In this document: in pieces, positions 1 through 54,884 of the stretch
Position numbering within the stretch: the stretch's first letter is position 1
Layout of the letters: each line of letters opens with the position of its first letter
From: a virus
Lineage: Duplodnaviria > Caudoviricetes
Virus record (IMG/VR): IMGVR_UViG_3300020159_001695
Span: 1-54,884 of that record
DNA: 54,884 nt
Strand: one strand, 5' to 3'
Program-made: the position numbers and the translations under genes
The notes under the pieces: generated by a model
The model's input: only the letters and a program-made list of their open reading frames with translations
What the model was told of the DNA's origin: nothing
Database searches by the model: none

Positions 1-1125
1 GGAGAACAAATCACTTGTTCTGCTCGTCAATACCTTAGATTGATGGTAAAATTCTTTATGTCAAAAGATTTTCAACCTATCGTTATGGATACGGATGGTG
101 TGGATTTTGCTTTACCTGATAATGTAGATGACTTAGTTTATGTCGGAAAAGGTTTATCTGAGAAAACTAAAAAAGGTTTTGAGTATAAAGGTGTTGATGC
201 CGCTATTGCTGAGTTTAACGATAGATATATGAGAGGTGTAATGGGATTAAGTTTGGATGGTGAATACCAATCTTCAATCAACTTAGCAAGGAAGAACTAT
301 TGTGATTTAAAATGGACAGGTAAAATGAAATTGGTTGGTAATACAATTAAATCTAAAAAGATGCCTGGTTATATTGAAGAGTTTATCGATAAAGGTTTAA
401 TGATGTTATTAAAAGGTGAAGGTGGTGAGTTTGTTGAATATTACTACGAATACCTTTCTAAAATCTTTAATAATCAGATTCCGGCATTAAAGATTGCAGC
501 TAAGAATAAGGTTAAGATTAGTATGGAAGATTATATTTTGAGAGGTAGTAAATTTAATAAGAATGGTAAGGCTCTCCCAAAAATGGTTCATATGGAGTTA
601 GTTGTCGCTAATAATGTTAAAGTAAATCTTGGTGATGTAATCTATACAATCAATAATGGGGCGAAGAAATCACACGGAGATATAGGTAATTCAAGCTTAG
701 TGGATATATCCGCTTTACAGAATAATCAGGGGCATATTGAACCATACAATGTTGCAAGATACGTTAGCATTTTCAATAAAAGGATTGAGCCTTTAATGAT
801 TGTATTTCACCCTGATGTAAGGGATAGAATATTGAAAGACGATCCAACTAAAAGGGAATATTTCACAAATACCGAATTAGAATTAACCAATGGACATCCG
901 TTCGATCCAGAAGATCAAGATACCATTGAAGAATTATTCACGCCGGCGGAAGGTGAAGTTGAGTTTTGGAATAGAAGTTTTAATTATAACCCAAATATGT
1001 TTGGTTTTGATCAATCATATGGTAATGGTATTCCTAAATCGTGGGAGGATGAAACTGATAAAAATACATATGATGAAGATTTTGACGTATTAGAAAACTT
1101 TTGGATACCTGGATATGAGAATTAA
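1..1125 (+). CDS. Family B DNA polymerase, C-terminal part (5' end lies outside the window)
   Basis: Frame 1 is open from base 1: GEQITCSARQYL... followed by motif C-like VMDTDG and an RKNY motif (KKRY-like), then thumb-like sequence. Confidence 0.88.
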   Translation, partial: GEQITCSARQYLRLMVKFFMSKDFQPIVMDTDGVDFALPDNVDDLVYVGKGLSEKTKKGFEYKGVDAAIAEFNDRYMRGVMGLSLDGEYQSSINLARKNYCDLKWTGKMKLVGNTIKSKKMPGYIEEFIDKGLMMLLKGEGGEFVEYYYEYLSKIFNNQIPALKIAAKNKVKISMEDYILRGSKFNKNGKALPKMVHMELVVANNVKVNLGDVIYTINNGAKKSHGDIGNSSLVDISALQNNQGHIEPYNVARYVSIFNKRIEPLMIVFHPDVRDRILKDDPTKREYFTNTELELTNGHPFDPEDQDTIEELFTPAEGEVEFWNRSFNYNPNMFGFDQSYGNGIPKSWEDETDKNTYDEDFDVLENFWIPGYEN

Positions 1126-1603
1126 AGATTATTTAGACATATTAGATAGATTACCACAAACACCACATCACCAAAATAAACTTGAATGTTCTTACTTAGA
1201 TGGTGGTAAATTAGTGAATAGTAATGCAACTACATATAATAAATTAGAATTCGTTCAAACATCGTATAAAGATCGTATGGGTAGGGTTAAATATCGATGG
1301 AAAGTGGGTGAGGAACCTAATATTGATTACAAAGTTGATGATATATATATTAAAACCACAAATGATTTAATATTTACAACTTTAATTGATTTAACCTATA
1401 AATATAACTTTAAAAATTGGACAACTATAACAAGTAATGTGAAATCTTGTTATATTGATTTTGGGTCCAAATCGTGGTCAATATTAGATTCCAAATGTGA
1501 TAAGTTTTATTATGTGGATGATGAAGAAATAATTGAAAAGATATTTATTACGAGTTTAAATGAATATCCGAATGGTATTCCGATTATTTGGGAAGATTTA
1601 TAA
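1115..1603 (+). CDS. Hypothetical protein
   Basis: 162 aa ORF overlapping the polymerase stop and followed by a terminator. Confidence 0.6.
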   Translation: MRIKDYLDILDRLPQTPHHQNKLECSYLDGGKLVNSNATTYNKLEFVQTSYKDRMGRVKYRWKVGEEPNIDYKVDDIYIKTTNDLIFTTLIDLTYKYNFKNWTTITSNVKSCYIDFGSKSWSILDSKCDKFYYVDDEEIIEKIFITSLNEYPNGIPIIWEDL

Positions 1604-1606
1604 AAT

Positions 1607-1630
1607 AAGGAAGATTTTCTTCCTTTTTTT
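1607..1630 (+). terminator. Intrinsic terminator
   Basis: aaggaag/cttcctt hairpin followed by a T run. Confidence 0.7.
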
Positions 1631-1653
1631 GTGCTTCCATATATTTATTTAAT

Positions 1654-2463
1654 ATGAAAATGACTAAAAAACAATTAGAAGAGTTAGTAGATAAAGCCGG
1701 TGCTTTAATAGGTTCTAAATCTATGTCCCCTAAATATGGTGGTGGGCTTGTTGGTTCTTACGACACAACTGATGACCATGTTGAAAAAACGACTCAGGAT
1801 AGATCTTACGAAACACCATATAGAAGATATTTCGGTGAAGATGATTTAAGTAATCACCCATTATTTGAAATATCTAAAAAGGCTAAATCATATTCTCAAT
1901 TTATAGAAATGGCTAAAAAACATAAACCAAAAATGGATGAAAAAGAAGTTGAAGAGGCTGCTACATTATTTGGTTTTAGAAAAGACAAGAAAAGAATTGT
2001 TAAAGAAAAAGAAATGAATGAATCTATACTAAGATTTAGTGATGGTATAAGTGTAAATACGAGTGGTGAATTAAGACCTCTTGAATTACCTGATGGATGG
2101 TATGTTGTAGGTGAAGGGAAACTTATCCCTGTTAAAAATAAAGAAGAAGCGAAATCTTTAATTAAATCAATGACTGAAAAACCTATTAAAGAAAGTGCTA
2201 ATAGTTTATTAGAAAAGATTGTTAAAATTAAAACCAAAGATGATGTATTACCAAAAATGGTTAAAAGTAATAATCATATAGATAAAGCAATATCACATCT
2301 TAAAGGTTCAATGAGTGAAATTGAAAAGTATAAATCCAATCCAAAAGTATCTGGTATATACAATTCATTAGAAAAAACAATTAAATCATTGGAAAGTATT
2401 GTTGATAAGATTGAGGATAAAACTGATTTGATGGATTCAATAAACGAAACGTCTAAAAAATAA
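1654..2463 (+). CDS. Hypothetical protein, probably virion (head)-associated
   Basis: Lys/Glu-rich 269 aa ORF with MKMTKKQLEE start and repeated (I/M/V)-x-E motifs; TATTTAT immediately upstream. Confidence 0.6.
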   Translation: MKMTKKQLEELVDKAGALIGSKSMSPKYGGGLVGSYDTTDDHVEKTTQDRSYETPYRRYFGEDDLSNHPLFEISKKAKSYSQFIEMAKKHKPKMDEKEVEEAATLFGFRKDKKRIVKEKEMNESILRFSDGISVNTSGELRPLELPDGWYVVGEGKLIPVKNKEEAKSLIKSMTEKPIKESANSLLEKIVKIKTKDDVLPKMVKSNNHIDKAISHLKGSMSEIEKYKSNPKVSGIYNSLEKTIKSLESIVDKIEDKTDLMDSINETSKK

Positions 2464-3047
2464 TGGCTAATAATAAATTAGAAGATAAAACATTTGTAAT
2501 ACCTGATCACGTTATTAAGACTGTGAAACCAGGAACTATGCGTTCTGATTTTGTTATTAGAAGAAAAGATGGTTTATCATACTACAATATAAAAAGACTT
2601 AAAAACTTTTATGATAATCATACTGAGAAAGATCCTGATACACATCAAGCGTTAGGTGAAGAACTAAAGAAGTGGGTTGATACCACATTAGGGACACACA
2701 GGGATTCAATGTATAAAGGTAAGAAAGTAAAATCAGATATTGGTATGTTAAACGTATTTAAATCGGCACATACAAAAGATAAGGGTAATGGTAGTAATAA
2801 AATTAGATTACCTAAACCACAAACAAACGCAAGACAAATATTTACAGGTAAGGGATTATATGAAAATGAAGAATATGATATTTTCAGAATGGGTGATGAC
2901 AAAATAGACTCGTTAAGGAATATGTTAGATGAAAGTTTAATTGAAAAGTATTCACTAATCATAGAATCACCTTTATATAATAATGTAGAAGATATTATAT
3001 CAGATATAATATATTACGAGAATAAATCAAAAAAATATAAAAAATAA
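2463..3047 (+). CDS. Hypothetical protein
   Basis: 194 aa ORF, TAATG-coupled to both neighbours. Confidence 0.65.
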   Translation: MANNKLEDKTFVIPDHVIKTVKPGTMRSDFVIRRKDGLSYYNIKRLKNFYDNHTEKDPDTHQALGEELKKWVDTTLGTHRDSMYKGKKVKSDIGMLNVFKSAHTKDKGNGSNKIRLPKPQTNARQIFTGKGLYENEEYDIFRMGDDKIDSLRNMLDESLIEKYSLIIESPLYNNVEDIISDIIYYENKSKKYKK

Positions 3048-3310
3048 TGGAAAGAGCACAAGATCAATTGACAAAGATTGCGGAAGCACAAAGAAATGCT
3101 TTATTAGCTAAAAATGATTACAACACATCTAAAGAATATTCAGCGGTAAATAAAGATGCGTTATCTGATGGGGATGAAAAAGGTAAGGGTGAATTAAATG
3201 GAGCTATCGGTTCTGCAACTGATAGAGCTGAAAAAACTAAATTGGTTGTTAAAAACACATTTACACCAGATAGTCAATATCAAAAATTCGATGTTCCTGT
3301 AAGTTACTAA
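3047..3310 (+). CDS. Hypothetical protein
   Basis: 87 aa ORF, TAATG-coupled. Confidence 0.65.
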   Translation: MERAQDQLTKIAEAQRNALLAKNDYNTSKEYSAVNKDALSDGDEKGKGELNGAIGSATDRAEKTKLVVKNTFTPDSQYQKFDVPVSY

Positions 3311-3678
3311 TGAAATTATTTGAAACATTTCAAGAAATACTATTAGAACGTGCTGATAGAAATAAACTAATGGCGGCTATTAGTAATAAAAACGTATGTA
3401 GAATCTACTATGAAGGGGATACTACTGTCGTTAAAGGATTAAGAGTCATTGAACCTGTATGTTTGGGGGAATCCAAAAGAAATAATTTGGTTGTTAGAGC
3501 TTGGCAAAGAGTGGGTGTATCCGATACACCTGATAATATACCAGGTTGGAGGATGTTTAGATTAGATAGGATTAAAACATTCGTTCCGTTAGAAGAAACA
3601 TTTAACGAACCAAAACCAAATTTCAACCCAAATGGAGACAAGGACATGATTAAAATCTACGAAATAGCTTCATTTTAA
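3310..3678 (+). CDS. WYL-domain (Sm/SH3-like) protein
   Basis: IYYEGD...R.IEPVCLG...VRAWQ...GWRMFRLDRI matches the WYL pattern. Confidence 0.8.
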   Translation: MKLFETFQEILLERADRNKLMAAISNKNVCRIYYEGDTTVVKGLRVIEPVCLGESKRNNLVVRAWQRVGVSDTPDNIPGWRMFRLDRIKTFVPLEETFNEPKPNFNPNGDKDMIKIYEIASF

Positions 3679-3703
3679 TAAAATATATAATATAATTAAA
3701 CAT

Positions 3704-4351
3704 ATGGGAATGTCACCGGAAGATTTGATGGAAAAACTTAAAGCATCAAAACAATTAATAAGAGAAACAGAGGGACTTAGATCTGTCAATGGGCAGTTAA
3801 TTAAAGAAAAACCTAAATCTAAGCCAAGAAAACAAGTGGTTGAAGAAGATTTCGATCCAACACCATTTAGAGTTGATAACGGTGGTGCTGATGATGAGTA
3901 TATGCCAGAAATACCTTATAAAACAGCAAATTATCAATCAAAACCGACATCTGCTGCAATAACATCAGGTAAATTAACCGAACAACAAAGATTAAAAAAT
4001 CTTGAGAAATTACCTGAATCAATTAGAAAGGCTATGGTTGAAACACCGATACCACAAGTTCAAGGGGTGTCGATATTTGACGATTCATTTATTAATGAAA
4101 TTGCGAATGATGGTGAAGATAATTTAATTGAAGAACAAGAAGTTATTACCACAAAAAATATTAAGCCAAAAACTCAAAAAATTGTTTCAGAGGGCTTTGA
4201 TTATTCAAAAATTATTTCTATAATTGAAGAAGTGGTGGATAGAAAAATTAAAGATTATTACGACACTAAGTTGGTTTCTGAAAATGTCCAAGTGAGGGTA
4301 GGTAATACAGTATTTAGTGGAAACTTAAAACCACTACCAAAGAAAAAATAA
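3704..4351 (+). CDS. Hypothetical protein
   Basis: 215 aa ORF in the same gene run. Confidence 0.65.
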   Translation: MGMSPEDLMEKLKASKQLIRETEGLRSVNGQLIKEKPKSKPRKQVVEEDFDPTPFRVDNGGADDEYMPEIPYKTANYQSKPTSAAITSGKLTEQQRLKNLEKLPESIRKAMVETPIPQVQGVSIFDDSFINEIANDGEDNLIEEQEVITTKNIKPKTQKIVSEGFDYSKIISIIEEVVDRKIKDYYDTKLVSENVQVRVGNTVFSGNLKPLPKKK

Positions 4352-4370
4352 TTTAAAAACAAAAAAACAT

Positions 4371-4571
4371 ATGAGAAAATTAGTATTAAGTGTAGCAGTA
4401 ATTTCGGCGATGGTATTCGCTTCATGCTCAAATCAATCAAACACGGCTGCAACAACAGCAGATTCAACAATTACAGAAGTTGTTGATTCATTTGAAATGT
4501 CTTTAGATTCTATGGAAATAGTTCCTATGGAAAATCCAAGTGATTCAATCACAACTGATTTAGTTCAATAA
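4371..4571 (+). CDS. Small lipoprotein
   Basis: MRK, hydrophobic stretch, lipobox-like FASC, then an acidic Ser/Thr-rich tail. Confidence 0.7.
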   Translation: MRKLVLSVAVISAMVFASCSNQSNTAATTADSTITEVVDSFEMSLDSMEIVPMENPSDSITTDLVQ

Positions 4572-4591
4572 AGTAAATTAAATATTATTTT

Positions 4592-4777
4592 ATGAAAATT
4601 GAATTTTGTAAAGAAAAATGCTGTCCCGTAATAGAATATTCAGAAACTTCTGATGTCATATTACTTGGTGACGCTAATGGACCTGAAGGTATAACAACTT
4701 GGTCTAAAGAACAATTTGCCGATTTTTTAAATGCGGCGAAAGAAGGTAAGTTTGATGAAATCATCAAGGTAAAATAA
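4592..4777 (+). CDS. Small protein, DUF397-like
   Basis: C..CC.V.......V.LGD...P......WS.EQFADFL.AAKEGKF resembles the DUF397 consensus. Confidence 0.5.
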   Translation: MKIEFCKEKCCPVIEYSETSDVILLGDANGPEGITTWSKEQFADFLNAAKEGKFDEIIKVK

Positions 4778-4792
4778 TTACCCTCTATCTAT

Positions 4793-4999
4793 ATGAAAAA
4801 AGATTTTATAGAAAAAATACATTACTATTTAGAAAATGGTAAAGTGGTTTTTACTGAACAATACCATATAGATAGGGGATTTTGCTGTTCTAATAGGTGC
4901 CGTCATTGCCCATATGAACCAAGACATATAAAAGAAAATAAAAAATTAAAAAATGCCACCAATAATACCAGCACCATTAACAGCACTATCAACACTTAG
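4793..4999 (+). CDS. Small Cys-rich protein, DUF5522-like
   Basis: VFTEQYHIDRGFCCSNRCRHCPY motif. Confidence 0.75.
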   Translation: MKKDFIEKIHYYLENGKVVFTEQYHIDRGFCCSNRCRHCPYEPRHIKENKKLKNATNNTSTINSTINT

Positions 5000-5288
5000 A
5001 CAAGGTATAAGTGAAACAAGATGTTTGCTAAGAGTATTAGAGGCTTACAATAAATTAGGTATCCCAACAGGTGATTTACCGAACGGTAATGTAAATCCGG
5101 TTCTTTTATTGGAGAAAGAAAGAATTAAAGCTGTTTTTGATGAATTGAGGGAAAATCTAAAAGTTGAAGTTACTAATGATTTACCTATAGCCATACCTGT
5201 AACAGTTGCAACACCAGCTGGTCCTGGTGCAGGTGTCGCCACTATTTTAGTGCCAGGTACTTTTAGTTTAACAGGGGTTATTTTATAA
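4953..5288 (+). CDS. Hypothetical protein
   Basis: 111 aa ORF ending in a V/P/G-rich beta-like segment, just upstream of the spike gene region. Confidence 0.55.
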   Translation: MPPIIPAPLTALSTLRQGISETRCLLRVLEAYNKLGIPTGDLPNGNVNPVLLLEKERIKAVFDELRENLKVEVTNDLPIAIPVTVATPAGPGAGVATILVPGTFSLTGVIL

Positions 5289-5290
5289 TT

Positions 5291-5434
5291 ATGGAAAATA
5301 AATCAAATAAAGAATTATTGGTTAGATTACAATCAATAATAAATGACTTCAACATAGGTAAAGAAGTCCTATCACAACTACAAGAAGAATACGATCTAAT
5401 CATAGAAGAACTAAAAAAGAGGTTAGACAAATAA
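5291..5434 (+). CDS. Small coiled-coil protein (47 aa, not in the ORF track)
   Basis: MENKSNKELLVRLQSIINDFNIGKEVLSQLQEEYDLIIEELKKRLDK; fills the gap on the coding strand. Confidence 0.6.
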   Translation: MENKSNKELLVRLQSIINDFNIGKEVLSQLQEEYDLIIEELKKRLDK

Positions 5435-5469
5435 TTTAGTTTAATTCTATTATACTTATATTTATTTTT

Positions 5470-6873
5470 ATGAGTATAGAAAGTAGAAGTATAAGTACCG
5501 GTAAAAATAATCAAAACATAGTATTTGGTACTGTTATAGACAATAAAGACCCTGAAAATGCTGGTAGGATTAGGGTTCTTTTAGATAACAATAAATATAA
5601 GGTAGAAAATTTTGTAGCTTGGCAAAAAGGTAGTACAGTCAATAATACTGTAACTGATCCTTATATTTGTAATCCATTTCTACCTAAACTTATTAACGTA
5701 GTTCCAAAAGTAGGTGAATTAGTTAAAGTTATATTTTATAACCCAGATTATCCTGAATTGGATAAAGAATATGTTGGACCCGTTATTTCTCAGTTCAACA
5801 GCATTGAATATGAAAATGCGACACAAGGTAGAGTATTCACACAATCACAAAAAACAAATCTATTACCCAATTTAGGAAACTTTGAATATTCTAAAGGGTT
5901 ATTACCCGATATCAATAATATTACAATTTTAGGTAGAAAAAGTACTGATTTAACTGTTAAACCAAATGATGTTTTAATTCGTTCAGGTAAAGTTGATTTA
6001 AAGGATAATAAGAAATTTAATAAAAAGGGTTCGTTATTCCAAATATCATCTAACCCTGTTAAATTAGATAGAAAAACCACACCTGTCACAGTAAATAAAA
6101 GAATACCCGAACCAATCAATAATGTTGTTATATATAACTTAAATTCAGATAATTCAGGTTATGTAAATGTTTATAAACTAACAACCCCTAAAAATACGAG
6201 TAATATAAATATAAACACGAATTTAACTAATCTAATATCCACACCAGCAATTACCTATACGTTTTCAGCTAACACACAAACAATAGGTATTAGTTATATT
6301 AATCAATTCCTTAGTTTTTTAGATAACAATCAAATTAAAAACCAAGATACGGATAGTGGTATAATCACAATAAATCAACCGGTGGTTGGTGTTCCTTATT
6401 TATTAAAACCGGAAAGTTTATTACCTATATATAGCACAGTTAAAGTATTCAATGTAACCCAACAAGGATTTAGAACAATTAAACCGATTGAAAATCAATT
6501 AGTGGATACCTTACAAGAAAATATAAATACTTCAGTTGATTATCAAAATTATATGGTGGCTTTAAGTGATATGTTATATTTTTTATCAAATGAAACATCA
6601 ATACCTGAAAAAGGATTTATTAATTTTGATGGTATAAATAATGGTTTTACTGTTGATAAAGTAACCAGAGAAATAAATGATAAAACAGATCCAATGGTTA
6701 GGGGCGATCAATTAGTTAAGGCTTTAGTTATTATAATAAATGCCTTCTTAAATCACGTTCATAGTGGTTTTGGTTTTATGAGTGTAAATCAAACTGATGA
6801 AATACAAAAATTAACTAAGTTAAGATCCGAACTTAATGGTTTAATATTAAACCATAAAATAAGAATAAATTAA
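5470..6873 (+). CDS. Baseplate central spike protein (gp5/VgrG-like OB-fold)
   Basis: N-terminal FGTVIDNKDPENAGRIRV and VVPKVGELVKVIF; C-terminal PMVRGD...NHVH (HxH) as in phage spike tips. Confidence 0.8.
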   Translation: MSIESRSISTGKNNQNIVFGTVIDNKDPENAGRIRVLLDNNKYKVENFVAWQKGSTVNNTVTDPYICNPFLPKLINVVPKVGELVKVIFYNPDYPELDKEYVGPVISQFNSIEYENATQGRVFTQSQKTNLLPNLGNFEYSKGLLPDINNITILGRKSTDLTVKPNDVLIRSGKVDLKDNKKFNKKGSLFQISSNPVKLDRKTTPVTVNKRIPEPINNVVIYNLNSDNSGYVNVYKLTTPKNTSNININTNLTNLISTPAITYTFSANTQTIGISYINQFLSFLDNNQIKNQDTDSGIITINQPVVGVPYLLKPESLLPIYSTVKVFNVTQQGFRTIKPIENQLVDTLQENINTSVDYQNYMVALSDMLYFLSNETSIPEKGFINFDGINNGFTVDKVTREINDKTDPMVRGDQLVKALVIIINAFLNHVHSGFGFMSVNQTDEIQKLTKLRSELNGLILNHKIRIN

Positions 6874-6894
6874 AAAAACACCTATTTATATTGT

Positions 6895-7263
6895 ATGGAA
6901 GATAAATTATTAAAAACTTTTATGACAATGAGTGAGCAATTTAGAGTTCTACATTGGCAAACTGAATCATACGCTCAACATAATGCTTACGGTAAAATAT
7001 ACGAATCAATATCTGATTTAGCTGATAAGTTTATGGAAGAATATATGGGTAAATATGGTAGATGTTATTTTGATGGTGGATATGGAACTATCAGAGTGTA
7101 TAATATTAATGATATGGACATTCAAAAGTTCGTTATGCATCATATAGATATATTCAATGAATTAGATGAAAAGTTAGATGATGACGATACTAATTTATTC
7201 AATATAAGAGATGAAATTGTTGGTGAGTTAAACCAATTAAAATATTTACTTACACTAAAATAA
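6895..7263 (+). CDS. Dps/ferritin-like protein (DUF5856-like)
   Basis: LHWQTESYAQH...Y....D.ADKFMEEYMG...NIRDEI......KYLLTL four-helix pattern. Confidence 0.75.
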   Translation: MEDKLLKTFMTMSEQFRVLHWQTESYAQHNAYGKIYESISDLADKFMEEYMGKYGRCYFDGGYGTIRVYNINDMDIQKFVMHHIDIFNELDEKLDDDDTNLFNIRDEIVGELNQLKYLLTLK

Positions 7264-7289
7264 TACTATAATACGATTAAGATTTTTAT

Positions 7290-7348
7290 TCTATTAGTCC
7301 GAGCTATTTTAGCTTTTGAGTGTTTAAGGACACAAATGGGTTGGTAGA
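7290..7348 (+). ncRNA. Candidate structured 5'-leader RNA (three-way junction)
   Basis: 11-bp closing stem 7290-7300/7338-7348 with four G-U pairs, enclosing hairpins 7301-7315 and 7320-7333. Confidence 0.45.
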
Positions 7349-7381
7349 TGTAATATAAATTATAATTAAAAATTAAAAACA

Positions 7382-8179
7382 ATGTATCAAGCAATCAACA
7401 ATGCTGCGCCTGAAGCTTACGTCACAAGAAAAAAATCAAGGGCAAAAATCTATCACTACAATAATCTCTTCTTCAATGATGAAGAAACATTTGAGATTGA
7501 ATTATTTAATCCGAAAACAAATCGTGTATTAGCCAAAATATGGTTAAATGGACAAGAAATATCTGGTTCAGGTATTATCGTAAATCCAGGTCAAAGAATT
7601 TTCTTAGAAAGATTTATTGATTCCAATAATAAGTTTGTATATAAAACATACGATATTGAAAACAATACACAATCATTAGAAGCGATTAGGAGTAATGGTG
7701 ATATTGAAATTAAATTCTATAACGAATATTTTAACACTAACACTTTTAACGATTTCCCTATATTTAAACCTACTATATGGTATGGGACAACAACCCCATC
7801 CACTAATATAGGTAGTACCACTAATATAGGTAGTACCACCACTGGTGGCTATTATGGTGGTAATATTACATACACGTCAAATAACGTAGGGTTTACATCG
7901 AATTCAAATACATCATACACATCAAATGTGGCTGGATCATTATCTCAGGCTAAATCAATTGAAACAGGTAGGATTGAAAAAGGTGAATCAAGTAGTCAAT
8001 CATTTGAAACATCTTATGGTAGTTTTAACGCTTTTTCAGCAAAAGAAGTGAAATATAAAATACTTCCAATGTCATCTAAACCAATTGAGGGTAAAGATTT
8101 AAAAAAATATTGTACCGAATGTGGTAAGGGTTTGAAAGATACCTTTAAATTTTGTCCGAGTTGCGGAACTAAGGTGTAA
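7382..8179 (+). CDS. Hypothetical protein with C-terminal zinc ribbon
   Basis: C-terminal YCTECG...FCPSCG; central low-complexity S/T/N/G segment with an 18-bp tandem duplication (about 7800-7835). Confidence 0.8.
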   Translation: MYQAINNAAPEAYVTRKKSRAKIYHYNNLFFNDEETFEIELFNPKTNRVLAKIWLNGQEISGSGIIVNPGQRIFLERFIDSNNKFVYKTYDIENNTQSLEAIRSNGDIEIKFYNEYFNTNTFNDFPIFKPTIWYGTTTPSTNIGSTTNIGSTTTGGYYGGNITYTSNNVGFTSNSNTSYTSNVAGSLSQAKSIETGRIEKGESSSQSFETSYGSFNAFSAKEVKYKILPMSSKPIEGKDLKKYCTECGKGLKDTFKFCPSCGTKV

Positions 8180-8213
8180 GTCAAAAAACTAATTTGGATT
8201 CGCCAGAACAAAG

Positions 8214-8239
8214 AAAAACCCCTATTAAGGGGTTTTTTT
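8214..8239. terminator. Bidirectional intrinsic terminator
   Basis: aaaaacccct-atta-aggggttttt between convergent genes. Confidence 0.8.
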
Positions 8240-8831
8240 ATTTAAAATACTTTAAGATTTTTTCCTTTATACCTGATTGTTTTATTCCTTCATTAGATTT
8301 TCGTGTATGAACAAAATTAGTTAAACCATTTTCGTTAAATATATTACCTGAAATAGGTTCATATATACCAAGATTTAAGTCATCAACAGCAACCCAATTA
8401 GATACTTCCGGATGTTGTTCTAACCAATACTTAATTTCAATAACCCTTTCTTGTTCTAACATAGCGTAGTTATTAAATGTTGCCCACCATTTAGGATCAA
8501 TATCTTTAGTGAATGGAGTGATACCAATAGGAGTTTTTATAATACCTTGTGATAAATAATACTCACCCAACTCTTCTAATGTAGCGTGATATCTCCAATC
8601 AGATGACACCACAATTTCAGCACCTGTCTCCACCAATATTTCATTTAATATTTTAACCGCCTTTTTATCAAAATCGTCAAATCTAACCCCAACCGGAGCA
8701 TCACTAAGAAATTTAGAAGATTCCGGATTACTTGAACGATATTTAGACCATTTCTTTTGCCTACCACCCCAATTACTGGATAGACATATTACACCATCAT
8801 TATCCAAAAATAAAATTGATTTTTTTTCCAT
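8238..8831 (-). CDS. HAD phosphatase of the Swiss-Army-Knife RNA-repair type (HAD_SAK_2-like)
   Basis: FLDNDGV (DxDG), IVVSSDWR, R..EI..WL, WVAVDD motifs. Confidence 0.82.
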   Translation of the reverse strand: MEKKSILFLDNDGVICLSSNWGGRQKKWSKYRSSNPESSKFLSDAPVGVRFDDFDKKAVKILNEILVETGAEIVVSSDWRYHATLEELGEYYLSQGIIKTPIGITPFTKDIDPKWWATFNNYAMLEQERVIEIKYWLEQHPEVSNWVAVDDLNLGIYEPISGNIFNENGLTNFVHTRKSNEGIKQSGIKEKILKYFK

Positions 8832-9146
8832 TTACGTTGTTTTCTTTTTACGACCTCTCGTTGATTTTACTTTATTAGTTGTTGTTAAATCTCTACCATC
8901 ATATAATTTAACTTGATCCAAAAAATAACAATATTTAGATACCCCTGACATTCCGATAACACATTCCACACCACCTGTTTTAAACCCTGGAGTTCCTTCA
9001 GAATGAACTTTATATATTATAAATAATTCTTTTTTACCCGCCACCATAACGGTTTTACCAATATCAGATACTTTTATTTCATCAGGGTTTTCAAATGCTA
9101 AGTAAGATAAGCCACTTTTTGTTTGTTTTGTTATTGTTTTTTCCAT
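8832..9146 (-). CDS. Hypothetical protein
   Basis: ATG at 9146 preferred because a Bacteroidota-type promoter covers 9150-9180. Confidence 0.6.
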   Translation of the reverse strand: MEKTITKQTKSGLSYLAFENPDEIKVSDIGKTVMVAGKKELFIIYKVHSEGTPGFKTGGVECVIGMSGVSKYCYFLDQVKLYDGRDLTTTNKVKSTRGRKKKTT

Positions 9147-9149
9147 ACA

Positions 9150-9180
9150 CAAATATAATACTTTTTCTTACAATTACAAA
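9150..9180 (-). promoter_or_regulatory. Bacteroidota-type primary sigma promoter (-33/-7)
   Basis: TTTG (9180-9177), 19-nt spacer, TATATTTG (9157-9150). Confidence 0.7.
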
Positions 9181-9270
9181 ACAAAAATAAAAAAAATTAA
9201 GGTATGGTAGGTATATTATTTATTTTAACCATTATTTCGTTTATATTTCTACATATAAGATTTAAAAATA

Positions 9271-9486
9271 ATGGAAAATATAGGAAATGGTAAAATTGTC
9301 AGCGTTCCAAAGGCGGTATTGGAACAACCTGATTATCAATGTGAATGTGGGAGCACCACATTTAAAGAGCTTTTAAAGGTTAAAAAAATATCCGCATTGC
9401 TATCCCCTACTGGTAGGGAGGCTTTAATACCTTACGAGGTGTTAGTATGTAATAAATGTGAAAAAGAAATTGATTTAAAACTATGA
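9271..9486 (+). CDS. Small zinc-finger protein
   Basis: CECG...CNKC pairs flanking KISALLSPTG.E. Confidence 0.7.
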   Translation: MENIGNGKIVSVPKAVLEQPDYQCECGSTTFKELLKVKKISALLSPTGREALIPYEVLVCNKCEKEIDLKL

Positions 9487-9818
9487 TAATTAACTTAGAG
9501 GGTATAAATAAGTTTGATTTAAACCAAGAAAAACTTAGTATGATTTGTTTCACCGCTAAATGGTGTGGTCCTTGTAATCATATGAAACCAACAATTGAAG
9601 AAATATCGGAAGAATATAAAGATTCGGTTGATGTTTATAATGTTGATGTTGATGTTAATAAAGAATTTGTGGATTCAACATTCCGTATTCCTATTGTTCC
9701 AGCATTTTACTTTGTAAAGAATGAAATATTAATGATGAATAAGGAAGGTTCTTTAGTGAAAGAACAAATAATTGAAATTATAAAAGAAATTGAAAATAAT
9801 GAAAGTAATACAAAATAA
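9483..9818 (+). CDS. trxA: Thioredoxin
   Basis: FTAKWCGPC active site, VDVD, cis-Pro loop IVPAF. Confidence 0.9.
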   Translation: MIINLEGINKFDLNQEKLSMICFTAKWCGPCNHMKPTIEEISEEYKDSVDVYNVDVDVNKEFVDSTFRIPIVPAFYFVKNEILMMNKEGSLVKEQIIEIIKEIENNESNTK

Positions 9819-10104
9819 CGAATTAAATTTAAACAATGAAAAGGTAAGTATATTATACTTCAGTGCATCTTGGTGTGGTCCTTGTAAAATATTAAAACCT
9901 GTAATGGAAGAAATTTCAAAAGAAATGTCTGATAATATTGATATTAATTATGTCGATATCAATGATAATATGGAATTGTCCGGTAAATATGAGATTATGT
10001 CAGTCCCAACACTTTTATTCGTTAAAGAAGGTGAGATTAAAAATAAAATTGTGGGATTGCAACCAAAAACAAATATTGTTCATGCAATCAATAACATCCA
10101 ATAA
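9799..10104 (+). CDS. trxA: Thioredoxin (second copy)
   Basis: FSASWCGPC and IMSVPTLL; ATG at 9799. Confidence 0.92.
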   Translation: MKVIQNNELNLNNEKVSILYFSASWCGPCKILKPVMEEISKEMSDNIDINYVDINDNMELSGKYEIMSVPTLLFVKEGEIKNKIVGLQPKTNIVHAINNIQ

Positions 10105-10108
10105 AAAA

Positions 10109-10228
10109 ATGACAGATAGTATTTTATTACAAGAAATCCTTGAAATGATAAAAACCACGCCGAATGACATGGTTTTAGGTGAAAAGGTTAGAAAATTATA
10201 TACTCAGAGTATTAATTCTGAAAAATAG
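10109..10228 (+). CDS. Small hypothetical protein (39 aa)
   Basis: MTDSILLQEILEMIKTTPNDMVLGEKVRKLYTQSINSEK starts 4 nt after the thioredoxin stop. Confidence 0.55.
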   Translation: MTDSILLQEILEMIKTTPNDMVLGEKVRKLYTQSINSEK

Positions 10229-10565
10229 CTTTTTCTATAATATGTGTATTTGATTTCAATATCGGGTTGCTGATATAACTATTAATAGCAGGATATTTAG
10301 CAAAGAATTCAGATTCAAACTTATCCGTTAGAACATAAATAGGGGTGTCTTTTTGACACCCTTTTATTTTATCAATATTTCCTTTAACTAAACCCTTTTC
10401 AATTACAATTAAATCTACTTGGTTTTTAGTTAAAAAATTCAATGCGAAATTAGCGTCTATAAAATCATATGTTATAACACCTTTAAGGTTGTTATTTATA
10501 ATTTTAGAATTAAGGATATTTGATAGTATATCCTCATCAATTATCGCCACTCTTTTATAACACAT
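10212..10565 (-). CDS. Degenerate single-domain response-regulator receiver
   Basis: RVAIIDED...AL.FL....VDLIVIE...TPIYVLT...YISNPI follows the REC layout; the phospho-Asp position is Glu and KP is NP. Confidence 0.62.
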   Translation of the reverse strand: MCYKRVAIIDEDILSNILNSKIINNNLKGVITYDFIDANFALNFLTKNQVDLIVIEKGLVKGNIDKIKGCQKDTPIYVLTDKFESEFFAKYPAINSYISNPILKSNTHIIEKAIFQN

Positions 10566-10583
10566 ATTATTAGTATAATATTT

Positions 10584-11072
10584 TTAATACACGAGTATGC
10601 AACGATCCGGGCGTAATGTTACTGCAATATCTGCAATATCATTAGAACTATAATCTAATGAACCAAAATTAGCTGACGTGATAAATGTTCCTTCTAATCT
10701 CCATTTTTGAACTACAGCTCCTGGTGGGTCTAATAATTCTAAATCAATATCTTTTTTATAACCCGCTGCGTAACCCATACGACCTGTTACTGATTCAGCG
10801 CATAAACGAACCCATTCCATAAGTGCTTGTGATGCTGAAGGTCCAATTGGATCTTTGAAATTAACGTCAATTGTTCCCCAAGTAAATCTACCTGCTACAT
10901 ATGTAGAAGTATTTAAGAATGGAACTTCTGTCCCCTCAATTGTTATTGTTGGTCTTGATGCTGATGTAACATACCATTCGTTAATACCTAAAGTTGATGG
11001 GAATCTTACGATAAACCTATTTTTTCTTAACGGTTCAAATGGTAATGGTATTTTGCTTAATAAATCTGCCAT
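10584..11072 (-). CDS. Tail tube protein (T4 gp19-like)
   Basis: FEP.RKNRF...SASRP...YVAGRFTW...GYAAGYKKDI.L.LLDP.G..V..W.L.G.F....FG.LDY. Confidence 0.9.
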   Translation of the reverse strand: MADLLSKIPLPFEPLRKNRFIVRFPSTLGINEWYVTSASRPTITIEGTEVPFLNTSTYVAGRFTWGTIDVNFKDPIGPSASQALMEWVRLCAESVTGRMGYAAGYKKDIDLELLDPPGAVVQKWRLEGTFITSANFGSLDYSSNDIADIAVTLRPDRCILVY

Positions 11073-11104
11073 ATTTTTTTAATTTAAATTTTTATCTTTA
11101 TACA

Positions 11105-11112
11105 TATAAATA
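11105..11112 (-). promoter_or_regulatory. Putative late promoter TATTTATA (tail tube)
   Basis: The same octamer precedes many structural genes on their sense strand. Confidence 0.6.
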
Positions 11113-11130
11113 GTGTGTTTTCATAAATAT

Positions 11131-11355
11131 TCATTCACCACTATTTTTCTTATTTTTTTTAGACAAGTAGAAATATAAAGAGAATAAACACCCAGATATG
11201 AGGTAAAAAATTGAAACTGTAATCCAATATGAACCTGTCAGGTTGAGGATACTGAAAAAAATCATATCGTAACCAAACGGATTGAAGAACATTGCTGTCA
11301 TCAATATGGCGGTTAGATAATTTTCTTTTATCTTGTTTTGAATCTTTAAAATCAT
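11131..11355 (-). CDS. Small membrane protein (two TM helices)
   Basis: Two hydrophobic segments around FFNPFGYD and a basic C-terminal tail. Confidence 0.65.
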   Translation of the reverse strand: MILKIQNKIKENYLTAILMTAMFFNPFGYDMIFFSILNLTGSYWITVSIFYLISGCLFSLYFYLSKKNKKNSGE

Positions 11356-11480
11356 TACGTTTCGTGTCCATATCTTAAAAGGGTTTATTTACTTAAAACA
11401 ACTACTTATTCATTGCTAGTCAATAAATACACGATAAATAAAAAAATGAATATTTTTTTTTATATACGATTATTTTTACC

Positions 11481-11488
11481 TATATTTG
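11481..11488 (+). promoter_or_regulatory. Bacteroidota -7 element
   Basis: TATATTTG 22 nt upstream of ATG 11511. Confidence 0.55.
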
Positions 11489-11510
11489 CATATAATAATG
11501 ATATTGTATT

Positions 11511-12044
11511 ATGACATTTAAAAATAAAGACTTAAAAGTATTTGTAAGATTTGGCGGTGTTAATCTTAAAACCCAAAAAGGTTATGAGTTTAATCCTACT
11601 ACTTTCCATAAACCACCAACCAGACGTGGATTTTATGCCATGCCTAAAATCGCTCAAGAATATTTTCTTATAGGTTCAATAAATGAAACCCAACCGGGGA
11701 TTGTTGCAAAATTAAAAGATAATGAAGATTATTTTGATTGGGATAAAAAACGTAAAAAATCAATGTCTTTAAGAAGAAAAGAATTTAAGAAGGTTAAAGG
11801 TTTTATATGGCATCATCTTAGTGATTATTGTGATATGAATGAAATTGTTGCAATTCACGGTTCTTGGGTTAAAACAACCATACATCATTGGGAAATCGCC
11901 TTTAAAAGAATGTCAATTAAATATAGGTACGGTGAGGCTAAACAAGGTTTTGACTTCTCAGTTAATTCTATTAATAACGCTAAAGGTATTATAGGTTTTT
12001 ATTCTAAAGACCATTGTGAAGTTTTTTTTGATGAAAAAGTTTAA
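11511..12044 (+). CDS. Hypothetical protein
   Basis: 177 aa basic ORF with its own promoter and terminator, oriented against the structural genes. Confidence 0.7.
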   Translation: MTFKNKDLKVFVRFGGVNLKTQKGYEFNPTTFHKPPTRRGFYAMPKIAQEYFLIGSINETQPGIVAKLKDNEDYFDWDKKRKKSMSLRRKEFKKVKGFIWHHLSDYCDMNEIVAIHGSWVKTTIHHWEIAFKRMSIKYRYGEAKQGFDFSVNSINNAKGIIGFYSKDHCEVFFDEKV

Positions 12045-12062
12045 TTTAAAATAAAAAATAGC

Positions 12063-12096
12063 AAAAAAAAAGGTGGAATAATATCCACCTTTTTTT
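12063..12096. terminator. Bidirectional intrinsic terminator
   Basis: A run, aggtgga/tccacct hairpin, T run between convergent genes. Confidence 0.8.
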
Positions 12097-12113
12097 ATAG
12101 AGTTTAATTAAGA

Positions 12114-13955
12114 TTATCTTAATTCTGCAATGTTAAATGTTCTAACACCATCTACTGTGATAACACCATAGAACCTATTGTTCAACACCTTAGTTGCGTA
12201 TCTAGTCATGATACCTTTAATAGGTGCGAAAGTGAATGGATTATACATAGTTGGAGTTAATTGTAATGGAACGTATGGAGCATATACATAACCAGTATCT
12301 AACATAGATGAACCTTTGTGTCCGATTAACACTTTGTTAGCTGGGAAGTATGGATCTCTATACACTTTGTATCTTCCTTGAAGAGTTCCAATTTTTTCAA
12401 TACCCATATTGTATTGATCTTCTTCAGGGTTAGCGTTTGAAACGTGGAAGTATTGTAAATCATCAAAGATTGCTGAAACTTCAGCTGAACAAACGATCCA
12501 GTTAGCACCACCTCTTAAAGTTGATTTGAAGATTTGAGCTGAAATTTGATTGATTGCTGTAATCAATGTTTGGTTCCAGTCTTTTTGAGTATATGGAGCT
12601 TGACCTGCTGAGAATCTCTTCCAACCGTTCCAATCCCATCTTAATCTCCAAGCCGCTGCTTTTCTTAAATCTCTCAAGATTTCTCTATCAATTTCCGCTG
12701 CGATTTCTTCAGATAAAATAGCTGTTAATTCAGCTTCTGCGTCAATGTTATGGAATGCACTAACGTCTTGAGCCATTTCAGGAGACCATTGTGCTCTTAA
12801 TTTTCTTTCTGTTACAGAGATTGTTACTGAATCTAATTCGAAAGAAACTTCACCTAAAGCTGCTTCAAATTCTAATTCTCTATATTGTCTCCATTTAGCT
12901 GAGAAGTTTGAGAATGTTTCACCCGCACTACCTGGTAAGTATGTACCAACGTAACCATCTACTGAATCACAAGAAATACAAGCTGGACAACTTAAATCTA
13001 CCTCAACATACATTTTACCACTAGCATTACAAACATCTTGAGCTGATGAAAGTACTGATTGACCACCTAAATTACCTGTTACTTGAGCCCAATAATCAAC
13101 GATTTGTCTTGAATATTTTTGAGTTACAACTCTAAATTCTAAAGGTGAATTAGCTGCGTATGATATAGTTGAACCTTTACCTGAGCCAAGACCACCTGTT
13201 GAACCTGTACAACAGAATAAATTAGTGTCATTTAACATTTGGAATGACGCTAAGAATTCTTCAGTATCCATTTCATTACCATTAGGTCCAATGATTTTAC
13301 CAGCCCCACCTGAAGTGAAACCTGTTACTTCTAAAGTTGCATATCTTGTACAACCTGAAGCATTAACAGCTGTAACTGTATTAAACTGTGAAGTGCCTGC
13401 TGATAAAGTAACTAAACTAACGATTTTCAATGCACCTGTTGTGAATTCTTGGTAAGCACCTTTAGATCTGTCAAACAATTGGTTGTTATCTAAACCTGAA
13501 GTTGAATCATAGTAAGAATCATACAAGTTAGTTGATTGGAAAGGTGTGTTTGTAGTATCAGCATTTGGATAACCAAATGGATTTGAATGTTGCCATACAC
13601 CACCAACATTTGTTCTCTGAGAAATTTTAGGAACGAAGAAGAAAATTCTACCAATCGGCATGTTCAAAGCTTGAACTGAAACGATTTCGTTAGCTAATAA
13701 TTTTGAGAATACCCTTCTAATGATAGGGAATACTACTGTTTCGAAAGAACCTGCTGAATCTGTTGCAGTTGCTTCGTTAATTAAAAACGATGCTTGATTT
13801 TCGAATAATTGAGCCACATTGTCTTTAGTGTGACCATCTAAACCTTCAAGAAAGCCCATTCTATCCCATTTTTGGATAGTTTGCTCTCTTACAAGTTTCA
13901 TTTGTTTTAATCCGATGTTTCCTACTTCACCAGATTTTAATAAAAAACTACTCAT
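12114..13955 (-). CDS. Major capsid protein (T4 gp23-like)
   Basis: PIIRRVF...VSVQ.LN.P.G.IF; RKLRAQWSPEMAQD...H..DAEAELT.ILSEEI..EIDREI; GYVYAPYVPL; F.P.KGIMTRY. Confidence 0.96.
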   Translation of the reverse strand: MSSFLLKSGEVGNIGLKQMKLVREQTIQKWDRMGFLEGLDGHTKDNVAQLFENQASFLINEATATDSAGSFETVVFPIIRRVFSKLLANEIVSVQALNMPIGRIFFFVPKISQRTNVGGVWQHSNPFGYPNADTTNTPFQSTNLYDSYYDSTSGLDNNQLFDRSKGAYQEFTTGALKIVSLVTLSAGTSQFNTVTAVNASGCTRYATLEVTGFTSGGAGKIIGPNGNEMDTEEFLASFQMLNDTNLFCCTGSTGGLGSGKGSTISYAANSPLEFRVVTQKYSRQIVDYWAQVTGNLGGQSVLSSAQDVCNASGKMYVEVDLSCPACISCDSVDGYVGTYLPGSAGETFSNFSAKWRQYRELEFEAALGEVSFELDSVTISVTERKLRAQWSPEMAQDVSAFHNIDAEAELTAILSEEIAAEIDREILRDLRKAAAWRLRWDWNGWKRFSAGQAPYTQKDWNQTLITAINQISAQIFKSTLRGGANWIVCSAEVSAIFDDLQYFHVSNANPEEDQYNMGIEKIGTLQGRYKVYRDPYFPANKVLIGHKGSSMLDTGYVYAPYVPLQLTPTMYNPFTFAPIKGIMTRYATKVLNNRFYGVITVDGVRTFNIAELR

Positions 13956-13989
13956 AGTTGTTATTTGTTTATTTGTTTTATTTTATTTA

Positions 13990-15279
13990 TTATTTTCTTG
14001 ATGGACTTAATTTAGCCATCAATTCTTTTATTTGTTTTATTTTTGGGTCTTCATAAACTACCGATTCAGTTAATTTAGATGAACTAGGATTTAAACTTCT
14101 ATCTACACTTTCTGATAAATCGCTTAAGTTAGAAATAGATTTCTTACTTGATAACTCATCTGTGATGATTCCGAATAAACTCTTAGATTCATTGATATTT
14201 TTCACGTTATCAAATCTTTTAAGAATATCAAATTTTTCTTTTTTGGTTGTTGTGTGTTCTGTGAACAATTTGTTAGTGTATGAAAGATTGGTGTAATAAA
14301 CAGCCATTTCATTCATCTTTTCTTTTAATGTAGATAAAGCTTTTTTGTATTCCTCATTTTTAGTTTTATAACCTTTTAATTCAGATTCAACTAATGAAAG
14401 TTTTCTAGCTAAAGATTCAACCTTAAATCCATTCTTATAAGAATAGTTTCTGTTAGGTGTGATTGCTTTTCTTAAACCTCTAGAGCCGTCTTTTGAACCA
14501 AAACCGTATGTTCTAGCAGCTTCTTCTAAGTCCTCATCATCTTCATCTTCGTCCTCATCTTCATCAATAACTTCTTCTTCTTCAGAAAGTTCAATTTCAT
14601 ACATAACTTCTTCTTTTTCTAACGCATCTTTTGTTGACATAGGGTGTTCGTCACCATACTCATCAAGTTCTTCATTATCTTCGTCCATCATTTCTCTCAT
14701 CCAACCTTCGAATTCCTCATCTTCATCCATCATTCCATCGGTTACAGGATAAACATCGTCATCGTCATCGTCATCCAATTCGATTTCTAAATCATCGAAA
14801 TCTTCAAATGAAGCTTCATCCAAATACTCATCAAGTTCTTCGTCAGTCATTTCTTCAACGCCTTCCATTTGTAGGATATATTCTTTATCCCCATCTTTAA
14901 AGCGAACTCCGCCGTCTGTTTTAGTAACTTCAATAGAATCTTCTGGACCCATAGCTTTAAATACTTTGATTACATCGGTATCTGATGCGTTTGTCATATC
15001 CATAACTTCTTCTTCCCCTTCTTCTTCCCCTTCTTCATCATCCATTTCTGGCATTTCTGGCATTTCAGGTGCTTCCGGCATTTCAGGTGTTTCCATACCC
15101 ATAGAATCCATTTCAGGTGATTCAACCTCTTCTTCTTCAGTTAAAGAACTTTTAATGAGATCTTCGATCTCTTGCTTCATAGCTGACGCTAGAACTTCCT
15201 TTCCTACTTCTTTCACTGCTTCCTCTAATTGACTTGCTTCTATTAGAGCTTCTTCAATAATTGAATTTGTTTTTTTCAT
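13990..15279 (-). CDS. Prohead core scaffold protein (gp22-like)
   Basis: Very acidic, coiled-coil protein directly upstream of the capsid gene, with many (I/L)-x-E sites. Confidence 0.75.
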   Translation of the reverse strand: MKKTNSIIEEALIEASQLEEAVKEVGKEVLASAMKQEIEDLIKSSLTEEEEVESPEMDSMGMETPEMPEAPEMPEMPEMDDEEGEEEGEEEVMDMTNASDTDVIKVFKAMGPEDSIEVTKTDGGVRFKDGDKEYILQMEGVEEMTDEELDEYLDEASFEDFDDLEIELDDDDDDDVYPVTDGMMDEDEEFEGWMREMMDEDNEELDEYGDEHPMSTKDALEKEEVMYEIELSEEEEVIDEDEDEDEDDEDLEEAARTYGFGSKDGSRGLRKAITPNRNYSYKNGFKVESLARKLSLVESELKGYKTKNEEYKKALSTLKEKMNEMAVYYTNLSYTNKLFTEHTTTKKEKFDILKRFDNVKNINESKSLFGIITDELSSKKSISNLSDLSESVDRSLNPSSSKLTESVVYEDPKIKQIKELMAKLSPSRK

Positions 15280-15309
15280 GTTTTTATAAAATGATTTTAT
15301 TCGTTACAT

Positions 15310-15317
15310 TATAAATA
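15310..15317 (-). promoter_or_regulatory. Putative late promoter TATTTATA (scaffold-capsid operon)
   Basis: Octamer 30 nt upstream of the scaffold ATG. Confidence 0.6.
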
Positions 15318-15362
15318 GTAGGTTTTACGATAAATCATCATTTTAACTTAAATATTTTTTAT

Positions 15363-15443
15363 AGGGCATAAAAAAACCCTTGATTAACAAGGGTTGTTAT
15401 AGAAATAAAAGGGCATAAAAAAACCCTGATTTACAGGGTTTTT
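15363..15443 (-). terminator. Tandem duplicated terminators
   Basis: Two aaccct...agggtt hairpins sharing the 18-bp direct repeat agggcataaaaaaaccct (15363-15380, 15410-15427). Confidence 0.75.
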
Positions 15444-15448
15444 AGTTT

Positions 15449-15694
15449 TTAGATTGCTTTTCCATCTTGTATGATGGATTCAACCTTAGTTTTAGTTACA
15501 CTTTGAATACTCCAATCATAAACTGTTCCATCCATAAATTGAACCATTTGGGCTTCCACATCAGTTGGACTTACCGCTTTTACGATAAATTCTTCATTTT
15601 TTTTCTTAACCTTACCTGAGTTTTCGTCAGGTATTAACATTGTTGTAACGCACTTAAAGTAATAAAAATCTTTTTCTTCCATAATATTTAACAT
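15449..15694 (-). CDS. DUF4494-like protein
   Basis: YFKC......DENSGKVKK..EEFIVKAVSPTDVEA...I.SVTKTKV resembles the Bacteroidota DUF4494 N-terminus. Confidence 0.65.
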   Translation of the reverse strand: MLNIMEEKDFYYFKCVTTMLIPDENSGKVKKKNEEFIVKAVSPTDVEAQMVQFMDGTVYDWSIQSVTKTKVESIIQDGKAI

Positions 15695-15747
15695 TTGTAG
15701 TTTAACTATAAATAAAAAAACCCAGATTGGAAATATCTGGGATTCAA

Positions 15748-16092
15748 TTATTTTTTATGTTTAATGATTAATTCACCTAACACTTCTATTAAACCAACTA
15801 ATTTTTGAAATTCTACTTGTCCGATATTTACATCCTCACTTAAACCACATAATTTATCTAAACGTTCCTTTAACTCACTTTTAGATTTTTCCAAATCAAA
15901 TTTACCTTCCGATGCTTTTTTATAGTATGGTAATTTAACAATAAAATGGTGATATGTCAGCATAGAAAAACCACCTTTTTCTTTTGCGTTATTGGCTATC
16001 TTTTCAGCCCCACCAAACCTTTTAGATGCGAATTCTTCGAAATCGCTAGTCTTAATTTTTTTAAGTTGTTCTTCTGTAATAATAATTTTCAT
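15748..16092 (-). CDS. Hypothetical protein, probably head-packaged
   Basis: MKIIITEEQLKKI leader; located in the head gene cluster. Confidence 0.65.
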   Translation of the reverse strand: MKIIITEEQLKKIKTSDFEEFASKRFGGAEKIANNAKEKGGFSMLTYHHFIVKLPYYKKASEGKFDLEKSKSELKERLDKLCGLSEDVNIGQVEFQKLVGLIEVLGELIIKHKK

Positions 16093-16119
16093 AATACTTT
16101 ATTTTTTAATACGTAATTA

Positions 16120-16464
16120 TTAACACATATCATCATCTTCATCTAATGATTCATCGTTTGGTGTTCTCATTATCCATTCATCCATTTCCATTGAACCTTC
16201 ATCTGATTTACCCATAAAGAAATCAAATACTTGATCCATATTGTTTTTAGCCTCTGATATATGATCATCAGCCCAATCGTGTCCGTTTTGGATAATACTA
16301 TCAATCATATTTTTATCCATTGATAATAGTTTCTCACATTGACGTTTTATTTGTTCTAAGTTAGAAAAAAACATATAATTTGTATATGATTCGGAATTAT
16401 CTTCTCTAATAACTCTTCTAACAATCCGTGTTAAATCCGATTCTGTTAATTTAATTTTTTTCAT
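16120..16464 (-). CDS. Hypothetical protein, probably head-packaged
   Basis: MKKIKLTESDLTRIVRRVIRE leader. Confidence 0.65.
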   Translation of the reverse strand: MKKIKLTESDLTRIVRRVIREDNSESYTNYMFFSNLEQIKRQCEKLLSMDKNMIDSIIQNGHDWADDHISEAKNNMDQVFDFFMGKSDEGSMEMDEWIMRTPNDESLDEDDDMC

Positions 16465-16469
16465 ATTAT

Positions 16470-16628
16470 TTATCTTCCTTGTGATTTGTAAGGCTTTTTA
16501 TAATTTTTTGATGATTTACTAGTTGAAGTTTTTGATTTTGCGTGGATTCCATTACCACTTTTTTTAGTGTTTAAGTTAATTTTTGTACCTGACGAAGATT
16601 TAGAACCCCCTTTACCTTTTACTGCCAT
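16470..16628 (-). CDS. Small very basic protein (52 aa, not in the ORF track)
   Basis: MAVKGKGGSKSSSGTKINLNTKKSGNGIHAKSKTSTSKSSKNYKKPYKSQGR; TAATG-coupled to the protease gene. Confidence 0.7.
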   Translation of the reverse strand: MAVKGKGGSKSSSGTKINLNTKKSGNGIHAKSKTSTSKSSKNYKKPYKSQGR

Positions 16629-17329
16629 TATATTAAAAAATTATCAATTGATTTTATTACATCTTCAGAAATAATTGTATTATTATTAATACTTTCTGTA
16701 TAAATTTTACTTAATGATTGATCGGTAAATAAATAAGCTCCAGGTGTTGATGGTTGTGAAACCAAGTCAAAACAAATTAACTCAAAATCCGATTGAACTA
16801 TATTTTTATTACCTTCTTTTTTTAGCGAACCAATACCTCTTGATGAAATACCAATTGTAATTCCGTGTAATAAAAGATTTGCTGCGATATCAGGTGCGTA
16901 ATTACCTACATAACCATATTTCTTAAATCCTGGTGAAGTTAAAATTTTAAGCTTACCCCATAATTCTTTTCCTTCCCACCAAGTTTCTACTATCTCGTGT
17001 GAAACTCTTTCTAAGTCAATAATTGATGTTTCAGGGTGATTTAATTCCGATATGGCTCTATGTTGATCAATAACCTTTTGATACTTTTCTACGTTAGCCT
17101 TTAATACCTTCTCAGGGTATATCCTACCATTTTTATTTTCTGTATCATATTTTTGAAGAATTGCGTATAATATAATATCTTTATCTTGTTCAATTGAGTA
17201 TGATTCTACCAGCCTAGAGTTACGTTCAATTTTGGGATCAATATATCCTGTATTGTCTATAATGATACCAAAACCTTCTTCATTCTCTTTTAAGACCCTC
17301 AATTTAGAATAATCAATGTATTTTGTCAT
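16628..17329 (-). CDS. Prohead core protease (T4 gp21-like, peptidase S77)
   Basis: NKNGRIYP, SELNHP, VSH, GISSRGIGSL, DFELICFDLVSQPSTPGA. Confidence 0.95.
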   Translation of the reverse strand: MTKYIDYSKLRVLKENEEGFGIIIDNTGYIDPKIERNSRLVESYSIEQDKDIILYAILQKYDTENKNGRIYPEKVLKANVEKYQKVIDQHRAISELNHPETSIIDLERVSHEIVETWWEGKELWGKLKILTSPGFKKYGYVGNYAPDIAANLLLHGITIGISSRGIGSLKKEGNKNIVQSDFELICFDLVSQPSTPGAYLFTDQSLSKIYTESINNNTIISEDVIKSIDNFLI

Positions 17330-17425
17330 ACCTATAAATATAAGGGAAAATAAAATTTGTTATTTTAATGAAAAATACTTATTCTTTTATCACTTAATAA
17401 AATAAATGAATTATAAAAATAAAAT

Positions 17426-17854
17426 ATGATTAAAACCGGAAAAAAATTAAATCTAACATTAGATGAAAGATTTAAAGTGAGTTATGGGACTGTTAATATT
17501 AAAAATCCGATATCAATCTACTTACAAATGTCAACTTGGATTAAACCCCTTGAAACTTATGAGAATTACGAAAATCTTATAAAAAAACTAACAAAAGATT
17601 ATAAACAATCATTAAATTACACACTCAAAAACTCTTTCTTTGATGAAAGAAAATGGATAGTCGATTTAGATTTAAGAAGCTCCGGTATGGAAAAAGATAA
17701 GAAATCTTTTATGTCGGTAGATACCGTTCTATTTTACCACGAACCACAAGATCCATTTAGAAATGATATCCAAGCATTCGTTAAACATAAATGTTGTGAC
17801 TTACTTAAAGTATTTACCGAAAACGATGAAATTGAATGTTATCCTAAAAAATAA
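17426..17854 (+). CDS. Hypothetical protein
   Basis: 142 aa ORF divergent from the protease gene and followed by a terminator. Confidence 0.7.
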   Translation: MIKTGKKLNLTLDERFKVSYGTVNIKNPISIYLQMSTWIKPLETYENYENLIKKLTKDYKQSLNYTLKNSFFDERKWIVDLDLRSSGMEKDKKSFMSVDTVLFYHEPQDPFRNDIQAFVKHKCCDLLKVFTENDEIECYPKK

Positions 17855-17869
17855 TTACCACCACCATAT

Positions 17870-17959
17870 AAACCTGAAGTTCTAATTGGAATTTCAGGTT
17901 TTTTATTGCGGTAAAAATAAACCCCCTATAAAATAAAAAAACCCCATTAAGGGGTTTTT
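17870..17959. terminator. Pair of terminators between convergent genes
   Basis: aaacctgaa...ttcaggttttttt (17870-17904) and aaaacccc...ggggtttt (17935-17959). Confidence 0.7.
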
Positions 17960-17961
17960 AA

Positions 17962-19257
17962 TTATTTAAATAAATCCGATATATCAATATCATCAATGTC
18001 TATATCTTCTTCAGGTTCTTCATATGAACCCATCGCTGTTTCGTAATCTTCTTTGGTTATAGCATCTTTAATATCGTTAGCTAAATCAACCATCATTTGC
18101 TTACCCCTGTCGGATTTCTTTAATATCTCTTTCATAAAGATATTAAAATCTCTTGGTGGCATTTGAGCGATTTTTATGTATAATTTAGATTTAATATCCA
18201 ATTCGTTTTCATCAATCGCCTCTAAAAATCTACTCCAAAAATTAGGTCCTAACATTAAGTCCCAATTTTCAGCTTCCAAGAAGTCAGCCTTACTTAAAAT
18301 ATATTTAGATTTAGCTTCAGCACCTTCTTCATCTGATTGAGGTAATCCCCAAGCTGACATATATTCCATATATGATTTAACAATTTCGTGACAAAGAATT
18401 GGGAATGATCTCGCTCTACAAATTAATGTAGGTGGATCAGTTGTAAAATCAACTCTTTCAGAACCACCAGCTCGTTCGCCTGATGACGCAGCCGCTGCGG
18501 CTTCAGGTGGTATCATAAAATACGCCCATTCTGTAATTGCCATCAATAACCCATATTCGTCAATTAAATCCTCATCAATTGCATTGATTTCATCTTCAGC
18601 CATATGGAACATATATTGTCCCTTAAATGCCGCACCTGCCATCATTGCATTTAAAAATCTTCTTTTAGCTACTTCTAAATCCAATTCTTCAATGTTTTCA
18701 ATAACCTCTTCGGGTTCTTGCTCCATTTCCATTTCAGCTTCTTTTTGAACATCACTCAAATCAACAGGAAGGGTTAAAGACACATCGTATTGTAATGTCC
18801 CATCATAATAGATAGTTTTACCATCCTCAACCTTAGTTTGTAATTCACCAGGAATATTGAAATCTTGCTTTAATAATTTAATTGCTAATTTTTCCAATTG
18901 TGGTTTATGATTTCTTTCTCTAGAAATCATATCATTAACCAAAGCCATTTGTAATCTAACTAAACCCATCATATCTATAACACCTCTTCTATCAACTACA
19001 TTGATGTTTTCAAATCTACTTGCGTATGATTTAATCTTTTCAATAGAGCTCTTAAATTGTTCAGACGCCATTATCTCCTCAAAATTACTTTGAGGCGTTC
19101 CTTCAGGGTATGCTGGGTTAGCACCTAATGGGTTTTGTCTGTTAGTTAATCTTCTCTCAATAGAGGGGTTTATTCTGTTTGGATTTTCTCCGTATGGAAT
19201 CATATCTTCTTTTATTAATTTTAAAACTTCTTTTTTCTTAAATATTTTGTTACTCAT
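17962..19257 (-). CDS. Hypothetical protein, probably virion-associated
   Basis: 431 aa acidic ORF; N-terminal LIKE site; contains an HExxK segment (LCHEIVK). Confidence 0.7.
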   Translation of the reverse strand: MSNKIFKKKEVLKLIKEDMIPYGENPNRINPSIERRLTNRQNPLGANPAYPEGTPQSNFEEIMASEQFKSSIEKIKSYASRFENINVVDRRGVIDMMGLVRLQMALVNDMISRERNHKPQLEKLAIKLLKQDFNIPGELQTKVEDGKTIYYDGTLQYDVSLTLPVDLSDVQKEAEMEMEQEPEEVIENIEELDLEVAKRRFLNAMMAGAAFKGQYMFHMAEDEINAIDEDLIDEYGLLMAITEWAYFMIPPEAAAAASSGERAGGSERVDFTTDPPTLICRARSFPILCHEIVKSYMEYMSAWGLPQSDEEGAEAKSKYILSKADFLEAENWDLMLGPNFWSRFLEAIDENELDIKSKLYIKIAQMPPRDFNIFMKEILKKSDRGKQMMVDLANDIKDAITKEDYETAMGSYEEPEEDIDIDDIDISDLFK

Positions 19258-19275
19258 TTGACATAATAAATGAAC

Positions 19276-19797
19276 TTAGTTTATTACATTACCCTCTTTA
19301 AGGTTTTTTATACATTTAACTAATTCTGTTTTATTACCCACTAATTGTAATTCTACTGAGTAATCTTCGTTAATTGTTTCATTCATAATATCTACACGAA
19401 AATACGAATTAATATGCTCTTTAACAAATTTTTTTGGATATTTTTTGTTAATTTTCACTTTTTTAGACATTTTTTCTTCACCAGGTTTAGACTCATACAT
19501 CGCTTTTGTTCCTGGATTTACCGCAGGTTTTGGATGTTTAGGTGTTGATGGTGTTGTCTTAGGTTTTGTTTTCGGTGGAGCAACTGCCGGTTCAGCCATA
19601 GCTTTTGGTTTTGGAGTTACCGCAGGTTTTGGATGTTTAGGTGTTGATGGATTTGGTCTTGTTCCAGGTTTAGTACCGGGTTTTGTTTTTGGTGGAGCCA
19701 CAGCTGGTTCAGCCGCAGATTCCATTTTCTTACTTAACAACATTTGTTTCTTATTTGAAACAAATTCCATCAAATCCGATTTTTTAATAATATTCAT
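19276..19797 (-). CDS. Pro/Lys-rich repeat protein
   Basis: Two copies of AEPAVAPPKTKP...PSTPKHPKPAV; the DNA repeat accgcaggttttggatgtttaggtgttgatgg occurs at about 19520 and 19619. Confidence 0.7.
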   Translation of the reverse strand: MNIIKKSDLMEFVSNKKQMLLSKKMESAAEPAVAPPKTKPGTKPGTRPNPSTPKHPKPAVTPKPKAMAEPAVAPPKTKPKTTPSTPKHPKPAVNPGTKAMYESKPGEEKMSKKVKINKKYPKKFVKEHINSYFRVDIMNETINEDYSVELQLVGNKTELVKCIKNLKEGNVIN

Positions 19798-19828
19798 ACT
19801 ACAAATATATTTTTTTTATTTTATTTAA

Positions 19829-20200
19829 TCAATTTATTTTTTCTAAATAGTAATCTTTACTATATAATTTATCTTTAACCCCCTCTAAATCATCACCAAA
19901 CTTAAATATCATTCTGTCCGTAACGTATGATTCTTCCCAACCCATAGCTATTATACCATCTTTACAATCATTATATGTGAAAAAATCATTATTTTTAGCT
20001 AATTCTAAATCTAAATTATTGGTTTTCAATAACATTACATCTGACATAAAATCAGAATGGGGAAGATCCGGATAACCACTTGCTGGTAATCTATCCCAAT
20101 CATCCCCATTTACGTTATCTATATCATTCGTAAAAATGAACTCATATATTAATTCACCCCTAAAATTAGGTCCTAACTTATTAATATAGCAAAGATACAT
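19829..20200 (-). CDS. Hypothetical protein
   Basis: 123 aa ORF within the minus-strand operon. Confidence 0.7.
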   Translation of the reverse strand: MYLCYINKLGPNFRGELIYEFIFTNDIDNVNGDDWDRLPASGYPDLPHSDFMSDVMLLKTNNLDLELAKNNDFFTYNDCKDGIIAMGWEESYVTDRMIFKFGDDLEGVKDKLYSKDYYLEKIN

Positions 20201-20208
20201 TTTTTATT

Positions 20209-21264
20209 TTAGATTAACAATTTTTTGTATTCTTTATTTTCAGTCATCAATAATGAAATACCATTAGGTTTTACAATAAATCTTTTACCTTTTACTGATT
20301 CAAAAATAATGTTATCATTTTCAATTTTATATTTCTTTAATTTAATATTTTTGTTTTCACAAAGAGATAATAAATTATTGATTGCTAATTCTTGTTCATA
20401 CGTAACAGCCAAATCAACTAAACCTTCTGTTTGAGTTCCTGCTTGTGCCGCTGCTTGATCTAAACCTGCGAATGGATCTTCACTACCTGTTGCCGGAGCT
20501 GCTGGTGCGCCTTCAGGTGCTGGAGTTTCAGTTGGAGCACCTTCAGGTGTTGCAGGTTGTTCTTCGTTACCTAATATTTTATTATTTAAAGCTTCTTTAT
20601 CTTCAGGGGTTAATTTATTTAAATCAACTGCTGATATAACTGAATTCAATACATATTTAATCATTTCGTTATTAACAACCTCTTCGTTTTGCATATTATC
20701 TCTAAGAGATTGACCTAATTTACCTGTTAAACTTTGAATTAATTTAACCGGATCGTTTTCATCAACTTCACCGTCTATTGGTGGTGGTGTTGCTGAAGCA
20801 TCTGGTGATGGTGCAGGAACTCCAACATCTGTTGTTGGTGCTGATGAAGGTGCTTCAGAAGTTGGTGCTTCAGGTTGTAACATATATTGTTTGTCAGCTT
20901 CAAATAATGATTTAGCGTTTTTAACCCCATATTTCTGATTAATATCACTAATCATTACATTTAATCTCTTAAATGCTTCTGAATAAGATTCGTGTAATTC
21001 TTTAGTTTTTCTAACTAACCCACCGATGTATTCAAATTCATTAACATCTTCAGTATGTTTATTAGAATATTTTACAAAGAAATTTTTGTTTTCTCTGAAA
21101 ATACCATACGATTTACCATCTGCTGCGTGAATAATATAATCTTCATTATTCACCGATTTTTTAGATTCATTAACGGTTTTTTTAATACCCATCAATTCAA
21201 TTAATCTATTGTGTTTTTCTTGTCCTTGTAGTAATTCACTACCTACTGCTCTGATTGAGTCCAT
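20209..21264 (-). CDS. Hypothetical protein, probably virion-associated
   Basis: 351 aa with Pro/Ala/Glu-rich linkers and VNES/LFEA sites. Confidence 0.7.
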   Translation of the reverse strand: MDSIRAVGSELLQGQEKHNRLIELMGIKKTVNESKKSVNNEDYIIHAADGKSYGIFRENKNFFVKYSNKHTEDVNEFEYIGGLVRKTKELHESYSEAFKRLNVMISDINQKYGVKNAKSLFEADKQYMLQPEAPTSEAPSSAPTTDVGVPAPSPDASATPPPIDGEVDENDPVKLIQSLTGKLGQSLRDNMQNEEVVNNEMIKYVLNSVISAVDLNKLTPEDKEALNNKILGNEEQPATPEGAPTETPAPEGAPAAPATGSEDPFAGLDQAAAQAGTQTEGLVDLAVTYEQELAINNLLSLCENKNIKLKKYKIENDNIIFESVKGKRFIVKPNGISLLMTENKEYKKLLI

Positions 21265-21283
21265 ATATTGTTTATTTTAATTT

Positions 21284-21640
21284 TTATTTATAGTATGCGT
21301 ATTGCGTATTTCCACTTTGAGCAAATACCCCACCTGCGTTTGATTGTATTATAGGCCTACCCTGATAATCGGTTGACCAACTATTTCCCAAATAAACAGG
21401 GAAATCAAATGTTATTAAATATCCTGCTAAAAATACGTTTGGATTACCAACTTCAACAGATTTAACATCCATATCGAAGTTCATTCCACTAGATAATAGC
21501 ATTGGTATGCCATTAAATGTAACAGTATAACCAGTGCTAATTCCACCTGCACCATATCCACCTACAATTATCTGTTCGTATATATAGTTGTTAAAATCGG
21601 CACTTGTCGATGGTACAACTACTCTTTGTCCTACACCCAT
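21284..21640 (-). CDS. Hypothetical protein
   Basis: 118 aa Gly/Tyr-rich ORF with TATTTATT upstream. Confidence 0.65.
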   Translation of the reverse strand: MGVGQRVVVPSTSADFNNYIYEQIIVGGYGAGGISTGYTVTFNGIPMLLSSGMNFDMDVKSVEVGNPNVFLAGYLITFDFPVYLGNSWSTDYQGRPIIQSNAGGVFAQSGNTQYAYYK

Positions 21641-21703
21641 ATGAATAAATATATAGTTTTTATTAAAAAGTTATTTTATTTACACAATAAATAGTTACAT
21701 AAT

Positions 21704-21730
21704 AAAAAAACCCACTTTTTATTGTGGGTT
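21704..21730 (-). terminator. Intrinsic terminator after the sulfotransferase gene
   Basis: aacccac/gtgggtt hairpin with a U run on the minus strand. Confidence 0.7.
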
Positions 21731-21735
21731 ATTTC

Positions 21736-22554
21736 TTAAATATATTTAAACTCATCGTAAAACCAAGAAAAGTTTTGTCTTATCCAATTGGAAGCATTTA
21801 CACCTAAAACTTCTTTATAATCATTCTTTAATGGCTCTAATTTAGGTTTTATTACATGATCTCCATATATACCATAAACAGCATCATCTTCTTGCGTTAT
21901 TTGTTGAATATTATTAAAATCGTGTTGATAATATGGAACTTCCAAATAATTATATATTCGTTTCATTTCAGCATCAGGTTGTCTGCATAAATCCTCAAAC
22001 TTAACAAACAACATTTTTTTATTTATACCTTCTTTTACAATCTGATATAATCTTTCTACTGCCAAACCTACTGGTTGTCCTTGTGTCCAAATATCAATTC
22101 TTTTTTCAGTTGTTGTTCCTTGCATTTGTGCGTGATCTACAATACCTGAATCTAAATGTTGATTTTTTCTAAAGTTTTTTTCCATTGAAGCATAAATCGA
22201 TCTTAAATCTCTTACCATACAAATAACTTTTGGTTCAGGATAAAATGAGTTTAAGAATCCATAATGAATACCCCAACCTCTAGATTTATCCATTACATAT
22301 TTTTTATCTGTAATTGCATTGAAATAACCCTCAACACCACCCTTACAAAAGGCTGTAAAACCTTCCTTCATTAAATCTGAATCTTGTGCTTTAAACTCAG
22401 GCGATGTACTAAAATTTGCTCTTGAAGCATAAACTAATTCTAATACACCTGATGTTGGTGTAACATAAAAATCGGGATTTTGTCCCATTATATTTTGTAA
22501 TAAAGTTGATCCGCTTCTGGGTAAAGAACTCTGAAAGAATATTTTTTCTACCAT
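21736..22554 (-). CDS. PAPS-dependent sulfotransferase
   Basis: 5'-PSB loop SSLPRSGSTLLQNIM, DKSRGW, 3'-PB MVRDLRSIYAS, KFEDL...P...M.RIY.YL. Confidence 0.92.
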   Translation of the reverse strand: MVEKIFFQSSLPRSGSTLLQNIMGQNPDFYVTPTSGVLELVYASRANFSTSPEFKAQDSDLMKEGFTAFCKGGVEGYFNAITDKKYVMDKSRGWGIHYGFLNSFYPEPKVICMVRDLRSIYASMEKNFRKNQHLDSGIVDHAQMQGTTTEKRIDIWTQGQPVGLAVERLYQIVKEGINKKMLFVKFEDLCRQPDAEMKRIYNYLEVPYYQHDFNNIQQITQEDDAVYGIYGDHVIKPKLEPLKNDYKEVLGVNASNWIRQNFSWFYDEFKYI

Positions 22555-23438
22555 TATTGTTGATTATTTACTGAATAAATTATTGAGTCCATATCAAAGA
22601 TATTAAAATCCATTAAAGGACATTCGTGGAATAAACCATTAAAACTAAAATCAAATAAATAACTATCAGGTAATTTAATACTTTCATCAATAGTTGCTGT
22701 GAAGTTATCGTGAGCATCATGTCCAAATAATTTTGGTGATGTTCCAATCCATAGAACGGTTGATTTTTTATTTAATGCTGCGGCTGCGTGTTGTAAGCAA
22801 CTATCAATTAAAATTCTTTTTTGGCTTACCAATAACAATGAAAATAATTCCATATTTGACATTGGTTCTGTCACGTGCTCACATCCTGGTATTTTATTAT
22901 CTTCATGCCTACATACTTGAATGATGTGATAATCTTTAGCGTAAAAATTAACCAAAGATTCTGCAACAGGATAAGGAATATCTCTTGTCCAAGAATAAGG
23001 GAAATCTTGCTGTAATGGACCTCCGTTTGTTTGTATAACCATAATAGGTCTAGGTCTTTGCCATTTTTTAAATCCGTGTTGTAATTGTCTTACATTGAAA
23101 ACTAATTCAGGTTGTTCCCCTAAATAATCTAAATTATACAACTTACACCAATTTTCAATAAGAGGTAATTTCTTACCGATATGATCTGTTGTAAAATAAG
23201 GTTCGTGTTTAAATATTAAAGTATCTTGATCTTTAATATAATCTTGATAAAAGTAAGGTGTGTTACCTAATCTAAAAACTTTACTAATAAAGTTTAGATT
23301 TAAGAATACTTCAGGGTATGCACATACAACAAGAAGTTCCCTATCGGGATGATTATTTTTTATACATTTAGCAACTGCGGTGGCGGCAACGTGCTTACCT
23401 AAACCACCTTCTATGTGAAATAAAGCGTATTTTTTCAT
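22554..23438 (-). CDS. Glycosyltransferase, GT9/heptosyltransferase-like
   Basis: GGLGKHVAATAV near the N-terminus and IDSCLQHAAAALNKKSTVLW near the C-terminus; TAATG-coupled to the sulfotransferase. Confidence 0.8.
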   Translation of the reverse strand: MKKYALFHIEGGLGKHVAATAVAKCIKNNHPDRELLVVCAYPEVFLNLNFISKVFRLGNTPYFYQDYIKDQDTLIFKHEPYFTTDHIGKKLPLIENWCKLYNLDYLGEQPELVFNVRQLQHGFKKWQRPRPIMVIQTNGGPLQQDFPYSWTRDIPYPVAESLVNFYAKDYHIIQVCRHEDNKIPGCEHVTEPMSNMELFSLLLVSQKRILIDSCLQHAAAALNKKSTVLWIGTSPKLFGHDAHDNFTATIDESIKLPDSYLFDFSFNGLFHECPLMDFNIFDMDSIIYSVNNQQ

Positions 23439-23474
23439 ACGAGAAATGTATTAAAAATACGCTTTAAGTAAATA

Positions 23475-26400
23475 TTAGAATGACATCTCAATACCTGATA
23501 TATGGGCCGTCCATTTGGTATTTATACCGAAAGATGGTTGATATGCCGTTAAATATAATTCATTAGATATAGCCGTAAATGTGAATTGTAATCCATGACC
23601 ACTATTAAAATCTTGCCAGTTAGATCCGGTAACAGAACCACCATCCATTATATAACTATTAAATATTAAAGTCCCTCCATTATTAATAATTGTAAATCTA
23701 CGTAATCCAATTTGGTATTTAGTCGATGTACTATCAATACCAATAAAATTAATCACACCTGACACCACTCTATTATTACCGGGTAGTATTGTTTTAGTCA
23801 CGTTAATAGTGTTAGTAGGGTAATCTAAATAAAAATTAGTTGTTTCATTACCTGTATTATATGATCTAGCAATCAAATCAAAATGTTTGGAATCACCAAC
23901 CGTTGAAAAAACACCTGAAGAGTGTGATCTTTCACCGTATCTACTAGCACAAGAACCATAACCTGAAGATATTGAGTAATTGCCTGACGATATATTACAT
24001 CTACCACCACCGATCATTGAATAATAACCTGATGCTGTATTACATCTACCACCACCAATAAATGAACAACCACCCGAAGTTGTATTACTTAAACCACCAC
24101 CAACAAATGAATAAACCGCCACTTCAGTTACGGTATTACAAAAACCACCACCTATAAATCCTCGATCTCCGGTTACGGTATTACAAAAACCACCACCTAT
24201 TGATGAACTATAAGCTGAAGCATTATTATTTCTACCACCACTAACCGTTGAATAATTACATAAAGCAGTATTACCATAACCCCCACTAACCGTTGAATTA
24301 GAACCACAAGCAGTGTTATTAGAACCACCTAATACAGATGAATAACAGCCATCAATTACGTTAGATGAAAATAATCTTACGGTTCCACAAGATGTTGTTC
24401 CACTATATATCGGATCATTCCAATATACCCCATCGCCATTACTTGTTAATAATTGACCACTAACACCAATAGAATTATTATTATCATATACACCACATTT
24501 TATATTTAACCTTTCAACGAATGTAGTATTTGACGTAGTTGCTGTTATATTAGAACCAATAATAAATGTATTACTGATATTTGTATAATTATTTTGTCCC
24601 CCTAAAATACCTGAACAACAACCTGATGCTGTATTACAATCACCACCACCTATAAATGAATTAGTGCCTGTGTTAGTATTATTTAAACCAGCACCCACAA
24701 AAGAATAACAACCACACGATGTATTACAATAACCAGCACCTACAAAAGAACCGGCATTACAAGATACGTTCTTAAATCCACCACCCACAAATGTTTGACC
24801 ACCTGACGCAAAATTACAACATCCACCAACTACAACCGAGTTAGATGATGATGTTGAATTACAATTACCACCACCAATAAATTGATTACATCCAGCACCG
24901 CATAACCTATTATTTTCACCACCTACAATTGATGATAGGGGTACCACAATATTATTATTACAACCACCACCTATAAATGAATTAGTACATGTGATAGTAT
25001 TATTACAACCACCTAAAATCGATGAGCAATCATTTACTACCGAATTTAATACCCCACCACCGATAACTGAACAATGTCCGCATATTAAACCACTAGCACC
25101 ACCAGCAATAACTGAACGTCTAGAGTCTCTTATTGTATTTAATATACCTCCACCAATTACGTTATATGAACAACCTGATGACATTATTGTATTACAACCC
25201 CCACCACCTATTACAGAATGAGTTGTACCTGTTATTCTATTTCTTAATCCACCGGCAATCACAGAATGTGTTGATTTAATAATATCACAACTACCCATTG
25301 TATTATTTTCACCACCACCAATTACCGCACAATCCGCACCAAATATAGTGTTTCTAAGACCACCACCAATAGTTGAAAAATATGATGTTGTTCCACTAAA
25401 TCTATATGGATTATTCCAATCTATACACTCAGACAATAATTTATTTTCACTACCACCATTAATAATAGAACCTACACCACATATTGTATTATTACAACCA
25501 CCATTAATAATATTTACACAACCATAAGTAGTATTAAAATTACCGCCAGCAATATTAGAAAAACAACCATTTAATGTATTCCCACTACCCGCAGCAATTA
25601 CACTAAACCTACCATCAATATTAGGGTTATTACCCATATTATTATTTAATCCGCCAAGGATTGATGAAAAATTACTCGACACTATATTATTACCATTAAC
25701 TCTAACCGATGAATTCACACCCAACCCACAGGTAAATATAGGTGAGGTTGATGATGTATATGTATTAAAATCAGTTATGTTTAATTTAGCGCCGATTAAA
25801 TTATTTGTATTTGACGTGTATGTATAAAAATTAGTTAAACTTAATTTACTTGTTACTGATGTGCTACCTGAAATTAAATTATCTACTGAACTCCATCTAA
25901 CACCTATCCCTGTTGATGATAAAATATTACCTGAATCACCTAACGATGAATTACTATCATATATACCATTTTTTATGTTTAAGTTTTCAACGTAAGTTGT
26001 GTCAGATGTTGATGTTGCTATGTTAGAACCTAAAATAAATGTATTACTAGCTTCTGCATTATTATTTTGACCACCTAAAATACCTGAATAATTACCTGAT
26101 GCTGTATTACGAAATCCACCACCTATAAATGAAAATCTTTCACTATTTGTATTTAAGCATCCACCACCAATAGTTGAACAATTCGCGTTAGTATCATTTG
26201 TATTACTATAACCGCCAGATATTGTTGAATAAGAACCTAAAGATGTGTTAGAACAACCACCTAATACAGATGAACCGGCATTTTGAACTTGATTACTATT
26301 ATTTATCCTTATGGTTGAACCACTACCGCCATCCTCAATAACCTTAGTTGCTAAACCAGACGTTAAAGTACCTAAACAACTATTTGTATTTGATGAGTAA

Positions 26401-27086
26401 CTACTAAAATTTGTTATATTCAGTTTAGTTCCAATTAAAGTGTTAGTATTAGAACTATATGAATTAAAATCAGTTATATTTAATTTATTATTAATAGATG
26501 GTAAATCATATGCCGATAATTTATTACCAATATATTTAGCCGCTTTAATTACAAAATTACTACTACCATCCCAATCAGAAGGGATATTTGCCGTATAAAA
26601 CTTCAATATACCTGATTCGGGATCGAATACTGAATCACCTGAACCGAATGATAAAACAGATCCACTATTATAAGTTATATAATATGAATATGGATTTCCG
26701 TATGTAAATGGGATAATATCCGTGGCACTTGGATTAACAAATGCGAATCCTTGAGAATCTGGTGTGGTTGCGTTTGAACCATTATCTTTAGTTAATGTAT
26801 ATGTTTTAACTTGAACAACCGCATTACTTTGGGTTAAACCTGTTGTTCCATCAGGATAAACATAAGAATCATTTATCAAATTTTGAACTGTTGAACCTGA
26901 TAACGTTCTAAATGTCGGTAAAAATACTGTCGGTATTTTAGACGTATCGGTCCAAATATTATTAGAAAATACTTGAAGTGGTCCGTTATACGCCTCTTCA
27001 TAGAATGCTCTATTAGTAGATGTGTCACCTTTACCTAATAGTTTCTTAAATAATCTTTGTGCTATTTCGTTTGTGCTTATTGCCAT
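23475..27086 (-). CDS. Long fibre/adhesin-like virion protein with Gly/Cys-rich repeats of about 15 aa
   Basis: Repeats like S.IGGG.CNTASG..; FNSYSSNTNTLIGTKL segments. Confidence 0.75.
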   Translation of the reverse strand: MAISTNEIAQRLFKKLLGKGDTSTNRAFYEEAYNGPLQVFSNNIWTDTSKIPTVFLPTFRTLSGSTVQNLINDSYVYPDGTTGLTQSNAVVQVKTYTLTKDNGSNATTPDSQGFAFVNPSATDIIPFTYGNPYSYYITYNSGSVLSFGSGDSVFDPESGILKFYTANIPSDWDGSSNFVIKAAKYIGNKLSAYDLPSINNKLNITDFNSYSSNTNTLIGTKLNITNFSSYSSNTNSCLGTLTSGLATKVIEDGGSGSTIRINNSNQVQNAGSSVLGGCSNTSLGSYSTISGGYSNTNDTNANCSTIGGGCLNTNSERFSFIGGGFRNTASGNYSGILGGQNNNAEASNTFILGSNIATSTSDTTYVENLNIKNGIYDSNSSLGDSGNILSSTGIGVRWSSVDNLISGSTSVTSKLSLTNFYTYTSNTNNLIGAKLNITDFNTYTSSTSPIFTCGLGVNSSVRVNGNNIVSSNFSSILGGLNNNMGNNPNIDGRFSVIAAGSGNTLNGCFSNIAGGNFNTTYGCVNIINGGCNNTICGVGSIINGGSENKLLSECIDWNNPYRFSGTTSYFSTIGGGLRNTIFGADCAVIGGGENNTMGSCDIIKSTHSVIAGGLRNRITGTTHSVIGGGGCNTIMSSGCSYNVIGGGILNTIRDSRRSVIAGGASGLICGHCSVIGGGVLNSVVNDCSSILGGCNNTITCTNSFIGGGCNNNIVVPLSSIVGGENNRLCGAGCNQFIGGGNCNSTSSSNSVVVGGCCNFASGGQTFVGGGFKNVSCNAGSFVGAGYCNTSCGCYSFVGAGLNNTNTGTNSFIGGGDCNTASGCCSGILGGQNNYTNISNTFIIGSNITATTSNTTFVERLNIKCGVYDNNNSIGVSGQLLTSNGDGVYWNDPIYSGTTSCGTVRLFSSNVIDGCYSSVLGGSNNTACGSNSTVSGGYGNTALCNYSTVSGGRNNNASAYSSSIGGGFCNTVTGDRGFIGGGFCNTVTEVAVYSFVGGGLSNTTSGGCSFIGGGRCNTASGYYSMIGGGRCNISSGNYSISSGYGSCASRYGERSHSSGVFSTVGDSKHFDLIARSYNTGNETTNFYLDYPTNTINVTKTILPGNNRVVSGVINFIGIDSTSTKYQIGLRRFTIINNGGTLIFNSYIMDGGSVTGSNWQDFNSGHGLQFTFTAISNELYLTAYQPSFGINTKWTAHISGIEMSF
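25815..26390. repeat. DNA modules shared between the two fibre genes
   Basis: About 26174-26390 matches about 30252-30468; about 25820-25931 and 25985-26051 match about 29470-29580 and 29634-29700. Confidence 0.85.
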
Positions 27087-27099
27087 TTTTTATGCTTTT

Positions 27100-30000
27100 T
27101 TATGATATTGTTATTCCTGTAAATTTTTTATCGCTTCCTGTTGGTAATCCTATTCTTACATAAATAGTTCCACTTCTTGCAGTTGAACCGAATGTTATTT
27201 GTTTTGATGTTGCTGTTGATGCAGGTGCCGCCACCATTGCCGGATCACCATTACCTGATGGACTTCCACTACCAGGGTATGCTGCATTACCATCAATCCA
27301 ACCTGTCCCACTAACTCTTACATTTAAAGTTAAACCTGAAGTTACACCGTTAGCCGCCGCACCCCAAGTCGGACTAGTTCCGTTAAATGCTATTGTTACA
27401 CTATTTACTGAACTTATTGGACTTCCTGTTAGTAAGACAAATCTTGTATCAGAACCAGGTGATGAATAATCGTAACCACCATAAGATGTGTAATTTCCCG
27501 ATGGTACTTGATAACTACCATTTAATAATTGTAATTCATAATTATAAGATGTATTACCTACATTACCTACAATTCTTTCTGATGACGTATATGGTGATGT
27601 GTAAGTAACAGGGAAAAGTGTTGGATTTTCACCATCCGCAGCATTTCTTAACCTATTTTCATTTGATACTGTATCAATTCTATAATTACTCAATGTTAAT
27701 GCACTTGACGTACCTGATGCTCCGTTCGCATTATATCCTGTGGCTGTTGTTGTTAGAGTTTCACCATACCTATTATTAGATGTGGTTATTGTTTCGTTAG
27801 TTAAACTAATTGACGCACCCGATAAAGGTGGTATTGAAAAAGTAGAACTAAGATATGGGGATACAGTACCCCAAGTACCATTTGTAACTGTGTTAGGTGT
27901 TAAAGTTGCAAATGTTCCGTTGGTGTAAAACTTACTTATTGCGTTATTAACTGTATAATTTATATTTATAACATTATTTGTTGCTAATGATGGAACTCCG
28001 GATACATATCTTGTCATTGTAAATGAACCACTTTGAACTGGTGTAGTTACAGAAGGTGTTCCTGGGTTATCAATATAGAATGATGTTGGTAAAGTTCCTG
28101 TCTCACTATGAGTAAAACTATATGTATGTGATGTAAATACATTATATGGTAATGAAGTACTTGTTCTACCTGTTGCATTTATTGCTGCCCAGAATCCAGC
28201 CTTACCTGTTTGATTTAAATAGTAATCATTATCTGTTATAGTTAATCCACCATCTGTTCCATTATTAATTGATGCTGTCGATACTGTCCCACCCAATGTT
28301 TTACTACCATCAGCCGTTCCATTTACAGAAAAACTAAGTGTTCCTGATACACCATTCCAAAAACCGGTATTAGTTCCACTTGTTGCACCTGTAACTCTAA
28401 ATAAAGGTCTAGCATTGTTAAATATAACATTACTAATTGTTTGACCTGATATACCTGTCGGCCAATCACGAGACCCTCTTACTAATGAATAACCAGGACT
28501 AATCCAAGAAGATGCATCTAATCTTGGTGGTTTAGCTGGAGCTAATAAAGCCAATATTTCATCAATCTGATCAACAGCATTATTTATTGTTGTTGCTGAA
28601 GTTAATCCCAATAAACCATCACTATAACTATTATCTGATGGCGTACCTAATATTGTATTACCACCAATACCATAAAATGTATTACCTGAAATATTACCAA
28701 CTACATTTACACTACCTGTTATTGTCCCACCTGATTTATCGAATTTGGTATTTATTAAGTCATTTGTGTTTGCTGAATACGAATAAAAATTATTAGTAAA
28801 TGTGTTAAATGTAGAGGTATCTAATTTAGTTCCAATTAAAGTATTTGTATTTGATGTATAACTATATAGATTAGTTAAGAATGAGTTAAAATCACTTACA
28901 TTTAATTTATAGTTTAAATTACCCCACTCAACACCATTAGATTTTGAAAATAATACGTCATCTACCAAACCACTACTATTAGTATAATCATATATGTTAG
29001 TAGTGTATAACTCACCTAAACGTAATTTACCATAATCTTTAAAGTTTATAACACTTGTTATAGTTAAAGCTGTTGTGGTTCCTAATTGAAACTCACCCAC
29101 ATCTTCTTTATATATAAATGCGGTACTACCTGTTGTTGCTCTGTTTATCAATAAACCAGCATTTAATGTTGGTAAAGTACTTCCTGACGCTAAAACTATT
29201 ATTGGGCTTGATACAGTAATACTTTGTTGATTTACGGTGTTAGCTGTTCCTGTAATAAATAAATCACCTTGAATAAAAACACTACCACTAATAATACCAC
29301 CAGCTTTATCATACTTAGTTCCGATTAAAGTATTTGTTGTTGAACTATATATATTAAAATCAGTTGTGTTTAGTTTAGTTCCAATTAAAGTATTTGTATT
29401 TGAACTATAAACACTAAAATCACTTATATTTAATTTAGTTCCAATTAAAGTATTAGTTCCTGATGTATATGTATAAAAATTAGTTAAACTTAATTTACTC
29501 GTTACTGATGTACTACCTGAAATTAAATTATCAGCTGAACGCCATCTAGTACCTGTCCCTGTTGATGATAAAATATTACCAGCACTACCTGAAGATGAGC
29601 CATTATCGTATAATGCCGAATTAATGTTTAAGCTTTCAACGTAAGTTGTGTCAGGTGTTGATGTTGCTATGTTAGAACCTAAAATAAATGTATTACTAGC
29701 ATCCGCTACGTTTCCACTACCACCTAATATATTTGAGTAATTACAATTGGCTTTATTATTACAACCACCAACAATTGTTGAGTATTCACCTGACGCTGTG
29801 TTATTACAACCACCACCAATTACAGTACAATTACCAAGTAAAGTATTATAAGTACCACCACCTATAAAACCTCCTTGACAAGATGCTGTATTTTGAAAAC
29901 CACCACTAACGATAGAAAAATTACCACAAACTTTATTGTATGCTCCACCACCTATTGATGTTAAACATACACCACTACCACCATCTAATATTGTATTACA

Positions 30001-31485
30001 AAAACCACCACCAATTACACTACAATCAGCGTTTGTTCCAACGCAGTTAGAATTACCAGCACCAATAAATGAATAACAACCATTTACTGTATTTAATTCA
30101 CCACCTACAATCGTTGATCTCCCAACATTACCAATCGTATTTTCCCTACCACCAACAATAGTTGAATAACGACCTGATGCTGTATTACATCTACCACCAC
30201 CAATAAAAGAGAATTCTTCATTATTTGTATTCAAAGTTCCGCCAACGATAATTGAACAATTCGCGTTAGTATCATTTGTATTACTATAACCTCCAGATAT
30301 TGTTGAATAAGAACCTAAAGATGCGTTGATACAACCACCTAATACAGAAGAACCGGTATTTTGAACTTGATTATTATTATTTATCCTTATTGTTGAACCA
30401 TTACCGCCATCCTCAATAACCTTAGTTGCTAAACCGGACGTTAAAGTACCTAAACAACTATTAGTATTACTTACAAATGTATTATATGCGGATGTTTCTA
30501 CTTTATTATTTATCCTTGTATTTGTTGTTGCCGTATATGCGGTAAATGTTAAGTAATCTACCTTAGAGTCAATTTGTGTTTTAGTTGTCGCTGTGTATGC
30601 GTAAAAACTTTGGGTAAATGCTGTCCCTAAATTACCTGAACTATTTACTGTTGCTGCGGTATAAGCCCAAAATGTAGTTTTATCTAATTTTTTATTATCT
30701 GTCGCTGCGGTATAACTAAAGAAATTAGTGTTATCAACCTTAGTTCCGATTAAAGTATTTGTATTTGAACTATATGAATTAAAATCACTTGTATTTAATT
30801 TAGTTCCGATTAAAGTATTTGTATTTGATGTATAAACTACAAATGTTTCTACACTTACATTATTACCTGTTATTATTGTATTGATATTTGTCCATTCTAA
30901 ACCATCACTACCTTTAGCTAAAACTTGCCCTGTGGTTCCGCTATTGCTAGTAAAATCTAATATATCGCCTTTAATTGATATATTTTCCACATATAAAGTA
31001 TTTTCAGTTGTTGCGGTTATATTTGAACCAATAATAAATGTATTATCTGCATTTGTATAGTTATTTTGTCCTCCTAAAATAGCTGAATAAGCCCCTTCAG
31101 TTGTGTTATTACAACCACCACCGATTATCGAATAAGCCTCATTTGCTATATTACAAGAACCACCTAAAATACCTGAATACTCCCTTAATGTTGTATTATT
31201 ATCACCACCACCGATTATTGAACAGCTACTTGATGTTTGATTATTCGTACCACCTAAAATACCTGAATTTGATCCGGATGAAATATTGTCTGTTCCACCA
31301 ACAATAGTATCAGCACATACTGTCCCTGTAAATTCACTAGTATTTGGACTAAATGATACTGGCAATGTATTCCCTAAACCATCACTTATTGTATGTGTGG
31401 TTGTTCCGGTGAATGATTCATTATTAAATAATTTTAATAATGAATTAAAGGTTTTATTTATAAAATTGTTATTTAAACTTGACAT
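27100..31485 (-). CDS. Long fibre-like virion protein
   Basis: Same IGGG..N repeats, repeated 20-aa F..Y(S/T)..T....KL units, Ser/Thr/Gly-rich C-terminal region. Confidence 0.75.
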   Translation of the reverse strand: MSSLNNNFINKTFNSLLKLFNNESFTGTTTHTISDGLGNTLPVSFSPNTSEFTGTVCADTIVGGTDNISSGSNSGILGGTNNQTSSSCSIIGGGDNNTTLREYSGILGGSCNIANEAYSIIGGGCNNTTEGAYSAILGGQNNYTNADNTFIIGSNITATTENTLYVENISIKGDILDFTSNSGTTGQVLAKGSDGLEWTNINTIITGNNVSVETFVVYTSNTNTLIGTKLNTSDFNSYSSNTNTLIGTKVDNTNFFSYTAATDNKKLDKTTFWAYTAATVNSSGNLGTAFTQSFYAYTATTKTQIDSKVDYLTFTAYTATTNTRINNKVETSAYNTFVSNTNSCLGTLTSGLATKVIEDGGNGSTIRINNNNQVQNTGSSVLGGCINASLGSYSTISGGYSNTNDTNANCSIIVGGTLNTNNEEFSFIGGGRCNTASGRYSTIVGGRENTIGNVGRSTIVGGELNTVNGCYSFIGAGNSNCVGTNADCSVIGGGFCNTILDGGSGVCLTSIGGGAYNKVCGNFSIVSGGFQNTASCQGGFIGGGTYNTLLGNCTVIGGGCNNTASGEYSTIVGGCNNKANCNYSNILGGSGNVADASNTFILGSNIATSTPDTTYVESLNINSALYDNGSSSGSAGNILSSTGTGTRWRSADNLISGSTSVTSKLSLTNFYTYTSGTNTLIGTKLNISDFSVYSSNTNTLIGTKLNTTDFNIYSSTTNTLIGTKYDKAGGIISGSVFIQGDLFITGTANTVNQQSITVSSPIIVLASGSTLPTLNAGLLINRATTGSTAFIYKEDVGEFQLGTTTALTITSVINFKDYGKLRLGELYTTNIYDYTNSSGLVDDVLFSKSNGVEWGNLNYKLNVSDFNSFLTNLYSYTSNTNTLIGTKLDTSTFNTFTNNFYSYSANTNDLINTKFDKSGGTITGSVNVVGNISGNTFYGIGGNTILGTPSDNSYSDGLLGLTSATTINNAVDQIDEILALLAPAKPPRLDASSWISPGYSLVRGSRDWPTGISGQTISNVIFNNARPLFRVTGATSGTNTGFWNGVSGTLSFSVNGTADGSKTLGGTVSTASINNGTDGGLTITDNDYYLNQTGKAGFWAAINATGRTSTSLPYNVFTSHTYSFTHSETGTLPTSFYIDNPGTPSVTTPVQSGSFTMTRYVSGVPSLATNNVININYTVNNAISKFYTNGTFATLTPNTVTNGTWGTVSPYLSSTFSIPPLSGASISLTNETITTSNNRYGETLTTTATGYNANGASGTSSALTLSNYRIDTVSNENRLRNAADGENPTLFPVTYTSPYTSSERIVGNVGNTSYNYELQLLNGSYQVPSGNYTSYGGYDYSSPGSDTRFVLLTGSPISSVNSVTIAFNGTSPTWGAAANGVTSGLTLNVRVSGTGWIDGNAAYPGSGSPSGNGDPAMVAAPASTATSKQITFGSTARSGTIYVRIGLPTGSDKKFTGITIS

Positions 31486-31505
31486 TTTCTTTGATTTTTA
31501 TTTAT

Positions 31506-32912
31506 TTATAATTCTTGCCTTACAAAAAACTGAGTTATTTCTTTATATTCCCTTATTTCTTGATTTGAACTTACCCTTATATCTAAATAGTACTTATTCG
31601 GTAATAACCAACTACTATCTAAAACAAAATAATTCATATTTGCGCTTCTATTAACGTCAGTCCAATCTTGAACAAGTATTTCATTTAACGGACCTTCTTT
31701 AACATATATTTTATATTGAACAAATTCAGTTAAAACAGGTACTTCATATACATAAGGCTCTCTTACACTTATTACCACTTTTCTTCTTTCACCTTTTCTT
31801 ACAACCTCATCCCTTTTCAAGCCATTAAAAGATAAACCATATTCTTTTGGTAAATACTCCGCAGTTCCTATTGAATAGTATTCATCACATTTAACCTCAA
31901 ACTCTAAACTGGCATCTGGTTTTCTTATACCATTTATTGATAAATTAGTCCATACGTCATTGAATAATACCGAATCATACGGATAAGTTTCAGGTATATA
32001 TAAACTCACATAATAAGCCCCAATAGTTTTTTGGGTTGCTGTAATTGCTGAAAATATATTACCACTTTCATTATATACCCTACAAAGAGGTAAAGTATCT
32101 AAGTTTTTAGGTGTTCCATTCTGATTAACATAAAGGAATAAATTATTCATCTTACCTTTATAAAAGAAGTTTCTATCATCTTGAATTAAATCATCGTAAT
32201 TTGTTTCTAAGAATGGTTGATAGAATGTTTGTGTATATTTAGAAAAGAAACCCACATATTGTAATGAAGCGTCAAATGTAGTTGCTGAATAAGGTATATT
32301 TTCCAATGATGTTGTAAATGCTAAACCATAACTCACACCACTAAATATTCTATTCTGTAATCTGTTATTTATTTCACTTGAAATGTCTAACTTCAAATCC
32401 TCATTACCCAAATCAAAATGTTGTGTCGCAACAATATTAGGTGTGCTATAAACACCAGGTGAATTCCAACTTGAATTAGTTTTATTATAATACCAATTTG
32501 AAGGTGTTTCCGTATAGGTAAAAGGTTCTCTAATTAAAGTTTCTGTCTTATAATCAGCATAATCATAACCAATACCTTGATCCCAAGTTTCACCACTTAT
32601 TTTAAATAAAATAAGGTCGAATGAATTACCTCTTGTTTTAGCACCAACAGCCTCACCGAATAATTCATCAAAAGACGAACAATTCTTTAAGTTTAATGTG
32701 TGCGTTGTTCCGTTTAATGTAGAAATTGTTTTACCTGTGTATAAGTTATATATATTTGTTAAATCAATATCAAAAATATACCTTGAAAAAGTCCTTGATT
32801 GATTTTGATCGAAACCATAATATAACTCAGCAATTGGATTTCTTGCCGTATTAACATAAGAATTTCTAACTAATGTATTGTTTTTACTAAAATATGTTCT
32901 ATATTTTCCCAT
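31506..32912 (-). CDS. Hypothetical structural protein
   Basis: 468 aa, Tyr/Phe-rich beta-type sequence; first gene of the fibre operon, with TATTTATA upstream. Confidence 0.7.
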   Translation of the reverse strand: MGKYRTYFSKNNTLVRNSYVNTARNPIAELYYGFDQNQSRTFSRYIFDIDLTNIYNLYTGKTISTLNGTTHTLNLKNCSSFDELFGEAVGAKTRGNSFDLILFKISGETWDQGIGYDYADYKTETLIREPFTYTETPSNWYYNKTNSSWNSPGVYSTPNIVATQHFDLGNEDLKLDISSEINNRLQNRIFSGVSYGLAFTTSLENIPYSATTFDASLQYVGFFSKYTQTFYQPFLETNYDDLIQDDRNFFYKGKMNNLFLYVNQNGTPKNLDTLPLCRVYNESGNIFSAITATQKTIGAYYVSLYIPETYPYDSVLFNDVWTNLSINGIRKPDASLEFEVKCDEYYSIGTAEYLPKEYGLSFNGLKRDEVVRKGERRKVVISVREPYVYEVPVLTEFVQYKIYVKEGPLNEILVQDWTDVNRSANMNYFVLDSSWLLPNKYYLDIRVSSNQEIREYKEITQFFVRQEL

Positions 32913-32922
32913 TTTTTTTATA

Positions 32923-32958
32923 TATAAATAGTTTCCTTTTCAATTATATATATTTATA
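32923..32958. promoter_or_regulatory. Divergent pair of TATTTATA motifs
   Basis: TATTTATA on minus (32930-32923) before ORF 32912 and on plus (32951-32958) before ORF 32979. Confidence 0.65.
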
Positions 32959-32978
32959 AGATATAGAAAATTAAAGAA

Positions 32979-33593
32979 ATGATAATATTTGGATTTTACA
33001 TACCGACACCAGTTATAGTATCGCTTTTAGGGATTATTAGCGGAGCTATTGGATACATAGTTAAAGTTTATATGGATAAACATAAAAACAACACTAAAAT
33101 TGAAAAAATAAAACGTAATATCACCAAATCTAAACAGATTGTTGGTAAGCTACAACAAATATTAGAAATCACAAATGCTGATAGAGTATCCATCACAGTT
33201 CTTCATAATGGAGGTGTTTTTTATAATAAGAAAGGACAAAAAGTTGAATTTACTAAAGGTAGTATGATTTATGAAGTTGTATCTTCAGGAATATCTATTG
33301 AAAATATGGATTTTAAGGATGTATTACTAACGCCATTCTCAGATCACTTTATGCCGTTCTTTGATGATAAAAGATATTCATTAGATACCAATGAAACAGA
33401 ACACCCTTCTACGTGGAAAAACTATCTTTTTAATAAAGGAATTAAACACGATTATGGTTTTGTTATTGAAAATATTGAAGGCTCAATATTTGGATTTGTT
33501 AGGGTTTCATTCATTAAAACAAGAAAGAAATTGAATGAAGAACAAATAGATGAAATTGAAAAATTATCTTATTTGGTTTCAGGGTATCTATAA
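32979..33593 (+). CDS. Membrane-anchored GAF-like protein, possible T4 T-type holin
   Basis: Single N-terminal TM helix followed by a soluble domain (ADRVSI..LHNGG...SMIYE...G.IFGFV.V.F). Confidence 0.5.
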   Translation: MIIFGFYIPTPVIVSLLGIISGAIGYIVKVYMDKHKNNTKIEKIKRNITKSKQIVGKLQQILEITNADRVSITVLHNGGVFYNKKGQKVEFTKGSMIYEVVSSGISIENMDFKDVLLTPFSDHFMPFFDDKRYSLDTNETEHPSTWKNYLFNKGIKHDYGFVIENIEGSIFGFVRVSFIKTRKKLNEEQIDEIEKLSYLVSGYL

Positions 33594-33620
33594 AAAAAAC
33601 CCAACATCTCTGTCGGGTTT
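33592..33620 (-). terminator. Terminator of the tmRNA transcript
   Basis: Minus strand aaacccgaca-gaga-tgttgggttt followed by a U run. Confidence 0.8.
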
Positions 33621-33703
33621 CTGAGGCGATCGAATCTTATCGCTCCACCAATCCATTTTCTAACATTTAAAGTTTGATAAAAAGGATAAAACCTCAACCT
33701 TTA

Positions 33704-33777
33704 TTAACATCTTAGCCAAATAATTAATTATTTGTTTCTACCAATTACCTCGTAGCGGTGTGTTAAAATCAATCGGC
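33704..33777 (-). ncRNA. HDV-like (theta-type) self-cleaving ribozyme at the tmRNA 3' end
   Basis: P1 GCCGAUU/AAUUGGU with G1-U wobble; P2 UUAACAC/G(A)UGUUAA; P3 ACC/GGU; L3 GCUACGA; P1.1 CU/AG; P4 CAAAUAA/UUAUUUG; J4/2 GCUAA with catalytic-position C at 33715. Confidence 0.85.
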
Positions 33778-34147
33778 TGGACTTTGGGGGATTCGAACCC
33801 CCGTTCCCGTAATTTGTAATCAATTAAATTATTTACAAGCTTAGGTTATTTTCTTACAACCAAATATCCCTCTTATTTTAACACCAATCAGGAAAATGTG
33901 TGATAGTTATTAACTACTCTACCAAAAGGGTTTGCTGTGTTTGGCTTAAAGCCAAATTCACTTAAGCTAACTCAAGTTCAGCTTCTTGAGTTTTGAAGCT
34001 CTTCATAAGTGAAGTTGGGAGGCTCATCATGTCCTCTGAATTGTAACCGTTGCCAGTTGATTTTTTTGCTTCAGTTTTTAAAGACTTAGTGCAGGTCTTG
34101 CTTGTTTAAAAGGCTCAAACATTACAGGTCAAAACCAGTAAAAGCCC
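33778..34147 (-). ncRNA. ssrA: tmRNA
   Basis: Acceptor stem GGGCUUU/AAAGUCC-A with G3-U70; 5' CUGGUUUUGAC; T arm GGGGG-UUCGAAU-CCCCC; helix 2 CCUGUAAU/AUUACGGG; tag frame 34054-33962; 370 nt; CCA not encoded. Confidence 0.93.
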
Positions 34148-34157
34148 ATATGTTATA

Positions 34158-34165
34158 CAAAGATA
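34158..34165 (-). promoter_or_regulatory. Bacteroidota -7 element for tmRNA, overlapping a TATTTAT motif
   Basis: Minus strand TATTTATCTTTG ending 10 nt before the mature 5' G. Confidence 0.6.
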
Positions 34166-34174
34166 AATATTATT

Positions 34175-34534
34175 TTATTTAATATCAACAACAATTTTAT
34201 CTTTTTTTGTTTTTTCTTTTGGAACTGAAACAGTTAAAATACCATTCTCCAATTTAGCTGTAATGGATTTTACACCATTAGGGAAATAAATTGTTCTATT
34301 AGATTTGATTTCCTGACCATTTCTTTTACCTTCAACTATCAATTGTTTCCCTTCAATAGTTACCGATAATTCTTCTTTCTTAAATCCAGGTAAGATATAT
34401 TCAATACCATAAGATTCTTCATCCTCAACCATATTTGTTTCAATAAAGTTTTTAGTTAAAACCTCAAAAGGTGTTCTAAAAAATAAACTGTTAAAAGTTT
34501 TTTCAATCCTTTCCAAATTTTTTAATGAATACAT
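34175..34534 (-). CDS. Small heat-shock protein (Hsp20/alpha-crystallin)
   Basis: LPGFKKEELSV......LIVEG and ITAKLENGILTVSVPK. Confidence 0.9.
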   Translation of the reverse strand: MYSLKNLERIEKTFNSLFFRTPFEVLTKNFIETNMVEDEESYGIEYILPGFKKEELSVTIEGKQLIVEGKRNGQEIKSNRTIYFPNGVKSITAKLENGILTVSVPKEKTKKDKIVVDIK

Positions 34535-34603
34535 TTCTTTATTTTGTTTAAGTTTAATTTATTATTAGTGTATATATAATAAATTAAACCCCATAAGTCA
34601 AAT

Positions 34604-34912
34604 ATGCTTTTAGAAACAACCAAAGAAAAAGATAAAATTACAAGTATCTATGAATCATCTAATATCTATAAATCAGTATATAAATTTTTAGATAATGATT
34701 TATTCATCACCTTCAATAATGGTAATATCTACAAATATTTAAATGTTGATATGCCCACATTCTTGAAATTACAAGAATCTGAAAGTATTGGTAAGTTTTT
34801 CTCTGCTAATATAAGAACAAAATTTGATTTTGAAAAAGTAGGGTCCGAAGACCCTAAAATTATTGTTGAAGATGTTAAAAGGTTAAAATCTAAATTAGGT
34901 TTTAGTTCCTAA
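34604..34912 (+). CDS. KTSC-domain protein
   Basis: SSNI....Y......L.ITFNNG.IYKY.NV....F..L...ESIGKFF..NIR. Confidence 0.85.
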   Translation: MLLETTKEKDKITSIYESSNIYKSVYKFLDNDLFITFNNGNIYKYLNVDMPTFLKLQESESIGKFFSANIRTKFDFEKVGSEDPKIIVEDVKRLKSKLGFSS

Positions 34913-35634
34913 GCCGTTAATCTCATAGATTCTGACGCTTTTTTACCACTCAACCCTGATGTGATATTCACACGATTTGCTGCTTCTTTACCTGAATTAA
35001 ATGCCGATCTATCCGATATTGTCATTCTTGAAGTCGATGTTTTTAACTTTAAAGAAGGATTGTTTTCTTTAAACATTTGTTCGGTAATTCCCATTTTGTT
35101 ATACAACACTAACCCAGATTCTTGTGCTTCGTTAGTGAGGTTATTTTTCATTTCACGGAGTCTTTGACTTAATCTGATAATCATACCTTTGTAAAAAGAA
35201 CCTCGAGCCACCTTACCGCCAATCATATCATACTCAGATGTTTTTTGGTATTTAGCGTATTCGTTATCCATTGCGTGTGATAGTAAATCAAATAAGTAAC
35301 CAGCGAACTCAATATCCTTTTTAGCTCCAAAGAAGTTATACACATATTTACCAATACGTTTGGTAAAATAAACTTTAGTGTCTGTAAAATAAGCGATTGA
35401 ACTAACTACATCGTGAATAGGTTTTTTAACCTTACCACTAATGTCAATTTGTTCGGTAATAAACTCTTGAGATTTAACCTCAACTTCTGTCATAGACAAA
35501 TCGTATTCTTGAAGAAGCCTTGAAATCATTTCAGCCGCTGTCATAGCCTCCGCTTCTGAACAACCATTAGCTGTGGTTTTTTCTTTTAAAAGATTGATTT
35601 TTTTGATGATTGATTCACGTTTTGTGTTAGTCAT
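34909..35634 (-). CDS. DUF2786-domain protein
   Basis: N-terminal IIKKI..L......G.SEAEA..A......LLQEY; C-terminal A...GK..A..V.I..G. Confidence 0.8.
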   Translation of the reverse strand: MTNTKRESIIKKINLLKEKTTANGCSEAEAMTAAEMISRLLQEYDLSMTEVEVKSQEFITEQIDISGKVKKPIHDVVSSIAYFTDTKVYFTKRIGKYVYNFFGAKKDIEFAGYLFDLLSHAMDNEYAKYQKTSEYDMIGGKVARGSFYKGMIIRLSQRLREMKNNLTNEAQESGLVLYNKMGITEQMFKENNPSLKLKTSTSRMTISDRSAFNSGKEAANRVNITSGLSGKKASESMRLTA

Positions 35635-35656
35635 ATATGTTTTGTTTATTGTGGAA

Positions 35657-35687
35657 CAAATATAATACTTTAAATCAAACCACCAAA
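35657..35687 (-). promoter_or_regulatory. Bacteroidota-type primary sigma promoter (-33/-7)
   Basis: TTTG (35687-35684), 19-nt spacer, TATATTTG (35664-35657). Confidence 0.7.
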
Positions 35688-35693
35688 CTTTTT

Positions 35694-36758
35694 TTAAAAT
35701 AATTTTAAAAAACTATATAATCTCTTGTAATACTGCTCTTTTTTGTAGTCAGGTTTAGTCATTAAAGCACATAGATGACAGAAGTAAAATAACTTATCAA
35801 TTAAAACTTCCCTATTTATAGGACCTCCAGGATACCTAAATTCTATATAGTTATATTTCTTTAATCTTGTTATATTAAATCCGTATAACTTAAAATAAGT
35901 GGGACTTTCATACCCCTCACTATCCAATAAATTTAATAGATATTCATTAAAATATTTTTCAACATCTTTTAAGTTTTGTTTATTAACAGTAAAAGTATCT
36001 TTTTCCTCACTAACCTTACCAAATACCAATCGTTTAAATGAGCCGGCGTATTTAGATTTAACCCTTTCTTCAATACCCTTAAAAACATAAGGAACTTTAT
36101 TTTTCGATGTTGAAGGGTCATCACTTAAAAATAACACCCCTTTAAGAACATTCCAATCCATTTTTTCTTTAAATCCAATATTGATGTGTAATCCTGTTTT
36201 TTCCGTGAATTTCCAATATGATTGATTATCAAAGTCATTGTAGAAATCATTTACCATATCTATTGATTCAGATACGGAATTCAAATAGGTTAGAGGTGAA
36301 AACTCAATACCCCTATCTAATGAAGAATCAACTTCAAATTTCATCTTATCCGACCATTTATCATAGAAATTAGGTAAATATTCTTTCACTTTCATTGATA
36401 AATAAGTTAAATTATCATTGGTATGTTCCATTGAAATTGCTCTTATTACGTCAATAATACGTTTTTCATTTCTATTACTATAATAAGATGGATTTAACAA
36501 CTCATCATATGTAAAATCTTCGTCATCCAATTCTATTTGATCGACTATATTATCAATAAAAGCGGGATTTGCTCTTTTATCATCCCTTAATTGATTATGA
36601 ACAGACGTTCTTATTTGTTCAATAGTTAATTCATCATCACTATCTTCAGGTTTATAAGAGTCATCAGTTTCCAATTCAAACTCAAAGGCGATTGTAAATT
36701 GATTATCTAATTCTTTTAAGACATCAATATCTTTTTTATTATATTCAGTTAAAATCAT
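35694..36758 (-). CDS. Putative amidoligase (COOH-NH2 ligase, GCS/GS fold)
   Basis: IAFEFELE, DSSL..GIEFSP, TGLHINIG, YIEFRYPGG motifs. Confidence 0.82.
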   Translation of the reverse strand: MILTEYNKKDIDVLKELDNQFTIAFEFELETDDSYKPEDSDDELTIEQIRTSVHNQLRDDKRANPAFIDNIVDQIELDDEDFTYDELLNPSYYSNRNEKRIIDVIRAISMEHTNDNLTYLSMKVKEYLPNFYDKWSDKMKFEVDSSLDRGIEFSPLTYLNSVSESIDMVNDFYNDFDNQSYWKFTEKTGLHINIGFKEKMDWNVLKGVLFLSDDPSTSKNKVPYVFKGIEERVKSKYAGSFKRLVFGKVSEEKDTFTVNKQNLKDVEKYFNEYLLNLLDSEGYESPTYFKLYGFNITRLKKYNYIEFRYPGGPINREVLIDKLFYFCHLCALMTKPDYKKEQYYKRLYSFLKLF

Positions 36759-36761
36759 ATA

Positions 36762-37922
36762 TTATATAAACATATCAGGATATTCATCAATCATAGAGAT
36801 TGTTATTCTTCTTTTGTTTGTGTCGGCATCTACATAATCAACACCAACCAATCTTTTAAGTTTTTCTTCTACTCTTAAATATTGTTCAGGTGTAATATCA
36901 CCAGCATATCTTGGACTATCTAACGATATTTTTATTTCGTAATACCCTTCATAGTCATCTTCATTGTGTTCGGCATATTTTACAAAGGATTCTTCATAAT
37001 CATCATAAACTAAACCAGCTTCCTCAATTATCTTTTTAATTTCTCTATGAATATCAGGAATTACTTTATATTCACTCACATCCTTAGATTCTTTCATTAA
37101 ACGTTCAATAACTATCTTTTTAACGTCTTTTGGGTTTGAAGTATCATAGATAACAAATGTCATATCAGGCTTTTCTTTCTTTAACGATTTCATAAACTCT
37201 TCCATTGCTTCCACATTTTTCTTATCGTCATCTGAAAAACCCACACTAATCTCTAACTTACCTTTAGATTTAGGATTCTTAATCCTTATATCTTTAGCAT
37301 CTAAAGATTTGGCAACACCCTCAATATAGTCAATAAAATCCCTTGATGCGATTTGTTTAGCCAATTCAGGTTCTTCAGCGCCAGCCATTGAACCGAATTG
37401 TTTTTGGAATTCAGGTGATGAAACAGGGTAATACCTTTGCTCACTCAAATATTTTTCAATTAAGTCATTAAATGGTAAATCACCATATAACTTTTTTAAA
37501 TTTCTTTTAAATACTATCTTCTCATCAGGGTTTAAAGCCGTATCGATAAAAGTCCTTACACCCCTTTTTAATGTCGCTGGTGCGTGTCCTCTTGCTGTGA
37601 TGATAGCAAAGTAGTTTGCATACTTTAAAGCCTCTTTAAACTTCTTAAAAGAAGGTGCTTGTTTATTATTCTCAATAGCTTTTTTAGTGTCTTGAATAAA
37701 CGCATCTTCACCTCTTTTACCATAATCCCTAAATTCTTCAAAGGCATCATTTCTTACTTCATATTTGGAATTATTTCTCAACTCAGCAAATTCACTGGTT
37801 GAAACATAAACCGGCTTATTACTCTTATACATTTTAATCTTTGTTGGTAGATTTAATATATTATCATCCCAATCAAATTTATATACTCTAAGTTTTCTAC
37901 CTTTTAATACCAATTTTTTCAT
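36762..37922 (-). CDS. HAD-superfamily phosphatase
   Basis: FDWDDNI (DxD), IITARGH, K, GFSDDD..NV; the motif layout resembles PNK-type phosphatase domains. Confidence 0.75.
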   Translation of the reverse strand: MKKLVLKGRKLRVYKFDWDDNILNLPTKIKMYKSNKPVYVSTSEFAELRNNSKYEVRNDAFEEFRDYGKRGEDAFIQDTKKAIENNKQAPSFKKFKEALKYANYFAIITARGHAPATLKRGVRTFIDTALNPDEKIVFKRNLKKLYGDLPFNDLIEKYLSEQRYYPVSSPEFQKQFGSMAGAEEPELAKQIASRDFIDYIEGVAKSLDAKDIRIKNPKSKGKLEISVGFSDDDKKNVEAMEEFMKSLKKEKPDMTFVIYDTSNPKDVKKIVIERLMKESKDVSEYKVIPDIHREIKKIIEEAGLVYDDYEESFVKYAEHNEDDYEGYYEIKISLDSPRYAGDITPEQYLRVEEKLKRLVGVDYVDADTNKRRITISMIDEYPDMFI

Positions 37923-38028
37923 ATTATATAAATATTACAATTTGTTAATTTTCTTCAAATATGGGGATTATTGATCGTATTAACAAATTTTATTTTTAAT
38001 AGTTTGATTTCTAATTAGTTAATAAAAC

Positions 38029-38062
38029 AAAAAAAGGTGAATAAACAAATATTCACCTTTTT
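38029..38062 (-). terminator. Terminator after the tail sheath gene
   Basis: aaaaggtgaata/tattcacctttt hairpin with flanking A/T runs. Confidence 0.8.
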
Positions 38063-38085
38063 CTTACATTATTTTAGTTTAATTA

Positions 38086-41019
38086 TTATACATTCTCAAA
38101 TGAAGCCCCTTGAGGTGTGATAACAAACTGAATGTTAATATACTCCAAAGCCGATGTTGGTTTTAGAAAAATTGTTCCATTCAATTCATTATTATCAATA
38201 TCTTCAGGTGCGTTACTCAATTTAACTCTGAAATCTGTTAAACCTCTTTCTCTTCTGATACCATCTAAGATTGGATTTACCAAATTCAAGAAGTCGTTTC
38301 TTACTTGTTGATCGTTTGGTTGGAATAATAATCTTAAACCAACTGCTGCGATAAGCTTTCTTGTTTGTAGTAATAATCTTCTGATATTTAATCTATCAAG
38401 AACAGAATCTCTGATTTGTAAGTTTCTATTACCCCAAATAACCGGACCAACACCTCTAAATGTAGCGATTGGATTGATTCTACCTGGATATAATGTATCT
38501 CTATCTGTTTGAGATAATTTTCTTCTTGGTTTTGATATAACTAAACCTCTTTCAGTTCCTGCAATTGCATACCATTCGTAAGAGATGTTATCAGTTAAAG
38601 CTAAGTTTCTTACAACTTCAGCTGTTGGTGGCATCCATACCTTAGAATTATTTTCTGTGTCATTATAAAGAACGAATGGATAATAAGTTGCTGTATAGTT
38701 AGAATCGATACCTACTTCATCTAATATTGAAACAACCGTATTTGAATCATACCAATTGTTAGTATCTGAAGAATCAGGGGCAAACATATTAATATCAGGT
38801 AAAGTTGGAATATAGATACTATCAGCTCTGTCATTTTCAACCATATCAATTGTATATTCAACCAATGATGAGTTGTTTTCAATATCAATACCTGGAGTTA
38901 CCAATACATTGATATCCGCATCTTCAGGATTTGAATACTTTTCAATAGCCGTTCTATAAGCGTAGTAGTCAGAATTACCAAGAGCACTAAATCCTTCGTT
39001 AGTATAAGTGGTTTGTCCAATTCTATAACTATCACCGTTAGTTCTATAAGCTCTATAAATATCCCATCCATCATAACCACCATAAGGCGCTACCGTGAAT
39101 TTTCTACTTAATAAACTTGAATAAGGTGTTCCTGTTGTTCCCGCTTCTGTTTGGAATGGAGCTACACCAACATCAAATGTTGCCGCTACGCCATTTACAC
39201 TTACACTTGTTGCTCCCGAATCCATATGGAAACCATTAGTTGTTGTAGTTGAAGCCACATTACCTTTATATTGGAAGAAATCACTATCATAACTCCAGAA
39301 ATTACTATCAGAAATACCTAAGAAAGATTTTCTAATGTTATCTCCACTTGAAATTACTGGTGAAATACCTGCTGGTGGATTTGTAATTGTTTCACCCGCT
39401 GTAAAGTATTTAGTTTTATATTGAATTTTAGGGTTAGCTGTTCCTGAACCATAAGTTCTAATAGTATAACCCATAAAACCTGCTGGAACCGCTGTAGATG
39501 GAGCATCGGTAGCGATTTCAATCATAATGTATTTAGATTTTAAATCATATTTACCATCAATAGTTCCAACTTTTTTACCGATATAAGTCAATTGACTTTC
39601 ATCCATTGAACATCTAACGTATTTTTCTAAAATAACAGGATTGGCATCCGTATCGTTAAAATCTCTTACGATTAAATCAAATTCTCTTCTCTCTAAATTG
39701 ATATTTTGAATTGATATTTTAACTAAAGTATTTGCCGCTTCACCATCAGAAATTGTTATAACCCTAAATAATTTGAATACGTCAGTTCCTCTTAATTCTG
39801 ATACGAAATAAGGTGTTGCTGGTGTAGCCCATTGTTCTTTATAGTCAGTCATATTTACACCTGATGAAGATGAGTTAGTAGTTAAAGTACTTTTTAAACC
39901 TCTAATATAACCTTTTAAATAACCATAGTTTAATAACTCAGTATATATCTCTTCAACAAATAAAGCACTTTGCTTTTCTTTTGGTTGCTTACCTAATACA
40001 AGTGGTATATATTCTTTCTTAGTGTTATCCATACTAACAGAGTAATTGAATGATGCTCCAGCCGTAGTTGTTCCGCTTAATTTGAAACCACCTTTAGAAT
40101 TTAATGTGATATCATCTATCGGTATTAAAATAGGATTTCCACTAACAACCGGTGTTAATGTATTGTTAGACCAATTAGCATCACTTCTTAATGTTGCCAC
40201 TACTAAATTATCCCAACCACTATAACCTGCAACTGATGCGTCATAAGTAATGAAATTAGTTGTACCCGTGTAAGTACCACCCGGATTTAAAGTTAAACCT
40301 GTAACATAAACACCATAGGTAATACCTGAAAATGTATTTACTCCTGTTGATACGAATAAATTATTAAGCCAAGTACTATCACTTGTATTACTATTTAAAA
40401 CATCTGTCATTGATGACGTTGTAATACCTGTAATTGTTGAAATTGTTGTAGCACTTAAATCACCATATCTATATGATATAGTTGATGCCGATAACGCCCC
40501 AATTCTTGAACCGTATGAACTAACAACTGAACTAAAGAATTGATTAGTTGTTGCTGACACCACCCTTTGATAAGGTGATAAGAATGATGGGTATGTAAAT
40601 GTTAATGTTCCACCAGTTGTTAATTGGAATGGTGTATAAACATTTGTTGGACCCGCTAATGATATTGTTGAAATATCAGGTTGTGCAATTGTGCTGATTG
40701 ACCAAGCCGAACCCGCATCATAACCACTTAAACCTAATATTCTTGTCATATACATTTGACTTGCTTGAGATAAGTATTCTCTCGCTATGTAATTACCTTC
40801 ATATTTTAAAATTTGTGTCCCTGAAAATTTTTCAGGATTTGCACCACCGAAATAAGTAGTGAATTCATCGTAGTTTTTTACTAAAATCGGTTCAAACGCT
40901 GGTCCTCTTTGAGCCTCACCTACTATACCTAATGAACTAACACCTAAGCTTTGTGCCGCAAAGGTTAAGTCAACTTCACTCGTATATACACCAGGTGATA
41001 CGTTTATTTGTTCTGCCAT
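38086..41019 (-). CDS. Tail sheath protein (T4 gp18-like)
   Basis: VSPGVYTSEVD, GEAQRGPAFEP, WYAIAGTERG, RDTLY..RINPI, WGNRNLQ...LDRLNIRRLL, KPT.ALEYI.I.F. Confidence 0.95.
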   Translation of the reverse strand: MAEQINVSPGVYTSEVDLTFAAQSLGVSSLGIVGEAQRGPAFEPILVKNYDEFTTYFGGANPEKFSGTQILKYEGNYIAREYLSQASQMYMTRILGLSGYDAGSAWSISTIAQPDISTISLAGPTNVYTPFQLTTGGTLTFTYPSFLSPYQRVVSATTNQFFSSVVSSYGSRIGALSASTISYRYGDLSATTISTITGITTSSMTDVLNSNTSDSTWLNNLFVSTGVNTFSGITYGVYVTGLTLNPGGTYTGTTNFITYDASVAGYSGWDNLVVATLRSDANWSNNTLTPVVSGNPILIPIDDITLNSKGGFKLSGTTTAGASFNYSVSMDNTKKEYIPLVLGKQPKEKQSALFVEEIYTELLNYGYLKGYIRGLKSTLTTNSSSSGVNMTDYKEQWATPATPYFVSELRGTDVFKLFRVITISDGEAANTLVKISIQNINLERREFDLIVRDFNDTDANPVILEKYVRCSMDESQLTYIGKKVGTIDGKYDLKSKYIMIEIATDAPSTAVPAGFMGYTIRTYGSGTANPKIQYKTKYFTAGETITNPPAGISPVISSGDNIRKSFLGISDSNFWSYDSDFFQYKGNVASTTTTNGFHMDSGATSVSVNGVAATFDVGVAPFQTEAGTTGTPYSSLLSRKFTVAPYGGYDGWDIYRAYRTNGDSYRIGQTTYTNEGFSALGNSDYYAYRTAIEKYSNPEDADINVLVTPGIDIENNSSLVEYTIDMVENDRADSIYIPTLPDINMFAPDSSDTNNWYDSNTVVSILDEVGIDSNYTATYYPFVLYNDTENNSKVWMPPTAEVVRNLALTDNISYEWYAIAGTERGLVISKPRRKLSQTDRDTLYPGRINPIATFRGVGPVIWGNRNLQIRDSVLDRLNIRRLLLQTRKLIAAVGLRLLFQPNDQQVRNDFLNLVNPILDGIRRERGLTDFRVKLSNAPEDIDNNELNGTIFLKPTSALEYINIQFVITPQGASFENV

Positions 41020-41086
41020 AATTTATTTTTTTATCTTTTTATAATTTATTTACTCTATAAATAGTTGTTATTTTTACAAATAACAA

Positions 41087-41407
41087 TTATACTACTATAA
41101 TTCTTCCAGAAAATCTTCCATCCGGTGAATCTATTACCGATATGATAATATCACCACTAGCATTTGTGATTATACTATCCGGCATAACAACATTATAAGA
41201 AGTAGAAACTAACTCTTCAATTAAAAAGAAAGGGGTTAATCCTTTATTATGTTCAGATACTAAATAAGTTATTGAGTAATACCCACCAACAGGAACACCC
41301 CAATCAGTAGTAGAATTAAACATCTTAACAGATTTTGTTGATGAATCACCACTAATTTGAAGTATCTTTGTCGATAATACACTTATATTTTGTCTAAATG
41401 AATTCAT
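41087..41407 (-). CDS. Hypothetical protein
   Basis: 106 aa ORF, TAATG-coupled to the upstream gene. Confidence 0.6.
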   Translation of the reverse strand: MNSFRQNISVLSTKILQISGDSSTKSVKMFNSTTDWGVPVGGYYSITYLVSEHNKGLTPFFLIEELVSTSYNVVMPDSIITNASGDIIISVIDSPDGRFSGRIIVV

Positions 41408-42768
41408 TATCCGTTTATTGTTATTGCACTATTATTAAATATTTGAATAATACTCAAATAACTAGATTGTGTTACATCAGTTCTAACGATTGATACTTTT
41501 ATTTGATCGTTTGCAACTACTGAAACAGGTAATGTTACTAAATTATTATTTTTATAAATACTATATGATGTTATATCTGATTTTACATTAGTCACTTCTT
41601 TTAACATTCCAGGGTATAAATTATTAAATGTTAATTCCGTTGTATTTGAATCATACATTAAATTATATATTGTTTTCTTTTCGAAGTAATATCCCGCTAA
41701 AGATGTATCCACATCAGTTATGAAATTTTCAGCACCTAAATTAGCGTTATATGTTCCTAATAATGTCACACTACTATTAACACTTGAATTAGTTTGTGAT
41801 ACCGTTATCTCAACAATATCTCCTTGAACTAAGTTAAAAGTTGGCGTTACTGACACCCCATTCTTTTTTATTTCATAAAAACTTGTATTATCTGCCACAA
41901 CACCATTTATTGTATATTCTCCATCCACAACAAATGATACGTTTAATGGTGAATCAACAAAAAACTCAATGAATATTTCTAAGTGTCCATCGTTAAACCT
42001 ATTTACACTTACATTTTGTGTTTTTTTAGTCCTTTTTTGACCTAAAAACTTATAATTTGTTAATATTCTACTAACCGCTGGTTTTATAGTAAATTCTTCT
42101 TCATCTAATAAAAATCCGTGTAAATTAAAATTATACTTTTGAACGTAAAATCTTTTTTTATTTATATCACTTATTTCGTGTTCATCGTCTATACCATCCA
42201 ATGTTATTGGAACATAATGTCCATTTACATCAGTATATGCTTGATTAGATGAAAACTCAGTCAATACAATTTTATTAAACTCATTTAACTCCCTTAATCT
42301 TGACGAAAATAATCTTACTTCATATTGAACATCAATGTGTATTGGTTGTGGTATTTCATAAATATCATAACCATTTCTATTTCCATTCCATACAGGAACT
42401 TTCAATATAGGTTTTTTATGTAAGTAAGGAATATTGTATTTCATATTGTCCGATAATACAACATCTGTATTTCTTACAATAGTTATGAATGGCATCTGAA
42501 CATTCTTATATTTATCCGAAAACTGCCAAGTTTTAGTAAATTCATTCCAATTCTGTATTGATAAAAATAATACTGGAACTACATTACCGTCTATATTTAA
42601 CAACAAAGTTTTATTTGCGAATTCAACAAAACCCCTATCCAAATCTTCATGCAATACCCCTTTCGGTAAGAAACTTTCGTTTTGTCTTATCCTTTCAACC
42701 AAAGAAACCCTTTCGGCGTTTAATTCCTTTTGTAATTTAATTTGTATATTTTTTTTAGGTAATCCCAT
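41407..42768 (-). CDS. Tail completion/sheath-terminator-like protein (gp15-like) with C-terminal extension
   Basis: VPVLF.....W...KNVQMPFITIVR...IPQP....V.Y.V..F...ELN.F...L..F; located upstream of the sheath gene. Confidence 0.55.
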   Translation of the reverse strand: MGLPKKNIQIKLQKELNAERVSLVERIRQNESFLPKGVLHEDLDRGFVEFANKTLLLNIDGNVVPVLFLSIQNWNEFTKTWQFSDKYKNVQMPFITIVRNTDVVLSDNMKYNIPYLHKKPILKVPVWNGNRNGYDIYEIPQPIHIDVQYEVRLFSSRLRELNEFNKIVLTEFSSNQAYTDVNGHYVPITLDGIDDEHEISDINKKRFYVQKYNFNLHGFLLDEEEFTIKPAVSRILTNYKFLGQKRTKKTQNVSVNRFNDGHLEIFIEFFVDSPLNVSFVVDGEYTINGVVADNTSFYEIKKNGVSVTPTFNLVQGDIVEITVSQTNSSVNSSVTLLGTYNANLGAENFITDVDTSLAGYYFEKKTIYNLMYDSNTTELTFNNLYPGMLKEVTNVKSDITSYSIYKNNNLVTLPVSVVANDQIKVSIVRTDVTQSSYLSIIQIFNNSAITING

Positions 42769-42782
42769 TATATATAAATAGT

Positions 42783-43826
42783 TTAATTTAATTTAACCCA
42801 AGTAGAACCATCGTAACCCCACCAACCTTTACTTGTTATTGTGGTACCTGATATTGTGGCATAAACCAATAAACCTTCAGCTGGTGACGATATAGCTTCA
42901 GCTTGAGCACCTGTCATTCTTGGAGGTAAAAATCCTTTATTTGTACTATCAATCTGAACCTGAGCTGATTGTGTTATTGTTGATGTATTAAAACCTGATT
43001 GTCCGCTTGATGTTGTTAAAAATATGGTGTTACCTGAAATATCTTGAACCGTTAATAAGTTACCCACATTTGAGTCATTTACCGTGAATAAATTACCAAC
43101 ACCACCACCAACATTAAATACTGTCCCACCTGATTGATATAACTCTAACCTACTAATACTAGGTGTTGTATTTATCGCAATATTACCACCACTAGCTATC
43201 GTCATTCTAGTTAATCCACTAGTTCTAATATTAAAGTTTTGTGAATCATTTGTCCCTAATGTAGCAACACCTCCAAACGAATTACCATTTTGTCTGAAGT
43301 AATTATTTGGTAACGTATTCCCTGTAAATATATTAAAATCTGAGATTAATAATCTGTTTCCGATTGAAGTATTAGTTACACCTGTAAAAGTTGCGTATAA
43401 TACAGTATCTAACTTATTATTTATTCTTGTATTTGTTGCCGCTGTATAGGCAAAGAATTCGGCATATGTTACACCTGAAAAACTTGACGTTGTACTTGCA
43501 GTATATGCTGCAAATATTGACGTATTTAACTTATTATTTATAATATTATTCGTTGTTGAACTATATGAATTAAAATCAGTTATATTTAATTTACCATTAA
43601 TTGATGTATTAGTGGTTGAACTATATATATTAAAATCAGAACTATTAAGTTTAGTTCCGATTAAAGTATTTGTATTACTACTATACGAATTAAAATCACT
43701 TAGATTTAATTTCGCATTAATATTTTGTGTATTTGCGGTAATACCACCATCCAAATACGTCAAATTACCATCCATTTCTTGAATGGTTAATTTACTACCT
43801 TTTACTTCTCTTAAAACTAATCCCAT
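42783..43826 (-). CDS. Short fibre-like virion protein
   Basis: MGLVLREVKGSKLTIQEMDGN start, 20-aa FNSYSS.TN..I..KL repeats, C-terminal DSTNKGFLPPRMT...PAEGLLVY...YDGSTW. Confidence 0.7.
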   Translation of the reverse strand: MGLVLREVKGSKLTIQEMDGNLTYLDGGITANTQNINAKLNLSDFNSYSSNTNTLIGTKLNSSDFNIYSSTTNTSINGKLNITDFNSYSSTTNNIINNKLNTSIFAAYTASTTSSFSGVTYAEFFAYTAATNTRINNKLDTVLYATFTGVTNTSIGNRLLISDFNIFTGNTLPNNYFRQNGNSFGGVATLGTNDSQNFNIRTSGLTRMTIASGGNIAINTTPSISRLELYQSGGTVFNVGGGVGNLFTVNDSNVGNLLTVQDISGNTIFLTTSSGQSGFNTSTITQSAQVQIDSTNKGFLPPRMTGAQAEAISSPAEGLLVYATISGTTITSKGWWGYDGSTWVKLN

Positions 43827-43831
43827 ATTCT

Positions 43832-44635
43832 TTATTCAAAATAATCGTCTATATAACCATTCACTACAAATTGATTTTCACTTGGATCAACAGCGGTTTT
43901 CATTTTAGTCGTACCTGGACTATAATTTATTATTGTTCTATCAATTGCTGGTTTTATTATGAAGTTATTTTCATCTAATAATAACCCCTCTTCAATTAAC
44001 TTATAAGTTTGTTTATAAAACCTCTTACTCATTATATCTACTTGGTTATCACTTGACACCCCATCTAATTTTATTGGAATATAATGTCCGTTTATTGATG
44101 TATATGCTTGATTAGATGAAAACTTAGTTAATACGATTTTATTAAACCTATTCAATTCTTTTATTCTAGTTGAAAATATTGTCACATCGTAAGATACATC
44201 AACTCTTATTGGTTGCGGTATCTCATATATGTCATAACCATTTCTAACTCCATTCCATACAGGAACTCTTAATAAATCTTTTTTAAATAAATAAGGTATA
44301 TTATATTTCATTTGTTCATTTAAATTTACTTTAGTGTTTCTTACAATAGTTATGAATGGCATCTGAACATTCTTATATTTATCAGAAAATTGCCAAGTTT
44401 TAGTAAATTCATTCCAATTTTGTAGTGAAATAAATAATACTGGAACTACATTACCGTCAATAGTAAGTTTCAAATCGTCATTTACAAAACTAACAAAACC
44501 TCTATCCAAATCTTCATGCAATACCCCTTTCGGTAAGAAACTTTCGTTCTCCCTAATACGCTCAACCAAATGAATTCTTTCACTATTTAGTTGTTTTTGA
44601 GCAACAATACTTACATTCTTTTTAGGTATTGCCAT
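43832..44635 (-). CDS. Second gp15-like paralogue
   Basis: Clearly paralogous to the first ~235 aa of ORF 41407-42768, with long identical peptides. Confidence 0.55.
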   Translation of the reverse strand: MAIPKKNVSIVAQKQLNSERIHLVERIRENESFLPKGVLHEDLDRGFVSFVNDDLKLTIDGNVVPVLFISLQNWNEFTKTWQFSDKYKNVQMPFITIVRNTKVNLNEQMKYNIPYLFKKDLLRVPVWNGVRNGYDIYEIPQPIRVDVSYDVTIFSTRIKELNRFNKIVLTKFSSNQAYTSINGHYIPIKLDGVSSDNQVDIMSKRFYKQTYKLIEEGLLLDENNFIIKPAIDRTIINYSPGTTKMKTAVDPSENQFVVNGYIDDYFE

Positions 44636-45305
44636 ATTCTTCTAATTCTTGAACTAATTCATCGTCAATATCAAATTCACTTTCATCCTCAAATAACCAA
44701 TCATATTGTTTCATATATGACATTACTATACCCATTTTTTGATTTATTGGTAAATCACGTTTTATTATGAATACGAAGTTTTTATGTAAAATGTAGTTGA
44801 AATCCGGATCTTGTATTAAATGATACCACACCGATTGAGCGGCAAATGATGCTGTATTATCTGAAGATAAATACCCTAATTTTAACGCTAAAGATTTATA
44901 TATTTTATATCCTAAACCAACACCTCTTAATATTTTAGGTAATGATTTATGGAAATGAACCCTATTGAAATCCGTATCATTTACACTAACATTAATATCA
45001 AACTTATTTGGGATTACTTTTTCACCTGCAATTTTATTTTGTTTAGCATAATTTTTAGCGTAAGTTAATAATATATTTATTTTCTTATTATCTATTTCTA
45101 CGTTATAAAATTGTTCGTTTTGATATAATTCACCTTCTTGAAAATAAATATCAGTATAATTTATACCTTTAACGGCACTCCTAAGATCAACCAATTTCTC
45201 ACCCCTAAGTATTGGTTCGGTTTTTTCTTTTTTACCTTTTTTAATAAATCTATTTAAGTATAAATTTTTGGAAGATAACCTCTCTTTTGATATTGCCTCA
45301 TTCAT
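44622..45305 (-). CDS. Hypothetical protein with a GNAT-like acetyl-CoA motif
   Basis: LRGVGLGYKIYK...S..A..VW resembles GNAT motif A. Confidence 0.5.
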   Translation of the reverse strand: MNEAISKERLSSKNLYLNRFIKKGKKEKTEPILRGEKLVDLRSAVKGINYTDIYFQEGELYQNEQFYNVEIDNKKINILLTYAKNYAKQNKIAGEKVIPNKFDINVSVNDTDFNRVHFHKSLPKILRGVGLGYKIYKSLALKLGYLSSDNTASFAAQSVWYHLIQDPDFNYILHKNFVFIIKRDLPINQKMGIVMSYMKQYDWLFEDESEFDIDDELVQELEEYGNT

Positions 45306-45344
45306 CCTATATAAATACTTTACTTTATAAATAAAAGCAAAATA

Positions 45345-46211
45345 TTAAAAATTAACGGCTTCTTTTACCTTTAATACGAAGTTTTGAATCACTGTTTGAC
45401 ATTCAGCCGATGTAACCAATACAGCACTTGCTTTACTCAATAAGGTTTGTATTGCCAATATATTATTTACTGAAGAACCTGTCATCGCTAAAAAACAACC
45501 TTGACCACCACCCGATACAGGATCAGCAAATGTCCTCAATCCACCATAACCTGAACGCCAATTAGGGTGCCCCATTAAAATAAATAAATTACAATGTGAA
45601 GGGTCATCTGCCCCATATGTTTCTCTAAAAAACGCATATACTGTAAATCCACTTATATTTGTTCCATTATATATTAAACCTGAGGCCAATGTCCCAAGAC
45701 CATCCGCACCTGAATTACCTCCTATTTGCCAACCAACAGGTCTTCCTTGATTATACCTTGTACCAATTGAAGTTAAAGGATGATATAAATCATTTTGAGT
45801 TCCACCTGAATACCTTATATAACCTAAACTCATATAATAAAAATCACTATCAGTATTTGTAATTGTTGTGTTGTTGTAATTGATAGCGAATGGGTATGCA
45901 GCTAATGACCAACTAGCAGTTGTAACGTATGTTGCATTATTTCTAAGCCATGGTGTAGTTATATTACCACCATCAAACATATCACTACCACCATCATTTA
46001 TTTGCACACCATCAGGAATACCCGGTGTTGAGTATGATGGAGCGTTACCATTATCTAACCAATAAGTATAAAAACTTGGATTTCTAAAGGCTGTCATATT
46101 ATCCCTTAAATAATTCGCAATCGTATTTAATGAATTGTAAGGTGATGGTTGTAATTGATTGACAATTACATTACCTCTTACTATTGATTGATTTTGTATA
46201 ACTACACCCAT
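45345..46211 (-). CDS. Hypothetical structural protein
   Basis: 288 aa Gly/Asn/Tyr-rich ORF (INDGGSDMFDGGN) with TATTTATA 4 nt upstream. Confidence 0.65.
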   Translation of the reverse strand: MGVVIQNQSIVRGNVIVNQLQPSPYNSLNTIANYLRDNMTAFRNPSFYTYWLDNGNAPSYSTPGIPDGVQINDGGSDMFDGGNITTPWLRNNATYVTTASWSLAAYPFAINYNNTTITNTDSDFYYMSLGYIRYSGGTQNDLYHPLTSIGTRYNQGRPVGWQIGGNSGADGLGTLASGLIYNGTNISGFTVYAFFRETYGADDPSHCNLFILMGHPNWRSGYGGLRTFADPVSGGGQGCFLAMTGSSVNNILAIQTLLSKASAVLVTSAECQTVIQNFVLKVKEAVNF

Positions 46212-46224
46212 TACTTATAAATAC

Positions 46225-46650
46225 TTACTTTATTTTTATGTACTTATACCAAACTCTTTCGTGTAGGAAATAAATAACGGGCTTTAATACTAATTCACCC
46301 ACACCTAACATTGAAGCCAATGCTATTGGAGCTCCTAAACAATACGCAGTTATTACAGTTGTTAAAGTCCCCAAAAACCTGTATGATATTGTTTTTAATA
46401 AATGTCTTTTAAATGCCGAATCTTTTGGTGGTGTTGTAATGTAAGCAATATTATCTTTAATAACACAATTACCTTTACAAGTAATATGCCACTTATAACC
46501 TAAACCATCCATATGATCTTTTGTTGTGAATACCTCACCATCAACAAAAATATCTGAAACCAATATTTCTTCACCATCATCAGGTATTAATCGCCATCTT
46601 ACCTCTTCTGTTGTTGAATTTGTATTAAATCTAATTTTATAAGTTTTCAT
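46225..46650 (-). CDS. DUF2061-domain membrane protein with N-terminal extension
   Basis: C-terminal RHLLKTISYR.LGTLTT...E.VLK..IYFLHERVW. Confidence 0.8.
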   Translation of the reverse strand: MKTYKIRFNTNSTTEEVRWRLIPDDGEEILVSDIFVDGEVFTTKDHMDGLGYKWHITCKGNCVIKDNIAYITTPPKDSAFKRHLLKTISYRFLGTLTTVITAYCLGAPIALASMLGVGELVLKPVIYFLHERVWYKYIKIK

Positions 46651-47054
46651 TATAATTTACCTTCTGTTCTTAATTGCTCTCTTATTTTTGTTGCCGAAAT
46701 ATTGGCGATATCTAATGGTGGTAAATGTTCAATAATATCATATCCAACACCTCTACCAAACTCTACTGAACAAATATCAGGAATTACCATAATTTTAACT
46801 TTACCCTCAACACATTCCGTATAATAATGTTCCATAATCATAGCTTCCACTTGTTTAGCTGTAAATGGATTTTTTTCATCTGGTTGAATATCTCTAATAC
46901 AAATTAAGATATTTTTACCTTCATTCATTGCTTGTTGAAACATCTCTTGATGTCCTTTATGTAATGGTTGCCATCTACCAATAAACATTGCGTATTGTCC
47001 TTCTTTACGTTCTAATGATGACTGAACGTGTAATTTTTTATACCAATCCGACAT
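46650..47054 (-). CDS. HxGH nucleotidyltransferase (cytidylyltransferase-like)
   Basis: FIGRWQPLHKGH, NPF, GRGVGY, ISATKIR. Confidence 0.88.
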   Translation of the reverse strand: MSDWYKKLHVQSSLERKEGQYAMFIGRWQPLHKGHQEMFQQAMNEGKNILICIRDIQPDEKNPFTAKQVEAMIMEHYYTECVEGKVKIMVIPDICSVEFGRGVGYDIIEHLPPLDIANISATKIREQLRTEGKL

Positions 47055-47493
47055 ATTCTATAATCTCCTTTATACATTCTTCTGGTGTTATATTTGTTGT
47101 ATTCATATCCAAATAATTTGATACAGGTTTTTGAAAATCCTCAACGTGGAATTGTTCCCTACCCCTTATTTCTGTTGTATGAACATAAACCTCAAAAACA
47201 TCTTTTGTGTTATTTTTAAATTCTTCTCTTATATCTAAATAAGGTGTCATAAGCGACACTACAACGTGAAATCCTTTATTTTGTAGATATTTAGCAATTA
47301 CTTGAGCATTACGAATATTTTGTTCTCTACCTGTTCTTGAATAATCTTTATTTATTGTAAGATTTCTTAAATCATCGCCATCAATGTGAAATACATCATT
47401 ATGGGCTGTTTGATCGATATGCTGTTCTAATAATTTAGCGAGAACTGTTTTACCATGACCCGCTTGTCCGATTAACCATATAATTTTAGTCAT
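47038..47493 (-). CDS. cysC: Adenylyl-sulfate (APS) kinase
   Basis: WLIGQAGHGKT P-loop, IDGDDLR, DYSR.GR..NI, VVSLMTPY...R, EVYV. Confidence 0.87.
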   Translation of the reverse strand: MTKIIWLIGQAGHGKTVLAKLLEQHIDQTAHNDVFHIDGDDLRNLTINKDYSRTGREQNIRNAQVIAKYLQNKGFHVVVSLMTPYLDIREEFKNNTKDVFEVYVHTTEIRGREQFHVEDFQKPVSNYLDMNTTNITPEECIKEIIEYVGLV

Positions 47494-47535
47494 ATGATAA
47501 TAATAAGTATTCTTACTTATTTAATAAAGACATTA

Positions 47536-47865
47536 TTATACAATTTCAACAAAAGAATTATTTGTATCACCTGTTGTTGGAACATAATTATATGTCCTTG
47601 TAAGTGTTAAGTTAGGTGATGATAACTTATTAATGACATACACTTCTAATGCATCTAATAATTTATCGTGTGGATCAATTATTAAGTCATTATATACCAA
47701 ATCTTGTCTTATATTTTGATATGGTATTGTTCCTTTATTCCCATCAATATTAACGTCCATACTTATTACACCCGCATATTCTAAATGCGGAACCAATGAT
47801 AATGTTGGTGAATCGTATATATACCCAGAAGCTGGGTTTTGAAAAAATCCTGTTACTTTAATCAT
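47536..47865 (-). CDS. Hypothetical protein
   Basis: 109 aa ORF with TATTTATA 3 nt upstream. Confidence 0.65.
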   Translation of the reverse strand: MIKVTGFFQNPASGYIYDSPTLSLVPHLEYAGVISMDVNIDGNKGTIPYQNIRQDLVYNDLIIDPHDKLLDALEVYVINKLSSPNLTLTRTYNYVPTTGDTNNSFVEIV

Positions 47866-47877
47866 ACTTATAAATAG

Positions 47878-50307
47878 TTATAAATTATATCTTGTTCTTA
47901 AAGCGTTATAATTTTGTATTACTTCCGCTTGATTTAAATCCCTATTATATAGTGAAAAATTACTTAGATTGGCGGTGCATGCACCAGGAATGTTCGCGCC
48001 CGTATTCATTGAGTTGAATAATAAATTAAAATTTGTTGCGGCTGATTGATCGGATGTTAGTGTTAATATTCCATCGGTATAAAATCTTAAAACTCTCGAT
48101 GAATTAACTGTCATACATATGTTATGCCATTTAGAATGAAAACTATTTTGAGATTCAAATGATATCCTTTGACCTACATCAACACCACCTTGAGTACCAA
48201 AAGGGTTAAAAATAACAACCCCATTACTTGATGATGTCGATATATACATATCACTTCTATAAATAGCTAAATTAGCACCCGCACCGGATGTAAATGTATT
48301 ATCAATCGATCCGTCAGTATTTAACCTTATTAAATTATTATACGTCACTCCACTATATGTTGTAGGAACATTTGTACTGGTTGTATTGAAATTGGCATCT
48401 GTTAATACTATTATTTTACCATCTGATTGTAAATCTATTGAGTTAATATACGTATTAAACCCACTACCTGTTACAAATGTATTATCTATTGTCCCACCAC
48501 TATTTAACCTGATTATCCTATTTGCAGTTACACCACTATATGATGTAAAAAAGCCACCTAATAATATTTTATTATCGGGTTGAATTCTTACACAATTTAC
48601 GTGATTATCAAAACCCGCTCCTGTGGTGAAAGTATTATCAATTGTCCCATTTGTATTTAATTTAACTATTCTATTCGCAGTAATACCACTATACGTTATA
48701 AACCTACCTGCCACCAATATCTTACCATCGGCAGTTACCTTAATACCATTACCGCATGGGTATTGATTTGACGTACTACCCGCATTTGCAAAACCAGCCC
48801 CCACAACAAATGATGTGTCAGCCAAACCTGTTGTACCATTTATTTTTACTATTCTTGGATATGACGCATTATTAAATGTTGTAAAATTACCGCCGACATA
48901 ATAATCGTTATTACTATCTGCAACAATACTACTAACAGATGTTGAATTAAAACCGGTTAAAGTGTTAAATGACGTATCAGGTGTTAAATTAGATAAGTTT
49001 ATTTTCGCTATTTTATTTACCGTTACTCCACTATATACCGTCGCCCAACCACCAACAACAACCATTTTTTGATTGACTAAATCCAATACTAATGTTCCTT
49101 CGTCATTAATTTGCGGTCCTCCACCACCTGAAGTTGCTGGAAATGTTGATACGGTATTACCACTTAAATCTATTTTCTTTAAACCATAATTACCAATATT
49201 TGTTCCAACAATATATGCGTTATTTTGATTGTCAAATATAATTTCACGTATATTTGTAACACCACCTAACGCATAATTGGCATTAAATGTCGTATCAATT
49301 GTTCCACCTGATAAAATTTTAGTTATAAAAGCTCTTTCTAAACCTTGATAACCTCTATATTCACCCATAATATAAATATTATTGGAGTTATCTACTTTAA
49401 CCCTCGATATGGTGTAATATAAAGATAAATCAATGCGATTAGCATAGGCTGTTGTATTACCTCTTGTTAAATTAAGAGTTTGTGAAGTTATTGCGCTCGT
49501 TATATTCCATTTATACCAATAATTTGCCGTCCAAGTTGATGCACTTATTTGTGTTGCCGATATTGTATCATCTAAACCATCAAATGATAGAGATCCGTAA
49601 TTTCCCCTACTATACCCAATACCATTATTTAATGATACGGTTGAGTTATTACCGCTTAAATCATTCATTGTAGTATTAATAGTAGTACTAAAAGGTATAT
49701 ATCCCGGATCGGTTGTTAATACCGCCAAATCATTATTTACAGTTCCACCTGATGTTGGAATTGATCTTGCAATTACCAATCCTGATATGTAATAAGTATC
49801 TCCAGTGTTATTAGCGGAAACACCTGACCCATATGAAAAACTAAAGTCAAACCAATTACTCGCATTATAATTACCGCCAGTATCCCAAGTTAATAATTGA
49901 GTCCAAGTCGTTGCTGTCCCTATTATTGCGGTAGCAAAACCCGGACCACCATTATCTGAAATATCAATTTGAATATTCGCTGTTGGATTATTTGTTGTTT
50001 CACCTCTAACATACATTGAATACCTATAAAATCCATTACCTAATGTTCCTATCGCTTCAGATGATGTTAATCTATGTAAAGAATTTACGAAACCTGTTCC
50101 ACATACCAACCTATAAACAGGAGCACCTGCAATTGGGGGTGTGATTGTCCCACCTGTCACTAATGTCATTGTTGATCTAATTACATTCCAACTTGTTAAA
50201 ACTGGTGATATATTTCTTATTGGAATACTAAACGATTTTGGATTAAAAGTGTCTATATTTAACAATAATCCATCAGTTACAACCCTATTTCTATTAATTA
50301 CTGCCAT
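47878..50307 (-). CDS. Virion protein: LamG-like domain interrupted by delta-60-like beta-propeller repeats
   Basis: VVTDGL.L.ID..N.KS start and YNR.L...EV.QNYNALR.RY end, enclosing Q.DGKI...G.F..Y.G....RI.RLN..G.ID.TF repeats. Confidence 0.78.
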   Translation of the reverse strand: MAVINRNRVVTDGLLLNIDTFNPKSFSIPIRNISPVLTSWNVIRSTMTLVTGGTITPPIAGAPVYRLVCGTGFVNSLHRLTSSEAIGTLGNGFYRYSMYVRGETTNNPTANIQIDISDNGGPGFATAIIGTATTWTQLLTWDTGGNYNASNWFDFSFSYGSGVSANNTGDTYYISGLVIARSIPTSGGTVNNDLAVLTTDPGYIPFSTTINTTMNDLSGNNSTVSLNNGIGYSRGNYGSLSFDGLDDTISATQISASTWTANYWYKWNITSAITSQTLNLTRGNTTAYANRIDLSLYYTISRVKVDNSNNIYIMGEYRGYQGLERAFITKILSGGTIDTTFNANYALGGVTNIREIIFDNQNNAYIVGTNIGNYGLKKIDLSGNTVSTFPATSGGGGPQINDEGTLVLDLVNQKMVVVGGWATVYSGVTVNKIAKINLSNLTPDTSFNTLTGFNSTSVSSIVADSNNDYYVGGNFTTFNNASYPRIVKINGTTGLADTSFVVGAGFANAGSTSNQYPCGNGIKVTADGKILVAGRFITYSGITANRIVKLNTNGTIDNTFTTGAGFDNHVNCVRIQPDNKILLGGFFTSYSGVTANRIIRLNSGGTIDNTFVTGSGFNTYINSIDLQSDGKIIVLTDANFNTTSTNVPTTYSGVTYNNLIRLNTDGSIDNTFTSGAGANLAIYRSDMYISTSSSNGVVIFNPFGTQGGVDVGQRISFESQNSFHSKWHNICMTVNSSRVLRFYTDGILTLTSDQSAATNFNLLFNSMNTGANIPGACTANLSNFSLYNRDLNQAEVIQNYNALRTRYNL

Positions 50308-50308
50308 A

Positions 50309-50974
50309 TTATATATTATATCTTGCTCTTATTGCGTTAAAATTTTGATTTATTTCTATTTGACTTAAAGCCCTTGAATATGTCTTAAACATATATATTG
50401 TACCTGTAGCATATGTTCCATTGGCAACACCTATTGACTTAATTGAAAAACTTCCACTTGCAGCTCCTGTTGATAATAATACGCCATTATTATATATTGA
50501 AAAAACACCTCCTTGACTTACTAATGTCATATGATTTGGTGCTTGCGTTAATGAAAAACCTGAAGCCCAACCAGAGGCGAAATAATATGTTGTGTCCAAT
50601 GTATTTCTTGAATTAACCCTATTATTCCATTCTAAAAAAAACCAACCGGTTGATGATGAGCTACCTTGAAAAACATATAAATATGGTGAAGTTGTTGCTG
50701 CTGTTTGTGGCGATTTAAAAACTAAATCAATTGTAAAATCACCTGAATACGTTAATAGGTTTGTAATATCAATACGTTGCGAACTTGCGGCCACTAAAGA
50801 TACTCCACCACCAAATTCACTAACAAATGTTGGTGAGTTAATTAAAGTTCCGTTATTTTGATTACCTGACATATCCGTTATAACTGTTCCACTTCTAGGG
50901 TATGATTTAGTATTTGTAAAATCCAAATAAATATCTAAACCATTAGTAACCATTGTTCGTGTTCCGTATATCAT
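50309..50974 (-). CDS. LamG/concanavalin A-like lectin protein
   Basis: VTNGL..YLD..N.KSYP.SG....DMSG..NNGTL.N...YSRALS..EI.QNFNA.R.RY. Confidence 0.82.
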   Translation of the reverse strand: MIYGTRTMVTNGLDIYLDFTNTKSYPRSGTVITDMSGNQNNGTLINSPTFVSEFGGGVSLVAASSQRIDITNLLTYSGDFTIDLVFKSPQTAATTSPYLYVFQGSSSSTGWFFLEWNNRVNSRNTLDTTYYFASGWASGFSLTQAPNHMTLVSQGGVFSIYNNGVLLSTGAASGSFSIKSIGVANGTYATGTIYMFKTYSRALSQIEINQNFNAIRARYNI

Positions 50975-51726
50975 ATATTAAACCTCCCCCTTATTGCGTT
51001 AAAATTTTGTCTAACTTCCAATGGTGTTAAAACCCTATTATATGCTTTAAATATATAGTAATCACCATCAATAGCATTTGCTCCATATGTAGCATTCCTA
51101 CCCATAATTAAATTAAGTGAGTTAGAATAACTGGTGCTTCCTGTCATAACGGAAGTATTTGTTATATTATTATTCACACCATTTGTATATAACGCCAATG
51201 CTTTTGATGTTGTATCAAATGTTAATGTATAATTGGCTAATCTATTATAAATTGGACTTAATGTTCCTGTACCTTGAGCGTATGTGGTATCAGCCAATCC
51301 ATTACCATTATCAACCGATATGATTGAGGCTGCCGTTGTTGCGTCACTCGCTAATAATCTCCATTGATAACCTTTAGCTCCGCCTAAACCACCTATTGAT
51401 GATCTTTTCATAAAAAAACAACTTGATGTTCCCACTATGGCCGATGTTAATGTCACAACAAAATCAAACGTAAAACTACCAGTTCCTGAATTAAAATTAA
51501 CGCTATCACTATTTGTTATTATACAACCTGAATTATTAGCCGTACTAAATGATAAACATAATTTACTGGTGTTGTATGTTGTTCCGGATAACGCACCATT
51601 ATTATTAAACCCACTTAAATCAAACCAAGAATTACCTGAACCCGGGTATGATTTTGGATTTGTTGCGTCTAAATGAACAACTAAACCATTAGTAACCATT
51701 GGTTGTGAAACTTTATATATTCCCAT
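50971..51726 (-). CDS. LamG/concanavalin A-like lectin protein
   Basis: Same family motifs; ATG at 51726 directly follows the upstream stop. Confidence 0.82.
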   Translation of the reverse strand: MGIYKVSQPMVTNGLVVHLDATNPKSYPGSGNSWFDLSGFNNNGALSGTTYNTSKLCLSFSTANNSGCIITNSDSVNFNSGTGSFTFDFVVTLTSAIVGTSSCFFMKRSSIGGLGGAKGYQWRLLASDATTAASIISVDNGNGLADTTYAQGTGTLSPIYNRLANYTLTFDTTSKALALYTNGVNNNITNTSVMTGSTSYSNSLNLIMGRNATYGANAIDGDYYIFKAYNRVLTPLEVRQNFNAIRGRFNI

Positions 51727-51728
51727 TA

Positions 51729-54700
51729 TTAATATGTTTGTGCTATTATAGTTGATGCCCAAAGGTAAGTATCTGTATTACCTGTTACTACCAATCTAAT
51801 GTTGTTGCTTGAAATGTCAATACCTACATTCGTATTATTGTTATCTCGATTTACAAAACCTTGATCTACCCCTACCTGAGTTAAACTACCTGTTAAACTT
51901 CTCTTAGCGGTATATTTGTATTCACTTATTGTTGAATCCATATTGGCGTTATTAGCCCTACCTAAAGTATTTGCCGTTAAGAATACTGTTTGTCCTGTCG
52001 GTATTGCTAATTGATATAATACCGAAACTGATGAACCAGTTGTTAATCCACTTACTTGAGACATTCTATAACCTAATCCAATACCTTCATTAAATATTAA
52101 ATCAGATTGAACTGTTACGGTTGAAGCACTATTTCTAATAACACCAAATGTTAGAGTTTTACCTGTCTTACTTAAAACTGTATTAGGGAAATCATATATA
52201 TTAACATCCCAATTTGAGGTTGCGTCAATTATTGGTAATCCTGATACGTCATTAACCCCATAAATTGTTCCTGATATTACATCACTTACAGTTAATTGTG
52301 TTCCGATATTTGTTGCTCCGAAATCCGCAATTATATTTGTGGCCCCTGTCCAAGTTAAAGTTGTTCCTGTGAAAAGGGTTTGGACTGATAACGCTTTATT
52401 TGTTTGGTTATGTTGAGCGTATATTATTGTTGGATTAATATATGTAGCATATAATGTATCACAAGCAGTCCCTCTTTGAGTTAATGTCTGATTTAAATTC
52501 CAACCACAAGTGTTATTAGCTGTTGCTGTAAATGTTCCATTAAATAAGTGTTGTCCTGTATTTAAAGCCGTATATAATGATAAAGGTGTTGAGTTTCTAA
52601 CAAGTAATGCACATCCTGAAGATGCTGATGTTCCTTGTAATAATGTTTGTCCGCAAGCATTTATACATTGAGTGAATGTTGTGTTAATAGCATTTGCCGT
52701 AATATTTGAACCTAAAATAAATGAGTTATTACAAGTTGTTGTATTATTTCTACCGCCTAATATATATCCAAATGCTCCTGTTACGGTATTACCTGAACCA
52801 CCTAAAATACCTGAATATGTTCCTGATGCCGTATTTCTACTACCACCAACAACTGCCGAGTATGCTCCTGTAAATCCTGATAAACCAGCAACTATACCAC
52901 TATTAATACCTTGAGCTGAGTTATAACAACCACCACCTATAAAAGAACAGGCTCCGACACCACAATTCTCCCTACCACCAATAACCGCAGAAAACTGACC
53001 TGATGTTCTATTTAAACAACCACCACCTATAATTGAACCATAACCTGATGCGGTATTACTCTTACCACCAATAACGGCTGCGTATGAAGAAGAACTTGTA
53101 TTATTATTACCTAATGCGATTGATACTGTTTGAGAAGCAACTGCTAATCTACCACCAGCAATACTACAAATTCCGGATGCTGTATTTGATAAACCACCAA
53201 TTACGGTTGAGAAGTTACCTGAAGCCGTATTAAGACAACCACCACCTATTGTTGAGTTAATACCTGATATTGTATTATTACTACCACCACCAATTACAGA
53301 TGAACCACTAAATGTGACATTCCTAAATCCACCACCAATAGATGAATAATTACCTGAATTTGTTGTATTACAAGATCCACCACCAATGAAACCAAAACAA
53401 TTTGAGTTTGTATTACAAAATCCACCACCAATAGAACCATATGAACCAAGAGCCGCAACTACCGTGTTTGATACACCGCCACCAACAAATGACGCATATG
53501 CGGAAGCGGAATTTAAACATCCACCTGCCACGGCAGAGAAACAAGACAACGTTCTATTTCTTGTTCCACCACCAATAAACCCTAAAGCACCATTTATTGT
53601 ATTAAATGTTCCACCACCAATATTACTACAAGTTGCGGTTACAAGTGTAACATTCCCACATCCACCACCAATAAAAGTATATACTCCGGTTGTTGTATTA
53701 CCTGAACCACTAAATATACCTGAGTATGTTGTGGCGGGAGTAATATTATTAAATGACCCTCCCCCAATAACAGAATAGTCCCCTGATGACGTATTTTTAA
53801 ATCCACCACCAAGAAATGAAGTTGAACCTGTGACAATATTTAACCTACCACCAGCAATAACTGAATATGTCCCTGAAGCGGTATTTCCTGTTCCACTTAA
53901 TACACCTGAATAGTTTCCTGATGTTATATTATTAGCATTTATCCTTACTGTTGATAATATACCTGAACCAAGTTCAATTACTTTATTATTAGTTAATCCT
54001 GTTACAATGCCATCTATATTATTCCATCTTACACCTGATGGTGATGTAAATAATACTTGATTTGTTGTTCCTGATGTGTTTGTACTATCATAGATGTAAG
54101 TTTTTACATTGAATGAATTACCACTTACATCACCTAAACCTGTCACTGCAAATGTATTAGTGCCAGCATTATTCTGAACCTCAATTACTCTATCAGTTTC
54201 AGCCGCACTACCCCTCCTAAATGTCACGGCACCTAATGTTGAATCTGTTAAAATCTCAGGTTGAGATGAGTTATCGTATGCTTGTTGTAATGTAGTTGTT
54301 GATAAACCACCTGTTCCACCTAATAATTCACCAAACTTTGATACTAAAGTAAATCTAGCATAATTAGTATTAGTCAATGGCTCACCATCCGCAACAATGT
54401 CATTCCTTACCGAAATAATACCAATTAAAATACCGGTGGTTTCAGCATTAGGGTATATGACAAAAGATTCTGTTTGTATTCCAGCAACCGCAGCTGTTAA
54501 ATTAGGGTAGTTTGTTTGTCCGTATAGAATATTTATAACACCAGTTGGATATAAATAAACCCTTTGGTTACTAGCATTATCACTACCCGCACCACCCATA
54601 CTGGTTATTACACCACCGACATCATATTTTGTAGGGTCAATCACGCTTACACTTGAAGAAGTTCCACCTGTTTGTGTTCTATAAAAAAAAGACGCTGGTG

Positions 54701-54884
54701 AATTAGCCGCTATTGATACTGAATTTGGATTTAATTGATTTGTTGTCCAACCAATACCATTACCCCATAACACCCCTGCTGATGTGTTAATTTCTAAAGT
54801 TGTTGAGTGTGGTGATACAATAATACCTTGATTTACCAATTTAATTGGTGTCCATAAATCACGCAATGCTGACATTGGTGATAC
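51729..54884 (-). CDS. Long fibre-like protein with IGGG..N repeats (5' end lies outside the window)
   Basis: Frame open to the window edge; same Gly/Cys repeat as ORFs 23475-31485. Confidence 0.75.
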   Translation of the reverse strand, partial: VSPMSALRDLWTPIKLVNQGIIVSPHSTTLEINTSAGVLWGNGIGWTTNQLNPNSVSIAANSPASFFYRTQTGGTSSSVSVIDPTKYDVGGVITSMGGAGSDNASNQRVYLYPTGVINILYGQTNYPNLTAAVAGIQTESFVIYPNAETTGILIGIISVRNDIVADGEPLTNTNYARFTLVSKFGELLGGTGGLSTTTLQQAYDNSSQPEILTDSTLGAVTFRRGSAAETDRVIEVQNNAGTNTFAVTGLGDVSGNSFNVKTYIYDSTNTSGTTNQVLFTSPSGVRWNNIDGIVTGLTNNKVIELGSGILSTVRINANNITSGNYSGVLSGTGNTASGTYSVIAGGRLNIVTGSTSFLGGGFKNTSSGDYSVIGGGSFNNITPATTYSGIFSGSGNTTTGVYTFIGGGCGNVTLVTATCSNIGGGTFNTINGALGFIGGGTRNRTLSCFSAVAGGCLNSASAYASFVGGGVSNTVVAALGSYGSIGGGFCNTNSNCFGFIGGGSCNTTNSGNYSSIGGGFRNVTFSGSSVIGGGSNNTISGINSTIGGGCLNTASGNFSTVIGGLSNTASGICSIAGGRLAVASQTVSIALGNNNTSSSSYAAVIGGKSNTASGYGSIIGGGCLNRTSGQFSAVIGGRENCGVGACSFIGGGCYNSAQGINSGIVAGLSGFTGAYSAVVGGSRNTASGTYSGILGGSGNTVTGAFGYILGGRNNTTTCNNSFILGSNITANAINTTFTQCINACGQTLLQGTSASSGCALLVRNSTPLSLYTALNTGQHLFNGTFTATANNTCGWNLNQTLTQRGTACDTLYATYINPTIIYAQHNQTNKALSVQTLFTGTTLTWTGATNIIADFGATNIGTQLTVSDVISGTIYGVNDVSGLPIIDATSNWDVNIYDFPNTVLSKTGKTLTFGVIRNSASTVTVQSDLIFNEGIGLGYRMSQVSGLTTGSSVSVLYQLAIPTGQTVFLTANTLGRANNANMDSTISEYKYTAKRSLTGSLTQVGVDQGFVNRDNNNTNVGIDISSNNIRLVVTGNTDTYLWASTIIAQTY

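What the first reader, a model, noticed from the sequence alone, without database searches (positions are those of the whole stretch)
33704..33778. HDV-like (theta) ribozyme positioned to cut exactly at the discriminator base of a phage tmRNA
Seen: on the minus strand the tmRNA acceptor strand ends AAAGUCC-A (33778) with no CCA. The next base starts GCCGAUU GAUU UUAACAC ACC GCUACGA GGU AAUUGGU AG AAA CAAAUAA UUAA UUAUUUG GCUAA GA UGUUAA. All HDV elements occur in order: 7-bp P1 with G1-U wobble, P2, 3-bp P3, 7-nt L3 containing CG, P4 and J4/2 GCUAA. P1.1 shows a compensatory change (CU/AG instead of CC/GG). One deviation: the first L3 base is G rather than the usual U. Established: HDV-family ribozymes cleave 5' of G1, and theta ribozymes were described as 3'-trailer processors of phage tRNAs. 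Inference: here the substrate is a tmRNA, giving a self-maturing ribosome-rescue RNA. I do not know of this pairing being described, but I could not search.
Basis: partly seen in the sequence, partly recalled or inferred. Interest (0 to 1): 0.95.

Follow-up and report, generated by a model that had tools for sequence, protein, structure and literature searches.

The report
HDV-like ribozyme abutting a phage tmRNA
A fragment of a giant freshwater phage carries a ribosome-rescue RNA (tmRNA) gene followed at once by a small self-cutting RNA of the hepatitis-delta type, placed so that its cut would make the tmRNA's exact 3' end; I found no report of this pairing, and most sister phages lack the ribozyme.

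Summary
Rfam calls a tmRNA at 33775-34147 (-) at 67.3 bits. It calls an HDV-F-prausnitzii-type ribozyme at 33703-33777 (-) at 48.7 bits against a cut-off of 44. Ribozyme nucleotide 1 (33777) directly follows the tmRNA discriminator A (33778), and no CCA is encoded. All 25 pairs of P1, P2, P3, P1.1 and P4 are standard, and the catalytic C lies at 33715.

The window is a piece, about 17% complete, of a huge myophage. Of 11 homologous tmRNA loci, 3 carry the ribozyme. These 3 loci are 2 distinct versions, in two tmRNA subclades, always at discriminator +1. The other 8 lack it. The two versions differ at 4 of 74 positions, and all 4 changes keep the fold, including one compensatory P4 pair.

Most likely it is a cis 3'-end maker for the tmRNA, as theta ribozymes are for phage tRNAs. 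It is an accessory, possibly mobile, element and not a required one.

Three caveats apply:
- Cleavage has not been shown.
- The first L3 base is G. The matching G/G mutant of the HDV ribozyme is 470-fold slower.
- The 2',3'-cyclic phosphate end would need healing before CCA addition.

I found no published tmRNA-HDV pairing. I rate it a new variant of a known kind, interest about 0.6.

The parts
34158..34165 (-). Promoter-like motif fitting TAnnTTTG, 10 nt upstream of tmRNA nt 1
   Evidence: Present at the same distance in all 10 loci printed. L013 was not printed; its tmRNA is identical to that of L012. The surrounding upstream sequence diverges. Reading it as a Bacteroidota-type -7 box is from recall.
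33778..34147 (-). tmRNA gene, 370 nt, ending at discriminator A 33778, with no encoded CCA
   Evidence: RF00023 67.3 bits. G3:U70 acceptor stem read. Syntenic homologues in 10 other loci.
33962..34054 (-). Tag reading frame of the tmRNA, 30 codons plus stop (protein P0001)
   Evidence: Translation. The frame is aligned to the Rfam resume-codon region. Substitutions among the three subclades are mostly synonymous, including a Ser-to-Ser change between the two codon families, and the stop is kept.
33704..33777 (-). HDV-like self-cleaving ribozyme, nt 1-74; predicted scissile bond between 33778 and 33777
   Evidence: RF02682 48.7 bits against a cut-off of 44. All 25 pairs standard. Family covariation.
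33740..33777 (-). P1 (33777-33771 with 33746-33740), enclosing J1/2, the P2 5' strand (33766-33761), P3 (33759-33757 with 33749-33747) and L3 (33756-33750)
   Evidence: Coordinates from the ruler. Pairs checked. P1 and P2 covary across 11 family members.
33738..33739 (-). 3' partners of P1.1, pairing with L3 nt 23-24 (33755-33754)
   Evidence: C-G and U-A are invariant in 11 of 11 sequences.
33717..33734 (-). P4 hairpin, 7 bp with a 4-nt loop
   Evidence: One A-U to G-C compensatory change against L022/L026.
33710..33716 (-). J4/2 with the catalytic cytosine at 33715 (nt 63)
   Evidence: These positions are invariant, apart from one nearly invariant A, in alignment A1.
33704..33709 (-). P2 3' strand
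33660..33703 (-). Window-specific spacer after the ribozyme. Together with the ribozyme it replaces a 22-nt trailer of the ribozyme-less sister loci.
   Evidence: Alignment A2 and the flank print.
33621..33649 (-). Conserved trailer hairpin shared with the ribozyme-less relatives
   Evidence: Paired positions change together between subclades A and B (by eye).
33592..33617 (-). Intrinsic terminator-like hairpin plus T run that closes the transcription unit
   Evidence: Fold (z -3.12 for 33585-33703). The simple consensus scan did not list it.
8238..8831 (-). HAD_SAK_2 (RNA-repair HAD phosphatase-like) gene; only a weak candidate for healing a 2',3'-cyclic phosphate end
   Evidence: Pfam PF18143, E 6.5e-21. 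It is also present in ribozyme-less relatives, so it is not specifically linked to the ribozyme.

Best explanation
A dedicated promoter drives a single transcript that holds the phage tmRNA, an HDV-like (F. prausnitzii/theta-type) ribozyme, a structured trailer and a terminator. As the ribozyme folds co-transcriptionally, its J4/2 cytosine (33715) and a bound Mg2+ catalyse attack of the 2'-OH of the discriminator A (33778) on the phosphate before G 33777.

This releases a tmRNA that ends exactly at the discriminator with a 2',3'-cyclic phosphate, and a 5'-OH ribozyme-trailer fragment. The cyclic phosphate must then be opened and removed by a host or phage enzyme. CCA is added by a nucleotidyltransferase, and the tmRNA is charged with alanine.

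The ribozyme thus makes the same cut that a protein endonuclease such as RNase Z makes on CCA-less precursors, and it makes the tmRNA's 3' end independent of the downstream sequence. It is an optional, probably horizontally exchanged accessory of this phage group, not an obligatory part of the tmRNA gene.

Shown here: the fold, its placement, its recurrence and its substitution pattern. Inferred: cleavage, end healing, CCA addition and any benefit to the phage.
For: Fold and placement:
- Both RNAs pass Rfam gathering scores and abut with no spacer. The tRNA model also ends at 33778.
- All 25 pairs of the five helices are standard, and the core positions invariant in 11 family members are all present.
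- On the 11-sequence alignment, 99.0% of 196 cells pair. Slid controls give 29-55%. 10 of 18 pairs change on both sides, and 0 of 500 shuffles reach the observed values.

Recurrence:
- The same ribozyme sits at discriminator +1 of a tmRNA that is only 90% identical, with a different acceptor stem and T arm (L022 and L026, RF02682 50.2 bits).
- The two versions differ at 4 of 74 positions: a G.U to G-C change in P1, a compensatory A-U to G-C pair in P4, and one L4 loop base. In simulation, 4 random substitutions keep all pairs in 4.2% of trials, and also keep the invariant core in 1.2%. Two of the four changes break the alternative fold that is the window's MFE.

Context and precedent:
- A canonical tRNA-linked relative shows the same +1 geometry: in L027 the tRNA-Cys ends at 2371 and the ribozyme starts at 2370.
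- Theta ribozymes with this geometry self-cleave in vitro, 4 of 4 tested (section 8 of PMC10879173).
- No tmRNA locus of the 11 encodes CCA, so a cut after the discriminator is the cut that maturation needs.
- A promoter-like motif and a terminator bracket the unit.
- The ribozyme-bearing allele is not an assembly oddity. 8 of 24 listed runs hold 90% or more of the sampled words of 33600-34200 (studies P1-P5; X1 may be the source).
Against: - Cleavage was not observed. The RNA-library contigs cover only the tmRNA body and say nothing about ends.
- 8 of 11 homologous tmRNA loci (5 of 7 distinct tmRNA sequences) lack the ribozyme. Some of these have tmRNAs 98-100% identical to ribozyme-bearing ones. 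The tmRNA therefore matures without it.
- The first L3 base is G, paired in space with the conserved L3 G. In the antigenomic HDV ribozyme the equivalent G23/G28 mutant keeps only slow activity: k2 0.0037 against 1.74 per min, a 470-fold drop. All 508 natural HDV sequences have U/G (passages of PMC3386971).
- The window's version scores only 4.7 bits over the Rfam cut-off, while ten other family members score 68-79.
- In a nested-only energy model an alternative fold (-13.4 kcal/mol) beats the native P1+P3+P4 (-9.8) in the window. In L022 the native fold is the MFE.
- A 2',3'-cyclic phosphate blocks CCA addition until it is healed (recalled chemistry). The one RNA-repair-like gene in the window also occurs in ribozyme-less relatives.
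Confidence: 0.6

Rival explanations
1. Hitch-hiking mobile insertion. The ribozyme is active, or was recently, but it sits at the tmRNA 3' end because this is a hot spot for mobile DNA. It spreads between co-circulating phages by recombination or homing-endonuclease-driven co-conversion. Its self-cleavage merely makes the insertion harmless to the tmRNA and gives no benefit over host processing.
For: - The distribution is patchy: 3 of 11 loci, spread over two subclades whose ribozyme-less members have 98-100% identical tmRNAs.
- The ribozyme-less trailer start is shared by subclades A, B and C, so absence looks ancestral.
- In L026 an HNH/homing-endonuclease-like ORF (phrog_559, E 1.3e-14) lies directly after the ribozyme and replaces the trailer hairpin and terminator.
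- The window is mosaic: its upstream flank is of the B type and its tmRNA body of the A type.
- The two ribozyme versions are 95% identical while the tmRNAs are 90% identical.
Against: - The left junction is exact to the base in both tmRNA backgrounds, although only 5 nt next to it are shared. This needs selection for a functional tmRNA end or a site-specific mechanism.
- Compensatory and pair-preserving substitutions show continued selection on the fold.
- The window has no endonuclease gene next to the ribozyme.
Confidence: 0.2
2. Crippled or very slow ribozyme. The fold is retained, but the G/G L3 variant and the weak A-U-rich helices make cleavage too slow to matter. The tmRNA 3' end is still made by host endo- and exonucleases that cut or trim through the ribozyme sequence.
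For: - The HDV G23/G28 mutant is 470-fold slower.
- The Rfam score is low at 48.7 bits.
- An alternative fold is more stable than the native nested helices in the window.
- Ribozyme-less relatives show that host processing suffices.
Against: - The same combination, L3 first base G with last base A, recurs in an unrelated, high-scoring family member (L007 and L009b, 68.4 bits) and in L022/L026. That makes 3 of 11 distinct aligned sequences, so it looks like a maintained natural variant and not a lesion.
- No core position is damaged.
- The substitutions between the two tmRNA-linked versions all preserve the fold.
- In co-transcriptional order P1 and P3 form before the competing strand is made (inference).
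Confidence: 0.13
3. The ribozyme serves the downstream RNA, not the tmRNA. Cleavage would create a 5'-OH end for the trailer RNA (the conserved hairpin at 33621-33649), or would act as an insulator or termination aid for read-through transcription.
For: - The trailer hairpin is conserved, with paired changes, between subclades.
- Ten other family members follow a short promoter-proximal hairpin, not a tRNA. The family is therefore not tied to tRNA-like substrates.
Against: - L022/L026 keep the ribozyme but have lost the trailer hairpin and terminator.
- The constant feature of the two versions is the junction with the tmRNA discriminator.
Confidence: 0.05

Closest known systems
Theta ribozymes (Kienbeck et al. 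2024, PMC10879173; sections 7, 8, 10 and 13 and passages read)
   Same: Both are minimal HDV-like ribozymes in Caudoviricetes whose G1 lies at the 3' end of a tRNA-type acceptor stem. The associated RNAs mostly lack an encoded CCA (only 4.5% of theta-linked tRNAs encode it). The proposed role is 3'-trailer removal in cis. The promoter-like motif here would fit a Bacteroidota host (recalled consensus), the phylum predicted for about 90% of theta hosts.
   Different: - The substrate is a 370-nt tmRNA, not a tRNA. The paper's main text has 0 mentions of tmRNA, transfer-messenger or ssrA. [quoted passage not shown]
- The runs that hold this DNA are labelled freshwater, lake or sediment. The paper describes the function as so far limited to mammalian gut phages.
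- The first L3 base is G.
- The exact RNArobo descriptor is in a figure and a supplement that I could not read.
Rfam RF02682, HDV ribozyme from F. prausnitzii (minimal HDV-like ribozymes)
   Same: The match is full length (model positions 1-74) and above the gathering score. The core is identical: P3, the P1.1 partners and J4/2.
   Different: - The score is much lower than for ten other members (48.7 against 68-79 bits).
- The junction between P1.1 and P4 is one nucleotide shorter.
- P1 and P4 are A-U rich.
- G1 pairs with U, as in the tRNA-linked L027. In 8 of 11 aligned members G1 pairs with C.
Endonucleolytic 3' processing of CCA-less tRNA precursors by RNase Z (recalled textbook knowledge, no call)
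   Same: The cut falls directly after the discriminator of a precursor without encoded CCA, and CCA addition follows.
   Different: Here an RNA catalyst acts in cis. The product carries a 2',3'-cyclic phosphate in place of a 3'-OH, so an extra healing step is needed.
Group I introns in tmRNA T-loops (PMC11915505, passages read)
   Same: This is the other known case of a catalytic RNA built into a tmRNA gene. It too is patchily distributed and sometimes comes with homing endonuclease genes.
   Different: Those are self-splicing introns inside the T loop. This is a self-cleaving ribozyme outside the mature RNA, at its 3' end. That paper, covering 97,179 tmRNA sequences, has 0 occurrences of 'ribozyme'.
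tmRNA genes of huge phages (Al-Shayeb et al. 2020, PMC7162821, passages read)
   Same: A phage with a genome of several hundred kb carries its own tmRNA.
   Different: - That survey assigned tmRNAs with ARAGORN, which misses this one.
- The passages read, all those holding 'tmRNA' or 'SmpB', do not mention 3'-end processing.

Membership tests
HDV-like ribozymes (Rfam RF02682 HDV-F-prausnitzii) | Covariance-model score at or above the curated gathering score | tested here: met
   48.7 bits against 44, full-length match 1-74. The second version, L022/L026, scores 50.2 bits.
HDV-like ribozymes | Nested double pseudoknot: P1 of 7 bp starting at G1, then P2, a 3-bp P3, a 2-bp P1.1 and P4 | tested here: met
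   All 25 pairs are standard. P1 and P2 covary across the family, and P3 and P1.1 are invariant.
HDV-like ribozymes | Catalytic cytosine at the start of J4/2 | tested here: met
   C at nt 63 = 33715. The column is invariant in 11 of 11 aligned sequences.
HDV-like ribozymes | L3 U/G trans Watson-Crick pair (genomic HDV U20/G25, antigenomic U23/G28) | tested here: not met
   The first L3 base is G (33756) and the G partner is kept (33751). The HDV G/G mutant is 470-fold slower but not dead. The same G variant occurs in 3 of 11 distinct aligned family members.
HDV-like ribozymes | Mg2+-dependent self-scission 5' of G1, abolished by changing the catalytic C to U | not testable with these tools
   This needs in vitro transcription. 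RNA-library contigs cannot show ends.
Theta ribozymes (Kienbeck 2024) | Cleavage site within +/-5 nt of the 3' end of a tRNA-type RNA | tested here: met
   G1 is discriminator +1 of the tmRNA's tRNA-like domain. The partner is a tmRNA, which that paper's tRNAscan-SE step would not report.
Theta ribozymes (Kienbeck 2024) | Match to the final RNArobo descriptor, with nucleotide constraints set at more than 97% conservation | not testable with these tools
   The descriptor is given only in Fig. 2b and Supplementary Fig. 6. Figures are not held and supplements are closed. The G at the first L3 position might fail it.
tmRNA (Rfam RF00023) | Covariance-model score at or above the gathering score | tested here: met
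   67.3 bits against 47. Of the 10 relatives, 7 pass (55.6-69.9 bits) and 3 fall just below (44.5-45.4 bits).
tmRNA | Alanine identity (G3:U70), discriminator A, T arm, and a tag reading frame ending in a stop | tested here: met
   Read. The frame is conserved, with mostly synonymous changes, in three subclades. ARAGORN does not call it.
tmRNA | Partner protein SmpB available, from phage or host | not tested
   No SmpB family was seen among the 55 window ORFs scanned with Pfam. The window is only about 17% of the genome and the host is unknown.

The most novel reading that the evidence does not exclude
The ribozyme is a portable '3'-end cassette' that moves between co-circulating giant phages, possibly by co-conversion with a homing endonuclease gene. 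It uncouples tmRNA maturation from host nucleases and from downstream sequence. It releases the tmRNA in a latent form blocked by a 2',3'-cyclic phosphate. Healing by a phage RNA-repair phosphatase, followed by CCA addition, would then gate when phage-directed ribosome rescue switches on during infection. The natural G/A L3 variant would be a distinct catalytic-core solution within the HDV family.
Probability: 0.12. Interest if true: 0.8.

Novelty: new variant of a known kind. Interest (0 to 1): 0.6.

Why it matters
HDV-like ribozymes have few assigned biological roles. The 2024 theta-ribozyme work tied them to tRNA 3' ends in gut phages. A tmRNA substrate in a freshwater giant phage would widen that role in three ways:
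- from decoding RNAs to the ribosome-rescue RNA;
- from gut to aquatic viromes;
- it suggests that part of the unexplained 'non-tRNA-associated' theta hits could be tmRNA-linked.

The natural alleles with and without the ribozyme, on tmRNAs that are 98-100% identical, are a ready-made experiment on what a cis ribozyme adds over host processing. The recurrent G variant at a core position that is invariant in HDV offers a test of how fixed the L3 metal-binding pair really is.

Tried and rejected
Searches for further examples:
- blastn (distant mode) of 33650-34200 against 50,697 phage records gave no match.
- Pattern scans for a T arm, an acceptor end and a theta core in viral contigs gave 0 hits. 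A looser scan gave 3 hits, and 0 of 3 were real by Rfam and ARAGORN.
- These scans have low power. The positive-control pattern for any tRNA-linked theta ribozyme found only 1 locus, L027, and the core-only pattern found 9. The window's own record is left out of such scans.
- The genome-contig scan gave 13 hits. None had an HDV or tmRNA match at the site.
- A scan for the G/A L3 core returned only L007 and L009, already known.
- The five related phage records hold no HDV match at E up to 1. Neither the window's record nor the four related records searched (G001-G004) holds a tRNA other than the tmRNA's own tRNA-like end.

RNA evidence:
- Of 4 RNA runs laid, 3 gave contigs. All 4 pieces lie inside the tmRNA body (33805-34127) and none covers the ribozyme or the ends.
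- Contigs cannot show ends, and DNA may be present in such libraries, so this neither supports nor contradicts cleavage.

Other checks that led nowhere or were set aside:
- The HAD_SAK_2 gene was considered as a ribozyme-linked healing enzyme and rejected as specific, because it also occurs in ribozyme-less relatives G002 (97% identity) and G005 (71%).
- The simple terminator scan listed nothing in 33400-34700, although folding shows a terminator-like hairpin.
- Weak Rfam matches in 33300-34300 (snoRNA and plastid families, E 0.13-0.69) were taken as chance.
- Pfam gave nothing for the L026 endonuclease-like ORF. PHROGs did.
- The supplementary data files of PMC10879173, which list 7,704 non-tRNA-associated theta hits, could not be read. 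They may already contain tmRNA-linked examples unrecognised as such.
Full report
WHAT IS THERE

On the minus strand Rfam finds two RNAs at their curated thresholds (repeated). One is a tmRNA (RF00023, 33775-34147, 67.3 bits, cut-off 47). The other is an HDV-like ribozyme of the F. prausnitzii type (RF02682, 33703-33777, 48.7 bits, cut-off 44, E 5.3e-06 for the window against all 4227 families).

Read from the ruler, the tmRNA runs from G 34147 to the discriminator A 33778. Its acceptor stem includes the G3:U70 wobble that marks alanine acceptors. The next three bases are not CCA. The very next base, G 33777, is ribozyme nucleotide 1. The tRNA model, which matches only the tmRNA's tRNA-like end (27.5 bits, below its cut-off of 29), also stops at 33778. 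ARAGORN reports no tmRNA or tRNA in the window.

ANATOMY OF THE RIBOZYME

With nt 1 = 33777, the helices are:
- P1: 1-7 with 32-38, including G1.U38
- P2: 12-17 with 69-74
- P3: 19-21 with 29-31
- P1.1: 23-24 with 40-39
- P4: 44-50 with 55-61

L3 is 7 nt, and J4/2 starts G-C with the catalytic C at nt 63 = 33715. All 25 pairs are standard.

I aligned 11 of the 14 family copies in hand. I left out L026, L008 and L009b because they are identical to L022, L003 and L007. In this alignment the window has every invariant core position. Counting P1, P2, P3 and P1.1 on it gives 99.0% of 196 cells paired, against 29-55% when partners are slid. 10 of 18 pairs change on both sides, and 0 of 500 shuffles reach the observed values. 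P4 could not be counted in this way because the aligner misplaces it. By eye each member has its own P4 hairpin.

It is simply the family norm.

CONTEXT

The window is a whole virus record, estimated about 17% complete. It carries a T4-type major capsid protein, a prohead protease, tail sheath and tail tube genes and has about 30% G+C. It is therefore a piece of a huge myophage.

The tmRNA lies between an Hsp20 gene (34175-34534, minus) and a convergent 204-codon gene (32979-33593, plus). A motif fitting TAnnTTTG lies at 34165-34158, 10 nt before tmRNA nt 1, in all 10 loci printed, while the rest of the upstream sequence diverges. I recall this as the Bacteroidota -7 promoter box. That is a lead to the host, not a result. 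A conserved hairpin (33649-33621) and a terminator-like hairpin with a T run (33617-33592) follow. The unit reads: promoter, tmRNA, ribozyme, trailer, terminator.

The tmRNA's tag frame (34054-33962, 30 codons, P0001) is kept in all three subclades with mostly synonymous differences. This argues that the tmRNA is functional.

RELATIVES

A neighbouring protein and a tmRNA-specific pattern retrieved 10 further loci: five virus contigs and five metagenome contigs. All carry the syntenic tmRNA. The tmRNAs fall into three subclades:

| Subclade | Loci | Identity | Ribozyme present in |
|---|---|---|---|
| A | window, L012, L013, L025 | 98-100% within | window |
| B | L016, L022, L023, L026 | 98.7-100% within; 90% to A | L022, L026 (identical to each other) |
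| C | L014, L015, L024 | 79% to A and B | none |

The ribozyme is thus present in 3 of 11 loci, or 2 of 7 distinct tmRNA sequences. It starts each time at discriminator +1. The other 8 loci have no HDV match at E up to 0.01, and the five virus records have none at E up to 1. They also have no room for one: in L012 only 22 nt separate the tmRNA from the conserved trailer.

The ribozyme-less trailer begins similarly in A, B and C, so absence looks ancestral. None of the 11 loci encodes CCA.

SIGNS OF SELECTION ON THE FOLD

The A and B versions of the ribozyme differ at 4 of 74 positions:
- nt 35, which turns G4.U35 into G4-C35 in P1;
- nt 50 and nt 55, which turn an A-U pair of P4 into G-C;
- nt 53, in the P4 loop.

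In simulation, four random substitutions leave every pair intact in 4.2% of trials, and also leave the invariant core intact in 1.2%.

In a nested-only energy model the window's minimum-energy fold is an alternative helix between the P1 strand and the P4/J4/2 region (-13.4 kcal/mol, against -9.8 for P1+P3+P4; z only -1.70). In L022 the native fold is the minimum (-14.1), and two of the four substitutions break the alternative helix. The comparison therefore supports the HDV fold, and it suggests that the window's version is the weaker folder of the two.

THE L3 DEVIATION

The first L3 base is G where 8 of 11 family members have U. This position and the conserved L3 G correspond to the U/G trans pair of the HDV ribozymes. 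In the antigenomic HDV ribozyme the G/G combination is one of only four mutant pairs of that position that keep activity, with k2 470-fold below wild type. All 508 natural HDV sequences have U/G (passages of PMC3386971). By that analogy the window's ribozyme could be slow.

Against a simple lesion, the G comes together with an A at the last L3 position in all three distinct sequences that have it: the window, L022/L026 and the unrelated L007/L009b (68.4 bits). The U-type members have U or C at the last position. It looks like a maintained natural variant, but its rate is unknown.

MOBILITY

In L026 a 227-codon ORF on the opposite strand (489-1172) matches phage HNH/homing endonuclease families (phrog_559, E 1.3e-14). 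It lies directly after the ribozyme, where the other loci have the trailer hairpin and terminator.

The window's upstream flank is of the B type while its tmRNA is of the A type, so these phages recombine. Gain by exchange is therefore plausible. The exact junction in two backgrounds that share only 5 nt next to it then needs selection for an intact acceptor stem, or a precise mechanism.

END CHEMISTRY (inference from established HDV chemistry, recalled)

Cleavage leaves a 2',3'-cyclic phosphate on the tmRNA and a 5'-OH on the ribozyme. CCA addition needs a free 3'-OH, so a healing step is required.

The window encodes a HAD_SAK_2 domain protein (8238-8831, E 6.5e-21), a family named for RNA-repair proteins. 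The same gene is found in ribozyme-less relatives at 97% and 71% identity, so there is no specific link. I saw no CCA-adding enzyme, RNA ligase or SmpB among the 55 ORFs scanned. About five sixths of the genome is missing.

HABITAT AND EXPRESSION

Of 24 runs listed, 20 hold part of 33600-34200 and 14 hold half or more of its sampled words. 8 hold 90% or more (studies P1-P5; X1 may be the source). These 8 must include most of the ribozyme-specific words. Labels are freshwater, lake water or sediment.

Of four RNA runs laid, three gave contigs. All lie within the tmRNA body (33805-34127), two with no differences. This fits a stable expressed tmRNA but says nothing about its ends or about the ribozyme.

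WIDER SEARCHES

I found no other tmRNA-ribozyme pair in the collections as held. The power of these searches is low, because the control pattern for tRNA-linked theta ribozymes found a single locus (L027). In L027 the ribozyme starts one base after the tRNA-Cys, the same geometry as here.

LITERATURE

- The theta-ribozyme paper (PMC10879173; abstract, sections 7, 8, 10 and 13 and passages read) never mentions tmRNA and detected partners with tRNAscan-SE only. It left 526 (annotated databases) and 7,704 (combined data) hits as non-tRNA-associated, most of them more than 200 nt from an ORF. It describes the function as so far limited to gut phages.
- The tmRNA database paper (PMC11915505, passages read) has no occurrence of 'ribozyme' and knows only group I introns in the T loop.
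- The huge-phage paper (PMC7162821, passages read) lists phage tmRNAs found with ARAGORN.
- Searches combining tmRNA with theta ribozyme, HDV-like, self-cleaving or bacteriophage returned no paper on the pairing. I judged them by titles and abstracts, and for one preprint by passages.
- Subscription journals and supplements were not searched.

VERDICT

The best reading is a cis-acting 3'-end maker for a phage tmRNA. It is a new substrate and habitat for a known ribozyme class, present as an optional, probably exchanged accessory. Activity, its rate given the L3 variant, and any benefit remain to be shown.

Noticed in passing
L003-L011 (e.g. L010:420-584, L003:375-538, L007:5410-5575): Ten HDV-F-prausnitzii-type ribozymes (68-79 bits) in nine virus contigs follow neither a tRNA nor a tmRNA. 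Each follows a short hairpin of roughly 35-45 nt that lies just downstream of a TAnnTTTG-like motif. The ribozyme would release a tiny promoter-proximal hairpin RNA of unknown function. G1 pairs with C in these, not with U.
   Followed up: partly
window 33962-34054 (-): The tmRNA tag frame is unusually long at 30 codons and is conserved with mostly synonymous changes in three subclades. ARAGORN does not detect this tmRNA at all, so surveys that rely on ARAGORN would miss this group.
   Followed up: partly
L026:489-1172 (-): An HNH/homing-endonuclease-like gene (phrog_559, E 1.3e-14) is inserted directly after the tmRNA-ribozyme pair. It overlaps the ribozyme's last 13 nt on the other strand and replaces the trailer hairpin and terminator found in the sister loci.
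   Followed up: partly
window 33621-33649 (-) and the matching parts of L012, L016, L023, L025: A conserved hairpin lies in the tmRNA trailer, between the tmRNA (or the ribozyme) and the terminator. Its paired positions change together between subclades. No Rfam family matches it.
   Followed up: no
window 34148-34230 versus L012, L016, L022: The sequence upstream of the window's tmRNA is nearly identical to that of subclade B loci, while the tmRNA itself belongs to subclade A. This is a recombination mosaic.
   Followed up: no
L023:1947: This ribozyme-less subclade B locus has T in place of A at the discriminator position of the tmRNA.
   Followed up: no
window 8238-8831 (-): A HAD domain of the 'Swiss Army Knife' RNA-repair family (PF18143, E 6.5e-21) occurs in a phage structural-gene region. 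It is conserved in two related phage records.
   Followed up: partly
window 21736-22554, 46650-47054, 47038-47493 (all -): A sulfotransferase, a cytidylyltransferase-like/ATP-sulfurylase-like protein and an APS kinase are scattered among virion genes. Together they suggest phage-encoded sulfate activation and sulfation.
   Followed up: no
window 9483-10104 (+): Two overlapping tandem thioredoxin genes (PF00085, E 6e-20 and 1.3e-23).
   Followed up: no
window 34175-34534 (-): An Hsp20/alpha-crystallin gene lies directly upstream of the tmRNA gene on the same strand. A protein-quality-control gene thus sits next to the ribosome-rescue RNA.
   Followed up: no
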